Assembly: GCA_965222115.1 (NCBI GenBank) | Contig: CBDCTJ010000007.1 | Coordinates: 928,001-992,000 of the forward strand | Reading direction: 5' to 3' | DNA: 64,000 nt | Source of the DNA: Planctomycetota bacterium | GTDB lineage: Bacteria > Planctomycetota > PLA2 > JAEUHO01 | In this document: positions 1 to 64,000 of the stretch, one piece after another | How positions within the stretch are numbered: the first letter of the stretch is position 1 | Layout: each line of letters starts with the position of its first letter | The notes under the pieces: model-generated | What the model was told of the DNA's origin: nothing | What the model saw: the letters and a program-made list of their open reading frames with translations, nothing else | Database searches by the model: none | Program-made: the position numbers and the translations under genes

Positions 1-1
1 A

Positions 2-397
2 GAACTACCGCGCATTGAGGCCATGGCCCGCAAGGTCAATGCCGTACACGGCGACAAAGCGCCCGAGATGCTCGGCGGTATCCTTGAGACGTTCGTCGCG
101 CTCAAGAACGAGCTGCAGAGTCACATGATGAAAGAGGAGCAGATTCTCTTTCCCATGATTGTGAGCGGTCGCGGCGGCATGGCAATGGGCCCCATCAGTG
201 TCATGCGTCACGAGCACGACGACGCGGGCACCATGCTGGGGAAACTGCGCGACCTCACGAATAACTACGAAGTCCCCGACGGCGCCTGCAACACCTGGCG
301 CGCTCTTTGGCACGGTCTCGCCGACCTCGAGCGCTCCCTCCACGAGCACATCCACCTCGAAAACAACATCCTCTTCCCCCGCGCGTTGGGGGCGTAG
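2..397 (+). CDS. ric: Iron-sulfur cluster repair di-iron protein (Ric/YtfE/ScdA), 3' part; 5' end lies outside the window
   Basis: Frame is open from position 2 (ELPRIEAMARKV...). Hemerythrin-type motifs HMMKEEQILFP, MRHEHDDAG and HIHLENNILFP, plus PDGACNTWRAL. Confidence 0.9.
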   Translation, partial: ELPRIEAMARKVNAVHGDKAPEMLGGILETFVALKNELQSHMMKEEQILFPMIVSGRGGMAMGPISVMRHEHDDAGTMLGKLRDLTNNYEVPDGACNTWRALWHGLADLERSLHEHIHLENNILFPRALGA

Positions 398-407
398 GGG
401 TACACCT

Positions 408-492
408 CGGTGCCAGGCACGCCGACGTACCCTTTTGAAGGCATATCCTTCCAAAAAAACGTCATCGCGGTGCCTGGCACGCAGTCGTACCC
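408..492. repeat. Two 25-bp imperfect direct repeats (408-432, 468-492) with near-palindromic core GTGCC(A/T)GGCAC flanking a 35-bp spacer that contains a hairpin; REP-like
   Basis: cggtgccaggcacgccgacgtaccc vs cggtgcctggcacgcagtcgtaccc (22/25 identical). Spacer contains tttt-gaagg-catat-ccttc-c-aaaa. Lies between convergent genes. Confidence 0.7.
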
Positions 493-493
493 A

Positions 494-3154
494 CTACGGC
501 AACCGCACCGTCAATGTTCCAACGTTGGGTGTTGTTTTGACGATGGTGGATTTGCCGTCGCTGACGTAGCGGATGGAGAGTTCGCCGTTGATCGATTTGT
601 TGACGGCAATCACGAACTCGCCCTTGTGATTCACACGGGAACTGCTCACCAAACGTCCGGCGTGGTTAATGTAGAGCACGCCGCTGGTTACGGGTTTGTC
701 GTTGGCGTCGAGAACGTTTCCTTGAATACGTTGTCCGGAAACGAGATCGAGATTGATCGTCTGATCGCCGGGGACGGCGGTAATGGGATCGGGTGCGCAC
801 CACGGACGCGCGACCGTGGTGTAGTAAAACGCCTCCACGCGCGTGGGAATGCTTGGGAGGTCAGTAAAGGTCACCTCACCGTTGCTGTTCGTGCGCCAAC
901 TTGTCTGCTTTGCTTTCGGCGAGGGGTGCAGGCGAATGGGGACATTGGCGACGGGGTCACCGGTCGGTGAGAGCACGCGCACCGTGAGGCCCTGATCGGT
1001 CTCTTGCTGCTTTGCGCGCAAGACAATGTTCTTGCTCCCCGCTTGCACGGCCCGCGCTTCGGCGTAAAGCGTTTCACGGTCATCGTGCGCTCGATACTCC
1101 TTGACCAACAGCAGGTCAACGACGTCCTCACGCGGCAGCGCAATCGAAAACGTGCCGTCGTTCTTTGTAAACACGCTTCGAACTCGCTTGCCGTCCTTCT
1201 CGATTGTAATGGCGGCTTGGGCAACCGGTTTTCCAGCGCTGTCGAGGGCCGTACCGGATGTCGTGGCGGCAGCGTGTAGCACAACCGTGACATCCGTCTC
1301 ATCGATGCCGAGCGTGCGCGGACGAACGGGCGCAAAGGAAGCGTCTTTCGGCGGCGAAATCTCCACCTTTGTCATCGCCGGTGTTGCCAAGAATGTCACA
1401 ACGCCCTTGGCGTTGGTCTGCCTCTTGAACAGCGGCGTGCGCCCCGACCCAGGAATCACGACCGTGGTTTCGGGGACTGCGCGGTCGTCGTCGCTAACGA
1501 CGCGAATCGTGACGTTTCGAAATGTCTTGGATACCAAACGTACATGAGTCTCTTCCGTGCTATCGGACACATGAACCTCATGGTAGTCCGACGTTACCTG
1601 GCGCACCTCCGCCAGCACGGCTGTAAGCACGTGTTCGCCGGGTCCAATGCCCCCAATCTGAAAGCGACCCTGGGCATCTGTAGTGAATCCTCCACTGGCG
1701 CAGAACCATGCGTTCCTCGATTGAAATGGGCGCGGCGGGGGTTCATTCGCATCGCGTAGACTGAGCGAGGCATTGGCAATGGGCGAGCCGGACTTTGATA
1801 CGAGCACGCCCGTAAGGGTGCGCCCCTTGACCAGCGAAACGTCGCCCATGTCTATCGAAGCGTCGTCTGAGCGCGAGACACGTACTTCGAGGCGCGCGAA
1901 TTCTTGCGCCGAAATGTGAATGCGATGGGGTCGGTTGAAGGGAAGTGATGTGAATGCAAATTGCCCCTCGGCGTCGGTTTGGGTTCGCTCATAGGAAAGG
2001 GAGGCGTGTGAACGCCCCGGTCGCCCAACAATCACGCCCTTGTTATTCGCGTGGACTATAACGTTTGGCACCGGCGTGCCGTTGGGCGCAACGACGCGCC
2101 CCGTTAGGCGTTGCCCCGGTTCAAGCGCAATGTCAATGTTGTTCGCGTCGGTCGCCTCGCCCTCACTGATGACATGGACGCGCGTTCCCACATACCCCGG
2201 TGCTTGCACCACAACGCTCACCAAGCCGCGGCTCTTGCTGGGCCATGTATCTATCGCGAAGCTGCCTTCTGCATCACTAACCACGTAACGGTCTTCCGAG
2301 GGCGCGAAACGCGAGATCGACACACGCGCACCCGCGATGGGTTCGCCGGTTTCTTTGTTTCGTACCGTGCCGTTTCGGGTAATCGCCTCTTGGAGTCGGA
2401 TGGTGTGTTTTGTTACACCTCGTCGCTGAAGTCGGCGCGGTCGCCGTACCGCGGTGGCCCAACCGGGTCGGATGGTGTGGAGACGAACCGAATACAGTCT
2501 CGCGGCCGGAATGCGCGCAAACACGATGTCGCCTGCAGGATCGGTCGTGCCGGTCTCTCGAAACCAGAGGTAGTTTGACGTCCAGCCAAAGGCAGTAACA
2601 ACGGCGCCCGGAACAGGTTTTCGATCCGGGTCAACCACCGACACATGCAGCGCCTGCGGGCGCGTAAGTTCAAGTCGATGCTGTGAACCAGCACGAAACG
2701 GACCGAAACAAGTTCGCGCATAGCCGGGTGCGCCGATGCGAAGGCATACAGCGTCGTGCGCTCCTGTTGCCACGACAAACTCGCCCTCACGGTCCGTCGT
2801 TGTTTCTGCATGAGGATCGTCAAGCGCATCCGATCCTCCACGTACTGAAAATTCGTCGCCAACGTGAATGGCCTCAACGCGTGCGCCGCGCAATTGCTCG
2901 CCGAATGCGTTCACCACCAAGCCCGCGACTGAACCGGAGTGGTCCCCCGCATCAAGATCGACATTCTCGCCCACCTGTGGTGCATCAGGGTTTACGCGCA
3001 GCGTGGGTGATGCCGCGGGCTCTTGCGATGCCGATGGCGCTTCTCGTTCAGCAACATCGTTGGCGGTCTCCGAATTCGAATCGTTGAGCACATGCATCGA
3101 GCCCCACACCGCGACTCCGGCCAACGTCACCAGCAAAACGCCTCGAAGTCGCAC
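494..3154 (-). CDS. Membrane-anchored protein with multiple carboxypeptidase-regulatory-like (Cna-B/transthyretin-like) repeats
   Basis: 886-aa ORF with N-terminal TM. Repeated 'GxVxxxxGxPxxGAxV ... TDxxGxF' units. AAGGAG SD upstream on the minus strand. Confidence 0.85.
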   Translation of the reverse strand: MRLRGVLLVTLAGVAVWGSMHVLNDSNSETANDVAEREAPSASQEPAASPTLRVNPDAPQVGENVDLDAGDHSGSVAGLVVNAFGEQLRGARVEAIHVGDEFSVRGGSDALDDPHAETTTDREGEFVVATGAHDAVCLRIGAPGYARTCFGPFRAGSQHRLELTRPQALHVSVVDPDRKPVPGAVVTAFGWTSNYLWFRETGTTDPAGDIVFARIPAARLYSVRLHTIRPGWATAVRRPRRLQRRGVTKHTIRLQEAITRNGTVRNKETGEPIAGARVSISRFAPSEDRYVVSDAEGSFAIDTWPSKSRGLVSVVVQAPGYVGTRVHVISEGEATDANNIDIALEPGQRLTGRVVAPNGTPVPNVIVHANNKGVIVGRPGRSHASLSYERTQTDAEGQFAFTSLPFNRPHRIHISAQEFARLEVRVSRSDDASIDMGDVSLVKGRTLTGVLVSKSGSPIANASLSLRDANEPPPRPFQSRNAWFCASGGFTTDAQGRFQIGGIGPGEHVLTAVLAEVRQVTSDYHEVHVSDSTEETHVRLVSKTFRNVTIRVVSDDDRAVPETTVVIPGSGRTPLFKRQTNAKGVVTFLATPAMTKVEISPPKDASFAPVRPRTLGIDETDVTVVLHAAATTSGTALDSAGKPVAQAAITIEKDGKRVRSVFTKNDGTFSIALPREDVVDLLLVKEYRAHDDRETLYAEARAVQAGSKNIVLRAKQQETDQGLTVRVLSPTGDPVANVPIRLHPSPKAKQTSWRTNSNGEVTFTDLPSIPTRVEAFYYTTVARPWCAPDPITAVPGDQTINLDLVSGQRIQGNVLDANDKPVTSGVLYINHAGRLVSSSRVNHKGEFVIAVNKSINGELSIRYVSDGKSTIVKTTPNVGTLTVRLP

Positions 3155-3468
3155 GGCACTCTCTCCTTCGTTGCGACCACCGTAGTGCGATTCGCTTCGT
3201 CACACAACCGCGCGTCGCGATTCTTGTCCTCGCGGTGTCATGGCCGTGACGTCATCGCTCATTTTGCGCAGGTGGAGAAATAACTTTGAGAACAACGTCG
3301 CGTTCGCCCGGTCGAACCTCGGCGCGTACCTGTTACCTCCTCGCCACTTCTGCGTAGTGCTGTGTAGACGACCCACTACGTCAGTTACGTGCCATGCCTG
3401 TCGCCATATGGGCGAGGCGGCACCGGGCGGGTGGGACGTCACACCGACCGCATCAAGGAGTGTGTGAC

Positions 3469-5733
3469 ATGCAAGGGCAACGAGTATTCGTGAGGGCCGG
3501 CGTCTTCGCGCTGGTCATTTTGAGCGGTGGATGCGGCGGTGGCACTACTGACGAGCCGTCGCCGTTCTCTACGGCTGAGTTCCAAAAGGCGGCGCCAGGC
3601 ATCCACGGCGGTGGACACATTGGCAAGACCCCGAATGCCGCGCAAATGGTGACCATCTGCAACGCCATCGACATCCTTTGGCGTATGGGACTACAACCCA
3701 ACTTGCGCCGTACGCAACGGGGCGCCAAATACCGCAAGGCCGCGCGCGTCTTGCACCAGATGAAAGTGACGGGGCGATTGGCGTACGAGTGTGGTGCCGG
3801 GTATGTACCTGCGCTCGCTTGGTGCATGCGCGATCGACGGGCGTCCAAACGCGGGGATCGCATCAATGTAACTGCGCGAGGGTTGCGCAAGAGTCCGGCG
3901 TCTTTAGCTGGCGTACTCTTTCATGAGTACATTCACGCGTGCCAGGGCTACAGCAATGGCTTTCCCCGGTCGCCGCAGGGAAGGAACGGGTACCGCATAG
4001 AGCTTTGCGCCTATTGGCGACAGTACTGCTTCCTTCGTGACGCGCAGGCGGCGGGCCACGATGTCAGTGATTCAATCAACATGTGGCGTGGGCACTACGG
4101 CGGTCAATACGACTTTCCGTCGCTCTACGATGCCGACCCGCTGACCTACCCTGACCGTAGAAACGCGTGCTGGCGCTGTGATCGCCGCAGACGCGGTGGC
4201 CGCGTTTGGCGGTTTGGTGCCCTGTCGATCGACACGTCGTTTTCGTTCGATGCCAGCGAATCGCAACCCACGATTCGGCAAATGCGTTTCGACGTTGGCA
4301 CTGAGCAAGAGATTGCCAGCGGGCTCGATCGCGTCGACAACATCCTTGCCTATCAGCCTTCGGCGCGCGGCATCGTCTTGCTGGTTGCCGGTGAACAAGG
4401 CAGCGGATACGCCATTCGTCGGTTTGTGGATACCGATGGCGATGGAAACGTTGACGCGAGCAGCGGGGCGACCGTTGTTGGCCGCGGCGTTGGCTTGGGA
4501 TCGATTGGCGGTTTGGCCTGGATACCCAACGTGGCAGGCGATTCTGTCTTCGCGCTCGATGTTGACAATCACGTGATTTATCGGCTGAATGATCAAAGTG
4601 GTGACGGTTTGCCCGACACCTTGGGTGCCGTGTATGCCAATGCCGAAGTGTTCCCAGCGCTTGAGGATGCCGCATCGCTTTCCGTGCATGGCGAATATGG
4701 CGTAACACCGCTCGTACTTGCCGCCTACATGCAGCCGTGGTCGGTGGTCACGTGCGGCTATTGGAGCGGTTTGACGTATATGGAGCTATCGGACAACGAC
4801 GGCGATGGTGCTGCGGGAACTGCAACCGATGTTCTTTCCCAGGACGAAGAAGTGCGCCTGCGTCCGGTTGTTACCAACAGCGTTCACGTAGGTCAGATGA
4901 CTCTGGAAGTTCACGGATCGATTGGCTGCACGTTTGATGTGCGCGCGTTCGAAGCCGCGACCGGGAGCTATTCGGATATCTTGGGATCGTCTGTAAGCAA
5001 CGAAGCCGGATTCGCGACGATTGCACTGAATCGCCCGCTCGTCGGCAGCGATGTGATTGCAGTATTTGATGCCACCAATGAACAGGGCGTTGAGAACATG
5101 ACGGTATCGGCCGATCCCGAGGCCATGGTGTTTGATGCAAGCGAAACGATGGGAAGCCCAAGTGGCGGAACCACCATTACCCTCACCGGCGAAAGTCTAC
5201 CCACGAACGCGTCTGCGACCGTGTGGTTTGATGAAACCGAAGGCGTCGTTGTTTCGCGTAGTGCGGCGTCGTGGGTGGTTCGCTCGCCTGCGTACGTGCT
5301 GCCTGAGGGCCGGATAGCAGTTGCATCCGTTGAGATTCGTCAGCATGGCGAAGACCCCATCGATGCGTCGCACTTCGCCTATGTTCCGTATCGCATGAAT
5401 GGCATTGTGAGCGGTGTCGTCTACATGGATACCAATGAAGACGGAATCCGCGACGACGGCGAGTTCGGGATCCCCGGTGTCGAACTTGAGCTTGTTGACT
5501 TCGGCGATGACGGCGAACAAGGTACGGCAGACGATGAAGTTGTTGCGACACTAAAAACGCGCGCGAACGGCACGTATATGTTCTCGGAATACTTGCCGCC
5601 TGCGTCGTATGTCGTACGCGTGGCGCCCGCGTTACTGCCTAGTGGAGTCGCCATTGGAAGCGGTGGGGGCGAGGCGGTGGTTATCGTTGACGACGGATCC
5701 GTGGTTTCTGGGGTCAATTTCGCGTGTAGGTAG
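3469..5733 (+). CDS. Lipoprotein: HExxH zinc-metallopeptidase-like N domain, Ca-binding DxDGDG motifs, IPT/TIG domain, SdrD-B-like C domain
   Basis: AAGGAG at 3455-3460 before ATG 3469. Lipobox-like LSGGC. FHEYIHA followed by RIELCAY. DTDGDGNVD/DQSGDGLPD/DNDGDGAA. GSPSGGTTITLTGESL (IPT). VSGVVYMDTNEDGIRDDGEFGIPGV (SdrD-B). Confidence 0.8.
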   Translation: MQGQRVFVRAGVFALVILSGGCGGGTTDEPSPFSTAEFQKAAPGIHGGGHIGKTPNAAQMVTICNAIDILWRMGLQPNLRRTQRGAKYRKAARVLHQMKVTGRLAYECGAGYVPALAWCMRDRRASKRGDRINVTARGLRKSPASLAGVLFHEYIHACQGYSNGFPRSPQGRNGYRIELCAYWRQYCFLRDAQAAGHDVSDSINMWRGHYGGQYDFPSLYDADPLTYPDRRNACWRCDRRRRGGRVWRFGALSIDTSFSFDASESQPTIRQMRFDVGTEQEIASGLDRVDNILAYQPSARGIVLLVAGEQGSGYAIRRFVDTDGDGNVDASSGATVVGRGVGLGSIGGLAWIPNVAGDSVFALDVDNHVIYRLNDQSGDGLPDTLGAVYANAEVFPALEDAASLSVHGEYGVTPLVLAAYMQPWSVVTCGYWSGLTYMELSDNDGDGAAGTATDVLSQDEEVRLRPVVTNSVHVGQMTLEVHGSIGCTFDVRAFEAATGSYSDILGSSVSNEAGFATIALNRPLVGSDVIAVFDATNEQGVENMTVSADPEAMVFDASETMGSPSGGTTITLTGESLPTNASATVWFDETEGVVVSRSAASWVVRSPAYVLPEGRIAVASVEIRQHGEDPIDASHFAYVPYRMNGIVSGVVYMDTNEDGIRDDGEFGIPGVELELVDFGDDGEQGTADDEVVATLKTRANGTYMFSEYLPPASYVVRVAPALLPSGVAIGSGGGEAVVIVDDGSVVSGVNFACR

Positions 5734-5829
5734 TCGTCTATCTATTGCCGTGTGGCCTCGGGTGTAGCGCCCGGGGCCGCCATCGACGTTTGGCTCTATA
5801 TTCGCCAGATAGCAAGAAGGTGAGGTTGC

Positions 5830-7689
5830 GTGATGAGCATGAAATCGGTTCTTTTGGGTGTGCTCTGGGTCGCCACGGTAGTTGCCGCCGGGTTCATCGG
5901 ATCAACGCTGGCGTCAGATCGCAGCCATGACGATGCAGGGGCGAATGCTGAGAAGGATCGCATCGAGCGAGACAAGCACGCGGATGCGGCTCCTGCACTC
6001 GTGTCGCAGCAAGACGCAAGCGGCGATCCTAAAACGCACGCATCCAAAGAAGGTGCGTCACCCGCCTCGGCATCTTCAAGGGCAGACACGTCGAACCCAC
6101 CCGAATCGAACCCACCCGAATCGAACCCGTCCGAATCGAATGCATTGGGCGCCGCGGCGTGGATCACGGTTGCTCCACCCGCGACCGCCGATGGCGAACC
6201 GATTCATGGTGTGGTGTATGCCGTTCCCGCCAAAACGAACGGCGACAACGACCTGGCCATGATGTCTCACGCCATCATCGATGGGCGCCGTAACATCGCG
6301 CAGCTTTCGGTGCCCGCAAAGGGCCGCTATGACATTGGATTCGTCCCCAACATGCACGGCTGGTGGACGGTGGTGAACGACATTCAATCTGCGCCCACGC
6401 CACATGAAGAGCCGCAGGTTACGTTGACCGTGCCCAATGACGTCGAACCCATTCGCGTTTCGGTGCCGGCGTTCTCGAGAGATGAGATCGCGCACATTCG
6501 CATCACGGCCCGCAACGTTGTGGATGAACTGCGCGTCATGTATCCCGGGCGTCAGGAGAAGCGCAACTGGGTGGTCGAGCGGGCCACGAATGCCGGCGGC
6601 GACCTAGCCATCTGTCAATGCATGAAGGGCGACGAGGTTGAGCTCCTTGCAAGCATGCAGGTCACGGGTCCCGAAGTGGGCCGCCAGAAGATCTTCTCGA
6701 TTGATCCCAGCCAACTAGGCGCAGAGCGAACCGCGAAGGGTATTTTTGGCAAGCCGGGCCGTTTGAAGATTGTGCTTAGTGACGACAAAGAAACTGTGGC
6801 CCTTCGATTGCGACCCTACGGGCATTGGCGCGTGCGCATGCCCTACATGCCTCCCGCGCCGCCGTTGTTTGCGTTGGCAGGAACCCACGATATCGAATGG
6901 CGAACACAGTCGCGGCGCGGTGTGAAGAAGGGCATTACGCTTAAAGCCGGTGACGTCACAACGGTATCGTTGGATCTCTCATCGGGAGATGCATGGAAGG
7001 CGCCCATTGGCTACTTTGCATCCTTTGAGCAGCCTCAGATTCCGTATAGGCCGTTAGGCAGCGGCGCGCCCGGCGCGGTCCCGCTTGGTGGCATTCCGCC
7101 ACTCACACCACCCGGGATGACGCCGGAGGAACCGGTTGATCCAAGCCAAGTGGTCACGATTCACGTGGATCATCCGGTGGATGGTGCGCCGTCCGATGCG
7201 GCGGCACGTCGGGATATACCGGGCGTACGTAATTGGTCGCAGGCCTTTGTCGATGGCGATACTGGACAGCTCGCGTTGCGCGGTCTTGGAACGCATATCG
7301 CCGTAGTGGTGTCGGTCAATCCAGAGCGTCCTATGACCGAAGCCTACGCTTCGACCTACCACAAAGTAAAGGCAGGCGAATCGTGGAATGCGAAACTCAA
7401 GCGAGGCGGATATCTACACGTTGTTCGTAAGAAGCCCGCGCCGCGCGGTGCCCCCGCACTGCTTTTCGCGCTCAAGAGTGGTGGTCCACTTCCGCGTGTC
7501 ATGGATGAGGCATCGGAAGAGCCGGGTGCCGTTGCGTGGACGGTGTTTGCGCCGATCGAAACGTCGATCACGCTTGGGCCGTTTCAAGAAGGCAAGCACA
7601 CGTTTGAAGCCTATATGGGCAAGTCTCAAGTCGGTCGCTACCCCGTCACCATTCGCTCCGGGGAACTTTCGGTTCTGATCATCAAGTGA
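5830..7689 (+). CDS. Membrane-anchored hypothetical beta-rich protein (probable paralog of 29646-31475)
   Basis: 619-aa ORF with N-terminal TM, low-complexity linker and beta-strand-like segments. Confidence 0.75.
   Translation: MMSMKSVLLGVLWVATVVAAGFIGSTLASDRSHDDAGANAEKDRIERDKHADAAPALVSQQDASGDPKTHASKEGASPASASSRADTSNPPESNPPESNPSESNALGAAAWITVAPPATADGEPIHGVVYAVPAKTNGDNDLAMMSHAIIDGRRNIAQLSVPAKGRYDIGFVPNMHGWWTVVNDIQSAPTPHEEPQVTLTVPNDVEPIRVSVPAFSRDEIAHIRITARNVVDELRVMYPGRQEKRNWVVERATNAGGDLAICQCMKGDEVELLASMQVTGPEVGRQKIFSIDPSQLGAERTAKGIFGKPGRLKIVLSDDKETVALRLRPYGHWRVRMPYMPPAPPLFALAGTHDIEWRTQSRRGVKKGITLKAGDVTTVSLDLSSGDAWKAPIGYFASFEQPQIPYRPLGSGAPGAVPLGGIPPLTPPGMTPEEPVDPSQVVTIHVDHPVDGAPSDAAARRDIPGVRNWSQAFVDGDTGQLALRGLGTHIAVVVSVNPERPMTEAYASTYHKVKAGESWNAKLKRGGYLHVVRKKPAPRGAPALLFALKSGGPLPRVMDEASEEPGAVAWTVFAPIETSITLGPFQEGKHTFEAYMGKSQVGRYPVTIRSGELSVLIIK
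6091..6140 (+). repeat. In-frame 15-bp tandem repeat (about 3.3 copies) encoding SNPPE/SNPSE linker
   Basis: tcgaacccacccgaa x2, then tcgaacccgtccgaa, then tcgaa. Confidence 0.85.
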
Positions 7690-7734
7690 CCGTTGCGCCA
7701 GATCTGCTGAGTACGCAGTAGAGTGTGAGGCGCC

Positions 7735-9174
7735 GTGATGCGTCGCCTCGCCCTCATTGTGTTCTTCGCGCTTGCCGCCTACTCGGCGATCACTGCATTT
7801 CCCGTGATGAGCGCGCGGAGTCCCAGCGAAGCGGAGATTCAGCGCGTTGAGGACATGCTCAATGATCCGGCGCGGCTCAGTGATCTGGATGCGTCGGCGC
7901 GCATTTCCCTGCTTCCGGCGTTGCGAACTGTTCTGCAGCAGTCTCGCAATCGCGTGGTTGAGCATGTGCTTGAACCTGCACAAATGCGACGCGCCGAAGT
8001 TATGGACATCTTGGGCCAGGCATGGATGTTTTTTGCGATGATTGCTGGCGGATTCGTATTCGTGGCCGGAATGTTTGCGGGCAAATCCTCGGGACGCTGG
8101 TGGCGTGCTCTCGTGTATGCGTTGGGTGCAGCACCGCTTTTTGTGTTGGCGTGTTCGTTGCTTTTCGTGCCGTTGTTTGGCGTGCTTGTCATCAATGGTG
8201 CGCTGGCCGAGTCCCTCGATCCGCAACGCGCGTTGGTGGAAGGCATGCACGCCGTACTGCACGAGTCGGCCGATCGATTGTTACTTCAAGAGCCCGCGCC
8301 GCTTGCACCCATGGCTGCGGGCATCACCGCCGACGATCCCATGGCGCTTGAGCGGTTGCGCGATCACTTCCCCAAACTTGCTGAGACGTTTCGCCCGATA
8401 GTTCAGTTGGTACGCACGTGGGTCGCCCTCGGACAATGGATCCCCGCACTGCTCATGCTTGCAACGGCGTTGCTGTTTCTAGTCGGTGTCCGGAGCGTGC
8501 TTCTGGACGTGGGGCGTATGCCTTTACGTGCCGCCCGTGGCGAGCCGAAGCCCCTTCGACGAACGCTTACCGCTGTAGCGCGGACGCTGTGGCGCGAGTT
8601 GGGAACGGCGTTTGTCCTGTGTGTCGTCGTGCTGGCCATGTCGATTCTTGCTGGTGTGGCGGTGCAGGCGCTTGGATGTGGCGGCGTGCGCTGCTTGCTC
8701 GAACAACTCAAACGCGTGAGCGTAGAACTCGCCCATCAAGAGACGCCGGCGTATGGATCCATGGTGGCGGCGCTCAGTGCAGTTCCGGTTGTGCTCATGC
8801 TTGGCATCCTGTTGATTGCCGCGTCGGCGCTTGCGGTCATTCTGAGTGCCCGCAGCGGTCGAAAAGCGCAAGGCGGACGTGCAGGGTTCAAGGCGTCTTG
8901 GCGCTTGATGCGACCCATGGCACAAGTGCAGTGGGTGATTCCAGTCGCCCTGATGGTCGTTGGCAAGTTGGCTCAACGTCAAGCCATCGTCGTTCGTGAC
9001 GCGGCGAAGGCTGATTCGTCTTCAGCGTTCTGGTGGATTCCCATCGGGCTCTTGATGGCCGTGTTGTTGATTGCCTGGCTAGCTCGCATTTGCGATGCGG
9101 TGCGAACGCTATGGCGATCGTGTCGCTCGCTACTCCACGTGGCGCAAACGACCCCCAACTCCAGTCAGCCGTAG
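7735..9174 (+). CDS. Polytopic membrane protein of unknown function
   Basis: 479-aa ORF with about 8 hydrophobic segments; co-oriented with neighbours. Confidence 0.7.
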   Translation: MMRRLALIVFFALAAYSAITAFPVMSARSPSEAEIQRVEDMLNDPARLSDLDASARISLLPALRTVLQQSRNRVVEHVLEPAQMRRAEVMDILGQAWMFFAMIAGGFVFVAGMFAGKSSGRWWRALVYALGAAPLFVLACSLLFVPLFGVLVINGALAESLDPQRALVEGMHAVLHESADRLLLQEPAPLAPMAAGITADDPMALERLRDHFPKLAETFRPIVQLVRTWVALGQWIPALLMLATALLFLVGVRSVLLDVGRMPLRAARGEPKPLRRTLTAVARTLWRELGTAFVLCVVVLAMSILAGVAVQALGCGGVRCLLEQLKRVSVELAHQETPAYGSMVAALSAVPVVLMLGILLIAASALAVILSARSGRKAQGGRAGFKASWRLMRPMAQVQWVIPVALMVVGKLAQRQAIVVRDAAKADSSSAFWWIPIGLLMAVLLIAWLARICDAVRTLWRSCRSLLHVAQTTPNSSQP

Positions 9175-9201
9175 TGCCGCCCTCACAGATGGGGCTACAC
9201 T

Positions 9202-18596: not shown

Positions 18597-19335
18597 AGCG
18601 GTTGCTTGTCCGCGTACCGGGCGTCTTGCCCTTGTAGGGCGCGCCATTGCTCGTTGCTGCATTCGCGTGCGTCGCTTTGGCCTTCATGGCCGCGCGTCGC
18701 GAGTTGATCAGAGGCGGTGCATCGGATGTGGCGGCAACAATCTCTCCGGGCACGTTGCGCCACTCGTCATAGCAACGCATGCCTTCCATGGCCAGTTGCT
18801 CCGGTTCAATCGAGAACGTCGGATACGGGTGCATGTCGCATTCACCCTCGACGATGAGAAAGTGCGATCGACGGGCAAAGTAGAGCGCGGTCGAGACGTC
18901 CCAAATGCGACGTTCGAGGCCGTACGTCGAGAGTTCATCGGGAATGGTTGCGAGCACATGCTCGAGCCCGTTGTTCTCTTCAATGTCTACCAACTCGTCG
19001 GCGGCATCTTTCGCCATCAAACCCTCGCGCAAAAGCACGCGGCCCAAGCGTTCGAATAGCACGGTGCTCTGTGCCCCCGCAACGCGACCGTGCTGAAAGT
19101 AGAGCACGCGGTCTTCATCCTGGTCGGCCACAATGAGCGCGCCGGTGAGATCCTGCGCGCGAGCAAAGTTGAGGATGTCGGCGGTCTGTGTTCCCGCGAA
19201 GTAGCCCGATGCACACACGCGAAAGAGGCTGCTGTCGCCAAAAACGCGGACATGCTGGCCCACCGCGCTTTGCAAGTAGGGATGCAGGGATTCCGGCACA
19301 AGCCGGTCAAAAAGAATGGCGATTTCACTGCCCAT
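18586..19335 (-). CDS. DUF4388 (PATAN-like) domain protein
   Basis: ADILNF...TGALIV...RVLYFQHGRVAGAQS...ERLGRVLLREG. Confidence 0.75.
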   Translation of the reverse strand: MGSEIAILFDRLVPESLHPYLQSAVGQHVRVFGDSSLFRVCASGYFAGTQTADILNFARAQDLTGALIVADQDEDRVLYFQHGRVAGAQSTVLFERLGRVLLREGLMAKDAADELVDIEENNGLEHVLATIPDELSTYGLERRIWDVSTALYFARRSHFLIVEGECDMHPYPTFSIEPEQLAMEGMRCYDEWRNVPGEIVAATSDAPPLINSRRAAMKAKATHANAATSNGAPYKGKTPGTRTSNRSTA

Positions 19336-19552
19336 TATTCCCTCGACTTATCGACGTTCTCCTGGGGGGGTGTGAGTCCATTGATTGGCAACGGGTACGA
19401 TTGACCGGGGCGATTCGCTTCCCTTCGTTTGGGTCTTCTTAGGCTGACGCCGTCCCGGCCCGTCGTAGTGGGGGTTCGGCGCGAAAACTAGACGTCTACG
19501 CGTGGCCGGTCCTCCCGCGTCATCGCCCCTGTTCGGCAGTAGACTCCCGCCC

Positions 19553-20482
19553 ATGTCGGACAACGTTCAGCGCTTTTGCCGTCTTGGACAGGAACACCTC
19601 ACTCGCCACGAACCCGAAGAGGCGTTCGTTTGGTACGGGCGCGCGCTTTCGGAAGACCCCGACAGCGTGGAGGCACTCTGTGGTCGCGGGCAGGCGGCCT
19701 ACGATCTCGGTCGCCTTCAGCGCGCCGATCGGGACTTTCGCCGTGCGGTTCAGCTGGCACGTGCGCGTTGGGAGCAAGCGTCCGCGGCGCCTTCGGATAT
19801 GCCCGCGGCGTCCACCGATTACGTGCGCGCGCTCCATGGCTGGGGCATGGTGTTGTTCTGGACGCGCAAGTATGAAAAGGCGCAGCGCGTGCTTGAGCGT
19901 GTTCTCCAACTCACGCCCACCGATCCCAACGATGTTCGCTTTCTCATCGGTGAGTGTTGCCTACGCGGAAGCGACATCGATCGCGCCGTGGCCATCTGGC
20001 AAAGCGCGCCCGACGATCCCGATGCGCTCTACAACTTGGGCTTGGCCTACTTCTATCGTGGTGAGTTTGTGCGCTCGGTGTCGGCATTGCGGCAGGCCAT
20101 CTTCGGCAATTTGTTTACGGTTGCACGCATTGTGGATGCGCACGTGCTCTCCGATGTTCCAAGTACTGCGGGAACCCATTGTCGAACCGATTTGCAATGT
20201 GAACATGCGGCCGGGCATTACATGGACCGCTGCGGCGACCTGTGGAAGGGCCGTCCAATCCTTGTGCGTTGGTTGCGCGGCATCTACGAACACCCCACCG
20301 TGCAGGCAGAACTTAAGACGCATATCGCGCACATGCGTACCCTCGCCGACCCGGAACTCTCGCCGGGTGAACGTGCTCGACTCGAGGGCGAAAACACGGT
20401 CCTCCGCAGTGAAGTACGCCTCGCAGCGACCGATGGCGATGTGGCCCGCGATCTCTGCGAATCGCTGTTTCGTATCTCATAG
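19553..20482 (+). CDS. Tetratricopeptide repeat protein
   Basis: TPR patterns (ALCGRGQAAYDLGRLQRA, ALYNLGLAYFYRGEFVRS). Start uncertain (GTG 19502 or ATG 19553). Confidence 0.85.
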   Translation: MSDNVQRFCRLGQEHLTRHEPEEAFVWYGRALSEDPDSVEALCGRGQAAYDLGRLQRADRDFRRAVQLARARWEQASAAPSDMPAASTDYVRALHGWGMVLFWTRKYEKAQRVLERVLQLTPTDPNDVRFLIGECCLRGSDIDRAVAIWQSAPDDPDALYNLGLAYFYRGEFVRSVSALRQAIFGNLFTVARIVDAHVLSDVPSTAGTHCRTDLQCEHAAGHYMDRCGDLWKGRPILVRWLRGIYEHPTVQAELKTHIAHMRTLADPELSPGERARLEGENTVLRSEVRLAATDGDVARDLCESLFRIS

Positions 20483-20502
20483 CCCGGGATAGATCGTCTG
20501 GG

Positions 20503-21759
20503 CTACGAGTCTTTGGCGCGCATCCATTTGAAGATGTTTTTGAGGCTAGCAGGCTGGCCGTAGAGCAATACACCGGTTCGAAACACGCGCGCGGCCAATC
20601 GGAATGCAAAGTACGTGCAGATGGCCAATACGACGAGGCTGAGAACAATCTGCCAAGCCGGCGCGCTGGGCACGCTGGCGATGCGCATCATCATGACGAA
20701 CGGAATGAACGGTGGCGTGAAACTGAGTAGCGTGGCCAATGTGCCATGGGGGGATTGAAGAATGATCATCGAAAGGATCAACGGCATGGCCAGGAGCATG
20801 GAGATGGGTGCCATCAGATTCTGCGCCTCTTTCAGTGTGTTGCAGGCACTGCCAATGGCTACCATCAAACTCGCGATCATGAGGAAGCCGAGCAGGTAGT
20901 AGAGAAAGAACAGCCCCACCTGTTTGCCGGATACGAGGTCGCCCATACCGCTGGAAGCGGCAGCGATCCAACCACCGACCGACCACAAGAGGAGCAACGT
21001 AAACCCCACGGCGCAGATACCGATGATCTTACCGGCCATGAGTTGCCTCGCGCTCACGGAGGAGAGCAACACTTCGTAAATGCGGTTGGATTTCTCTTCC
21101 AATGTGCTGTTGAGCAGCATCTGTGAGATGCCCATGATGCCGATAAACAGCAGCATCATGAAAATGAATGGTGTCATCGTGTGGGCCTCGCCACCCGCGG
21201 CACCATCGGGCTTGAGACCCATGTAGCGCACCGTGCTGCGTTGCAACAAGGCGGCGGCTTCGGGGTCAATCTGTTTACTCAAGATGATCTGCTCGTTCAC
21301 CAACTGATCGACGATGTTTTGAAGCTCGCGACCGGTGGTGAGTCCCGCCATACTCGACGGGCCGAAGATCTCCGTGGGATGTTCACCCGCCTTAGGCTTG
21401 TCCTTTGTGAGCGCGGCGCGTGTGAGAATCACCGCGTGCAGATCGCCCTTCCCGGCATTCTCGCGCAGTTCTTGAAACGCTTCCGTCTCGTCAAATCCGC
21501 TCCAAAGCGTGTCCATGTCGATGCGTTCGATGTCGAAGCGCTCGCGCGTTTCCAGTTCCCGCTCAAGTGCGTCGCCCAATACGTCGGTCTCATCGGCGAT
21601 GACGACCACGCTGCGTTCGGCGTCGCGGTCTTTGATCAGGAGCGGAATGACAAAGATGAGGCCCATCCACAGCGGCGTAAGAATGACACCAATCAAGAAC
21701 GCCTTCGTGCGCACATTTTCCAAGTACTCGCGCTTGGCGACTGTGAGGATGCGACTCAT
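20503..21759 (-). CDS. ABC-2 type permease (NatB/YhaP-like)
   Basis: VAKREYLENVRTKAF and EEKSNRIYEVLLSSVSARQLMAGKIIG. Confidence 0.92.
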   Translation of the reverse strand: MSRILTVAKREYLENVRTKAFLIGVILTPLWMGLIFVIPLLIKDRDAERSVVVIADETDVLGDALERELETRERFDIERIDMDTLWSGFDETEAFQELRENAGKGDLHAVILTRAALTKDKPKAGEHPTEIFGPSSMAGLTTGRELQNIVDQLVNEQIILSKQIDPEAAALLQRSTVRYMGLKPDGAAGGEAHTMTPFIFMMLLFIGIMGISQMLLNSTLEEKSNRIYEVLLSSVSARQLMAGKIIGICAVGFTLLLLWSVGGWIAAASSGMGDLVSGKQVGLFFLYYLLGFLMIASLMVAIGSACNTLKEAQNLMAPISMLLAMPLILSMIILQSPHGTLATLLSFTPPFIPFVMMMRIASVPSAPAWQIVLSLVVLAICTYFAFRLAARVFRTGVLLYGQPASLKNIFKWMRAKDS

Positions 21760-22679
21760 GACGTGCTCCCCGCCACACGCTTGAAGATCTCGTGCAGGCT
21801 GGGCTTGCGCAGATCAAAGCGTGTGAGTTTGGCGCGAACGATGAGTTCCTTGAGTAGCGCATCGGGATCGGCATCGGGCGCAATGAAGAGCTCCGCCTCA
21901 TTGCCGCGATCGTGGATCTCGGTCACGCCGGGCAAGTCGTCAAGCGTTTGGCCATCGCGCAGCCGATAGCCAATGAAGACCGCCTCGCGTCCCTCCGCAT
22001 CGCGAATCTCGTCGAGACTGCCCGAAAGATGAATCTGGCCTTGGTGAATCATCACCAAGTTTTCGCAGAGCTGCTCGGCCTGTTCCATGACATGGGTCGA
22101 GAAGACGACGGTGGTTCCCGCGCGCTTGAGTTCAAGCACCGCGTCGCGCAACACGTCCCGATTGACGGGATCCAGTCCGGCGAACGGCTCATCGAGCACC
22201 ACCAACTCGGGCTCATGGATGACTGTGAGAACGAACTGAAGTTTTTGCGACATGCCCTTGCTGAGTTCTTCGACTTTCTGGTCGCGCCATCCCTGCAGGC
22301 CCATGCGTTCAAGCCAGAAGTCGATGCGTGGTTCCAGCTCCTGCGACGTGCGTCCCTTGAGGCGCCCAAAGAACTGGAGCATCTCGTGGATGCGCATCTT
22401 CTTGTAGAGCCCGCGCTCTTCGGGCAAATAGCCGATGCGTGGTTTGAGCTTCTCGCTCACGGTAGAGCCCAAGACCTCCACCGTGCCGTCCGTGGGTTTG
22501 AAGATGTTCATCAGCATGCGGATGCTGGTCGTCTTGCCGGCACCGTTGGAACCCAAGATGCCGTATAGCGATCCGCGGGGCACTTCGTAGGACACGTTGT
22601 TGACCGCCGTGAAGTCGCCGAACTTCTTGGTGACGCCCTCAAAGCGCACGGCGGGGGATGCGTCACTCATGGCGCGCAT
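21756..22679 (-). CDS. ABC transporter ATP-binding protein (NatA/YhaQ-like)
   Basis: GSNGAGKTT, YLPEERGLY, LSKGMSQK, LDEPFAGLD. Confidence 0.95.
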   Translation of the reverse strand: MRAMSDASPAVRFEGVTKKFGDFTAVNNVSYEVPRGSLYGILGSNGAGKTTSIRMLMNIFKPTDGTVEVLGSTVSEKLKPRIGYLPEERGLYKKMRIHEMLQFFGRLKGRTSQELEPRIDFWLERMGLQGWRDQKVEELSKGMSQKLQFVLTVIHEPELVVLDEPFAGLDPVNRDVLRDAVLELKRAGTTVVFSTHVMEQAEQLCENLVMIHQGQIHLSGSLDEIRDAEGREAVFIGYRLRDGQTLDDLPGVTEIHDRGNEAELFIAPDADPDALLKELIVRAKLTRFDLRKPSLHEIFKRVAGSTS

Positions 22680-22703
22680 GGTACTGGCAATTGCGGCGAC
22701 GAC

Positions 22704-23672
22704 TTATCGCTCTTTTCCGCCACCGCGTTTTGCTCGGGGCGTAGATCGCACCCGAATCTCGGAGCGCACCGTGGCGGCAACGCGCTGCGGATGTTGTTCG
22801 ACTTGCTTCGTTGTGATGGTGGCATCGACGGCTTGGGCCGTGCCATCGGACAGGCGAACGGCTGCCGTGGCGCCATAGTGAACGCCAATGGAGAAGGGAA
22901 TAGAGTGACCGTCCCGCGTGAAGGATCCCCCAATGTCCTGAAGGGCTTCAAGACGCAGATGAAGCAACGTGTCGCCGTCGATGGGTTCGACGCGCTCCAA
23001 GCGCGCGCGGCCTTGAAATGTGTCGTCGTGAATCTGTCCACCGAGTGTTGCCAAACGCGTACGGAGGGCGTCTAGCGATGGCGCCGCGACCACGCCCTTG
23101 AGCGGCCAACTCTCGCCTATGCGGAGGGGCCGTGCTGGGTGCCACGGTTGCGAGGCGCCAAGCCCCGCCAGGCATGGGCTCTGAAGTAGGGCGGCGAGGG
23201 ATGCGGCATGCGGGCCTTCGCTCAAGACGTCCGTAGGGCGGCGTGCCGGATCCACATTGAATGAAACAAACTGAATGGCGGCGTCGCGTTCCGCGTCCTT
23301 TGCTCTTTGAGTAATGGTGAGTGAAACGTCGCGGTCCGTACGACTCTCGTCACCCTTGATTAGCGGCACGACACCGGGTGGCGGCTGTTGCCACGACAAG
23401 GTTTCACCCACGGAGCGGCGCGCCACATCGGGCCCTTGACTCTGATCGTAGGACTCGCGCACGTCCATGGTCACGTCGTAGGTGCGCGCTGAGGCGCCAT
23501 CGGGCCGCGACACGTCGTAGGATTTCGAACCGGTTGCGGTGTTCTCAAGCGACCGCGTTTGAAGACCGTGTGAACCATCGATCGCTGTGTCGCCGCAACC
23601 TACCGTTCCCATGCCAACGGCGCACAACAGCGCCATCGTGGCAAGCGCGACTATGCGAAACGAGCGCGTCAC
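22704..23672 (-). CDS. Hypothetical lipoprotein
   Basis: GTG 23672 overlaps the dipeptidase stop (GTGA). Hydrophobic leader ending TVGC. Confidence 0.7.
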   Translation of the reverse strand: MTRSFRIVALATMALLCAVGMGTVGCGDTAIDGSHGLQTRSLENTATGSKSYDVSRPDGASARTYDVTMDVRESYDQSQGPDVARRSVGETLSWQQPPPGVVPLIKGDESRTDRDVSLTITQRAKDAERDAAIQFVSFNVDPARRPTDVLSEGPHAASLAALLQSPCLAGLGASQPWHPARPLRIGESWPLKGVVAAPSLDALRTRLATLGGQIHDDTFQGRARLERVEPIDGDTLLHLRLEALQDIGGSFTRDGHSIPFSIGVHYGATAAVRLSDGTAQAVDATITTKQVEQHPQRVAATVRSEIRVRSTPRAKRGGGKER

Positions 23673-24637
23673 GACGACGTTCCCTTCGGAAAGGCATGTG
23701 CATACACGCGCAACCAGTTTGCGCCCATAATGCCCGCAACGTCGTCTCGCGCATAGCCGCGGGCAAGCAGTGCGTCGCCAATCTTGCCAAGATGTGACAC
23801 GCACCCAATCTCCGTAGGCGTGTCCTTTGTGTCAAATCCACCATCCAAGTCGGAACCGATGCCAATGTGATTCACCCCGATGAGGCTGGCCATGTAGTCG
23901 ACATGGCGAACAACGTCATCGAGCGTCGCCTCCCCGTCGGTTACGAAGGGTCGATAGAGAACTATGCCGACCACACCGCCGCGATCCGCTACGAGTTTGA
24001 GCTGTTCATCGCTCAAGTTTCGCCGGTGATCGCATATGGCTTTGGCGTTGCTGTGACTTGCAATGACAAGCTCGTCATCCAGTGTTGCTACCGATTCAAA
24101 TGCTTCCGGCGTGAGATGGCTCATGTCGGGAATGACGTGTTGCGAGCGCATCGCGCGCAAGAGATCGCGTCCCATGTCGGTGAGTCCCGATCGATCGACA
24201 ACACCGCCGCAGTATTGATTCCCCGTGTTCCACGCCAGTCCGATGATGCGTACGCCACGGTCCACCCACCACGCGAGGTCGTCTGGAGAATCAATCGGAT
24301 CGGCACCTTCCATGAGATGTAGGAACGCGAGCGGGTGCCTATCCCCGATATAATTCAGATCGCGCTGCGAGACGACTCGTCGAAGGCGCGTGCCGTGGTG
24401 CTCAAGCAGCGCGTCGTAGGTGGCGAGTTGTTGGCGCGCAACGTGGGCAGCCTTGCGCCCCTGTTTATCGCTATGGACGGCAAAGACGGTCGCAGCGATG
24501 AGTGCGAGGCCACCCTGCTCGGCGCCGGGCAAGGACAGCGCCTGACCGGCGGGTGGTGTGGCCGCAAAGTCACGGGTCGGGTCATCCATCAGTGCCATGG
24601 CAATGTCTTGGTGGCCGTCCACGATCGTCCAAGACAT
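23669..24637 (-). CDS. Membrane dipeptidase (peptidase M19)
   Basis: VDGHQD, LMEGAD, DMSH, ASHSNA...HRRN, IGIGSDLDG, IMGANWLRV. Confidence 0.93.
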   Translation of the reverse strand: MSWTIVDGHQDIAMALMDDPTRDFAATPPAGQALSLPGAEQGGLALIAATVFAVHSDKQGRKAAHVARQQLATYDALLEHHGTRLRRVVSQRDLNYIGDRHPLAFLHLMEGADPIDSPDDLAWWVDRGVRIIGLAWNTGNQYCGGVVDRSGLTDMGRDLLRAMRSQHVIPDMSHLTPEAFESVATLDDELVIASHSNAKAICDHRRNLSDEQLKLVADRGGVVGIVLYRPFVTDGEATLDDVVRHVDYMASLIGVNHIGIGSDLDGGFDTKDTPTEIGCVSHLGKIGDALLARGYARDDVAGIMGANWLRVYAHAFPKGTSS

Positions 24638-24719
24638 GGCGGGCTCTCCGTGTGAATACGCATACTATTCTGCGGGTTGCCCAGCGACGCCTCGCAACAA
24701 ACTTCTGGAACCGCCCGCC

Positions 24720-25397
24720 GTGAATCCCCATGCCACCGGACCAAAAACGACGCGTGCGACACGGTGGATGCAACCGATTGCGGACGAACCGCACTTCGGG
24801 CTCTATGTGTATGAAGATCCCGATGCGTTTCTTGGAGAGCGCGAAACGCGCGCACCCTATTTCGCGTCGCTTTGGCCGGCGGGCATTTCGCTCGCCGCCG
24901 AGATTTTCCTGGCGGAGCGCATTTCGACTTCGTGGGACGCGTTGCACGTACTGGATCTTGGATGTGGTCTTGGTGTGGCAGGGCTTGCCGCCGCGACGCG
25001 TCAGGCCGATGTGATGTTGGTGGACTACGAAGTCGAGTGTCTTGACATGGTGCGTGCCAGTGCAGCGCGACTAAACGTCGATGTTTCCGCTCAAGCGTTT
25101 GACTGGCGCCGCGTGTGTTCGTTGGCACCCATGAACGTAATTTTGGCCGCCGACGTACTCTATGACGTGGCGAATCACCCGTTCGTCGCACGCACGTTGA
25201 AGCAAGGATTGGCGAAGGACGGCAGGGCGTGGATCGCAGATCCCATGCGACCCCACGCACCCGAGTTTATTGCGCAGCTGCCGGAGTTTGGGTTGACCTG
25301 TCGTAAGCAGTGGCGCTCAACGATCGCAACGCACGACGTGCGCGTGAAAATGTACGAGGTAGAGCATGCGCCGGCCTCAGGCGAGTGTCCATCATGA
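24720..25397 (+). CDS. Class I SAM-dependent methyltransferase (Methyltransf_16-like)
   Basis: PYFASLWPAG, VLDLGCGLG, ILAADVLYD, WIADP. Start uncertain (GTG 24720 or ATG 24768). Confidence 0.85.
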   Translation: MNPHATGPKTTRATRWMQPIADEPHFGLYVYEDPDAFLGERETRAPYFASLWPAGISLAAEIFLAERISTSWDALHVLDLGCGLGVAGLAAATRQADVMLVDYEVECLDMVRASAARLNVDVSAQAFDWRRVCSLAPMNVILAADVLYDVANHPFVARTLKQGLAKDGRAWIADPMRPHAPEFIAQLPEFGLTCRKQWRSTIATHDVRVKMYEVEHAPASGECPS

Positions 25398-26071
25398 GCG
25401 CACCCCATGAAACGCCACTCTTGATCGAACTCCCACCGCAAGCGCGCGCTGCAACTGCGTTTTCAGCCATCTTGGCCTCTGAGAACGTGCGCCACGTGTT
25501 CTATCCACCACTGTGGTGCATGGATCGCCACGGTGTGGACGTACCCCGAGCACTTCCCCATGCAAAGGCGATCGGTCCCGATACGCTTGAAGACGTCATT
25601 GAGCGCATCTGTTTGTTGTGCGATGAATCCGGCCTTGACGCACTCGTAACGCGACGTTGGAAGACGGTTCATGCCACCGTGCGCGACTATTACCTCAAGC
25701 GCGGGTTTCTTGCGTCGATGGGCGCGCTGCTCAAAGTCGGCAAGTCAACGGTGGACCAAACACCACCCCCCGCGTTTCGCGCAGAGTCGATTCATGATGC
25801 GTCGTTTTCGGTGGCCTATCGACTACGTAGGCACGGCGAGACGCACGACCCAACCATGCCCGCCGAGGAAGGCACGCTCACGCTCTATCCCTTTGATGTC
25901 AACAACTGCGAGGCGCGTACGGAACACGATCTCCCGGGCAGCGGTGCGCTCCTTGAGGCCTTTTGCTACGCGCGCGGACGCGAGCAGCACCGCGTTGCAC
26001 TCACGCGTATCGCACGTGAACACACCGGTTGGCGCGTGGTGGACCCGCTTGCGCGTGGCGAGGCAGGTTAG
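25394..26071 (+). CDS. Hypothetical protein
   Basis: ATG 25394 overlaps the upstream stop (ATGA) and fills the gap in an apparent operon. Confidence 0.65.
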   Translation: MSAPHETPLLIELPPQARAATAFSAILASENVRHVFYPPLWCMDRHGVDVPRALPHAKAIGPDTLEDVIERICLLCDESGLDALVTRRWKTVHATVRDYYLKRGFLASMGALLKVGKSTVDQTPPPAFRAESIHDASFSVAYRLRRHGETHDPTMPAEEGTLTLYPFDVNNCEARTEHDLPGSGALLEAFCYARGREQHRVALTRIAREHTGWRVVDPLARGEAG

Positions 26072-26080
26072 CGCACGGCT

Positions 26081-26785
26081 ATGAAACGCGTTTCCCTACT
26101 CCTTGTGGGCGATGAGATACTTCGCGGTGAGATTCGCGATGAAAACGGTCCCTATGCACTGCGCGCCTTCGCAATGGCAGGCATTTCCGTCGTTCGCGTA
26201 GCGATTGTGTCCGACAATGAAGACGAGATTGTGGAAGAGGTCACGCGTATGCGTGCCATCAGCGATGGCGTTGTCATTTCGGGCGGCGTTGGACCCACAC
26301 ACGACGACAAAACCCGCCAGGCACTTTCGCGCGCGCTGGGCCGCCCCCTGATCGTTCACGCCGAAGCCTTGCGTCGTATTGAGGGCTTCTTTGGTGATGA
26401 AACCACCGACGCCGAACGCACCATGGCCCACTTACCCGAAGGCACGGAGCTCTGGTTGGGGCCCATCACGGGCACCCTTGGCGGCGAAGTCGATGGCTGC
26501 TTCGCGTTTCCCGGTGTGCCCGCACTCTTTCGCGATCTTGTGGATGCTGTCGCTACGCGCTTTGCCGTAACACCCCCCGCATGCTGCGACGTGTACCTCG
26601 ATCGCCGCGAAGGCGAAGTCGCGGGCGTACTCACCGCGCTTCAAGCCAAGCACCCTGGCGTGAGTATCGGTTCGTATCCCGAATTTGACGGACACACATG
26701 GCGCCTGCGCGTGTCCATTCGCGCTCCGTTCGAGTCCAGCGCACAACAGGTGGCAGACGAGCTCCGAACTCTTATCGATGATTGA
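26081..26785 (+). CDS. CinA-N/molybdopterin-binding (MoCF) domain protein with KH-like C-terminus
   Basis: VGDEILRGEIRDENG, SGGVGPTHDDKT, FPGVP, IGSYP; no NMN-deamidase C domain. Confidence 0.88.
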   Translation: MKRVSLLLVGDEILRGEIRDENGPYALRAFAMAGISVVRVAIVSDNEDEIVEEVTRMRAISDGVVISGGVGPTHDDKTRQALSRALGRPLIVHAEALRRIEGFFGDETTDAERTMAHLPEGTELWLGPITGTLGGEVDGCFAFPGVPALFRDLVDAVATRFAVTPPACCDVYLDRREGEVAGVLTALQAKHPGVSIGSYPEFDGHTWRLRVSIRAPFESSAQQVADELRTLIDD

Positions 26786-26901
26786 CCGGTATACATAGCC
26801 AAAGGGTCTTTCCTGAGATTGAACTCCGGTGAGGTGTGGCCAACTTGTGGCTCGTGCGTTATCAACGTATGGACAGACTCAGGCAAAGCAGTTCACGATT
26901 C

Positions 26902-27039
26902 GGTGTCACACCTGAAACGGCCTGGCTGCTCGCGCAGGCGTTTCGAACCTCTCCCGAGTTCTGGATAAATCTGCAAACTGCGCACGATCTCGCACGTACA
27001 CGTCCGCGTCGCAAGGTGAAGGCGATTCGACTGGCGTAG
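26902..27039 (+). pseudogene. HigA/VapI antitoxin C-terminal remnant
   Basis: GVTPETAWLLAQAFRTSPEFWINLQTAHDLA matches the HigA C-half. The N-terminal HPGE/HTH part is absent and no toxin gene is adjacent. Confidence 0.75.
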
Positions 27040-27138
27040 CTAGCAGGCAGAAAGCAATGCTTCGCAGTCTGGCATCGCTTTTCATGACCCCGCAAACTTA
27101 CACCCGGCACTTTCTTGCGAGATTCGAGTCTGGGGATG

Positions 27139-27211
27139 TGGAGCTGAGGGGAATCGAACCCCTTACCTCTTCATTGCGAACGAAGCGCTCTACCAAATGA
27201 GCTACAGCCCC
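27139..27211 (-). tRNA. tRNA-Ala(CGC), 73 nt, CCA not encoded
   Basis: Reverse complement GGGGCTGTAGCTCATTTGGTAGAGCGCTTCGTTCGCAATGAAGAGGTAAGGGGTTCGATTCCCCTCAGCTCCA. G3:U70 pair, anticodon CGC, T-loop GTTCGA. Confidence 0.97.
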
Positions 27212-27274
27212 GTGAGTGGGGGCACGAACGTATCCGCGGCCCAGTGCGGGTCAAGTCCTCTGCTATCTCAGCGG

Positions 27275-28657
27275 CTACGTCAATGCGCGTGCGCGTGCTG
27301 CGACGGACTCGAGGAAGGGGAGCGGGCGGCCAGCGAGGCATTTGAGGATGGTGCCGCCGGCGGTGAATGCGTGCGTGACGTCGCCCGGGGCGCCATAACG
27401 CTCGAGTGCAGCACGCCCTTCACCGCCACCTACGTACACGGCGATTCCGGCTTGGCAAAGAGACTTGAGCGTGCCCACAATCGCTTCGGTACCGCCCGCA
27501 AACGTACGATCCTCGAACTTGCCCATCACACCATTGTGAAACGCGACGCGGCGCTTCGTTTTGCTGGCCCAGTCATGAGCTGCTTCGTCGTAGAGCTTGC
27601 GCGTTTCGGGGCCAATGTCACACTGCCACGCATCGGGTGGGATGTCGGCTGATTCCGTGCCGTCGTCGAGCACGAAATCAACCGGTGTAAGCACACGCAC
27701 GCCGTTCTTCGAGGCGTCTTCCAAGAGTTGATGCGCGTTGTGAATCGCGGACGGCGGCACGTAGGCCTTGTGCTCACGATGTTCGGGATCACCGGCAGCG
27801 CCAATCGATATGGGTTCGTTTGCCCGTTCCCCTTGTGCTTTGCGAAGCGCCATCGCCAAGCTGCCGCCCGTAAGAATGAGCTCCGCATCGCCACGAGAAA
27901 CGATGGCGCGCAGTTGACGCAATTTGTCAAGCTTCATGCCAGAGAAGATCACCAGCCCAGCGTCGCGCGCGCGCAAAACGTGATCGGTGAGTTCACGACG
28001 CGTAAATGCGCCCAACGCGACGCGTCCCATAACAAGGGGCAGTGCGGTGCAGGAGAAATCCTTGTTGCCGGCCGCAATCGCGTCGTGCACAAGCACGTTT
28101 GCGCCTTGGCGCATCGCCGTAGCCACTCGCATGAGTTGATCGGCGGCGCCCGGGAACTCGTCTTTGGTGCAATGCCACAAGCGACGTTCGAATCCGTAGC
28201 GGCGTAAGTTCTCCATCATTAGCCACTGGCCGGGTTCGAGGCTATCCACCGCTTTGGTGGCAACACCCGTAAGGGACTGTGCGTGTTCGTCAAACCAGTC
28301 CTTCACAAACGGCCCGGCGCCGGCTTCCATTTCGCGCAGTCGCATAAACACGTACTCAAGCGTTTGCTCCGGCTTGCGACCGCGATGGCCAATCAACAAC
28401 ATGCGCCACCCGCGACTGCGACCGTAGGCGAGTGTTTCACTCAAGCTCTTGAGGCGTGGATCATCGCCAATCACGCCGTCCCTATCCGCCACATCGAGGT
28501 CGGCGCGGATCCACACGGGCGTGCCTGCGGGCAACTCACTGAGCGATTCCAGGGTGGGGGCCTCGGCTAGGCGGGCCTGCATCGACGTGGGTTCTTCGGA
28601 AAACCCAACGGTGCGTGCAAGGGCTTCGGCAAAAGTCTCGAGCTGTTCTTCCGACAT
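27275..28657 (-). CDS. pgk: Phosphoglycerate kinase family protein, divergent
   Basis: PGK landmarks in order: RADLDV, DDPRL, GHRGR, MENLR, LTGGSLA, PVDFV, DIGPET, NGVMGKFE, GGGEG. Many motifs are non-canonical. Confidence 0.8.
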   Translation of the reverse strand: MSEEQLETFAEALARTVGFSEEPTSMQARLAEAPTLESLSELPAGTPVWIRADLDVADRDGVIGDDPRLKSLSETLAYGRSRGWRMLLIGHRGRKPEQTLEYVFMRLREMEAGAGPFVKDWFDEHAQSLTGVATKAVDSLEPGQWLMMENLRRYGFERRLWHCTKDEFPGAADQLMRVATAMRQGANVLVHDAIAAGNKDFSCTALPLVMGRVALGAFTRRELTDHVLRARDAGLVIFSGMKLDKLRQLRAIVSRGDAELILTGGSLAMALRKAQGERANEPISIGAAGDPEHREHKAYVPPSAIHNAHQLLEDASKNGVRVLTPVDFVLDDGTESADIPPDAWQCDIGPETRKLYDEAAHDWASKTKRRVAFHNGVMGKFEDRTFAGGTEAIVGTLKSLCQAGIAVYVGGGEGRAALERYGAPGDVTHAFTAGGTILKCLAGRPLPFLESVAARARALT

Positions 28658-28764
28658 CGGTGGGCTCCTCAACCATCCGAGGATACGGCAGAGCCGCGCC
28701 ATCGGTGGAAATCCTGCGACGGTGGCCCGCAGGCTTTGGCCGAGACGCCGCTACACTTGGGCCA

Positions 28765-29649
28765 ATGGGTAAACGCAAGCGATCCTCAAGTGCCGCGGCC
28801 GCGCCAGAGCTTGAGGGGATCATGACCCCTCATGCGGGTGATCCGGAAGAAGTCGTGGTCGAGGTGAAAGACCTCGTCGTGCGCTACGACGAGCAGGTCG
28901 TGCTCAACGGCATCGATATGACCGTCAAGCGCGGCGAAGTCATGGTCATTCTGGGGGGCAGTGGCTCGGGCAAATCCACGCTACTCAAGTGCCTACTCGG
29001 CAGCGTGAAGCCGGTCTCGGGCACCATACGCGTATTGGGCGTGGACATGATCAACGCCAGCGATGCGGCGCGCGACGAAGTGTTTCGCAACCTCGGCATG
29101 GTCTATCAGACCGGTGCGCTCTTCAGTTCCATGACCGTGTGGGAAAACGTGGCGTTGCCGCTTCAGGAACACTCCGATCTCTCGCCCAAGATCATCGATA
29201 TCGCCGTGCGCATGAAACTCGGCCTCGTGCGCCTTTCGGGCTTTGAAGATCGCTACCCCAGCCAGCTCTCGGGCGGGCAGGTGAAACGCGTGGCCTTTGC
29301 ACGCGCGATCTCAATGGATCCGCAGCTCCTATTTTGCGACGAGCCGTCGGCGGGTCTCGACCCACGCATTGGGCGCGGCATTGATGACCTCATTCGTAAC
29401 CTCAATCGCGCCTTCAACATGGGCATTGTTGTGGTTACGCACGAAATGGAGTCGGTAAAAGTCATTGCCGATCGCATCACGATGCTGGGACCGCGTCCGG
29501 GCGGCGCGCAGGTTGTATTCTCGGGCACCTACGACGAGTTGATCGAACACGAAGATCCCGTGGTGCGCGATTTTGTACGCCGCCGACCACTTCACGAGCC
29601 GCGATTGGAAGCCATGGAGGTGTTGCGGCAGTTGGTGGGGGAAGACTAA
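28765..29649 (+). CDS. ABC ATP-binding protein, MlaF/Mkl family
   Basis: GGSGSGKST, YQTGALFSSMTVWENVALPL, LSGGQVKRVAFARA, CDEPSAGLDP. Confidence 0.9.
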   Translation: MGKRKRSSSAAAAPELEGIMTPHAGDPEEVVVEVKDLVVRYDEQVVLNGIDMTVKRGEVMVILGGSGSGKSTLLKCLLGSVKPVSGTIRVLGVDMINASDAARDEVFRNLGMVYQTGALFSSMTVWENVALPLQEHSDLSPKIIDIAVRMKLGLVRLSGFEDRYPSQLSGGQVKRVAFARAISMDPQLLFCDEPSAGLDPRIGRGIDDLIRNLNRAFNMGIVVVTHEMESVKVIADRITMLGPRPGGAQVVFSGTYDELIEHEDPVVRDFVRRRPLHEPRLEAMEVLRQLVGED

Positions 29650-31475
29650 CGCGCCGACGATTTGGATTCGAGTACCAAAGGGCGAATCTGTTTGGCGATG
29701 ACGCGCGCTGTTGCCTTCGCGATCAATGCGCCTTGATTCCAGATCTGAAAGGTATAGGTCCCCGGTGGCAGGGGTCCGATGCGCGTTCCTGGCTGCAATG
29801 GGTATGCGCGCTCCAATCGCAGGTATGGAACTTCGTTGGGCTCGCAAGGAAAGAGACTTGGAAACACACCTCCGTCTGCCATGGAAATCGAATATTCATT
29901 GCCATGCGTGCTTATCCATGGATGACGACCGGGCACAAAGATCAGTTGACCGCCTTCTACAACGGGCGCATGCACGATGTTAACGCCGTTCTCCGTTGTT
30001 CGGTTCAAGCGAGTCTCATCGATTAGATCAGCGCGAAACACCGCCCACGGCAAGGCGGCGAAGCAACACTGTTGGACATGGATGGGCCCAAAGGGAACGT
30101 CGTGGCTCTCATCAGCTTCAAACTCCTCCACGACCCGATGGCCGGCTCGGTCAATGCCAATCGCTCCAAGTTGGAATTCCCGAATCTCCCGGTCGGTAGG
30201 CGCGGCAAGGCCCGACGGCCAGACGAGGCGCAATGCCATGGGTTGCGCCCGTCGAATCAAATCCGCAATCGACGATCGCAAATCTGCGCGTTGATTGAGC
30301 GATACCGCGAGTTCGATGCGAGACGACGTACCGGCGCGAACCTGAATACGATCCGGACCATCAACGCGCCACGGTCCGTCGGCGACGACGCGCCATGGTC
30401 CCGGCGCCAGTGTTCGATCGGCAGTCCATGCACCCGATTGCGGCGGGACGATGTCGGGACAAGAGTGCTTGCCAATCAAACGGAGTGTGGGCAAGTAAGG
30501 CACAAGTTCCTTGGGAAGGTCACGATAGGTAATGGAAAAGGAAACGCCTCCGGCACGAACGATGGTAACCGACACACGATCGCCCACACGCGCCGTCGTG
30601 GAACTTGGCATTGCCGCATATAGCTCTAGATCTTTGTTCGTTTCGATCGTGGCCGAGCGCGCGCTCGAATCGTAGGACGACGAAGGACCCGTGAGTTGCA
30701 GTTTGACGTCGTATTCGAGTCCCGCCATGAGGGTTGAAATGACGCGTCGACCTGATGTGAGATCACCGTGGTGTCGTTGATGCCGGAGTTGGTCAGGGCC
30801 TGGCCAATCGGAATCGACAGTGTTGGTGAAGTAGCTAAGGTCCGCGCTCACCTTGTCGATCCCGTCGGGGACCTCGCCCGCGAGATCCAATTGGATTGAG
30901 CCAAGCTGAGGCAGTTCGATCGTCACGTCGCGCGACTCGCCCTCTTCAACGTGAATCACCTGTCCCTTACAGACAATAGAGCCCCATGTCGCGCCGACAA
31001 ACCAGGGCCCGGCGACGGGAAGCTCCAGGATCGTGGGTCCGCTTGGACGACGTTTTTTCCATACGGCGTTCCAGACGTACTCGCTCTGCGGCATGCGTAG
31101 CGCTGCAGCGGTTTGCGACACCGCATACACTTGAAGTTGCTTTGCAATCTCCACATGAGGATGGGGGGCCACATGCACTTGCACCCGCGGACGTTTCGTG
31201 GGTTCTGCGTGAGGCGTGCTCGCTTCGTCAGTTACCGAATACGGCGCGTTTCGAACGAGTGGTGCGTTGTGCGCGTCGGTTTTGGGACGCGACGCCGCGT
31301 CTTCCGGGATGCGATCGACGCCTGAAGAAAGGGTGGCTGGTTCGCCCGTCCCTTGTGGCCCGTGATGTGGCTCGGTGTCGGCTGTACGGTTGTCGAAATC
31401 GTGTGCATTCGCCAGCAAGTACCCCATGAGCACGCCGGCGGCAAACACACCCAACCATGAAAGCCACGCTTGCAT
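29646..31475 (-). CDS. Membrane-anchored hypothetical beta-rich protein (probable paralog of 5830-7689)
   Basis: 609-aa ORF with N-terminal TM and linker; C-terminal GPLPPGTYTF. Confidence 0.75.
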   Translation of the reverse strand: MQAWLSWLGVFAAGVLMGYLLANAHDFDNRTADTEPHHGPQGTGEPATLSSGVDRIPEDAASRPKTDAHNAPLVRNAPYSVTDEASTPHAEPTKRPRVQVHVAPHPHVEIAKQLQVYAVSQTAAALRMPQSEYVWNAVWKKRRPSGPTILELPVAGPWFVGATWGSIVCKGQVIHVEEGESRDVTIELPQLGSIQLDLAGEVPDGIDKVSADLSYFTNTVDSDWPGPDQLRHQRHHGDLTSGRRVISTLMAGLEYDVKLQLTGPSSSYDSSARSATIETNKDLELYAAMPSSTTARVGDRVSVTIVRAGGVSFSITYRDLPKELVPYLPTLRLIGKHSCPDIVPPQSGAWTADRTLAPGPWRVVADGPWRVDGPDRIQVRAGTSSRIELAVSLNQRADLRSSIADLIRRAQPMALRLVWPSGLAAPTDREIREFQLGAIGIDRAGHRVVEEFEADESHDVPFGPIHVQQCCFAALPWAVFRADLIDETRLNRTTENGVNIVHAPVVEGGQLIFVPGRHPWISTHGNEYSISMADGGVFPSLFPCEPNEVPYLRLERAYPLQPGTRIGPLPPGTYTFQIWNQGALIAKATARVIAKQIRPLVLESKSSAR

Positions 31476-31531
31476 GCATAGATCCTAGCAGAACGTGAAA
31501 TAGGCGATTGACTGTGTCTTTGTCGTTACGC

Positions 31532-33796
31532 TTAGCGCAGTCGCCGCTTACGGTCAAAGGCGACAATGAGCGAGCGCGTAGCCGGGTGCGAGTGGTTCTT
31601 GTGGGCGAGATAGATCGCGGCTTCGTCATCCGCGACGTCTAGCTCTTGAAGCTGCGTCAAGCTTTCAGCAGCCAGCTTGGTGATGGCCGGATCGTCGCTC
31701 GTGAGTGCGTCCCCGATAACGGCAAGCGCTTCTCTGCGTTTGGGTGTGCAGAGCAAGCCCGTTGCGGCGCAGACGCGTAGCTCGGGATCTGAGTCGTTCA
31801 GTAAGCCGAGCAACACGTGGTGCCCCGCAAGGAGTTGATCCGAGGGCCGATTGCCCACGATGGAGCGAACCAAGGCAAGGCACGTGATTCGTTCGTCTCG
31901 CGGTGTCGTGGGTGCGAGTCGCGCAGCAAGGGCAGGTAGTGCGCGATCTTGTGCCTCGTACAATGTCCAGGTAGCAAGTTGATGACGGGGGTGATCCGGC
32001 GCAAGCCATGTGACGACTTCCTCTAAGTCATCGCCAAGCACTGCACTGAGGGCCATTGCCGCGAGTCTCGCTGTGCCCTTTTCCTCTTTTTGATTAAAGA
32101 AGAAGGTTACAAGATCTTCTGCCGCGGAACGAGCACCTTCGTGCTCTTGAATGATGCCCACCAACACGATTCTGGCCAGCGGATAATCTTCCGTGTGGTG
32201 ATCGCAACTCCAGTCACGATCGAGGCAGTGATCTCGAAGAGTCCTGCAGAGTATTTCGCTGGTTCTCGAATTGCCGCTGCCTGCAAGAAGAGACGCAGCA
32301 ACGGTTCGGACGTGCCAGTGGCTATCATCCAAATACTGAGTGATCAACGTACGCTGCTTCTCGCTGAGTTCGTCTCTCCTAAGGCTGGTGAGCGTCTCAA
32401 GGACGAATAGTCGGACTTCAGGATTTTTGTCTTGTATGAAGTCATCGAGCAGGTTCTTGTCGCGCAGCTTGAGGAGGTCGCGAAAGAACCGTGGCGAAAA
32501 TTCTCTGCGATGAGGTGAGCGCAACATAATGGGCAATACCGAACTGGCGTCGAACGTCCAGTTGGTATCTTCGATTGCATTACCGAGCCTGTAGACGTCG
32601 TTGCAATCTGTATCCTCGTCGTCCAGCCAACGAGTAAGAAACGTAACAAGGTCGGGGGGTGGGTTCGGTCGTCCAATCAGTGCGGTCGCTGCGTTCTTTT
32701 GAATCTCTCTATCTTTATAGCTCAGGAGCGGTGCCAAAATCGAATCTGCGCGCTCGCCAAAGGATGCGAGCGCCAAAGGAATCTTGCGTTTGATCATTAA
32801 GGGGCGTGAATCAAATGCGTGGCAAAGCGCATCGAGAATTTTCTCGTCCTTGCAGCGTAAGCCATAGGCGCCACACCAATGCACGGCATACGCCACAATT
32901 TGGTATTCACCTCGCGTGATGAGCGTCGCAATCGCATCCGTCGGTGTTGGCTCAAACTCCAGCAACGTTCGAATCATCCACTCGCGAGGGTCATTGTTGC
33001 TTTTCTCTGGAGCCAGTGCCTGGGTGAAAGCCAGTGTTGCATTGAGGAGCGGTTGAACAGCGTCTGCACCCATCGAGTGCATCATGGCGCGCCATTCGAT
33101 GAGTTCGTCCAATGTGCTGGTGCATGAATATAGGACGAGCGTTTTCTTAGCGTCCGAGTCGCATGATCGGATGTGCCAGGCAATCATTGCGTCGCAGATC
33201 GGCAGCCATCCTTCTCCGCGACATACATGCGCAATCGCCTTGTAGAGGTTGTGATCCGTGGGGAGTTCGCGCAGCAAGCGTTGAACGCGATTCAAGTGAA
33301 TCGAATCTAAGGTGTCGAGCAACAGCACGAGTTCTAGCGCGCGAATACGGTCCTTTGGATCCGGTTCCTGCAAGTAGTCGAGAACCAGCGACATGTGTTT
33401 GGGTAGTCGTGCTTTGCGCTCCTGAATCAATTCGTAGAGCTGGTCCTTAACTTGCTTGCGCAGCTGCTTACCGTCGAGCGTCGTGCTCAAGTAGTGCGAG
33501 ATGACAACGTCTAGGCCAATCTCGCCGGCGCGTACTCGGCGCTTGAGCTCCACGATGGCATCGATCTGTTTGTCGATGTTCGGACTCAAGAGTCCTTGTC
33601 GTGTCGACAGCAAAAGTGGAGACGAAGAATCGTGGGTCGAAACCGGTGCGCCTCGGAGCCCTGGCTCATTTTTGCTGGCACTAACTTGATCGTGTTCGCG
33701 TGTCGTCCGTTCGTTCTTCGGAGGATGAGCCGCAAGCAGGGCAACGAGAAGCACCACGATGACGGCCAGTGCGATTCCGATTGCCACTTTCTTCAC
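31532..33796 (-). CDS. Membrane-anchored HEAT-repeat protein
   Basis: GTG 33796 then TM. HEAT-like units (DKNPEVRLFVLETL, DSHWHVRTVAASLL, DSDPELRVCAATGL). Confidence 0.8.
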   Translation of the reverse strand: MKKVAIGIALAVIVVLLVALLAAHPPKNERTTREHDQVSASKNEPGLRGAPVSTHDSSSPLLLSTRQGLLSPNIDKQIDAIVELKRRVRAGEIGLDVVISHYLSTTLDGKQLRKQVKDQLYELIQERKARLPKHMSLVLDYLQEPDPKDRIRALELVLLLDTLDSIHLNRVQRLLRELPTDHNLYKAIAHVCRGEGWLPICDAMIAWHIRSCDSDAKKTLVLYSCTSTLDELIEWRAMMHSMGADAVQPLLNATLAFTQALAPEKSNNDPREWMIRTLLEFEPTPTDAIATLITRGEYQIVAYAVHWCGAYGLRCKDEKILDALCHAFDSRPLMIKRKIPLALASFGERADSILAPLLSYKDREIQKNAATALIGRPNPPPDLVTFLTRWLDDEDTDCNDVYRLGNAIEDTNWTFDASSVLPIMLRSPHRREFSPRFFRDLLKLRDKNLLDDFIQDKNPEVRLFVLETLTSLRRDELSEKQRTLITQYLDDSHWHVRTVAASLLAGSGNSRTSEILCRTLRDHCLDRDWSCDHHTEDYPLARIVLVGIIQEHEGARSAAEDLVTFFFNQKEEKGTARLAAMALSAVLGDDLEEVVTWLAPDHPRHQLATWTLYEAQDRALPALAARLAPTTPRDERITCLALVRSIVGNRPSDQLLAGHHVLLGLLNDSDPELRVCAATGLLCTPKRREALAVIGDALTSDDPAITKLAAESLTQLQELDVADDEAAIYLAHKNHSHPATRSLIVAFDRKRRLR

Positions 33797-33878
33797 AGGC
33801 AGATCGTAGCGTGTTCGGCGAGGCGCGACGCGAGTTGCAGGCGACAGCACTGCACGATGAACTGCATTCTCATCCTCT

Positions 33879-35078
33879 GTGAGTGCGCTGGATCGCCCAA
33901 TCTGGCGCGAATCTTCCGTTCAGTGGATCACGGGTGGGAATAAACGTGGCGCAATGCCGATAGGGATGGTCCAAAGGGGGCAGAGTATTGGTCCACGAGG
34001 GCGCCCCCACGGGCTCACGTGCCGGGAGCGCCTCATCAACTCTTCTTCTACGCTTACGTCCGACGAGAGCGTCGGTTCTTCGAAATCCCCTGCGCCTGCT
34101 ACCGGGCGCGAACTCTTGCGCAAAACGCAAGCATTCGCGGTGGAGTCCCGCGCGAGGAGTTGGTGGATCTTGGCGTCCACCATGACGGTTCTCTTTGGCT
34201 TTGGTGCGGGCGCCGCGCTACTCCCTTGGTGGCCCGCACGTCTTGCCGCTTCCATGGGCATGGCGCTAACGCTCGTGCGCTCGTTCATATTGGTTCACGA
34301 CTATCTGCATGGTGCCATGTTTCGGGGTTCCAAGGTGGCCGGTGCCATCCTCAATTTCTGGGCCCTTGTCATGCTCACGCCACCCCGTGTTTGGCGCGAC
34401 ACCCACAACTACCATCATGCTCACACGGCCAAGACCACGGGTCGCCAGCGTGGCACGTTCACGATGCTCACCACCGAACAGTGGCACAAGACCGGCTGGG
34501 TAAAACGTTTTGCGCATGCCTTTGAACGACACCCCCTTACGGTCTTGTTTGGCTATGTAACGGTCTTCTTGCTCAGCTTCTGCTTGATTCCCTTTGTACG
34601 AAATCCCAAGCGATATGCATCGAGCGGGTTGGCGCTTGTCTTGCATGCCGCCTTTGGCGCTGCGATCTACATGGTACTTGGCGTTGGCGCGTTCCTGTTT
34701 GCTTTCCTTATTCCGTTCTCGGTTGCGTCAGCCCTTGGCTCCTTACTCTTTTACGTGCAACACAACTTCGAAGGCATGCAACTACCCGATCACGATGCCT
34801 GGAATCACACCGACGCCTCGCTTCATGCTTCGAGCTACTTGAAACTAAGCCCGCCCATGCAGTGGTTCACTGGCAACATCGGCTTCCACCACGTACACCA
34901 TCTCAATCCCAAGATCCCCTTCTATCGCTTGCCCGCCGCTATGAACGCCATACCGGAACTCGCCGCACCGCATGCCATACGTTTGGATCCACGCACGGTT
35001 GTTCGCGCGTTTCGTCTGAAACTCTGGGATGCCGAACGCGGCGAGATGGTCAGCTACCGGGCCGCGCGGACGAACTAG
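33879..35078 (+). CDS. Membrane fatty acid desaturase (Des-like)
   Basis: Three His boxes HDYLH, HNYHH and HHVHH, plus LFYVQHNFE and WFTGNIG. True start uncertain. Confidence 0.92.
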   Translation: MSALDRPIWRESSVQWITGGNKRGAMPIGMVQRGQSIGPRGRPHGLTCRERLINSSSTLTSDESVGSSKSPAPATGRELLRKTQAFAVESRARSWWILASTMTVLFGFGAGAALLPWWPARLAASMGMALTLVRSFILVHDYLHGAMFRGSKVAGAILNFWALVMLTPPRVWRDTHNYHHAHTAKTTGRQRGTFTMLTTEQWHKTGWVKRFAHAFERHPLTVLFGYVTVFLLSFCLIPFVRNPKRYASSGLALVLHAAFGAAIYMVLGVGAFLFAFLIPFSVASALGSLLFYVQHNFEGMQLPDHDAWNHTDASLHASSYLKLSPPMQWFTGNIGFHHVHHLNPKIPFYRLPAAMNAIPELAAPHAIRLDPRTVVRAFRLKLWDAERGEMVSYRAARTN

Positions 35079-35082
35079 TTCG

Positions 35083-36162
35083 CTATCCCCGCAGCCGCCG
35101 TCTTCGATTTCGAAGAAAGTCCACTAAGACGAAGCCTTCCAGTCGGGTGCTATCGGCGAAATAGGCTCGCCCGCGACACGACTCGGTAAAGCGTTCCACG
35201 AACCTCTTGAGCGTGGGATCGGCCGTGAGCATGAAGGTGGTCACGTGAATGCCGCGGCGTCGGCAGCGCATGCCTTCTTCCAACGTTTTGTTGACGACCC
35301 GCTCATCCAGTCCAAACGCATTCTTGTAAACCTCACCGCCCATGCTGATGGCCGACGGCTTGCCATCGGTCAACATGAAAATCTGGCGATTCACGTGTTT
35401 GCGGCGACGAAGAATGTCTTGCGCGGCAAGCAGCCCCGCGCGCGTGTTGGTGTGGAACGGGCCATTGGAGATGTAGGGCAAGCGTTCAAGCGGCACTTGC
35501 TTGGCTTCGTCGCCGAAGAGCACAACGTCAATCGTGTCACGCGGGTACTTGGTGAGAATGAGCTCGGTGAGCGCCAGTGCCACGCGCTTGGCGGGCGTGA
35601 TGCGGTCTTCACCATAGAGCGTCATCGAGTGGCTAACGTCGATGAGCAGCACCGTGGCACATGAACTCTGTCGCTCGCGTTCGCGTACACACAGATCATC
35701 TTCACGAACGATGCCGTTGCCAGCGGTGCGCCGGGCCCAACGTTTGAGCGTGGCGTGCGGGTCGAGTTGATCCACGCGGTCGCCAAACTGATAGGGACGT
35801 ACCGTCTCAACAAATTCACCTGCGCCACCATCGCGCAGCGTGCGGTGATCCCCGTCGGCTCGGGGGGCCATCTGCGAAAACACATCCGTGAGCGCTTGTC
35901 GGCGTATGGCGCGCTCGCCCTTGGGTGTCATGCGCAGCGACTGCCCTTCACTACGAATCTCTCGCGCCTTCTCAAGCAATGATTGAAACTCTTCGATGCC
36001 GAAATCGGGACGCCATAGGCCGTAACGTTCGCCAAGTTCATCCAGCGTGTCAAGCGAGAGTTCGACGTCACCGTCCATCACAATCAGCAATTGTCGAAAG
36101 ATGCGCAAGAGGTCTTGGATGAGCGCTGCGAGCTTGTCTTGTTTCGCGTAGCGCCAGTGCAC
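35083..36162 (-). CDS. VWA domain protein (Rv0959-like partner of the chelatase-like ATPase)
   Basis: ATVLLIDVSHSMTLYGEDRITPAKRVALAL, HTNTRAGL, FMLTDGKPS. Confidence 0.9.
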   Translation of the reverse strand: MHWRYAKQDKLAALIQDLLRIFRQLLIVMDGDVELSLDTLDELGERYGLWRPDFGIEEFQSLLEKAREIRSEGQSLRMTPKGERAIRRQALTDVFSQMAPRADGDHRTLRDGGAGEFVETVRPYQFGDRVDQLDPHATLKRWARRTAGNGIVREDDLCVRERERQSSCATVLLIDVSHSMTLYGEDRITPAKRVALALTELILTKYPRDTIDVVLFGDEAKQVPLERLPYISNGPFHTNTRAGLLAAQDILRRRKHVNRQIFMLTDGKPSAISMGGEVYKNAFGLDERVVNKTLEEGMRCRRRGIHVTTFMLTADPTLKRFVERFTESCRGRAYFADSTRLEGFVLVDFLRNRRRRLRG

Positions 36163-36165
36163 GGG

Positions 36166-37668
36166 TTATTCGCCGAAGCCTGCAAACATGCGCTTGAGCA
36201 TGTCGCCGTACTGAATGCCGTCCGGAGAACTGTCTTTGGCAAGTAGCGAGGCTTGATGGAGCCCTTCAAGGACCAGCTCGCAGCCTGCGTTCAACTCGGC
36301 CGCACTCATGCGACCGCCGCTAGGGTTGAGGTACTGGTGAACCAGCTCATGCAGCGTGGGCACGGCACTCAAGGCGGCCTGCATGTCGGTTTGATCTTGA
36401 ACGACTACAGCGTGGCCTTCCGCAAACCAATCCACGATGGCTTTGTAGGGATCGTCAATAGGCTCGGCGGTTGACGCGCGCTCATTGCGTTCATAGGGCG
36501 GCGGAAAGTAGTCACCAAACGTGGCGGCAATACCCTCGCCCACAATGCGTTCGGCAACGGCCGCGGGTCCTTCGCGTTCGCCCTCAAAGACGAGTTCGAT
36601 TTTCCCTGTAACGGCACTGAGCGCCGCAAAAACATCGGCCACGCGAGCTGAGGCTTCGCGCGCGTTTTGCTGGAGCGCTCTGCGTTCGGCGTTGCTAATG
36701 ACATTTTCCAAGAGCGAGATGGGAAGGCGCGCCGAAACGCCCGAGGACTGATCGACAAACGTGCTCTTGCGCGCCTCGAACGCACAACGTTCAATCGCTT
36801 CGCGTAAGAACCATGGAATGTGAATGCGAACGTCTCCGCGGTTCACGTAGGCCTCTTGATCGGTGATCGTGCGCGCGGTTTCGAGGTCGCGCGGATAGTG
36901 CGTGAGAATCTGACTGGCGATGCGATCGCGAAGCGGCGTGATAATGGAACCGCGGTTGGTGTAGTCTTCGGGATTGGCCGAAAACACCAGCAACACATCG
37001 AGCGGCAATCGAATGGGATGGCCGCGAAGTTGGACGTCGCGCTCTTCTAGGAGATTGAGCAAGCCCACCTGAATCCGCGGCGCCAAGTCAGGGATTTCAT
37101 TCATGGCCACAATGCCGCGGTTGGTGCGTGGAATGAGTCCAAACTGCAGGGCATCTTCGTCGTCGAGCGAAATGCGCTCATTGGCGGCCTTGATGGGATC
37201 CACATCGCCGATTAGATCAGCGATCGTTACATCGGGCGTGGCGAGTTTCTCTTGATAGCGGGCCGCTCGCGGTATCCATCGAATGGGTGCGTCGTCGCCC
37301 CTTGTCTCCACAAGGGCTGTCCCGCGACGTGAGATAGGCGAAAACGGATCGTCATTGAGATCGCACCCGTCAAGCGCAGGCAACCACGGATCCAGGAACT
37401 CCGACAACTGTCGCAAGATGCGCGTCTTCCCCTGGCCTCGGAGTCCTAGCAGAATGAAATCGTGCTTGCTGAGAATCGCGTTCTCAAGTTGGGGGATCAC
37501 CGTGTGCTCATAGCCGTGGATGCCGGGCCAGCGTTCAGCGGTCGCTGTGCGCGTTTTCATGGCGGCGATCAAGTTTTCGCGCAGTTCATCGCGCACGGAC
37601 CTTGACGTCCATCCTGATGCACGAAGTGCGCCTCGCGTAGTGGGTGGGGAGGGAGACGGGGTATTCAT
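36166..37668 (-). CDS. Magnesium-chelatase-like AAA+ ATPase (Rv0958-like)
   Basis: LGLRGQGKTR, EKLATPDVTIADLIGDVDPIK, NEIPDLAPRIQVGL, SANPEDYTNRG. Confidence 0.92.
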   Translation of the reverse strand: MNTPSPSPPTTRGALRASGWTSRSVRDELRENLIAAMKTRTATAERWPGIHGYEHTVIPQLENAILSKHDFILLGLRGQGKTRILRQLSEFLDPWLPALDGCDLNDDPFSPISRRGTALVETRGDDAPIRWIPRAARYQEKLATPDVTIADLIGDVDPIKAANERISLDDEDALQFGLIPRTNRGIVAMNEIPDLAPRIQVGLLNLLEERDVQLRGHPIRLPLDVLLVFSANPEDYTNRGSIITPLRDRIASQILTHYPRDLETARTITDQEAYVNRGDVRIHIPWFLREAIERCAFEARKSTFVDQSSGVSARLPISLLENVISNAERRALQQNAREASARVADVFAALSAVTGKIELVFEGEREGPAAVAERIVGEGIAATFGDYFPPPYERNERASTAEPIDDPYKAIVDWFAEGHAVVVQDQTDMQAALSAVPTLHELVHQYLNPSGGRMSAAELNAGCELVLEGLHQASLLAKDSSPDGIQYGDMLKRMFAGFGE

Positions 37669-37872
37669 TGCTCGTGACAACTCCGAGTTCGCGGATGCGC
37701 AGTGTGCCCTCGTGCGCCTCATGGTAGTGGGGTCCAAGGGGCCACGCCGGTCCAACAGAGGCCGGGGTCACCTTGGATTCTGCGAGATCGTCCACGCATC
37801 TCTTGATCAATCTCGACCGGGGCGCTCGGTTGTGCGATACGGTGTGCCGCAGCGCGCTACGGAGAATGCACC

Positions 37873-38289
37873 ATGCCCTACGATCCAGCCCTTGTTGCCC
37901 CCATGCGAAACGAACTCGCAAGCCTCGGCGTCGAGGAACTCATGACGGCCGACCAGGTGCGTGACTTTGTTGCGCGCGACGGCACGAAGTTCATTGTCAT
38001 CAACTCCGTGTGTGGTTGTGCCGCGGGCATGGCGCGCCCAGCCGTGAGCATCGCCAAAGGACACACGGTGCAGCCCGACGCCATCGGCACCGTGTTCGCT
38101 GGACAAGACCTCGACGCCACGGCAGCGGCCCGCGCGGCGTTTGGCCAAGTACCACCGAGCAGCCCGTCGATGGCACTACTCAAAGGCAATGAACTCGTGT
38201 GGTTTTTGCCCCGTCACATGATCGAGAACCGCGACGCACAGACGATCGCCTTCGACATCGTTTCGGCGTTTGACGAGCACTGCCAGTAA
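37873..38289 (+). CDS. Bacilliredoxin BrxA/BrxB (YphP/YqiW) family
   Basis: INSVCGCAAGMARP, TVFAGQD, PPSSPSMALLK. Confidence 0.95.
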   Translation: MPYDPALVAPMRNELASLGVEELMTADQVRDFVARDGTKFIVINSVCGCAAGMARPAVSIAKGHTVQPDAIGTVFAGQDLDATAAARAAFGQVPPSSPSMALLKGNELVWFLPRHMIENRDAQTIAFDIVSAFDEHCQ

Positions 38290-38292
38290 GTC

Positions 38293-38592
38293 GTGGGTAC
38301 GTTTCACAGCCACAAAGGGGAGCTCCACGGCATCACCGTTGTTGTGGAAACGAGAGACAACCGTATTTTTGTGGGTCGCTGCGACACAGTGACGACCGAG
38401 GAAGTATTGCTGCTCGATGCCGACGCGTTTCCGGCCCTCGAAGGTCTAACGGTTGACAATCCACCTGCGACTCGTGACGCATTCTTGGATGGCGCGAAAC
38501 GTTTTGGGGTGTGGCCGCGCATTCCGCAGATTGCGGTTCCGTGTTCTCACGTGACTTCGATCACGCGGTTAACGGATCTTGCCACGCAGTAG
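38293..38592 (+). CDS. Small hypothetical protein, possible Sm/LSm-like fold
   Basis: 99 aa, starting 3 bp after the brx stop. GITVVVETRDNRIFVGRCD...VLLLDAD resembles Sm1; IAVPCSHVTSITRL resembles Sm2. Confidence 0.7.
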   Translation: MGTFHSHKGELHGITVVVETRDNRIFVGRCDTVTTEEVLLLDADAFPALEGLTVDNPPATRDAFLDGAKRFGVWPRIPQIAVPCSHVTSITRLTDLATQ

Positions 38593-38612
38593 CCACCCTT
38601 AATAACCCTGCC

Positions 38613-40553
38613 TCAATAGCCCGGTACGCAAACGATACCCTCTAGTACGTCACGCAACGTCTGACTGTGCTTGATCATGGACGTGGGCTGGCCGTCAATT
38701 ACGGCCATAAACGTTTGAACGCCATCGGAGGCGATGCCGAATCGGCGTTCGCGATTGCTCGTGCGATGCAAGACCCAAAGACGTCCTGGGTTGCCCGCGA
38801 TATTGATTTTCTGACCCTCGCCTTGGATGGCGGCGGGACTTGCCACCTTGGCCATGCGTGCGAGGTTGGGCTGCGAAAGGCCCATCGCGTGTGAATGAAT
38901 GGTTACGGCGAGCGTGCGGTCATTCGACACGACGGTGGCGACGAGTGGACTGGCAAGATTGTCTGAACCGCGCGCCTGCCAACCCTTTGGAACCGGAATG
39001 CCAATGCCACGACGCCGATTGACATAGCCCACGTCTTTGAACGGATCAGGAATGCCATCGCCGTCCCCCGCATCTCGCTCGCTCTTCTCCATGTTCGTGC
39101 GGCGAAGCGCCGCGATCGCACGCTTCAAGTGTTCCTTGTCCGGCGCGCCGTCAATAATTCGAAGCTCGTGGCCGGTTTGAATCATGGTGCCTTCACCATG
39201 TGGCGTGGTGTAGGACAGCGTGAATTCATCGTCACTCGATTTGGGCGACGCCTCGCGATACGCCTTGCCATGGACGGCGCCGTGCGCACGTCGAAATGCC
39301 TCGGTTGCTTCCTTGGCATCCTTTCGCGTGTCAAAGGCATATGCATGAACAATCATGAGCGGCGTCGCGTCGTCTCGGACGAGGTATCTGACGTGCCCAC
39401 CATCCCATCCGGCGGCCGCGCGATGGGCGAATGACGAGACAAAGTTACCCATGTGGACGCGCGCTGCAATCGGGCGCCCGTAGGCGCCGGGTAACGGGCG
39501 CGCCCGTACCGCGTTCTTGTCGGCGGGGATGCTCGCGAGATGGTCAAGCAGCATAGCGAGATCAAGTTCACCGATGGGATGTTCGTAGAACACCGACCAA
39601 CCTTCGCCGATTGATGACGCGGTGTCTTCCGGCCAGTGAATTGTGCGCGGCAGATCTCTGCGATCGGGATTGAGCCAACGTTCTGGATGCAGCCATTGTT
39701 CTTGCGTGGTGGGTGGATTCTTGAAGAGTCTGTTCATGGTTTCTGGCAGCGACGCGGTTTGCGATTGTTGCGTCGCACGAGACACGAGCGCAGGGCCGGC
39801 TCGGTAGTGAAGCAGCGAGGGAGTAATCATGAAGGCCGGCGTTTCTTTCATTACGCGCGCTTGCGCCTTGCCGTCTTTTTGCTTCTGAGGCGAGTCGGCC
39901 ATTTCGTATTCGAATGACGCACGCGCCACCTCGGGGTGCTGCGTTTCATAGCGCAATCGAACAGCTTCGGCGCAACCCTCGAACAGGCATCGACCGGCAA
40001 AGAATCGATCGGGGTCCTCTTCGTAGGCTTCTTCCATGGCCTCAAAGTCGAAGTGTTGATCGTCAAGGGCGTGCACGAGTTCATGCACAAGGGTAGGGAT
40101 CTGTGCCTTACCCAATGGGCCCTCAACCAGCACCATGGTCTTCTCTTCGCGGTCGTAGTACCCGGCCACGAATGCGCCAAACATTTTGATGCTCATCGAA
40201 GTGACGTCTTCACCCGGGCGCAGTACCCCTACACGCTTGTAGATGCGATCGTCTCGCGCCCGCTCGTCGGCGGGATACTCCTTGTCCATCATGAGTCGCA
40301 GTTGGTCTCGTAGCGCTTCACGATCGAGAACGCGAACCGGTACGGGCTTCTTCCAAGCAAGGCCCCGTATTTTGGCGACCTCAGGCATCAACGACTCGAG
40401 GAGCTTCTGCGCCGCAGCGTCGGTTTCACGTTGTTTCTTCGTTCGCGGCTCGGGAGGAGAATCCTCTTTGGCGGAGAGCGGAGCGGCCACGTTGAATGAA
40501 AGCAACGCGAGTACAATCATCGCAAATGAGGCACGCAGCATGACGTTCTCCAA
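38613..40553 (-). CDS. Secreted zinc metallopeptidase-like protein (HExxH...EG)
   Basis: Signal peptide. VAGYYD, LVHELVHALDDQHFD, LFEGCA, PPTTQEQWLHPE, AAAGWDGG. Confidence 0.8.
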   Translation of the reverse strand: MENVMLRASFAMIVLALLSFNVAAPLSAKEDSPPEPRTKKQRETDAAAQKLLESLMPEVAKIRGLAWKKPVPVRVLDREALRDQLRLMMDKEYPADERARDDRIYKRVGVLRPGEDVTSMSIKMFGAFVAGYYDREEKTMVLVEGPLGKAQIPTLVHELVHALDDQHFDFEAMEEAYEEDPDRFFAGRCLFEGCAEAVRLRYETQHPEVARASFEYEMADSPQKQKDGKAQARVMKETPAFMITPSLLHYRAGPALVSRATQQSQTASLPETMNRLFKNPPTTQEQWLHPERWLNPDRRDLPRTIHWPEDTASSIGEGWSVFYEHPIGELDLAMLLDHLASIPADKNAVRARPLPGAYGRPIAARVHMGNFVSSFAHRAAAGWDGGHVRYLVRDDATPLMIVHAYAFDTRKDAKEATEAFRRAHGAVHGKAYREASPKSSDDEFTLSYTTPHGEGTMIQTGHELRIIDGAPDKEHLKRAIAALRRTNMEKSERDAGDGDGIPDPFKDVGYVNRRRGIGIPVPKGWQARGSDNLASPLVATVVSNDRTLAVTIHSHAMGLSQPNLARMAKVASPAAIQGEGQKINIAGNPGRLWVLHRTSNRERRFGIASDGVQTFMAVIDGQPTSMIKHSQTLRDVLEGIVCVPGY

Positions 40554-40639
40554 GGAGAGCGCATCCTAAACGTCGCAGAGCGGCGGATTCTGCATTCCGT
40601 CGGCAGGAATCCTCGAAGCGGCGTTAAGATCACGCCCCT

Positions 40640-41206
40640 ATGCCTGACTCGTTCGAACTCACCACGCCCGACACCATCGTTCTGGTGGTCTGCGCCATTT
40701 TTGCCATTCGCGGTGCCTTCAAGGGCTTCGTGTGGCAGGCCGTGCGGACCGCGGGGTTGGTCGTGGGATTGTGGGCCGCCACCAAATGGTATGCGCCGTT
40801 TGGTGAGTGGCTCAATGAGCATGTGCCTGCCATTCCGGATGTGGCAGTTACACCGTTAGCGTGGGTCCTCATTGCTGTTGGCATCTTCTTTGTGGTGTCG
40901 TTTCTCGCCCACATGGCGCGTGGTTTTGTGCGCGAACGCGAGTTGGGCTTCGCGGATCGACTCTTCGGCTTCGCTCTTGGCGCGGGAACCGGACTCGTGC
41001 TTTGCACCGCGGGCTTCTTGCTATGGGGCAGCTTCTTCTCGGATCAAAAGCTGCGTGAGACGCTAGAAGGGTCCTACTCGGTGCGCTACATGGCGAAGGC
41101 CGTCGAAGTTGTGACACCCTTCGTACCCGAGCCCATCCGCCGCCGTTGGGGTGGTGTGCTCGGCACCCTCCACGAGATCCAACCCGCCCTCCCCTCCACC
41201 GACTGA
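40640..41206 (+). CDS. CvpA (colicin V production) family membrane protein
   Basis: AIRGAFKGFV...LGFADRLFGFALG; 4 TMs. Confidence 0.88.
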   Translation: MPDSFELTTPDTIVLVVCAIFAIRGAFKGFVWQAVRTAGLVVGLWAATKWYAPFGEWLNEHVPAIPDVAVTPLAWVLIAVGIFFVVSFLAHMARGFVRERELGFADRLFGFALGAGTGLVLCTAGFLLWGSFFSDQKLRETLEGSYSVRYMAKAVEVVTPFVPEPIRRRWGGVLGTLHEIQPALPSTD

Positions 41207-41237
41207 CGCGCCACAGAACCCAGGTATTTCTGGCGCG

Positions 41238-42110
41238 TTAGTCGTCGAGGACGTCGAAGCCGTCGGCCTCGATGAGGGGGCCAAGGTCGTCGGGAATTTG
41301 GTAGGCGCCGGGAGGATTGGCGTCAGGTGCGTCGGGATCGGTTGGGTTAGAAACTGGAGAATGGGTAACCGGGACATCGCTGTTGGGGTTGGGCGAAGTC
41401 GTTGCTGGGGTATCGGTCGTGGTGGGTGATGTTGCAGACGCGGCTGGCATTGGTTTCGGTTGGTCGGGGACCGAATAGGTTGGCGTGGGAATGCCAGCGC
41501 CGTCGCGATACTCGAAGCGCGCTAGCTCGCGGAGTTTGGCGACACGCTCGTCAATGAGACCCCTTGGAATCGTTTCGCCCGCAGCGCGGCGCGCCAAGAG
41601 ATCGACGAGTTCGGCGTCGTAGTGACGATCGCCGTTTACACGCAACGTGGGCAGCAAGCCGGTCTTCGTAAGTCGTTCCAATGCTGCGGCATCGACGTAC
41701 AGCCGTTGCCGCACCGCTTCTTTGCGGAGCAGGCGATCCACATCTACATGTCCAGTCAACTTGGACGTGTCTCGCGTGGCCCGACGCGCTTTGCTTGAGG
41801 GGGGCGAGAGGCGTTCGAGCCAATAGGTGCGGATCGATGACTCATCGGTGGGGGCCCGCCCAGACGCGGCATCGACCCACGCTGCCGGAAAAACCCACGC
41901 GCCATCTTGCCAGAGCGCAGGAATCTGGCGCGAGCGCGCTTGACGGATCAATCGCTTGGGATCGCAGTGCAGCGCCTCGCTTGCATCCGCAAGGTCGTAG
42001 CGTTGGGGGGCGTCCAAATGGGGCATCGCCATGCACTGTACCCGAGGAGGCGGCGGCGTTCGTAGAACGCGTTTCGGCGGGTTCGTCACGACTTGGTATC
42101 GGTTTGCCAT
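41238..42110 (-). CDS. Protein with two excisionase/MerR-like HTH domains and an acidic Pro/Thr-rich tail
   Basis: YDLADASEALHCDPKRLIRQARSRQIPA...WVF and LLRKEAVRQRLYVDAAALERLTKTGLLP...RHYD. Start uncertain. Confidence 0.7.
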   Translation of the reverse strand: MANRYQVVTNPPKRVLRTPPPPRVQCMAMPHLDAPQRYDLADASEALHCDPKRLIRQARSRQIPALWQDGAWVFPAAWVDAASGRAPTDESSIRTYWLERLSPPSSKARRATRDTSKLTGHVDVDRLLRKEAVRQRLYVDAAALERLTKTGLLPTLRVNGDRHYDAELVDLLARRAAGETIPRGLIDERVAKLRELARFEYRDGAGIPTPTYSVPDQPKPMPAASATSPTTTDTPATTSPNPNSDVPVTHSPVSNPTDPDAPDANPPGAYQIPDDLGPLIEADGFDVLDD

Positions 42111-42210
42111 GGATTCTTCGGAACGCGACCCGTTCGTCCGTAAGGTCCATAGGTCAATCCGTGTTCGTTGCCCGCGGGAATCGACCGATTGAAAGGCGAA
42201 GGAGGCCCTC

Positions 42211-42795
42211 ATGGTTCAGTCCAGGATACACACGCGCGTTGATCGCTTCGCCGCATTGGCTTTCGCATGTCTAGCGATGTCCGCATGCCAGACGCAGCCT
42301 GCCGGCAACAAGATTCCTCAGCGAGCCAGCGTGCTACCCACCGTCGCCGGGCGTGCCAGTCCAAATTACTCCTCCGCGGTCGATGCGCGCGACGCCTACA
42401 CCCGCCAGAGCGAGAACGGCTCCTTGGTCGCTATCTTAGAAGACGCAGCGTGGCTACGTTACGAAGGCACACCTGAGCAAGTTGAATCGAAGCACAAGTC
42501 CTACTTCAAGGACGGCTACACGACGTTTCAAGTCGTCATGAATCCCGATGAATTCACGCAGCCCAATAAAGAGGTCTTCATCTTGGAAGATAGCTCGGGC
42601 CGACGGTTCCGGGGCAATCCGGTGACCTACAAGAGCGCCATGGAATGGCACGACCGCAAGTACCGCTTTGAGTTTCAATTGAGCTTCCAACATGCCGTTA
42701 GCGCGGACACGCGTTGGATCAAACTCACGCGTGAAGCCGATGGGTCTACGGTGCGTTGGGATTTCAACGATCGCCATGTTGCTAAGAAGACGTGA
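42211..42795 (+). CDS. Hypothetical lipoprotein
   Basis: AGGAGG SD upstream; lipobox-like MSAC. Confidence 0.75.
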   Translation: MVQSRIHTRVDRFAALAFACLAMSACQTQPAGNKIPQRASVLPTVAGRASPNYSSAVDARDAYTRQSENGSLVAILEDAAWLRYEGTPEQVESKHKSYFKDGYTTFQVVMNPDEFTQPNKEVFILEDSSGRRFRGNPVTYKSAMEWHDRKYRFEFQLSFQHAVSADTRWIKLTREADGSTVRWDFNDRHVAKKT

Positions 42796-42807
42796 ACTTA
42801 GTCCGGG

Positions 42808-44028
42808 CTAGAGCATCGTTCCCCGCGCCACGCGATCGAGGACGTCGTCAATGCGACCCCCGGTGTGAGGAATGGCGTGAATCCCCACCGCACGCAGTAG
42901 GGTCAATGCGCGATCGCTGAATCCGGTGGCGACAACGGCACGACACCCCAAAAGACTTTGCAGAAACACCTGCGCGTTGCCTACGCCATCCACGTGGCGA
43001 CGGAGATCATGCGGACGTCGTCGCGTGCCCAAGTGGCGGATGGAATCCGGCATTACGCGAAATACATGCAACACGTCGGCTCGCTCAAGACTCGTATCAA
43101 TCAGTACACCGTCGCGGGACGCTACGGCCACAAGCTGCGTACGCCTGCGTGGTAAGTGAGTCCCGCCGTTGTCTTCCGGCGATTCCATAAGCACATGCGC
43201 CAACCCGTCATCGGGAAGCGTGTGGGGATCGACGACTTCAAAGCGCGACGGTCGCAGCCACGCACGCAAGAGCCCTTCCACCGACGAACGCTCGTCGTGG
43301 TCGATCCGACCAAAGTGCTTTGCAACCGATGCTGTCGCGACACGCATTTCGTGCGTAGTGGGCATCGTGAGCCGAAAGTCATGGGCCGCGATATTCGGCG
43401 TGGGCGTCAAGAGATCCATGCGTTCCGCACCCGCCGCCCGCGCACGCATCGCCAGCGTCTCGACGTCTTCAAAATTAACGAGGGGGTGCACCGTGGTGCG
43501 AACGGCCACGGGCAGTCCCGCCGCATGCGCCAATCCAAACGCGCGGTGGCTGGACTCGACATACAACGCCGCCGCACGATCAACGTCGAGCGTCTCGCCG
43601 CGAAAGCGCGCACCCCGAACGAGTTTGCGGGCGCTACGTTCCGTTGCAGCGTCCATTCGGACCACGACATACGCGACGCCCAGCGACGTGAGTTCGCTCG
43701 TGTATTCCGACAGCAACGGACCATCAATAACCATGCCCACCCGCACGTCGGGGTGGTGGTCCTGAAGCAATGCCAGCGCACGCAAGATGTCGGCGGCACT
43801 GGCAAGCGGATCGCCCGGGCCGTCAAACTCAACGACCAACGGTCCTTGGCGATGGCGTCGCGCGCGCCCAGTAAGTCGCAGAACGTCGGGCACGTCCAGG
43901 TGGACCGGCATACGCGATGGGTCGCGATCCAATCGGTGAAGCAACGGCGTGGATGCCGCCGCCAGGCGCAAGAGCTGCACGCGAAGCTTGGGGTGCGCAT
44001 CAGAGGATGGGTGCGGCGGCGAGGTCAT
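42808..44028 (-). CDS. NifB-like protein (radical-SAM-like barrel plus NifX/NifY-like domain) lacking Fe-S cysteines
   Basis: GPGDPLA and collinear NifB-like segments; C-terminal VAVASRDG...LLGCRAVV...LRAVGI. No CxxxCxxC. Confidence 0.75.
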   Translation of the reverse strand: MTSPPHPSSDAHPKLRVQLLRLAAASTPLLHRLDRDPSRMPVHLDVPDVLRLTGRARRHRQGPLVVEFDGPGDPLASAADILRALALLQDHHPDVRVGMVIDGPLLSEYTSELTSLGVAYVVVRMDAATERSARKLVRGARFRGETLDVDRAAALYVESSHRAFGLAHAAGLPVAVRTTVHPLVNFEDVETLAMRARAAGAERMDLLTPTPNIAAHDFRLTMPTTHEMRVATASVAKHFGRIDHDERSSVEGLLRAWLRPSRFEVVDPHTLPDDGLAHVLMESPEDNGGTHLPRRRTQLVAVASRDGVLIDTSLERADVLHVFRVMPDSIRHLGTRRRPHDLRRHVDGVGNAQVFLQSLLGCRAVVATGFSDRALTLLRAVGIHAIPHTGGRIDDVLDRVARGTML

Positions 44029-44184
44029 GCATGAATGATTCTCAGTCGAGGCCGTCCATGGGCCAAACATCTCCGCCTTGAACCGACTCGGATATCATCA
44101 CGCGCATTGCTTCGATGCCCGATTCCTGTCACGGTGACAGAACGGCACAGATCACATACGACAATTCGCGATCTGGCAGTCGCG

Positions 44185-44958
44185 ATGCGGCAATTGCGAT
44201 ATGGGTTTCTTTTGACCACGCCAAGCTCAGCGCCTAAGCATCCCGCTCCCGAGCGTACGTGGCGTCCGCTCAGTGGTTTGGCCGTATTGAGTTTCATCTT
44301 GGCAGTTGCCGGCGTCGTTGTGTCGCTCTACTGGTGGTGGGTAGAGATCATTCCATTCATATTGGGATTGGGCGTGCTCTTCGGCGTGTCGCGTCGTTTG
44401 CGCCGTGGGCATGCTCTGGCCATCGCGGCCGTTGTGATTTCGTTGGCTGTTGGTTCGTGCAGCTATCGCGCCAATGCGGACCACAAACGTCATATTCGCG
44501 AAGTGTCCACGTCGCTCCTCTCCGCGCTTAGGCCCGATATCGCAGGCGACGTGCGTGATGATGCGATGCGCCCTTGGTTTCGCACCGACGCCCTGGATCG
44601 TGGCGTGCTCGATGACGTCATCAAGCGCCACCATGTTGTCGAAGCGGAGTTTGGATCATTTCAAGGCGAGGTCGATACCGGCGGCTTCTTTGATAGCGCA
44701 TTCCAGCGTTGGACTCAACCGCATCACTTGGTTGAGATCGGAAACGATACACCTGCGCCGCCACTCCAGGTCGGCACCGTGTGGTGGGTTCCCGCGAGCT
44801 ACGAACGCGGCACGGTGTTTGTGGGCGTCCATTTGTTTCAGGGCAAGCCCGATCTTGGGCAAATGTTGGGACTCGCGCGCGAAGGCAAAATGAAACCGGG
44901 CGTCCGCGCGCCGATTGTGGCCGATTTGCGCTTCTACCGCCAAGGGGACGGTAAGTAG
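44185..44958 (+). CDS. Membrane protein (DUF4190-like N-terminal TM bundle)
   Basis: SGLAVLSFILA...ILG...RRGHALAIAAVVIS. Start uncertain (ATG 44185 or TTG 44212). Confidence 0.65.
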   Translation: MRQLRYGFLLTTPSSAPKHPAPERTWRPLSGLAVLSFILAVAGVVVSLYWWWVEIIPFILGLGVLFGVSRRLRRGHALAIAAVVISLAVGSCSYRANADHKRHIREVSTSLLSALRPDIAGDVRDDAMRPWFRTDALDRGVLDDVIKRHHVVEAEFGSFQGEVDTGGFFDSAFQRWTQPHHLVEIGNDTPAPPLQVGTVWWVPASYERGTVFVGVHLFQGKPDLGQMLGLAREGKMKPGVRAPIVADLRFYRQGDGK

Positions 44959-45089
44959 TCCCGACGCCATCTGACGAACGCCTTGAACCTTTGGGGTGTC
45001 TAGCGCCACGTCCATCGGCCTCTTGGTACGATGCGATTCGAATGGCATGGCGCGCCATGCGTCTGAAATCGAACTCGAGGTACTGGGCC

Positions 45090-46688
45090 ATGAAGTTACC
45101 CCTCCGTCTTGCTGCTGGACTGGTCGTTGTCTTCGCCATCGCTGGATTGCCCCATGCCGTGGCCAAGCTTGGCAATGCCGAGCTCAAGGAGCTCGAAGGT
45201 CGATTCAATGACCTCTTCAAGGGCCCCGGCGATCCTGACGGCAAGAAGGATGTCTTGACCCAGTTGGCGAGTGACGCGCAGCCGCGCTCGCTCAAGATGT
45301 TGGCTGATGGGCTGTTGAAGCAATGTGTCATTCTCTGGGACCTTCGAGCGGAACTTCAGCAAGTCACCGTCGAGCATGCCGATGCCATGAATCGCAGATT
45401 CAAAGGAACGCACAACGCGCTTGAAAAGGAACTCCAGGAACTGCAGGGAAAGCTTAAGGATCTCGACGCGTCGGTTGCGTCGGAATCCGAAGTGATGGAT
45501 ACCGCGATTGACGCGGTTGCCAGTGCGCCGGAAGCGTTGCGCAAAAACATCTTTCGTCGCGCGAAGACGTCCAAGCAATGGGTATACCGGGCGGCCGCCG
45601 CGCGCATTGCGGGTGCCAAGATGGCCGAAGAGAAGAACGCTCGGCTCTTTGTCCAGCGCGTCCTTATTGGCGACAAGGACCGTCGCGTTCGTTCGGCTGC
45701 ATTGGAAATGGTTGGACAGGCAGAATCAGACTGGGAAGAGTTGGTGATGGGCCGCTTGGGCGATGCCGATTGGGGCGTGCAGCTCATGGCGGTTCGTATC
45801 CTGCATGAGCGCGACTACAAGCCGGCCGTGCCGCATTTGATTCAGGCATTGGGCAAGACCACGCCGCGCGTGGCCGAGGCCATGGGCGCGGCGCTTCAAC
45901 ACTTCACCGGCGAAAAGATTGAGCCGTTTGCTGACGCATGGCAGCGTTGGTGGGAAGATCACAAGGAGGATTGGGACAGCAAGGTCGAGGTCAAGAAGCA
46001 GAAGAAGGAAGAGTTTAAGTCGGTCCATTTCTATGGCATGGAGGTGAAGTCCGACAAGGTCATTTTCATTATCGACGTATCCAAGTCGATGGAGCTAGAA
46101 ACCAAGAACCACAATCCGCGCGAAAAGTGGAAGCCGGCCGGACCCACAACAGGTGGCGGGAAAGCGCCGCCGCCTCCGCCTCCGCCGCCCGAGATTCTTA
46201 GTGGGCCCAAGATCGACGTGGCCAAGCATGAGTTGAAAAAGGCCATTTCCGGGCTCGCGAGCGATGCCAAGTTCACCATTATCGCATTCAAGAGCGTGGC
46301 AAAGGCGTGGCGTCCCCAATTGGTTGAGGCCAACAAGAAGAATAAGGCCGCCGCGCTCAAATGGGTGCGCAACATGAAGCCAAGTGGCGTGACCTACATC
46401 GACGGCGCATTGCGCTTGGCATTTCAAATTGGCGGCGTTACGAATGTCGATGATAAGTACGCCTCCGATCAAGTGGACACCATTGTGCTTGTGTCCGATG
46501 GCGCGCCGACCGACAACAAGATGCCCAAGCCCAAGCTGATGGATCCAGAGATAATTTTGAAGCACGTCCGCGAATGGAATGCGAAGAAGAAGGTTGTGAT
46601 TAACTGCATTAGTGTGGACATGCTTCCTGGCGTGAAGTTCATGAAAGACCTCGCCGACCAAAATGGCGGCAAACACATCGATCGTTAA
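45090..46688 (+). CDS. Secreted HEAT-repeat protein with C-terminal VWA domain
   Basis: Signal peptide, coiled coil and HEAT units. WQRWW...FYGMEVKSDKVIFIIDVSKSM, GVTYIDGAL, VLVSDGAP. Confidence 0.9.
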   Translation: MKLPLRLAAGLVVVFAIAGLPHAVAKLGNAELKELEGRFNDLFKGPGDPDGKKDVLTQLASDAQPRSLKMLADGLLKQCVILWDLRAELQQVTVEHADAMNRRFKGTHNALEKELQELQGKLKDLDASVASESEVMDTAIDAVASAPEALRKNIFRRAKTSKQWVYRAAAARIAGAKMAEEKNARLFVQRVLIGDKDRRVRSAALEMVGQAESDWEELVMGRLGDADWGVQLMAVRILHERDYKPAVPHLIQALGKTTPRVAEAMGAALQHFTGEKIEPFADAWQRWWEDHKEDWDSKVEVKKQKKEEFKSVHFYGMEVKSDKVIFIIDVSKSMELETKNHNPREKWKPAGPTTGGGKAPPPPPPPPEILSGPKIDVAKHELKKAISGLASDAKFTIIAFKSVAKAWRPQLVEANKKNKAAALKWVRNMKPSGVTYIDGALRLAFQIGGVTNVDDKYASDQVDTIVLVSDGAPTDNKMPKPKLMDPEIILKHVREWNAKKKVVINCISVDMLPGVKFMKDLADQNGGKHIDR

Positions 46689-46700
46689 TCCGGACGATTC

Positions 46701-47486
46701 ATGAAGCGCGCGTCGATGAGCGAACGAACGTCGCGCGGTGATGCCGCTTCGCAGGGCCAGTTGGGCTTGTGGCGTGGGGCCAAGTGGATTCGGTTGGGAC
46801 GCGTTGCGGGCGTATCGATTGCGATTGATGCCGGGTTGCTGGTGTTGTTGGCCGGTGGACTCGTGTTGGGTCTCGCGGCCCCGTCGCCGGGTACCCGAGC
46901 ACTCTCGATCGCGCTCGTGTTGGCATCGGTAGTGGTTCATGAGTTGGGCCATGCGTTGATGGCGCGCACGCTCGGCGTTTCGGTGGGCGGTGTCTACTTG
47001 CATGTGGTTCCCTTCGCAGCCATTGATGCGGGTGAACCCGAATCCAAAAGCGATGGGAACAAAATGTTGTGCATTGCGCTTGCCGGGCCGATGGCGAGTA
47101 TGCTCGTTGCAAGCGTCTGCTGGCTCCTGGGCGCGCGCTTTGCGCTCGGCGACACGTCGGCCGAGCGTCTTTTGGATCTACCGCCCTTGACGCTCTTGCT
47201 ATGGGTGAATGCGGTGATGGGCACAGTGAACCTTTTGCCCGCATTGCCGGTGGACGGTGGGCGCGCGCTTGAGGCCTGGGTGCGCCCGCGCGTTTCGTGG
47301 CGACGACGACACGGCATTCTTGCGGGTTGCGGATGGGCCGTGGCCCTTGGCGTAGCCGTTGTCGCCTATGTCACCTCCATGCCGCTTCGGCTTCCGATCG
47401 CGTTGCTTGCCGGCATCTTCCTACTCACCGCCATTCATTTGGGTACCGCCATCTTTCGCCGACCATCTGAAAATGAACGCACCTAG
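46701..47486 (+). CDS. Site-2 protease (peptidase M50)
   Basis: HELGH, IALAGP, NLLPALPVDGGR. Confidence 0.93.
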   Translation: MKRASMSERTSRGDAASQGQLGLWRGAKWIRLGRVAGVSIAIDAGLLVLLAGGLVLGLAAPSPGTRALSIALVLASVVVHELGHALMARTLGVSVGGVYLHVVPFAAIDAGEPESKSDGNKMLCIALAGPMASMLVASVCWLLGARFALGDTSAERLLDLPPLTLLLWVNAVMGTVNLLPALPVDGGRALEAWVRPRVSWRRRHGILAGCGWAVALGVAVVAYVTSMPLRLPIALLAGIFLLTAIHLGTAIFRRPSENERT

Positions 47487-48324
47487 CCCTACGGCACGAT
47501 TTACAGGCACGTCCACCTACGTAGCGACCGACGACTTGCTCGTGGCCGTCAACGCGGCGTTAATCTTGGAGCGCCCCCTACTGATCAAGGGGGAGCCTGG
47601 CACCGGCAAAACAGTGTTGGCGCATGAAGTCGCCACGGCCCTCAAGCGTCCATTGATTGAGTGGCATATCAAGTCGTCAACGAAGGCGCAGAACGGTCTC
47701 TATGAGTACGATGCGGTGGCACGCCTGCGCGATTCACAGCTCGGCGACGATCGCGTACACGACATTCGCAACTACATCGTGCGTGGCAAACTGTGGGAGG
47801 CGTTTACGCAGTCTGACGGCGCAGTGCTCTTGATCGATGAAATCGATAAAGCCGACATTGAGTTTCCCAACGATCTCCTGCAGGAACTCGACCGCATGGA
47901 GTTTGACGTCTATGAAACCAAGGAGACGGTACGCGCCAGCACGCGTCCGCTTGTGATCATCACGTCCAACAACGAAAAGGAGCTACCCGACGCGTTCTTG
48001 CGCCGTTGTTTCTTCCACTACATTCGCTTTCCCGACCCCGAAACGATGGCAGCGATCGTGGAAACCCACTTCCCTGGCATCAAGCAAGACGTCATGCAGC
48101 AGGCCCTCACGGCCTTTTATGGCATACGCGATGTACCGAGTTTGAAAAAGCGCCCATCCACCTCCGAACTCCTCGATTGGATTCGACTCTTGACCGCGGA
48201 GGGCATTCGACCCGAGGCGGCCGCGGGTGAAACCGGATTGCCCCCGCTGCATGGCGCGCTGCTCAAGAACGAGCAGGACGTGGCCATGACGCGGCATCAC
48301 CAGTCAAGAGGGCGCCGACGGTGA
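47473..48324 (+). CDS. MoxR family AAA+ ATPase (PA2707/CoxD-like)
   Basis: GEPGTGKT, LYEYDAVARLRDSQ, LIDEIDKADIEFPNDLL, TSNNEKELPDAFLRRC. Confidence 0.95.
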   Translation: MNAPSPTARFTGTSTYVATDDLLVAVNAALILERPLLIKGEPGTGKTVLAHEVATALKRPLIEWHIKSSTKAQNGLYEYDAVARLRDSQLGDDRVHDIRNYIVRGKLWEAFTQSDGAVLLIDEIDKADIEFPNDLLQELDRMEFDVYETKETVRASTRPLVIITSNNEKELPDAFLRRCFFHYIRFPDPETMAAIVETHFPGIKQDVMQQALTAFYGIRDVPSLKKRPSTSELLDWIRLLTAEGIRPEAAAGETGLPPLHGALLKNEQDVAMTRHHQSRGRRR

Positions 48325-49502
48325 GTGCCCTCTTTGGCCAGTTCTTCTACGCGTTACGTGCCTACGATGTGCCTGTGAGTCTGCGCGAATACCTCACATT
48401 GCTTGAGGGTGTGGCCAAGGGACTTGCCAGTTTTCGTGTGGACGACTTCTACGTATTGAGTCGCGCATGCCTCGTCAAGGATGAGCGGCATATCGATAAA
48501 TTTGATCGGGTATTTGGCCACATCTTTCGCGGCATGGAATTGTTAACCGATCCGCAGCAGGAGATTCCTGAGGCATGGCTGCGCCGTTTGGCCGAGCGCT
48601 TCCTCGGCCCCGATGAATTGGAGAAGATCCAGGCGCTGGGCGGTTTTGATGAACTCATGCGCACCTTGATGGAGCGACTCAAGGAACAACAGGAGCGGCA
48701 TCAGGGCGGAAACAAGTGGATTGGCACGGGCGGAACGTCACCTTTTGGGGCGTGGGGCGCCAATCCCTTTGGCGTGCGCATCGGACAGCATCGATCGCGT
48801 CACCGTCGCGCCGTCAAGGTGTGGGACGCACGCGAGTTTCGAGATTTTGATGACAGTCGCGAACTGGGTACACGCAACATCAAGGTGGCGCTGCGGCGAT
48901 TGCGGAAGGTCGTACGCGAAGGGCGCGAGTGGGATCTCAATGTGGACCACACCATTCGCGCCACCGCCAAGAACGCGGGCTATCTCGACATGGTGTGGGA
49001 GCGCTCGCGTGAAAACCGTGTGAAAGTGTTGCTCCTGCTCGATGTGGGTGGCTCGATGGACGATCACGTGCAATCCGTGGAAGAGCTGTTTTCTGCGGCG
49101 CGTGCGGAGTTCAAGCATCTCGAAGTGTTCTATTTCCACAACTGCCTCTATGAGGAAGTGTGGCGCGACAATCAGCTACGTCATCGCGACCGCACCAGCA
49201 CGTTGGAGCTCATGCACACCTACGGCCCCGACTACAAGGTGATGTTTGTGGGCGACGCCAGCATGAGTCCCTACGAGATCACCGAAGTTGGAGGGTCCGT
49301 CGAACATTGGAATCCCGAGAGCGGTCAAATGTGGCTGCGTCGCGCGCGGCGCACGTGGAAGCACTGTGTGTGGATCAATCCCGTGCCGGAGGCCCACTGG
49401 GGATTTACCTATTCCATTCAGATGATCCGCAATCAGTTCGAGGGGCGGATGGTGCCGCTCACGCTTGAAGGGCTCGAGCGTGCCACCAAGGCGTTGAGCT
49501 AA
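48321..49502 (+). CDS. VWA domain protein (CoxE-like partner of MoxR)
   Basis: GGNKWIGTGGTSPFG, LLDVGGSMD, FVGDASMSPYE; GTGA overlap with the ATPase. Confidence 0.93.
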   Translation: MSALFGQFFYALRAYDVPVSLREYLTLLEGVAKGLASFRVDDFYVLSRACLVKDERHIDKFDRVFGHIFRGMELLTDPQQEIPEAWLRRLAERFLGPDELEKIQALGGFDELMRTLMERLKEQQERHQGGNKWIGTGGTSPFGAWGANPFGVRIGQHRSRHRRAVKVWDAREFRDFDDSRELGTRNIKVALRRLRKVVREGREWDLNVDHTIRATAKNAGYLDMVWERSRENRVKVLLLLDVGGSMDDHVQSVEELFSAARAEFKHLEVFYFHNCLYEEVWRDNQLRHRDRTSTLELMHTYGPDYKVMFVGDASMSPYEITEVGGSVEHWNPESGQMWLRRARRTWKHCVWINPVPEAHWGFTYSIQMIRNQFEGRMVPLTLEGLERATKALS

Positions 49503-49600
49503 ATCAGGTGATGCATACATTCGTCGGGCTTAAGTAGTCCCGCTCGAATTTGAGCTGCGCCGGTACGATGGGTCGTGGCTGGACCGAGGATCCTTGACTC

Positions 49601-52162
49601 ATGTCGTCAAACGTGCGCGCATTGCTTCTGCTCATGGCCTTCGCGGCCGTTGTGACCCTTGGCGTCATGTGGTTTTTGGATGGGTTCGATGGCGGCGATC
49701 GCGACGTGAGCACGGTCACCTACGACGAAGAGGCACGCAGCAACGAGCTTCTGACCGAGCTTCGTTCCACTGCCGACAGGCGCCGTGTACCTGGCTTAGA
49801 GACCGTTGGGCTTGAGGGGAAAGGCGCGGGCACGGGCCACTTGCGCGGCGAGGTGTATCTCTTTGTTGCGGGCAAATCGGGGCGCCCGCTGCCGGGTGTG
49901 AAGGTCAAAATTCTCGGTTATCGAAAGGGCCTGCCTGAACTTCACCTGGAAGAAGTCACCAACGAAAAGGGCGTCTTTCACTTCCGCGACGTACCTGTGT
50001 TTCTAAACGGCGTATTGTTGATTCATCATCCGCCGTATCGCGAGTACCTCCTACGCGGCATGAGCGTGCTCAAAGACCGCACCAAAGACGTGGGGAGGAT
50101 TCGATTGGGGGCGCCCACGTCCTTGCAGGGCGAAGTGCTCGACGCTCGCGGACGTCCGGTCACAGGGGCACGCGTGCAAGTGCTCAAGGACCGCAGTCGA
50201 CGCGACAGCTTCGATATTCATCGCGCCTTGCGCGAACTTCAGACCGAGGGAGCGCCGATGGCGCAATCGGCGGTTGCCGAGGACGGCTCGTTTCGTATTG
50301 GCGATCTGCCACCGGGGCAGTACGTACTGCGGGTGAGTGCGCCCGGGTTCGCAACAACGTTTCGCGCGGGCGTGTATGTTTCAGCCGACGAGAACAGCAC
50401 GCGTGTGCGCATTGTCTTGGATGAAGGTGCGGGCTACAAGGGGTATGTGCGCGATGAGAAAGGCCAGGCCGTTGCTGGCGCGCGCATTATCGCCGTTATT
50501 GCGCAGAGCCAAAAGATGACGCGGCTAGACCGCATGGATGCTCAATCCGATGCACACGGATACTACGAACTCAATTCACTCGTGCCCGGCGTGCGTTACT
50601 TTATCTCTGCAGCGGCCGATGGATACGCGTCCAGTGCCATGGTGCTCACACCGTCTGCCAAGGTTCAGCAGCGCAACATCACACTGAAGCCCAGTGGCCG
50701 AATTGTGGGGCGTATCACAGACAAAGAAACCGGGCAACCCATCGCCGCCGCCCATGTCGGTCTACTAGCGGGACAAATGATGTCGATGTCGCCCGTTGCG
50801 ACGACGACGAATGAACATGGTGAATACGAGTTTCCCCATGTTTCACCAGGTCCTATCTTGGGTCTTACCGTTTCCGCCGAAGGGTATCAACAAAGCGACG
50901 TATTGGACGCGCTCGCGGTGGGTGCTAAGACTGTTCTCGCGGGTCAAGAAACGCGGCTGGACTGGACACTGGTCGCGGGCGGTTCGATTGAAGGCCATGT
51001 ACGGGCGCGTGACGGAAGGCCTGTGCCCTATGCGACTGTGGCGTTTTATGATCGTCGGCGTGCCTACCACGGTGAGCGAACGTCCGTTACCGGGGTGGAC
51101 GGCTCGTACCGCATAGTTGGATTGCGTGCCGCGAAATACGAAGTGCGTATAACCGCTCCGGGCTACGCCCCACCGCACGACAAACGCGTGGCGGAGTTTG
51201 TCATGCCCAAGGCACTCGGTGAGCACGAGCATCCCATCGTGATTGACCGGGGTGCGGTCATCCATGGCGTCGTGAAGAATCCACAGGGCGAACCGCAGGC
51301 CGGTGCACGCATTCAGTTGCTGGCGCTAGGCAACAGCGCCGCTCAGCGTCGCGTGCAAGACATCAAGACGGTTACTGGGAGTACCGGCGCCTACGTGCTC
51401 TACGGCGTCCCGGTTGAGATGCCGCTCAAGATCGTGGCCGAGCATGATGAGTTTGCTTCTGCCGAAAGTGCACGTTACGAGTTTCCTCCGGGGGCCGATC
51501 AAGTTGTTCACCTGCAACTGCGGGCCGGCATTTCGCTATCAGGTTTCGTCGTCGACCAAGACGGGCGAAAGCTAGAAGGAGCTCGCGTGCGTTGGGGTCT
51601 CATTCGCGATGCACACGATCGGGCGCTTCGCGATTCGTACCGGGCCGATGAACTATTGGGTACGCGGGTGGTTCGTAGCGACCAACGGGGTGAATTCGTA
51701 GTGGATGGGTTGCGGCAAGGCGGGCTCTTGCTCAAAGTCGAGCACGAAGGCTATGCCACGTGGTACCGGCGCGACCTGGTGATCACAGACGGGGAGTTGG
51801 AGGAGTTGCGCGTGGAGCTTCAAGGCGCGCTTGCGGTGAGCGGGCGTGTGATGTCAGCAGCCACAGGACGCGCGTTGGCGGGCGCCTATGTCTACGCCAT
51901 TGAGAAGGGCCCCGCCGAGGGACAAGAGGATGATCCCGGTCACGTCAATGTGCTTGTGAATGGGGAGACCGGCGTCGACGGTCGCTTTCATTTGGATGGC
52001 ATTCCACCGCGTCGCCTCGATGTCGTGGTGTGGTTTGCGCCGGGACATGTCGGTGCGGCCCAAAACCGCGCGGATCCATCCAATCGCAAACGCAACGTGT
52101 CGGCCGGCGCATCCAATTTGGTGTTTCACCTCAAACCGGTTGGCAAGGTTGAGGGGGAATAG
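49601..52162 (+). CDS. Membrane-anchored protein with multiple carboxypeptidase-regulatory-like repeats
   Basis: 853 aa with N-terminal TM. Repeated GxVxDxxGxPVxGAxV...DGxF/Y...LxPGxYxLxVxAxG(F/Y) units. Confidence 0.88.
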   Translation: MSSNVRALLLLMAFAAVVTLGVMWFLDGFDGGDRDVSTVTYDEEARSNELLTELRSTADRRRVPGLETVGLEGKGAGTGHLRGEVYLFVAGKSGRPLPGVKVKILGYRKGLPELHLEEVTNEKGVFHFRDVPVFLNGVLLIHHPPYREYLLRGMSVLKDRTKDVGRIRLGAPTSLQGEVLDARGRPVTGARVQVLKDRSRRDSFDIHRALRELQTEGAPMAQSAVAEDGSFRIGDLPPGQYVLRVSAPGFATTFRAGVYVSADENSTRVRIVLDEGAGYKGYVRDEKGQAVAGARIIAVIAQSQKMTRLDRMDAQSDAHGYYELNSLVPGVRYFISAAADGYASSAMVLTPSAKVQQRNITLKPSGRIVGRITDKETGQPIAAAHVGLLAGQMMSMSPVATTTNEHGEYEFPHVSPGPILGLTVSAEGYQQSDVLDALAVGAKTVLAGQETRLDWTLVAGGSIEGHVRARDGRPVPYATVAFYDRRRAYHGERTSVTGVDGSYRIVGLRAAKYEVRITAPGYAPPHDKRVAEFVMPKALGEHEHPIVIDRGAVIHGVVKNPQGEPQAGARIQLLALGNSAAQRRVQDIKTVTGSTGAYVLYGVPVEMPLKIVAEHDEFASAESARYEFPPGADQVVHLQLRAGISLSGFVVDQDGRKLEGARVRWGLIRDAHDRALRDSYRADELLGTRVVRSDQRGEFVVDGLRQGGLLLKVEHEGYATWYRRDLVITDGELEELRVELQGALAVSGRVMSAATGRALAGAYVYAIEKGPAEGQEDDPGHVNVLVNGETGVDGRFHLDGIPPRRLDVVVWFAPGHVGAAQNRADPSNRKRNVSAGASNLVFHLKPVGKVEGE

Positions 52163-52172
52163 CCTCGCGGGA

Positions 52173-57379
<5,207 letters not shown>

Positions 57380-57618
57380 CGCCGCACCCACCCGCAATCT
57401 CGTCGTTTGCCTTTTGTGACGAAAAAGCCGAAGAAACACGTAGTGTTCTGTACGGCTTCGTTCAAGTCAAGTGGTACCAAATGCCGAGAAATTGGGGAGA
57501 GGTTGCGGGCTGAGACGCGTGCGTAGCGTTTCCCCCTCGCCGCGATCGTTTTCAGGATCCAGTAGTCCCTTTGTCACCCGGGCGTGGCGTGGTGGATTGC
57601 GTTGAGGACACACATTTC

Positions 57619-58752
57619 ATGGCCAGGATTCTGATTGTCGAAGACGAGGAATTCCTGCGCGACATTTTGTCGCAGCACTTGGGAACCCAAGGCCATATCT
57701 GCGATCACGCGCCCGATGGTGAAGTCGGGGTGCGCATGGTGGGCGCTGCCAAAGAAGGCTACGACGTCATCATCAGTGACATTCATATGCCCAAGATGGA
57801 TGGTTTGGCGTTTCTCCGTCGAGTACAACCGTACGTCGAGTCGGTCACACCGTGCATGATTCTGACCGCCTACAACGAACTCGAACACGCCATGGAAGCC
57901 ATTCGGCTAGGCGCCTGCAACTTCATTCCTAAAAATCCATTCAATTTGGACGAGATTACTGAAGCCGTCAATCGCGCGTTGGAGTTGCGCAAGGTCTATA
58001 CACTTCGCCACAACTATAAGCAACAGTTGGAACAAAAACTTCGCGAGAAAGAAGAGGAGTTGCGGCGGACCTATGACGGCACGGTGATTGGGTTCGCGTC
58101 GATGATTGAAGGCAAGGACGCCTCCACCATGGCGCATCTCTACCGCGTGCGCGACTACGTGACGTTGCTTGCCAAGGAAGTGGGGCTGCCCGCCGATCAG
58201 ATGCGCGACTTGCAACTGGGGGCCATGCTGCACGACGTGGGAAAGTATCGCGTGCCCGACGCAATCCTGACCAAGCCATCTTCCCTGACGGAAGATGAGT
58301 GGGTCATCATGCGGCGCCACCCGGCCTTTGGCGCGCAGTTCGTGGCGGCGATTCCGTTCCTCACGGGCGCGCGCGATGTCATTGAGTACCACCATGAGCG
58401 TTGGGACGGCAAGGGCTACCCTCATGGGCTGTCGGGTGAGGACATCCCGTTGGCGGCACGCATCTTTGCGGTCGTCGATGCCTTCGATGCCATCGTGTCG
58501 GAGCGCTGTTACAAAGAAGCGCAAACACCGGCCACCGCCTTGGTTGAGATTCGGCGCTGCGCCGGTACGCAGTTTGATCCGTCCATTGTGGACGCCTTTG
58601 AACGTGTCTTGCCGCTTATCGAGCGTTGCGCGGAAGACTTTGAACGCCGCTTCCGGAATGAAATCGAGTCCATTGGTCTTGGCCGCGCCACCGATCGCAA
58701 GCGCGTGGCCGAGCAGGGCCATGAAGTGTTGGACCGCGAACTCCGCGCCTAA
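57619..58752 (+). CDS. Response regulator with HD-GYP c-di-GMP phosphodiesterase domain
   Basis: REC domain (ILIVEDE, SDIHMPKMDG). HDVGK, HHERWDGKGYPHGL, GTQFDP. Confidence 0.96.
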   Translation: MARILIVEDEEFLRDILSQHLGTQGHICDHAPDGEVGVRMVGAAKEGYDVIISDIHMPKMDGLAFLRRVQPYVESVTPCMILTAYNELEHAMEAIRLGACNFIPKNPFNLDEITEAVNRALELRKVYTLRHNYKQQLEQKLREKEEELRRTYDGTVIGFASMIEGKDASTMAHLYRVRDYVTLLAKEVGLPADQMRDLQLGAMLHDVGKYRVPDAILTKPSSLTEDEWVIMRRHPAFGAQFVAAIPFLTGARDVIEYHHERWDGKGYPHGLSGEDIPLAARIFAVVDAFDAIVSERCYKEAQTPATALVEIRRCAGTQFDPSIVDAFERVLPLIERCAEDFERRFRNEIESIGLGRATDRKRVAEQGHEVLDRELRA

Positions 58753-58764
58753 CGTTGTGGGTCG

Positions 58765-59571
58765 TTATGCGCGCTTTCGGCGTTCGAAGAACTTCTTACG
58801 GAAGAATCGCGGTGGGTTCTTTTCCGAGAGCAACCCCACCGCTACCATACCGCCTTCACGATCTTTGAACTCAGCGGCGACCAGTTGCGCGCGGGTGGTC
58901 CACACCGCTTGACCCGCATGCACAAACCGAAGCGACAAGGGGTGTTCACCGAGTCGTGCGTGCACATCGCCATCACTTCGCGCAGGAAGATCGGCGGCAA
59001 TCATGCGTTCGCCCAAGCCCCGTACGCGACCGATGTAGCGAGGTCCCGCTGTGGTGCCCGCATCATCGGCAAATACCAAAACCTGTAAGTAGAGGTTGGG
59101 ACGCGTGAGTAGCGACAGGCCGTCCAGCACATCATGAACACGTGTGGGCGCGCGCTGAATGGCCATTTCGCTGCTCATGCCCAAACGGCGCTGCTGCTCG
59201 GGCGTTAGCGATGTTGCGAAGGAACATCCGAGAAACAGCCCGTCTTCTTCGCCGCTGCGCGTTCCCAAGCGCAACATCCGCGTTTCGGTAACGACCCCGT
59301 GATCGGGAAACACGAGATCGAATCCGCCGTCAAACTCCTCGTGCATCCATTCGATCAGATTGGCCGCGTCGTCGTCCATGGCCTTCATGAGCGCCTCGCG
59401 ATCGACGCGCATCAAAACGCCGCCTTCCGAGACATCGACCGTGACGCCGGTGTATTCCCCCCGTTTGCATCGCGCCAGCACCGGCAGCTTGAGCAGCAGG
59501 CGCGGATGGGCGCGCTTGCCGGAAAGTAGGGCGCGGAGGGGGTCGCTCTCGCGGTGGGGGTCGTGATTCAC
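58765..59571 (-). CDS. PilZ domain protein (N-terminal PilZ, second degenerate domain)
   Basis: KRAHPR (RxxxR), DVSEGG (DxSxxG), LGCSF. Confidence 0.85.
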   Translation of the reverse strand: MNHDPHRESDPLRALLSGKRAHPRLLLKLPVLARCKRGEYTGVTVDVSEGGVLMRVDREALMKAMDDDAANLIEWMHEEFDGGFDLVFPDHGVVTETRMLRLGTRSGEEDGLFLGCSFATSLTPEQQRRLGMSSEMAIQRAPTRVHDVLDGLSLLTRPNLYLQVLVFADDAGTTAGPRYIGRVRGLGERMIAADLPARSDGDVHARLGEHPLSLRFVHAGQAVWTTRAQLVAAEFKDREGGMVAVGLLSEKNPPRFFRKKFFERRKRA

Positions 59572-59670
59572 GCCGTAGATCTCGGAGCCGGGAAAGGTCG
59601 TAATCTACTGTGAAATGCGGCAAGTCCTATGGCCTCTTCGCGCAGGACTCGAGAACAACGGGTCCGTCCG

Positions 59671-62487
59671 CTACTTCTTGCCTGGTGCCTTCTTTTTGGC
59701 GGCGTCCTTTTTCGGCTCGTCTTTACCGCCGCCTTCGTCCTCGTCTGCTGGCCCGGCCTTGCCCATGAGGGGCGAGAATCGGTAGTAGGTCTCTAGGGAG
59801 AGAATCGACATCGCGGTGCTGAAAATGCGCCCACCGTTGAATCGTGCGGTATCCGGATCCCACGATCCTGCGAGTTCCGGGGGCGAGAGGCGCTGCTTCT
59901 CTGGGTACATCTTACGGATGCTCTGATTCCACTTTCGCCAATACTTCCCTCCCATCTGATGCATGGCGAGCGTCCCGTAGTACCAGTAGTAGTGATACCA
60001 CGTTACCGTCTGAACGCGCTCGAGTCCGTTCATCCACTCCGGGATGTAGTCGGACAGAAGATTCGCGCTGCCAATCATGTAGGGGTGGCTTCGCTTCCAG
60101 CCCATGAAGAAACGGCAAACCATACCGACCGATGTCATCGACACCTTGCGCAGTCCGATTTTGTCCGACTCTTTGAGTTCTAGATAACTTGTGATGGATT
60201 TGAAGTATCGGCGTGCACCAACTTCGTAGGCGAAATCGCTGGAGAGGTCTTCCAGCACTTCTACTTCGCCCGTCAAGTCATACGAACATCGGGTAAGCCA
60301 GTCATCGACGCCGTCCCAGCTCTTTTGGCTAACGTCGAGCCCAACCAAGTCGGCCATCTTGGTCGTCATGAGCACCCAACTTGTGCAACTCGAATCGCTC
60401 TGGAAATAGCGTGGCCCGTAGCGCCATCCCTTGCCCGGCGTTTGGACGCGAACCAGGTAGTCAATGCCCCATTGCGAGGGCTCCATAAACTCTTCGTCAC
60501 CGGAGATACCGTAGCACTCCGTTATTCCCCAGTTGGCCATCGCGATGAGGTACGCGTATATCCATCCACTGTCACCGCCACCCGTTACGGGAAATCCGCC
60601 GTCGTAGAACTGCGTGGCACACAAGAACTCCACGCCGCGGCGCACCACTTCCCGATATTTACCTTCCGACGATGAATATCCGGCGCCGAGAAATGCCAAC
60701 ATGGACAACCCGGTGTATGCGGGCTCGCAATTGACGACGCCGCCATACCCCTTTTCGTTTCCGTCCCACGTGCCGAGAAGGTGTTGTTGTCGCTCAAGCC
60801 AGCGCAGTCCATTCTCCACCGCGCGTTCCGTCCGCGGCGTCAAGCCGTAAAGACCCTTCTCGAGGGCCTGCCGTCGGTTCTCCTGTCGGTTGAATTTGGA
60901 CGCGCGTGGGTAAAATGGATGTTCTGCCTTCGCGATCCATTTGTGCCAGACGTCCTTCTTTCGACCGAACCGATGACCGGTCAATCGTTCCAAGGCGAAT
61001 TCAGCTTCTCGTTTTGCTGCTTCGTCATAGGCGTAGTCGGTGGCGATTCGAAGGGCTTCATCAAACGCCGCGCGTGTGCGTATGTATCCAGATACGCGGA
61101 TCGCTCGCAAGTCGCGCTTCGAGGACTTTCTGCGCGGCTTCACCGGAACCACGATTTCTTTGATGGCTCGCGTGGGATCGACGCCTTCCAAGGCGCGGGC
61201 CGCAAACATGCGTAACGCCCTGTCGTCGGCATGCACAGCAATACGCGCAACTCGATCATACGTGTCTTTGGCGCCAAAGAGTCCGGCCAGTTCCAGCGCC
61301 GTCAATAGAACATCATCGTCACCAGAACTCACGAGGCCCGGAAGTGCCGCCAACAGTAGCTTCTTCGCGCGCGTGCCGAATCGAATGAGGCCCTGGCGTG
61401 CCGCGTCTCGCACTTCCCACGATTTGTCGTCCCGGACAATCTGAATAAGGCGCTGTATGACGCCATCGGGAACATCCATTTTCGGTGAAGCGAGTTCCGT
61501 CTTTTTCTTTGACTCCACGACGTCGTCGCCCGTGACCACGGCTTTGCCGTTAGCGCCTTCTCCTCGTGCGGGCCGGCCCCGCACCACGCGCCACGGCAAG
61601 CGTCCCAGCGCGAGCACGGCGGCATCTCGCAAGTCTTTGTTTCCCTGAGCTCGCGATAGCGCGAGGAGTGAAGTGACATCCCGCAGCGTTGACAGTTCCG
61701 TAATGGCCTTTAGGCACGCATTCTTGGTTGCTGGTTTGGGGTTCTTCTTCAGAATGTATGCGAATGTATCAATGCCTCCCGTGTACCCCACGCGCTTGAG
61801 GGCCCACACGGCATAAAGCCCAGCGTAGTCGCTGCGATCTCTTCGAACCATTTTGACGAGGGCTTCTCGGCAAGCGGTCTCGCCGCGGGCACCTGCGGCG
61901 GAGGCCGCAGCACAGCGAATCTCCTCAGAACGGCCACTCAGCCCATCCAGGATGGCCTTTCGTGACTTGGCAAATGTGGAGGGATTGTCCGATTTGAGAT
62001 TGCCGGCCATGAAGAGTGCTTCAGCTTGCACCCGGGGCGATCGGCGCCCACTGGCGAGATAGGCCATCGTGTCATCGACTAGTGGACTTGCCCAGGCGCC
62101 GAATACGCGAGCAAGATTGAGTTGCTTACGTAGTTCCTTCCCGCCCTTGATCGTCCGCTTAAGCCATTTGGCAAACGCCTTGCTCTTAAACAGCGTTTCC
62201 ACGTTCTCTTGGTCGAGCGAAGCGATTGCGTCGCCGCATGCAACGGCGAGATGCGGCTGCACGTAGTCCACGCCTGCCTGAAACAATGCGAAGGCGGCCT
62301 TGTCGTTGCGCTTCTGCGAAATGCTTTGAATCGCCGCATAATTGGCGTCGGCGTCATTGGTTTGGAGTCGCTTGAGCCATTTGTCATCCTTGGCCCGTGC
62401 AGTTGAAACGAGAAACGCAGCCATGACCACAAGCAGTGCCCATGCCCCTGCCCGGGTCGCCAATTGAGTTGCGCGCATAGTGCTCAC
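59671..62487 (-). CDS. Secreted HEAT-repeat protein fused to a prenyltransferase/squalene-cyclase-type (alpha/alpha)6 repeat domain
   Basis: HEAT units, then AVENGLRWLERQQ...GTW, TGLSMLAFLGAG, GIDYLVRVQ..GKGWRY, YYWYYGTLAMHQMGG, GSWDP, GGRIFSTAM...LETYYR. Confidence 0.9.
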   Translation of the reverse strand: MSTMRATQLATRAGAWALLVVMAAFLVSTARAKDDKWLKRLQTNDADANYAAIQSISQKRNDKAAFALFQAGVDYVQPHLAVACGDAIASLDQENVETLFKSKAFAKWLKRTIKGGKELRKQLNLARVFGAWASPLVDDTMAYLASGRRSPRVQAEALFMAGNLKSDNPSTFAKSRKAILDGLSGRSEEIRCAAASAAGARGETACREALVKMVRRDRSDYAGLYAVWALKRVGYTGGIDTFAYILKKNPKPATKNACLKAITELSTLRDVTSLLALSRAQGNKDLRDAAVLALGRLPWRVVRGRPARGEGANGKAVVTGDDVVESKKKTELASPKMDVPDGVIQRLIQIVRDDKSWEVRDAARQGLIRFGTRAKKLLLAALPGLVSSGDDDVLLTALELAGLFGAKDTYDRVARIAVHADDRALRMFAARALEGVDPTRAIKEIVVPVKPRRKSSKRDLRAIRVSGYIRTRAAFDEALRIATDYAYDEAAKREAEFALERLTGHRFGRKKDVWHKWIAKAEHPFYPRASKFNRQENRRQALEKGLYGLTPRTERAVENGLRWLERQQHLLGTWDGNEKGYGGVVNCEPAYTGLSMLAFLGAGYSSSEGKYREVVRRGVEFLCATQFYDGGFPVTGGGDSGWIYAYLIAMANWGITECYGISGDEEFMEPSQWGIDYLVRVQTPGKGWRYGPRYFQSDSSCTSWVLMTTKMADLVGLDVSQKSWDGVDDWLTRCSYDLTGEVEVLEDLSSDFAYEVGARRYFKSITSYLELKESDKIGLRKVSMTSVGMVCRFFMGWKRSHPYMIGSANLLSDYIPEWMNGLERVQTVTWYHYYWYYGTLAMHQMGGKYWRKWNQSIRKMYPEKQRLSPPELAGSWDPDTARFNGGRIFSTAMSILSLETYYRFSPLMGKAGPADEDEGGGKDEPKKDAAKKKAPGKK

Positions 62488-62520
62488 TTTCTACGAATCG
62501 ATGCGGCGATGGGTGCGATG

Positions 62521-63810
62521 CTAGCGTTCGCCACCGGCGGGCACACGTTTGCGATCGGGTTGGCGATCGGGTTTGCCGCGGCGCTTCTCGGTTTTGCGAC
62601 GCTTCGGTGCGGCGGACTTCGCCTTCTTCTTGGCGCGTAGGGCTGCTTGCTCTGCTGCCTTCTTTGCTTTGATGGCACGCTTCTTGATCGCGGCCGCGCG
62701 GGTCTTGGCGTCGATGGATGACGTGTCCGCAAGGTTCCTCGTGAGCACGGCCTTCAACAGTCGTTCGATGGAGGCAAGACGCCGCTCAATCCGCACCGCC
62801 GAATCGTTGTCGTGACCTCGATGTGCGTGCTGCTCGTGCTGATCTCTCTGCCGAGGGTGTTGTCGATCGTCATGGCTCCGATGGCGTCCTTCGTTGCGCG
62901 CCGGGCGCCGATGTCGCTCACGATCGTGATGTCGATCGTGTGCTCGATGTTGATCGTTCGCCATTGGGTCCGGGCGCTGTCCACGTCCTCGCCCATCGTG
63001 GCGGCCTCGTCGTTGACCCTCGCCACGGCCTCGTTGCCGGTCATGTTGTTGATCATGGGTTCGGCGCTGCCATTGGTGGACCAAGTCCCGCAGTGCACGG
63101 AGCTCACCACGCAATTCTCGGTTTTCGCGTTCCAAGCGTTGCACGCGCCGTTCCATGGAAGATGAACCGGTGGACGCTCCTCGTTTCGTTTCGCGTCGAA
63201 GCATGACACGCGGCGCCGCAGGCCGACGACGACGAAGCGCATCGACGTCGCCTAGTTTCACGTCGGGGACGAGCATGCGAAAGCGCCGGTCGGCGTATGC
63301 GCGCACTGCCGGACTGACGGTGCGTGTGTGCTTCACCACACGGGGTCCGCCGTCGTCTTCTACAATTTCATTCTCCACGATCTCGACGTCTACGGTCTCA
63401 TTCTCGCCTAGGTCATGCTCGTGGATCGGTGCCTTCCGCTTGATGCGCGCTGCAGCATCCACGCCATTGAAACGCGTTGCGAGACGTGTGACGGCAGTCC
63501 GCAAATGATCCGACGCCCTTTGCAGGTTGGTGGAACGACGCGCCGATGTCGCTACGCGCTCCCTTGTCGCATCGAGTTTGGCCCTCAGCTCGTTCGCGTC
63601 GCGGCGCGAACGAACCAGCGAGGCAAACGCGTCGATCGACCGCTCAAGTTCCGAAACGTGACCGCGCATCGAGTCAATCGTTTTGGCGAGGTCGAGCACG
63701 TTAGCGCGGGTGACCTGGTTGGACACGGCCGGCTCCTCGGCCACGGCGGACTGAAACCCGCCGAGCATGAGCCCGCCTACCATCACAATACCGATTGCAT
63801 GCTTGATCAT
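62521..63810 (-). CDS. Secreted coiled-coil protein with His/Arg/Asp-rich and Lys/Ala-rich low-complexity regions
   Basis: 429 aa with signal peptide (AVA-EE) and heptad segments; GGGAG SD upstream. Confidence 0.75.
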   Translation of the reverse strand: MIKHAIGIVMVGGLMLGGFQSAVAEEPAVSNQVTRANVLDLAKTIDSMRGHVSELERSIDAFASLVRSRRDANELRAKLDATRERVATSARRSTNLQRASDHLRTAVTRLATRFNGVDAAARIKRKAPIHEHDLGENETVDVEIVENEIVEDDGGPRVVKHTRTVSPAVRAYADRRFRMLVPDVKLGDVDALRRRRPAAPRVMLRRETKRGASTGSSSMERRVQRLERENRELRGELRALRDLVHQWQRRTHDQQHDRQRGRGEGQRRGRHDGRGRGQRPDPMANDQHRAHDRHHDRERHRRPARNEGRHRSHDDRQHPRQRDQHEQHAHRGHDNDSAVRIERRLASIERLLKAVLTRNLADTSSIDAKTRAAAIKKRAIKAKKAAEQAALRAKKKAKSAAPKRRKTEKRRGKPDRQPDRKRVPAGGER

Positions 63811-63933
63811 CGTTTGTGGCTCCCGTCGAGGTGGTCGCGAATGACGCTTACAATCATAGGGACCCTTCCCGCGAATGGGGCGGCCGGGCGCGGTGTCCAG
63901 CCCTTTGGCACGTATGGAGCGAGTCGTAGGTCA

Positions 63934-64000
63934 TGCGTCCCCTCGCCGCCACGCTGCTCCCTACCGGCATGTTGGTACTCATGCTGTGCGTCGCGTGGGC
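63934..64000 (+). CDS. Probable start of a secreted protein running off the window
   Basis: MRPLAATLLPTGMLVLMLCVAW, a signal-peptide-like stretch open to the window end. Confidence 0.4.

What the first reader, a model, noticed from the sequence alone, without database searches (positions are those of the whole stretch)
42808..44028. Cysteine-stripped NifB: intact two-domain NifB architecture with all Fe-S ligands lost and no nif cluster
Seen: collinear with NifB as I recall it. VVEFDGPGDPLA (VVGIAGPGDPLA); PDVRVGMVIDGPLLSEYTSELTSLGVAYVVVRMDA (PDIKLCLSTNGLxLPxxVDELxxLGVDHVTITINA); GLPVAVRTTVHPLVN (GILVKVNSVMIPGIN); HDERSSVEGLL (HCRQCRADAVGLL); then a NifX-like domain VAVASRDGVLIDTSLERA (VAVASKxGxLINQHFGHA). 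From M44028 the 406-aa protein has a single Cys. The radical-SAM CxxxCxxC, the N-terminal HPC and the CxxC are all absent, as is the HFGHA motif. Established: NifB needs these for its three [4Fe-4S] clusters. Inference: an open, full-length frame implies repurposing as a pseudo-enzyme (ligand sensor, SAM or metal binder, or scaffold) outside nitrogen fixation.
Basis: partly seen in the sequence, partly recalled or inferred. Interest (0 to 1): 0.8.

Follow-up and report, generated by a model that had tools for sequence, protein, structure and literature searches.

The report
Iron-sulfur-free NifB relative in planctomycetes
A bacterial gene keeps the full two-part shape of NifB, the enzyme that builds the core of nitrogenase's metal cofactor, but has lost every residue that holds iron-sulfur clusters, and it is still conserved in every sampled genome of a bacterial family that has no nitrogenase.

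Summary
Window 42808-44028 (-) encodes a 406-aa protein with a NifB-type radical-SAM barrel joined to a NifX-like domain. VIA-align gives Z 24.5 to solved NifB, against 16.9 for the next radical-SAM enzyme. At the 12 Cys/His ligand columns conserved in 32 true NifBs, none of 80 family members has a cysteine. The NifB plug loop is deleted, and the cofactor-binding histidine of the NifX-like domain is absent (0 of 80).

The gene is not decaying. It is single-copy in 29 of 29 genomes (16 of 16 genera) of one Planctomycetota family. It was not found in the other 384 sampled genomes of the phylum. No in-frame stops were seen, and dN/dS is 0.06-0.16 in close pairs. None of the 29 genomes has a nifDKEN-type gene.

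A second cysteine-less NifB-like family turned up in passing. It keeps the histidine and lies directly after a nifK-position gene in 37 of 37 Desulfobulbales-like genomes. Whether the two families share one origin is unresolved.

The function was not tested. My best guess is a cluster-free binding protein with a remodelled charged barrel pocket and a very basic NifX-like domain. I found no description in print. I rate it a new variant of a known kind.

The parts
42808..44028 (-). CDS of the cysteine-less NifB-like protein (406 aa, P0001). The stop codon is 42808-42810.
   Evidence: There are 79 homolog clusters at 42-76% identity. It is single-copy in 29 of 29 family genomes.
44029..44070 (-). 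Possible 14-codon N-terminal extension from an alternative ATG at 44070. The true start is undecided.
   Evidence: One search lists the ORF as 42808..44070. N-termini of the homologs vary in length. One search shows no clear ribosome-binding site for either ATG.
43222..43992 (-). Degenerate radical-SAM (beta/alpha)6 barrel domain, residues 13-269.
   Evidence: VIA-align: model residues 13..269 on NifB 7jmb_A 22..277, Z 24.5, rmsd 2.5, 230 residues aligned. TIGR01290 E 2e-13.
43918..43947 (-). Remnant of the radical-SAM cluster loop, residues 28-37 (PLLHRLDRDP). P28 and R32 sit in the first two Cys columns of CX3CX2C. The third Cys and the plug loop are deleted.
   Evidence: R32 is kept in 75 of 80 family members.
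43804..43821 (-). GPGDPL motif, residues 70-75, at the end of beta-2. It is conserved in true NifB, in the nif-linked cysteine-less family and in this family.
   Evidence: G70, P71 and G72 are invariant in 79 of 79.
42817..43143 (-). NifX-like (Nitro_FeMo-Co) domain, residues 296-404. It is strongly basic in this family.
   Evidence: Pfam PF02579 36.5 bits, residues 308-400. Foldseek hit to NifX 9ian_F. Median pI 11.1 and net charge +6 in 80 members, against pI 6.0 in 30 NifBs.
43090..43092 (-). S313, in the column of the NifB-co-binding histidine of NifX (H35).
   Evidence: His in 28 of 32 NifBs, 27 of 28 of the nif-linked family and 0 of 80 here. The role of H35 is taken from passages of PMC13128457.
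42943..42945 (-). C362, the only conserved cysteine. It lies in a column conserved across all NifX-like domains compared.
   Evidence: Cys in 79 of 80 here, 30 of 32 NifBs and 27 of 28 of the nif-linked family.

Best explanation
What it is (well supported): a descendant of the nitrogenase-cofactor maturase NifB. It keeps the NifB-type partial TIM barrel and the fused NifX-like domain. It has lost the radical-SAM [4Fe-4S] site, all K-cluster ligands, the plug loop and the cofactor-binding histidine. It therefore cannot perform radical-SAM carbide insertion, and cannot hold NifB-co the way NifX does. It is a vertically inherited, single-copy core gene of one Planctomycetota family that has no nitrogenase-type proteins and can respire oxygen.

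How it most likely works (inference): as a cluster-free binding protein. The former cluster and SAM cavity at the C-terminal ends of the barrel strands is relined with family-invariant charged residues: R32 in a cluster-Cys column, E67, D102, R124, D126, R143, R177 and T179. The GPGDPL turn and N185, shared with all NifBs, are retained. The NifX-like domain has become very basic and gained invariant arginines (R295, R344, R399, R402). I propose that it binds an anionic or adenosyl-type small molecule, with SAM, SAH or a nucleotide as the first candidates. It would hold or report that ligand rather than transform it.
For: Loss of chemistry:
- 0 of 80 members have Cys at any of the 12 NifB ligand columns, and the plug loop is a gap in 80 of 80.
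- No CxxxCxxC or CxxC occurs in 79 of 79 members.
- Ligand identities come from PMC10114646, section 8.

Fold retained.

Selection:
- 29 of 29 genomes and 16 of 16 genera carry it, one copy each.
- 40 of 40 CDS copies have no in-frame stop, and close pairs give dN/dS of 0.057, 0.113, 0.100 and 0.163.
- 37 columns are invariant across 79 clusters.

No nif partners:
- In the own genome, nifH is 34.8 bits against a cut-off of 394, there is no Oxidored_nitro match, and there is no other Nitro_FeMo-Co match.
- 0 of 29 family genomes are over the PF00148 cut-off.

Pocket and charge pattern:
- Family-specific residues conserved at 90% or more fall on columns where NifB has invariant N, T or C.
- Of the 19 columns conserved in all three groups, G70, P71, G72, D73, G103, A127, N185 and G200 lie in the barrel. 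By recall, these are near the strand ends where radical-SAM enzymes hold SAM.
- Median pI is 5.8 for the barrel and 11.1 for the NifX-like domain.

The organism has two heme-copper oxidase genes and 13 ordinary radical-SAM genes, so only this gene has degenerated.
Against: No ligand, partner or activity was tested, and I had no model coordinates. I therefore cannot show that the charged residues form an open pocket rather than salt bridges that fill the old cavity. GPGDPL and N185 may be conserved for folding alone. The acidic barrel and basic NifX-like domain may simply pack against each other. Gene neighbours give no functional hint. They look like envelope proteins, and the whole roughly 12-kb block is collinear across the family. 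No RNA data were available.
Confidence: 0.45

Rival explanations
1. A ligand-free protein-binding adaptor or 'placeholder'. It would resemble the histidine-less NifX-like proteins NifY and NafX, which are thought to occupy docking sites rather than carry cofactor, but here it would serve a non-nitrogenase client.
For: The cofactor-binding His is absent in 0 of 80. [quoted passage not shown] The paired charges (R32, R124 with D102, D126) could be cavity-filling salt bridges.
Against: No client is identifiable. There are no nitrogenase-like proteins in 29 genomes. No fused longer forms were found, which is weak evidence. The neighbours look extracytoplasmic.
Confidence: 0.2
2. A neo-enzyme. The barrel would have gained a new, non-radical, metal-independent or Mg-dependent active site built from the conserved Asp, Glu and Arg residues.
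For: Residues conserved at 94-100% (D102, R124, D126), together with E67, R143 and R177, lie in the barrel on or near columns where NifB has invariant N, T or C. Purifying selection is strong.
Against: No similarity to any non-radical-SAM enzyme family was found. Pfam and NCBIfam hit only radical-SAM families. The Atlas returned only radical-SAM-like clusters. Structural neighbours are all radical-SAM enzymes.
Confidence: 0.15
3. A binder of nucleic acid or another polyanion, through the very basic NifX-like domain.
For: The NifX-like domain has median pI 11.1, net charge +6 and 13% Arg, with four family-specific invariant arginines.
Against: No nucleic-acid-binding family or fold match was found. 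Genuine NifX also has a positive pocket, which it uses for an anionic metal cluster (PMC13128457 passages). High GC content inflates Arg use generally.
Confidence: 0.1
4. Still a metallocluster carrier. It would use C362 and non-Cys ligands, perhaps bridging subunits.
For: C362 is conserved in 79 of 80. NCBI names some homologs 'NifB/NifX family molybdenum-iron cluster-binding protein'.
Against: There is one Cys per chain and no conserved His at the NifX ligand column. C362 is equally conserved in true NifB, where the ligands named in the passages I read are other residues. The database name is automatic.
Confidence: 0.07
5. A decaying gene or a chance open frame in GC-rich DNA.
For: The scores to curated NifB and radical-SAM models are far below their cut-offs.
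Against: It is present in 29 of 29 genomes with no in-frame stops, dN/dS is 0.06-0.16, 37 columns are invariant and the fold prediction is confident.
Confidence: 0.01

Closest known systems
[quoted passage not shown]
   Same: Same two-domain order. The barrel superposes best on solved NifB (Z 24.5 against 16.9 for other radical-SAM enzymes). Profile-profile E is 1.3e-45. GPGDPL, G103, N185, R336 and C362 are shared.
   Different: No CX3CX2C motif, no K1 or K2 ligands, no plug loop and no NifX-type His. It scores 49.8 bits against a cut-off of 343.65. There are no nif genes in the genome or its family.
The nif-operon cysteine-less NifB-like/NifX family (my label 'OC'; NCBI name 'NifB/NifX family molybdenum-iron cluster-binding protein'), mainly Thermodesulfobacteriota
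   Same: The radical-SAM cysteines are absent (0 of 28) and the plug loop is deleted (26-28 of 28). Six shared derived columns include N126D and T179, against one column shared only with NifB. The MoaA-rooted tree joins the two families (SH-aLRT 90).
   Different: OC keeps the NifX His (27 of 28). It lies 90-309 bp downstream of a nifK-position gene in 37 of 37 genomes. It is much closer to NifB (hhalign E 1.6e-87) than this family is to either. The sister relationship is not statistically resolved (AU p 0.44).
NifY / NafX, histidine-less NifX-like proteins of Azotobacter
   Same: NifX-like fold without the cofactor-binding histidine. They are proposed as placeholders rather than carriers (PMC13128457 passages).
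   Different: Those act within nitrogenase assembly and have no NifB-type barrel. This comparison was not made by sequence here.
NifB homologs of non-diazotrophic methanogens
   Same: A NifB relative retained in organisms without nitrogenase (PMC13474568 passages).
   Different: As those passages describe them, they appear essential for growth and methanogenesis, and NifB from diazotrophic methanogens makes L-clusters. This protein has no cluster ligands at all.

Membership tests
NifB (TIGR01290) | CX3CX2C motif that binds the radical-SAM [4Fe-4S] cluster | tested here: not met
   No such motif in 79 of 79 members. The three columns hold P, R and a gap.
NifB (TIGR01290) | K-cluster ligands: N-terminal HPC Cys, beta-1 His, beta-3 Cys and the C-terminal CxxC (PMC10114646, section 8) | tested here: not met
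   0 of 80 have Cys in any of these columns. The beta-1 His column is mostly R, V or A.
NifB (TIGR01290) | NifB-specific plug loop carrying Cys and Glu | tested here: not met
   The columns are gaps in 80 of 80.
NifB (TIGR01290) | Score over the curated cut-off of the equivalog model | tested here: not met
   49.8 bits against 343.65.
NifB (TIGR01290) | NifB-type (beta/alpha)6 barrel fold | tested here: met
   Z 24.2-24.5 to 7jmb, 7jma, 6y1x and 7bi7, standing clear of other radical-SAM enzymes at 16.9 or below.
NifB (TIGR01290) | Co-occurrence with nifHDK(EN) | tested here: not met
   Own genome, 90.3% complete: none found. 0 of 29 family genomes are over the PF00148 cut-off.
Radical SAM superfamily (PF04055) | Pfam domain match and the cluster motif | tested here: not met
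   No PF04055 hit at E <= 1 for P0001. The gene is not among the 13 PF04055 matches in the genome. Precomputed PF04055 hits are listed for some homologs. The fold is shared.
Nitro_FeMo-Co / NifX-like domain (PF02579) | Domain match over the gathering score | tested here: met
   36.5 bits against 26.3, residues 308-400. Foldseek hit to NifX 9ian_F.
NifX-type cofactor carrier | Histidine that ligates NifB-co (NifX H35) | tested here: not met
   S313 in the window protein. His in 0 of 80. The role of H35 is from PMC13128457 passages.
nif-operon cysteine-less NifB-like family ('OC') | Forms one clade with OC to the exclusion of true NifB | tested here: inconclusive
   In favour: (SH-aLRT 90). Not decisive: the careful unrooted tree is a three-way split, and the AU test does not reject grouping with NifB (p 0.44). 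The hhalign score is slightly higher to NifB (337.8 against 307.8).
nif-operon cysteine-less NifB-like family ('OC') | Position directly downstream of a nifK-position gene | tested here: not met
   The window gene sits between a lipoprotein-like gene and a membrane-protein gene. OC is next to a PF00148 gene in 37 of 37 genomes.

The most novel reading that the evidence does not exclude
This family and the nif-operon family together form one old, undescribed clade of iron-sulfur-free NifB derivatives. The nif-operon member would be an unrecognised nitrogenase accessory factor, a cofactor chaperone encoded right after nifK. The planctomycete member would be its orphaned descendant, exapted in oxygen-respiring bacteria as a sensor or carrier. 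It would bind SAM or a related adenosyl metabolite in a radical-SAM barrel without any cluster, with arginines replacing the iron that normally anchors SAM.
Probability: 0.15. Interest if true: 0.8.

Novelty: new variant of a known kind. Interest (0 to 1): 0.6.

Why it matters
NifB is treated as the defining, oxygen-labile, three-cluster step of nitrogenase cofactor synthesis. Here the whole NifB-NifX scaffold is kept under selection with no cluster ligand at all, in bacteria without nitrogenase. That shows the scaffold has a use independent of Fe-S chemistry, and it gives a natural, probably oxygen-stable model of the NifB fold.

It also warns that annotations such as 'nitrogen fixation protein NifB' or 'molybdenum-iron cluster-binding protein' on these genes are misleading for diazotroph surveys.

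The side finding may interest nitrogenase-assembly researchers more directly. A second cysteine-less NifB-like protein sits after a nifK-position gene in 37 of 37 Desulfobulbales-like genomes. It is a candidate new accessory factor that can be tested by deletion in a cultured diazotroph.

Tried and rejected
- **AU test on the 75-row tree.** It did not finish in three 288-s runs and was abandoned. It was replaced by a 31-row careful tree and a 36-row rooted tree with an AU test.
- **Profile-profile scores.** They do not support a sister relationship with the nif-linked family: 307.8 to OC against 337.8 to NifB.
- **Fused longer forms.** None at E <= 1e-10 among 8000 scored candidates. The tool itself calls this weak evidence.
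- **Short hits P0083-P0093 and P0104.** They are fragments or broken calls of the same family, not stand-alone domains.
- **Sigma-54 promoter.** 0 of 28 upstream regions matched.
- **Expression.** No RNA holder was listed.
- **Earlier findings of this scan.** Nothing came back.
- **ESM Atlas.** Only NifB or radical-SAM-like clusters, no new lead.
- **Neighbours as partners.**
  - The adjacent 257-307-aa membrane protein is also confined to this family: 17 of 401 genomes with this single-protein query.
  - Its topology (inferred) and the N-terminal hydrophobic stretch of the HEAT/vWA neighbour (inferred from the translation) suggest an extracytoplasmic location for both.
  - Adjacency survives only through in-place single-gene inversions within a collinear block. 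I therefore did not claim binding and did not run complex prediction.
- **Literature.** Searches, plus term look-ups in PMC5715403, PMC11773926 and PMC13474568, found no description of a cysteine-less NifB. Subscription journals and supplements were not searched.

Full report
**1. The observation**

Window 42808..44028 on the minus strand is an open frame of 406 codons. It has a single cysteine, C362. An upstream ATG at 44070 would add 14 residues. Neither start has a clear ribosome-binding site, and homolog N-termini vary, so the start is undecided.

Four sequence searches tie the protein to NifB:
- Pfam finds only a Nitro_FeMo-Co (NifX-like) domain at residues 308-400, at 36.5 bits against a cut-off of 26.3. 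There is no Radical_SAM hit at E <= 1.
- NCBIfam's best model is nifB (TIGR01290) at E 2e-13. The score is 49.8 bits against a cut-off of 343.65.
- phmmer against PDB sequences finds only NifB chains for the N-terminal part.
- The family profile matches a profile of 24 true NifBs at E 1.3e-45 over 371 columns.

An AlphaFold2 model built on 79 homologs is confident (pLDDT 87.6, pTM 0.76). Foldseek ranks five NifB chains first and finds NifX for the C-terminal domain. VIA-align gives Z 24.2-24.5 for the four NifB entries. The best other radical-SAM enzyme scores 16.9. So the fold is NifB-like specifically, not merely radical-SAM-like.

**2. Loss of every cluster ligand**

I aligned three groups:
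- 32 true NifBs, all carrying HPC and CX3CX2C.
- 28 members of a second cysteine-less family (see section 5). Two N-terminally truncated rows, P0110 and P0134, were dropped.
- 80 members of this family.

Twelve columns hold Cys or His in at least 80% of the NifBs and lie in the barrel domain or its N- and C-terminal stretches. They correspond to the ligands described in section 8 of PMC10114646, which I read:
- the CX3CX2C motif;
- the N-terminal Cys of HPC;
- the beta-1 His and the beta-3 Cys that anchor K1;
- the plug-loop Cys;
- the two C-terminal Cys residues of K2.

In this family, 0 of 80 sequences have Cys in any of the twelve columns. The third radical-SAM Cys and the plug loop are gaps in 80 of 80.

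In the NifX-like domain, one column holds His in 28 of 32 NifBs and in 0 of 80 here (P 44, T 20, S 8, A 6, R 2). This is the histidine that binds NifB-co in NifX (H35), according to passages of PMC13128457. The only conserved Cys, C362 (79 of 80), lies in a column that is equally conserved in true NifB. None of 79 members has a CxxxCxxC or CxxC motif.

**3. A conserved gene, not a wreck**

A word-indexed search found 79 clusters at 42-76% identity. All named ones are labelled Planctomycetota. After them there is a jump to a true NifB at E 1e-4. An exhaustive HMMER search of 1.84 billion representatives shows the same gap. After the family's own clusters and fragments, the next hit is a true NifB at 1e-22.

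| Sample searched | Result |
|---|---|
| 401 Planctomycetota genomes | Strong matches (E <= 2.5e-155) only in the window's GTDB family: 16 of 16 plus the window's own genome |
| Sister family of the same order | 0 of 6 |
| All 29 held genomes of the family | 29 of 29, and 16 of 16 genera, one match each |

In the phylum sample, the weaker matches elsewhere (5.9e-8 to 2.7e-32) include six that I inspected. All six are true NifBs with HPC, CX3CX2C and 12-20 cysteines. In the family sample, one of the 29 matches is a fragment at a contig end.

Forty CDS copies were examined, 28 of them distinct because 12 loci had been fetched twice. One short fragment, L035, was dropped. None of the 40 has an in-frame stop. 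The closest informative pairs give dN/dS of 0.057, 0.113, 0.100 and 0.163. More distant pairs are saturated, so their median of 0.48 is not meaningful.

**4. No nitrogenase context**

The window's own genome is 4.55 Mb and 90.3% complete.
- nifH: best match 34.8 bits against a cut-off of 394.
- Oxidored_nitro: no match.
- nifB model: the only other match is a MoaA-like gene.
- Nitro_FeMo-Co: no second domain in the genome.
- Across the family, 0 of 29 genomes exceed the PF00148 cut-off.
- The genome has two heme-copper oxidase subunit I genes and 13 ordinary radical-SAM genes.

The neighbours are conserved in order across 29 distinct loci:
- a lipoprotein-like gene downstream, in 27 of 29;
- a membrane protein upstream, in 24 of 29 (20 divergent, 3 co-directional upstream, 1 downstream);
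- a HEAT/vWA protein, in 25 of 29.

This is part of a collinear block of about 12 kb. Pfam gives no Fe-S or nif hint in it. The membrane protein's topology points to an extracytoplasmic location. It has three hydrophobic segments, an RGR loop and a lipobox-like GSC (my inference). The HEAT/vWA protein's hydrophobic N-terminus suggests the same (my inference from the translation). I read the synteny as inheritance, not as a functional link.

**5. A second cysteine-less NifB-like family, and how the two relate**

Among the best 150 representatives, many proteins of about 370-445 aa lack CX3CX2C but keep the NifX histidine. I call these OC. The Atlas cluster closest to the query is this group: 356 members, commonest phylum Thermodesulfobacteriota, with the Radical_SAM Pfam domain on only 43%. 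No NCBIfam model exists for either family.

In a Desulfopila MAG, the OC gene follows nifH-PII-PII-nifD-nifK. In Desulfogranum mediterraneum it follows a nifK-type gene, with nifEN-type genes and a true nifB downstream.

In 81 genomes of that order:
- 37 have an OC-type match at E <= 1e-105;
- all 37 are among the 52 genomes with PF00148 genes;
- in 37 of 37, the OC match lies 90-309 bp downstream of a PF00148 match on the same strand. I derived these distances by hand from the coordinates.

Three genomes with best E values of 1e-96 to 1e-98 were counted as true NifB, not OC.

Whether OC and this family share one origin is unresolved.

Evidence for a shared origin:
- Both have the plug-loop deletion.
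- Six derived columns are shared, against one shared only with NifB.
- A quick 75-row tree places this family on the OC side of a 99% branch.
- A MoaA-rooted quick tree joins the two at SH-aLRT 90, even though long-branch attraction would be expected to pull this family towards the outgroup.

Evidence against, or undecided:
- The careful 31-row unrooted tree makes all three groups monophyletic, so it cannot decide.
- The AU test does not reject this family plus NifB (delta lnL 1.8, p 0.44).
- The hhalign score is slightly higher to NifB than to OC.

**6. How it probably works**

Radical-SAM chemistry and NifX-type cofactor carriage are excluded, as far as sequence can exclude them. What remains conserved is informative.
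- Eight of the 19 columns conserved across all three groups lie in the barrel: G70, P71, G72, D73, G103, A127, N185 and G200. They sit at or near strand ends. From my recall of radical-SAM structural reviews, not from a call, that is where these enzymes hold SAM.
- Family-specific residues conserved at 90% or more replace NifB's invariant residues. R32 sits in a cluster-Cys column, D102 replaces N, R124 replaces T and D126 replaces N.
- The NifX-like domain is very basic (median pI 11.1, net +6) and the barrel is acidic (pI 5.8). In NifB the values are 6.0 and 7.8.

My preferred reading, at about 0.45, is a cluster-free binding module for an anionic or adenosyl-type small molecule. The rivals are:
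- a ligand-free adaptor or placeholder like NifY or NafX (0.2);
- a neo-enzyme (0.15);
- a polyanion binder (0.1);
- a residual cluster carrier (0.07);
- decay or artefact (0.01).

None of these functions was tested here.

**7. Novelty**

Five full-text searches found no description of a cysteine-less NifB. Nor did term look-ups in the NifB diversity paper PMC5715403, the Nif-core survey PMC11773926 and the 2026 review PMC13474568. Subscription-only papers and supplements were not searched.

Database names on homologs include 'nitrogen fixation protein NifB', 'radical SAM protein' and 'NifB/NifX family molybdenum-iron cluster-binding protein'. I rate this a new variant of a known kind, with interest 0.6.

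Noticed in passing
L041:7839-9119; L049:636-1934; 37 genomes of the order of G413: A second cysteine-less NifB-like/NifX family keeps the NifX histidine. It lies 90-309 bp downstream of a nifK-position Oxidored_nitro gene in 37 of 37 genomes that carry it. It is absent from all 29 genomes without such genes. It is a candidate unrecognised nif accessory gene.
   Followed up: partly
10-50 bp upstream of the predicted start in L008, L012, L013, L014, L017, L021, L023, L025, L026, L030 and L033: A conserved promoter-like pair, TTGC followed about 17-19 bases later by GGTACACC, occurs in 11 of 28 upstream regions. It is not present in the window's own upstream region.
   Followed up: partly
window 44185-44958 (+) (ORF listed from 44035): The neighbouring membrane protein has no Pfam family. 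With a single-protein query it is found only in the same planctomycete family (17 of 401 genomes). It has three hydrophobic segments, an invariant RG in a basic loop and a lipobox-like GSC.
   Followed up: partly
L029, L031, L034 (membrane gene) and L021 (target gene): Single genes are inverted in place while gene order is kept. The membrane gene is flipped in three loci and the NifB-like gene in one.
   Followed up: no
window 47359-48324 and 48321-49502 (+); also 35083-36162 and 36166-37755 (-): There are two AAA+/vWA-type gene pairs near the locus: a MoxR-like AAA gene with a VWA_CoxE gene, and an AAA_5 gene with a DUF58/VWA_2 gene. They did not fall into a neighbour family shared by more than two loci in my crude synteny screen.
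   Followed up: no
window 37873-38289 (+): A strong match to Pfam 'Disulph_isomer' (PF06491, E 4e-52), in the conserved block downstream of the target.
   Followed up: no
G418:C27:14514-15764 and 19185-20372, G438:C160:14998-16248, G450:C104:11000-12250, G466:C380:117-1187: Several nifK-, nifE- or OC-type matches in Desulfobulbales-like genomes contain one in-frame TAG or TGA. These could be sequencing errors or recoded codons.
   Followed up: no
window 42808-44028 compared with family members: The window protein and its 76%-identical relative P0002 sit on a long internal branch (0.83). They give among the weakest scores to the family profile (E 1.1e-154), so this lineage is evolving faster.
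   Followed up: no
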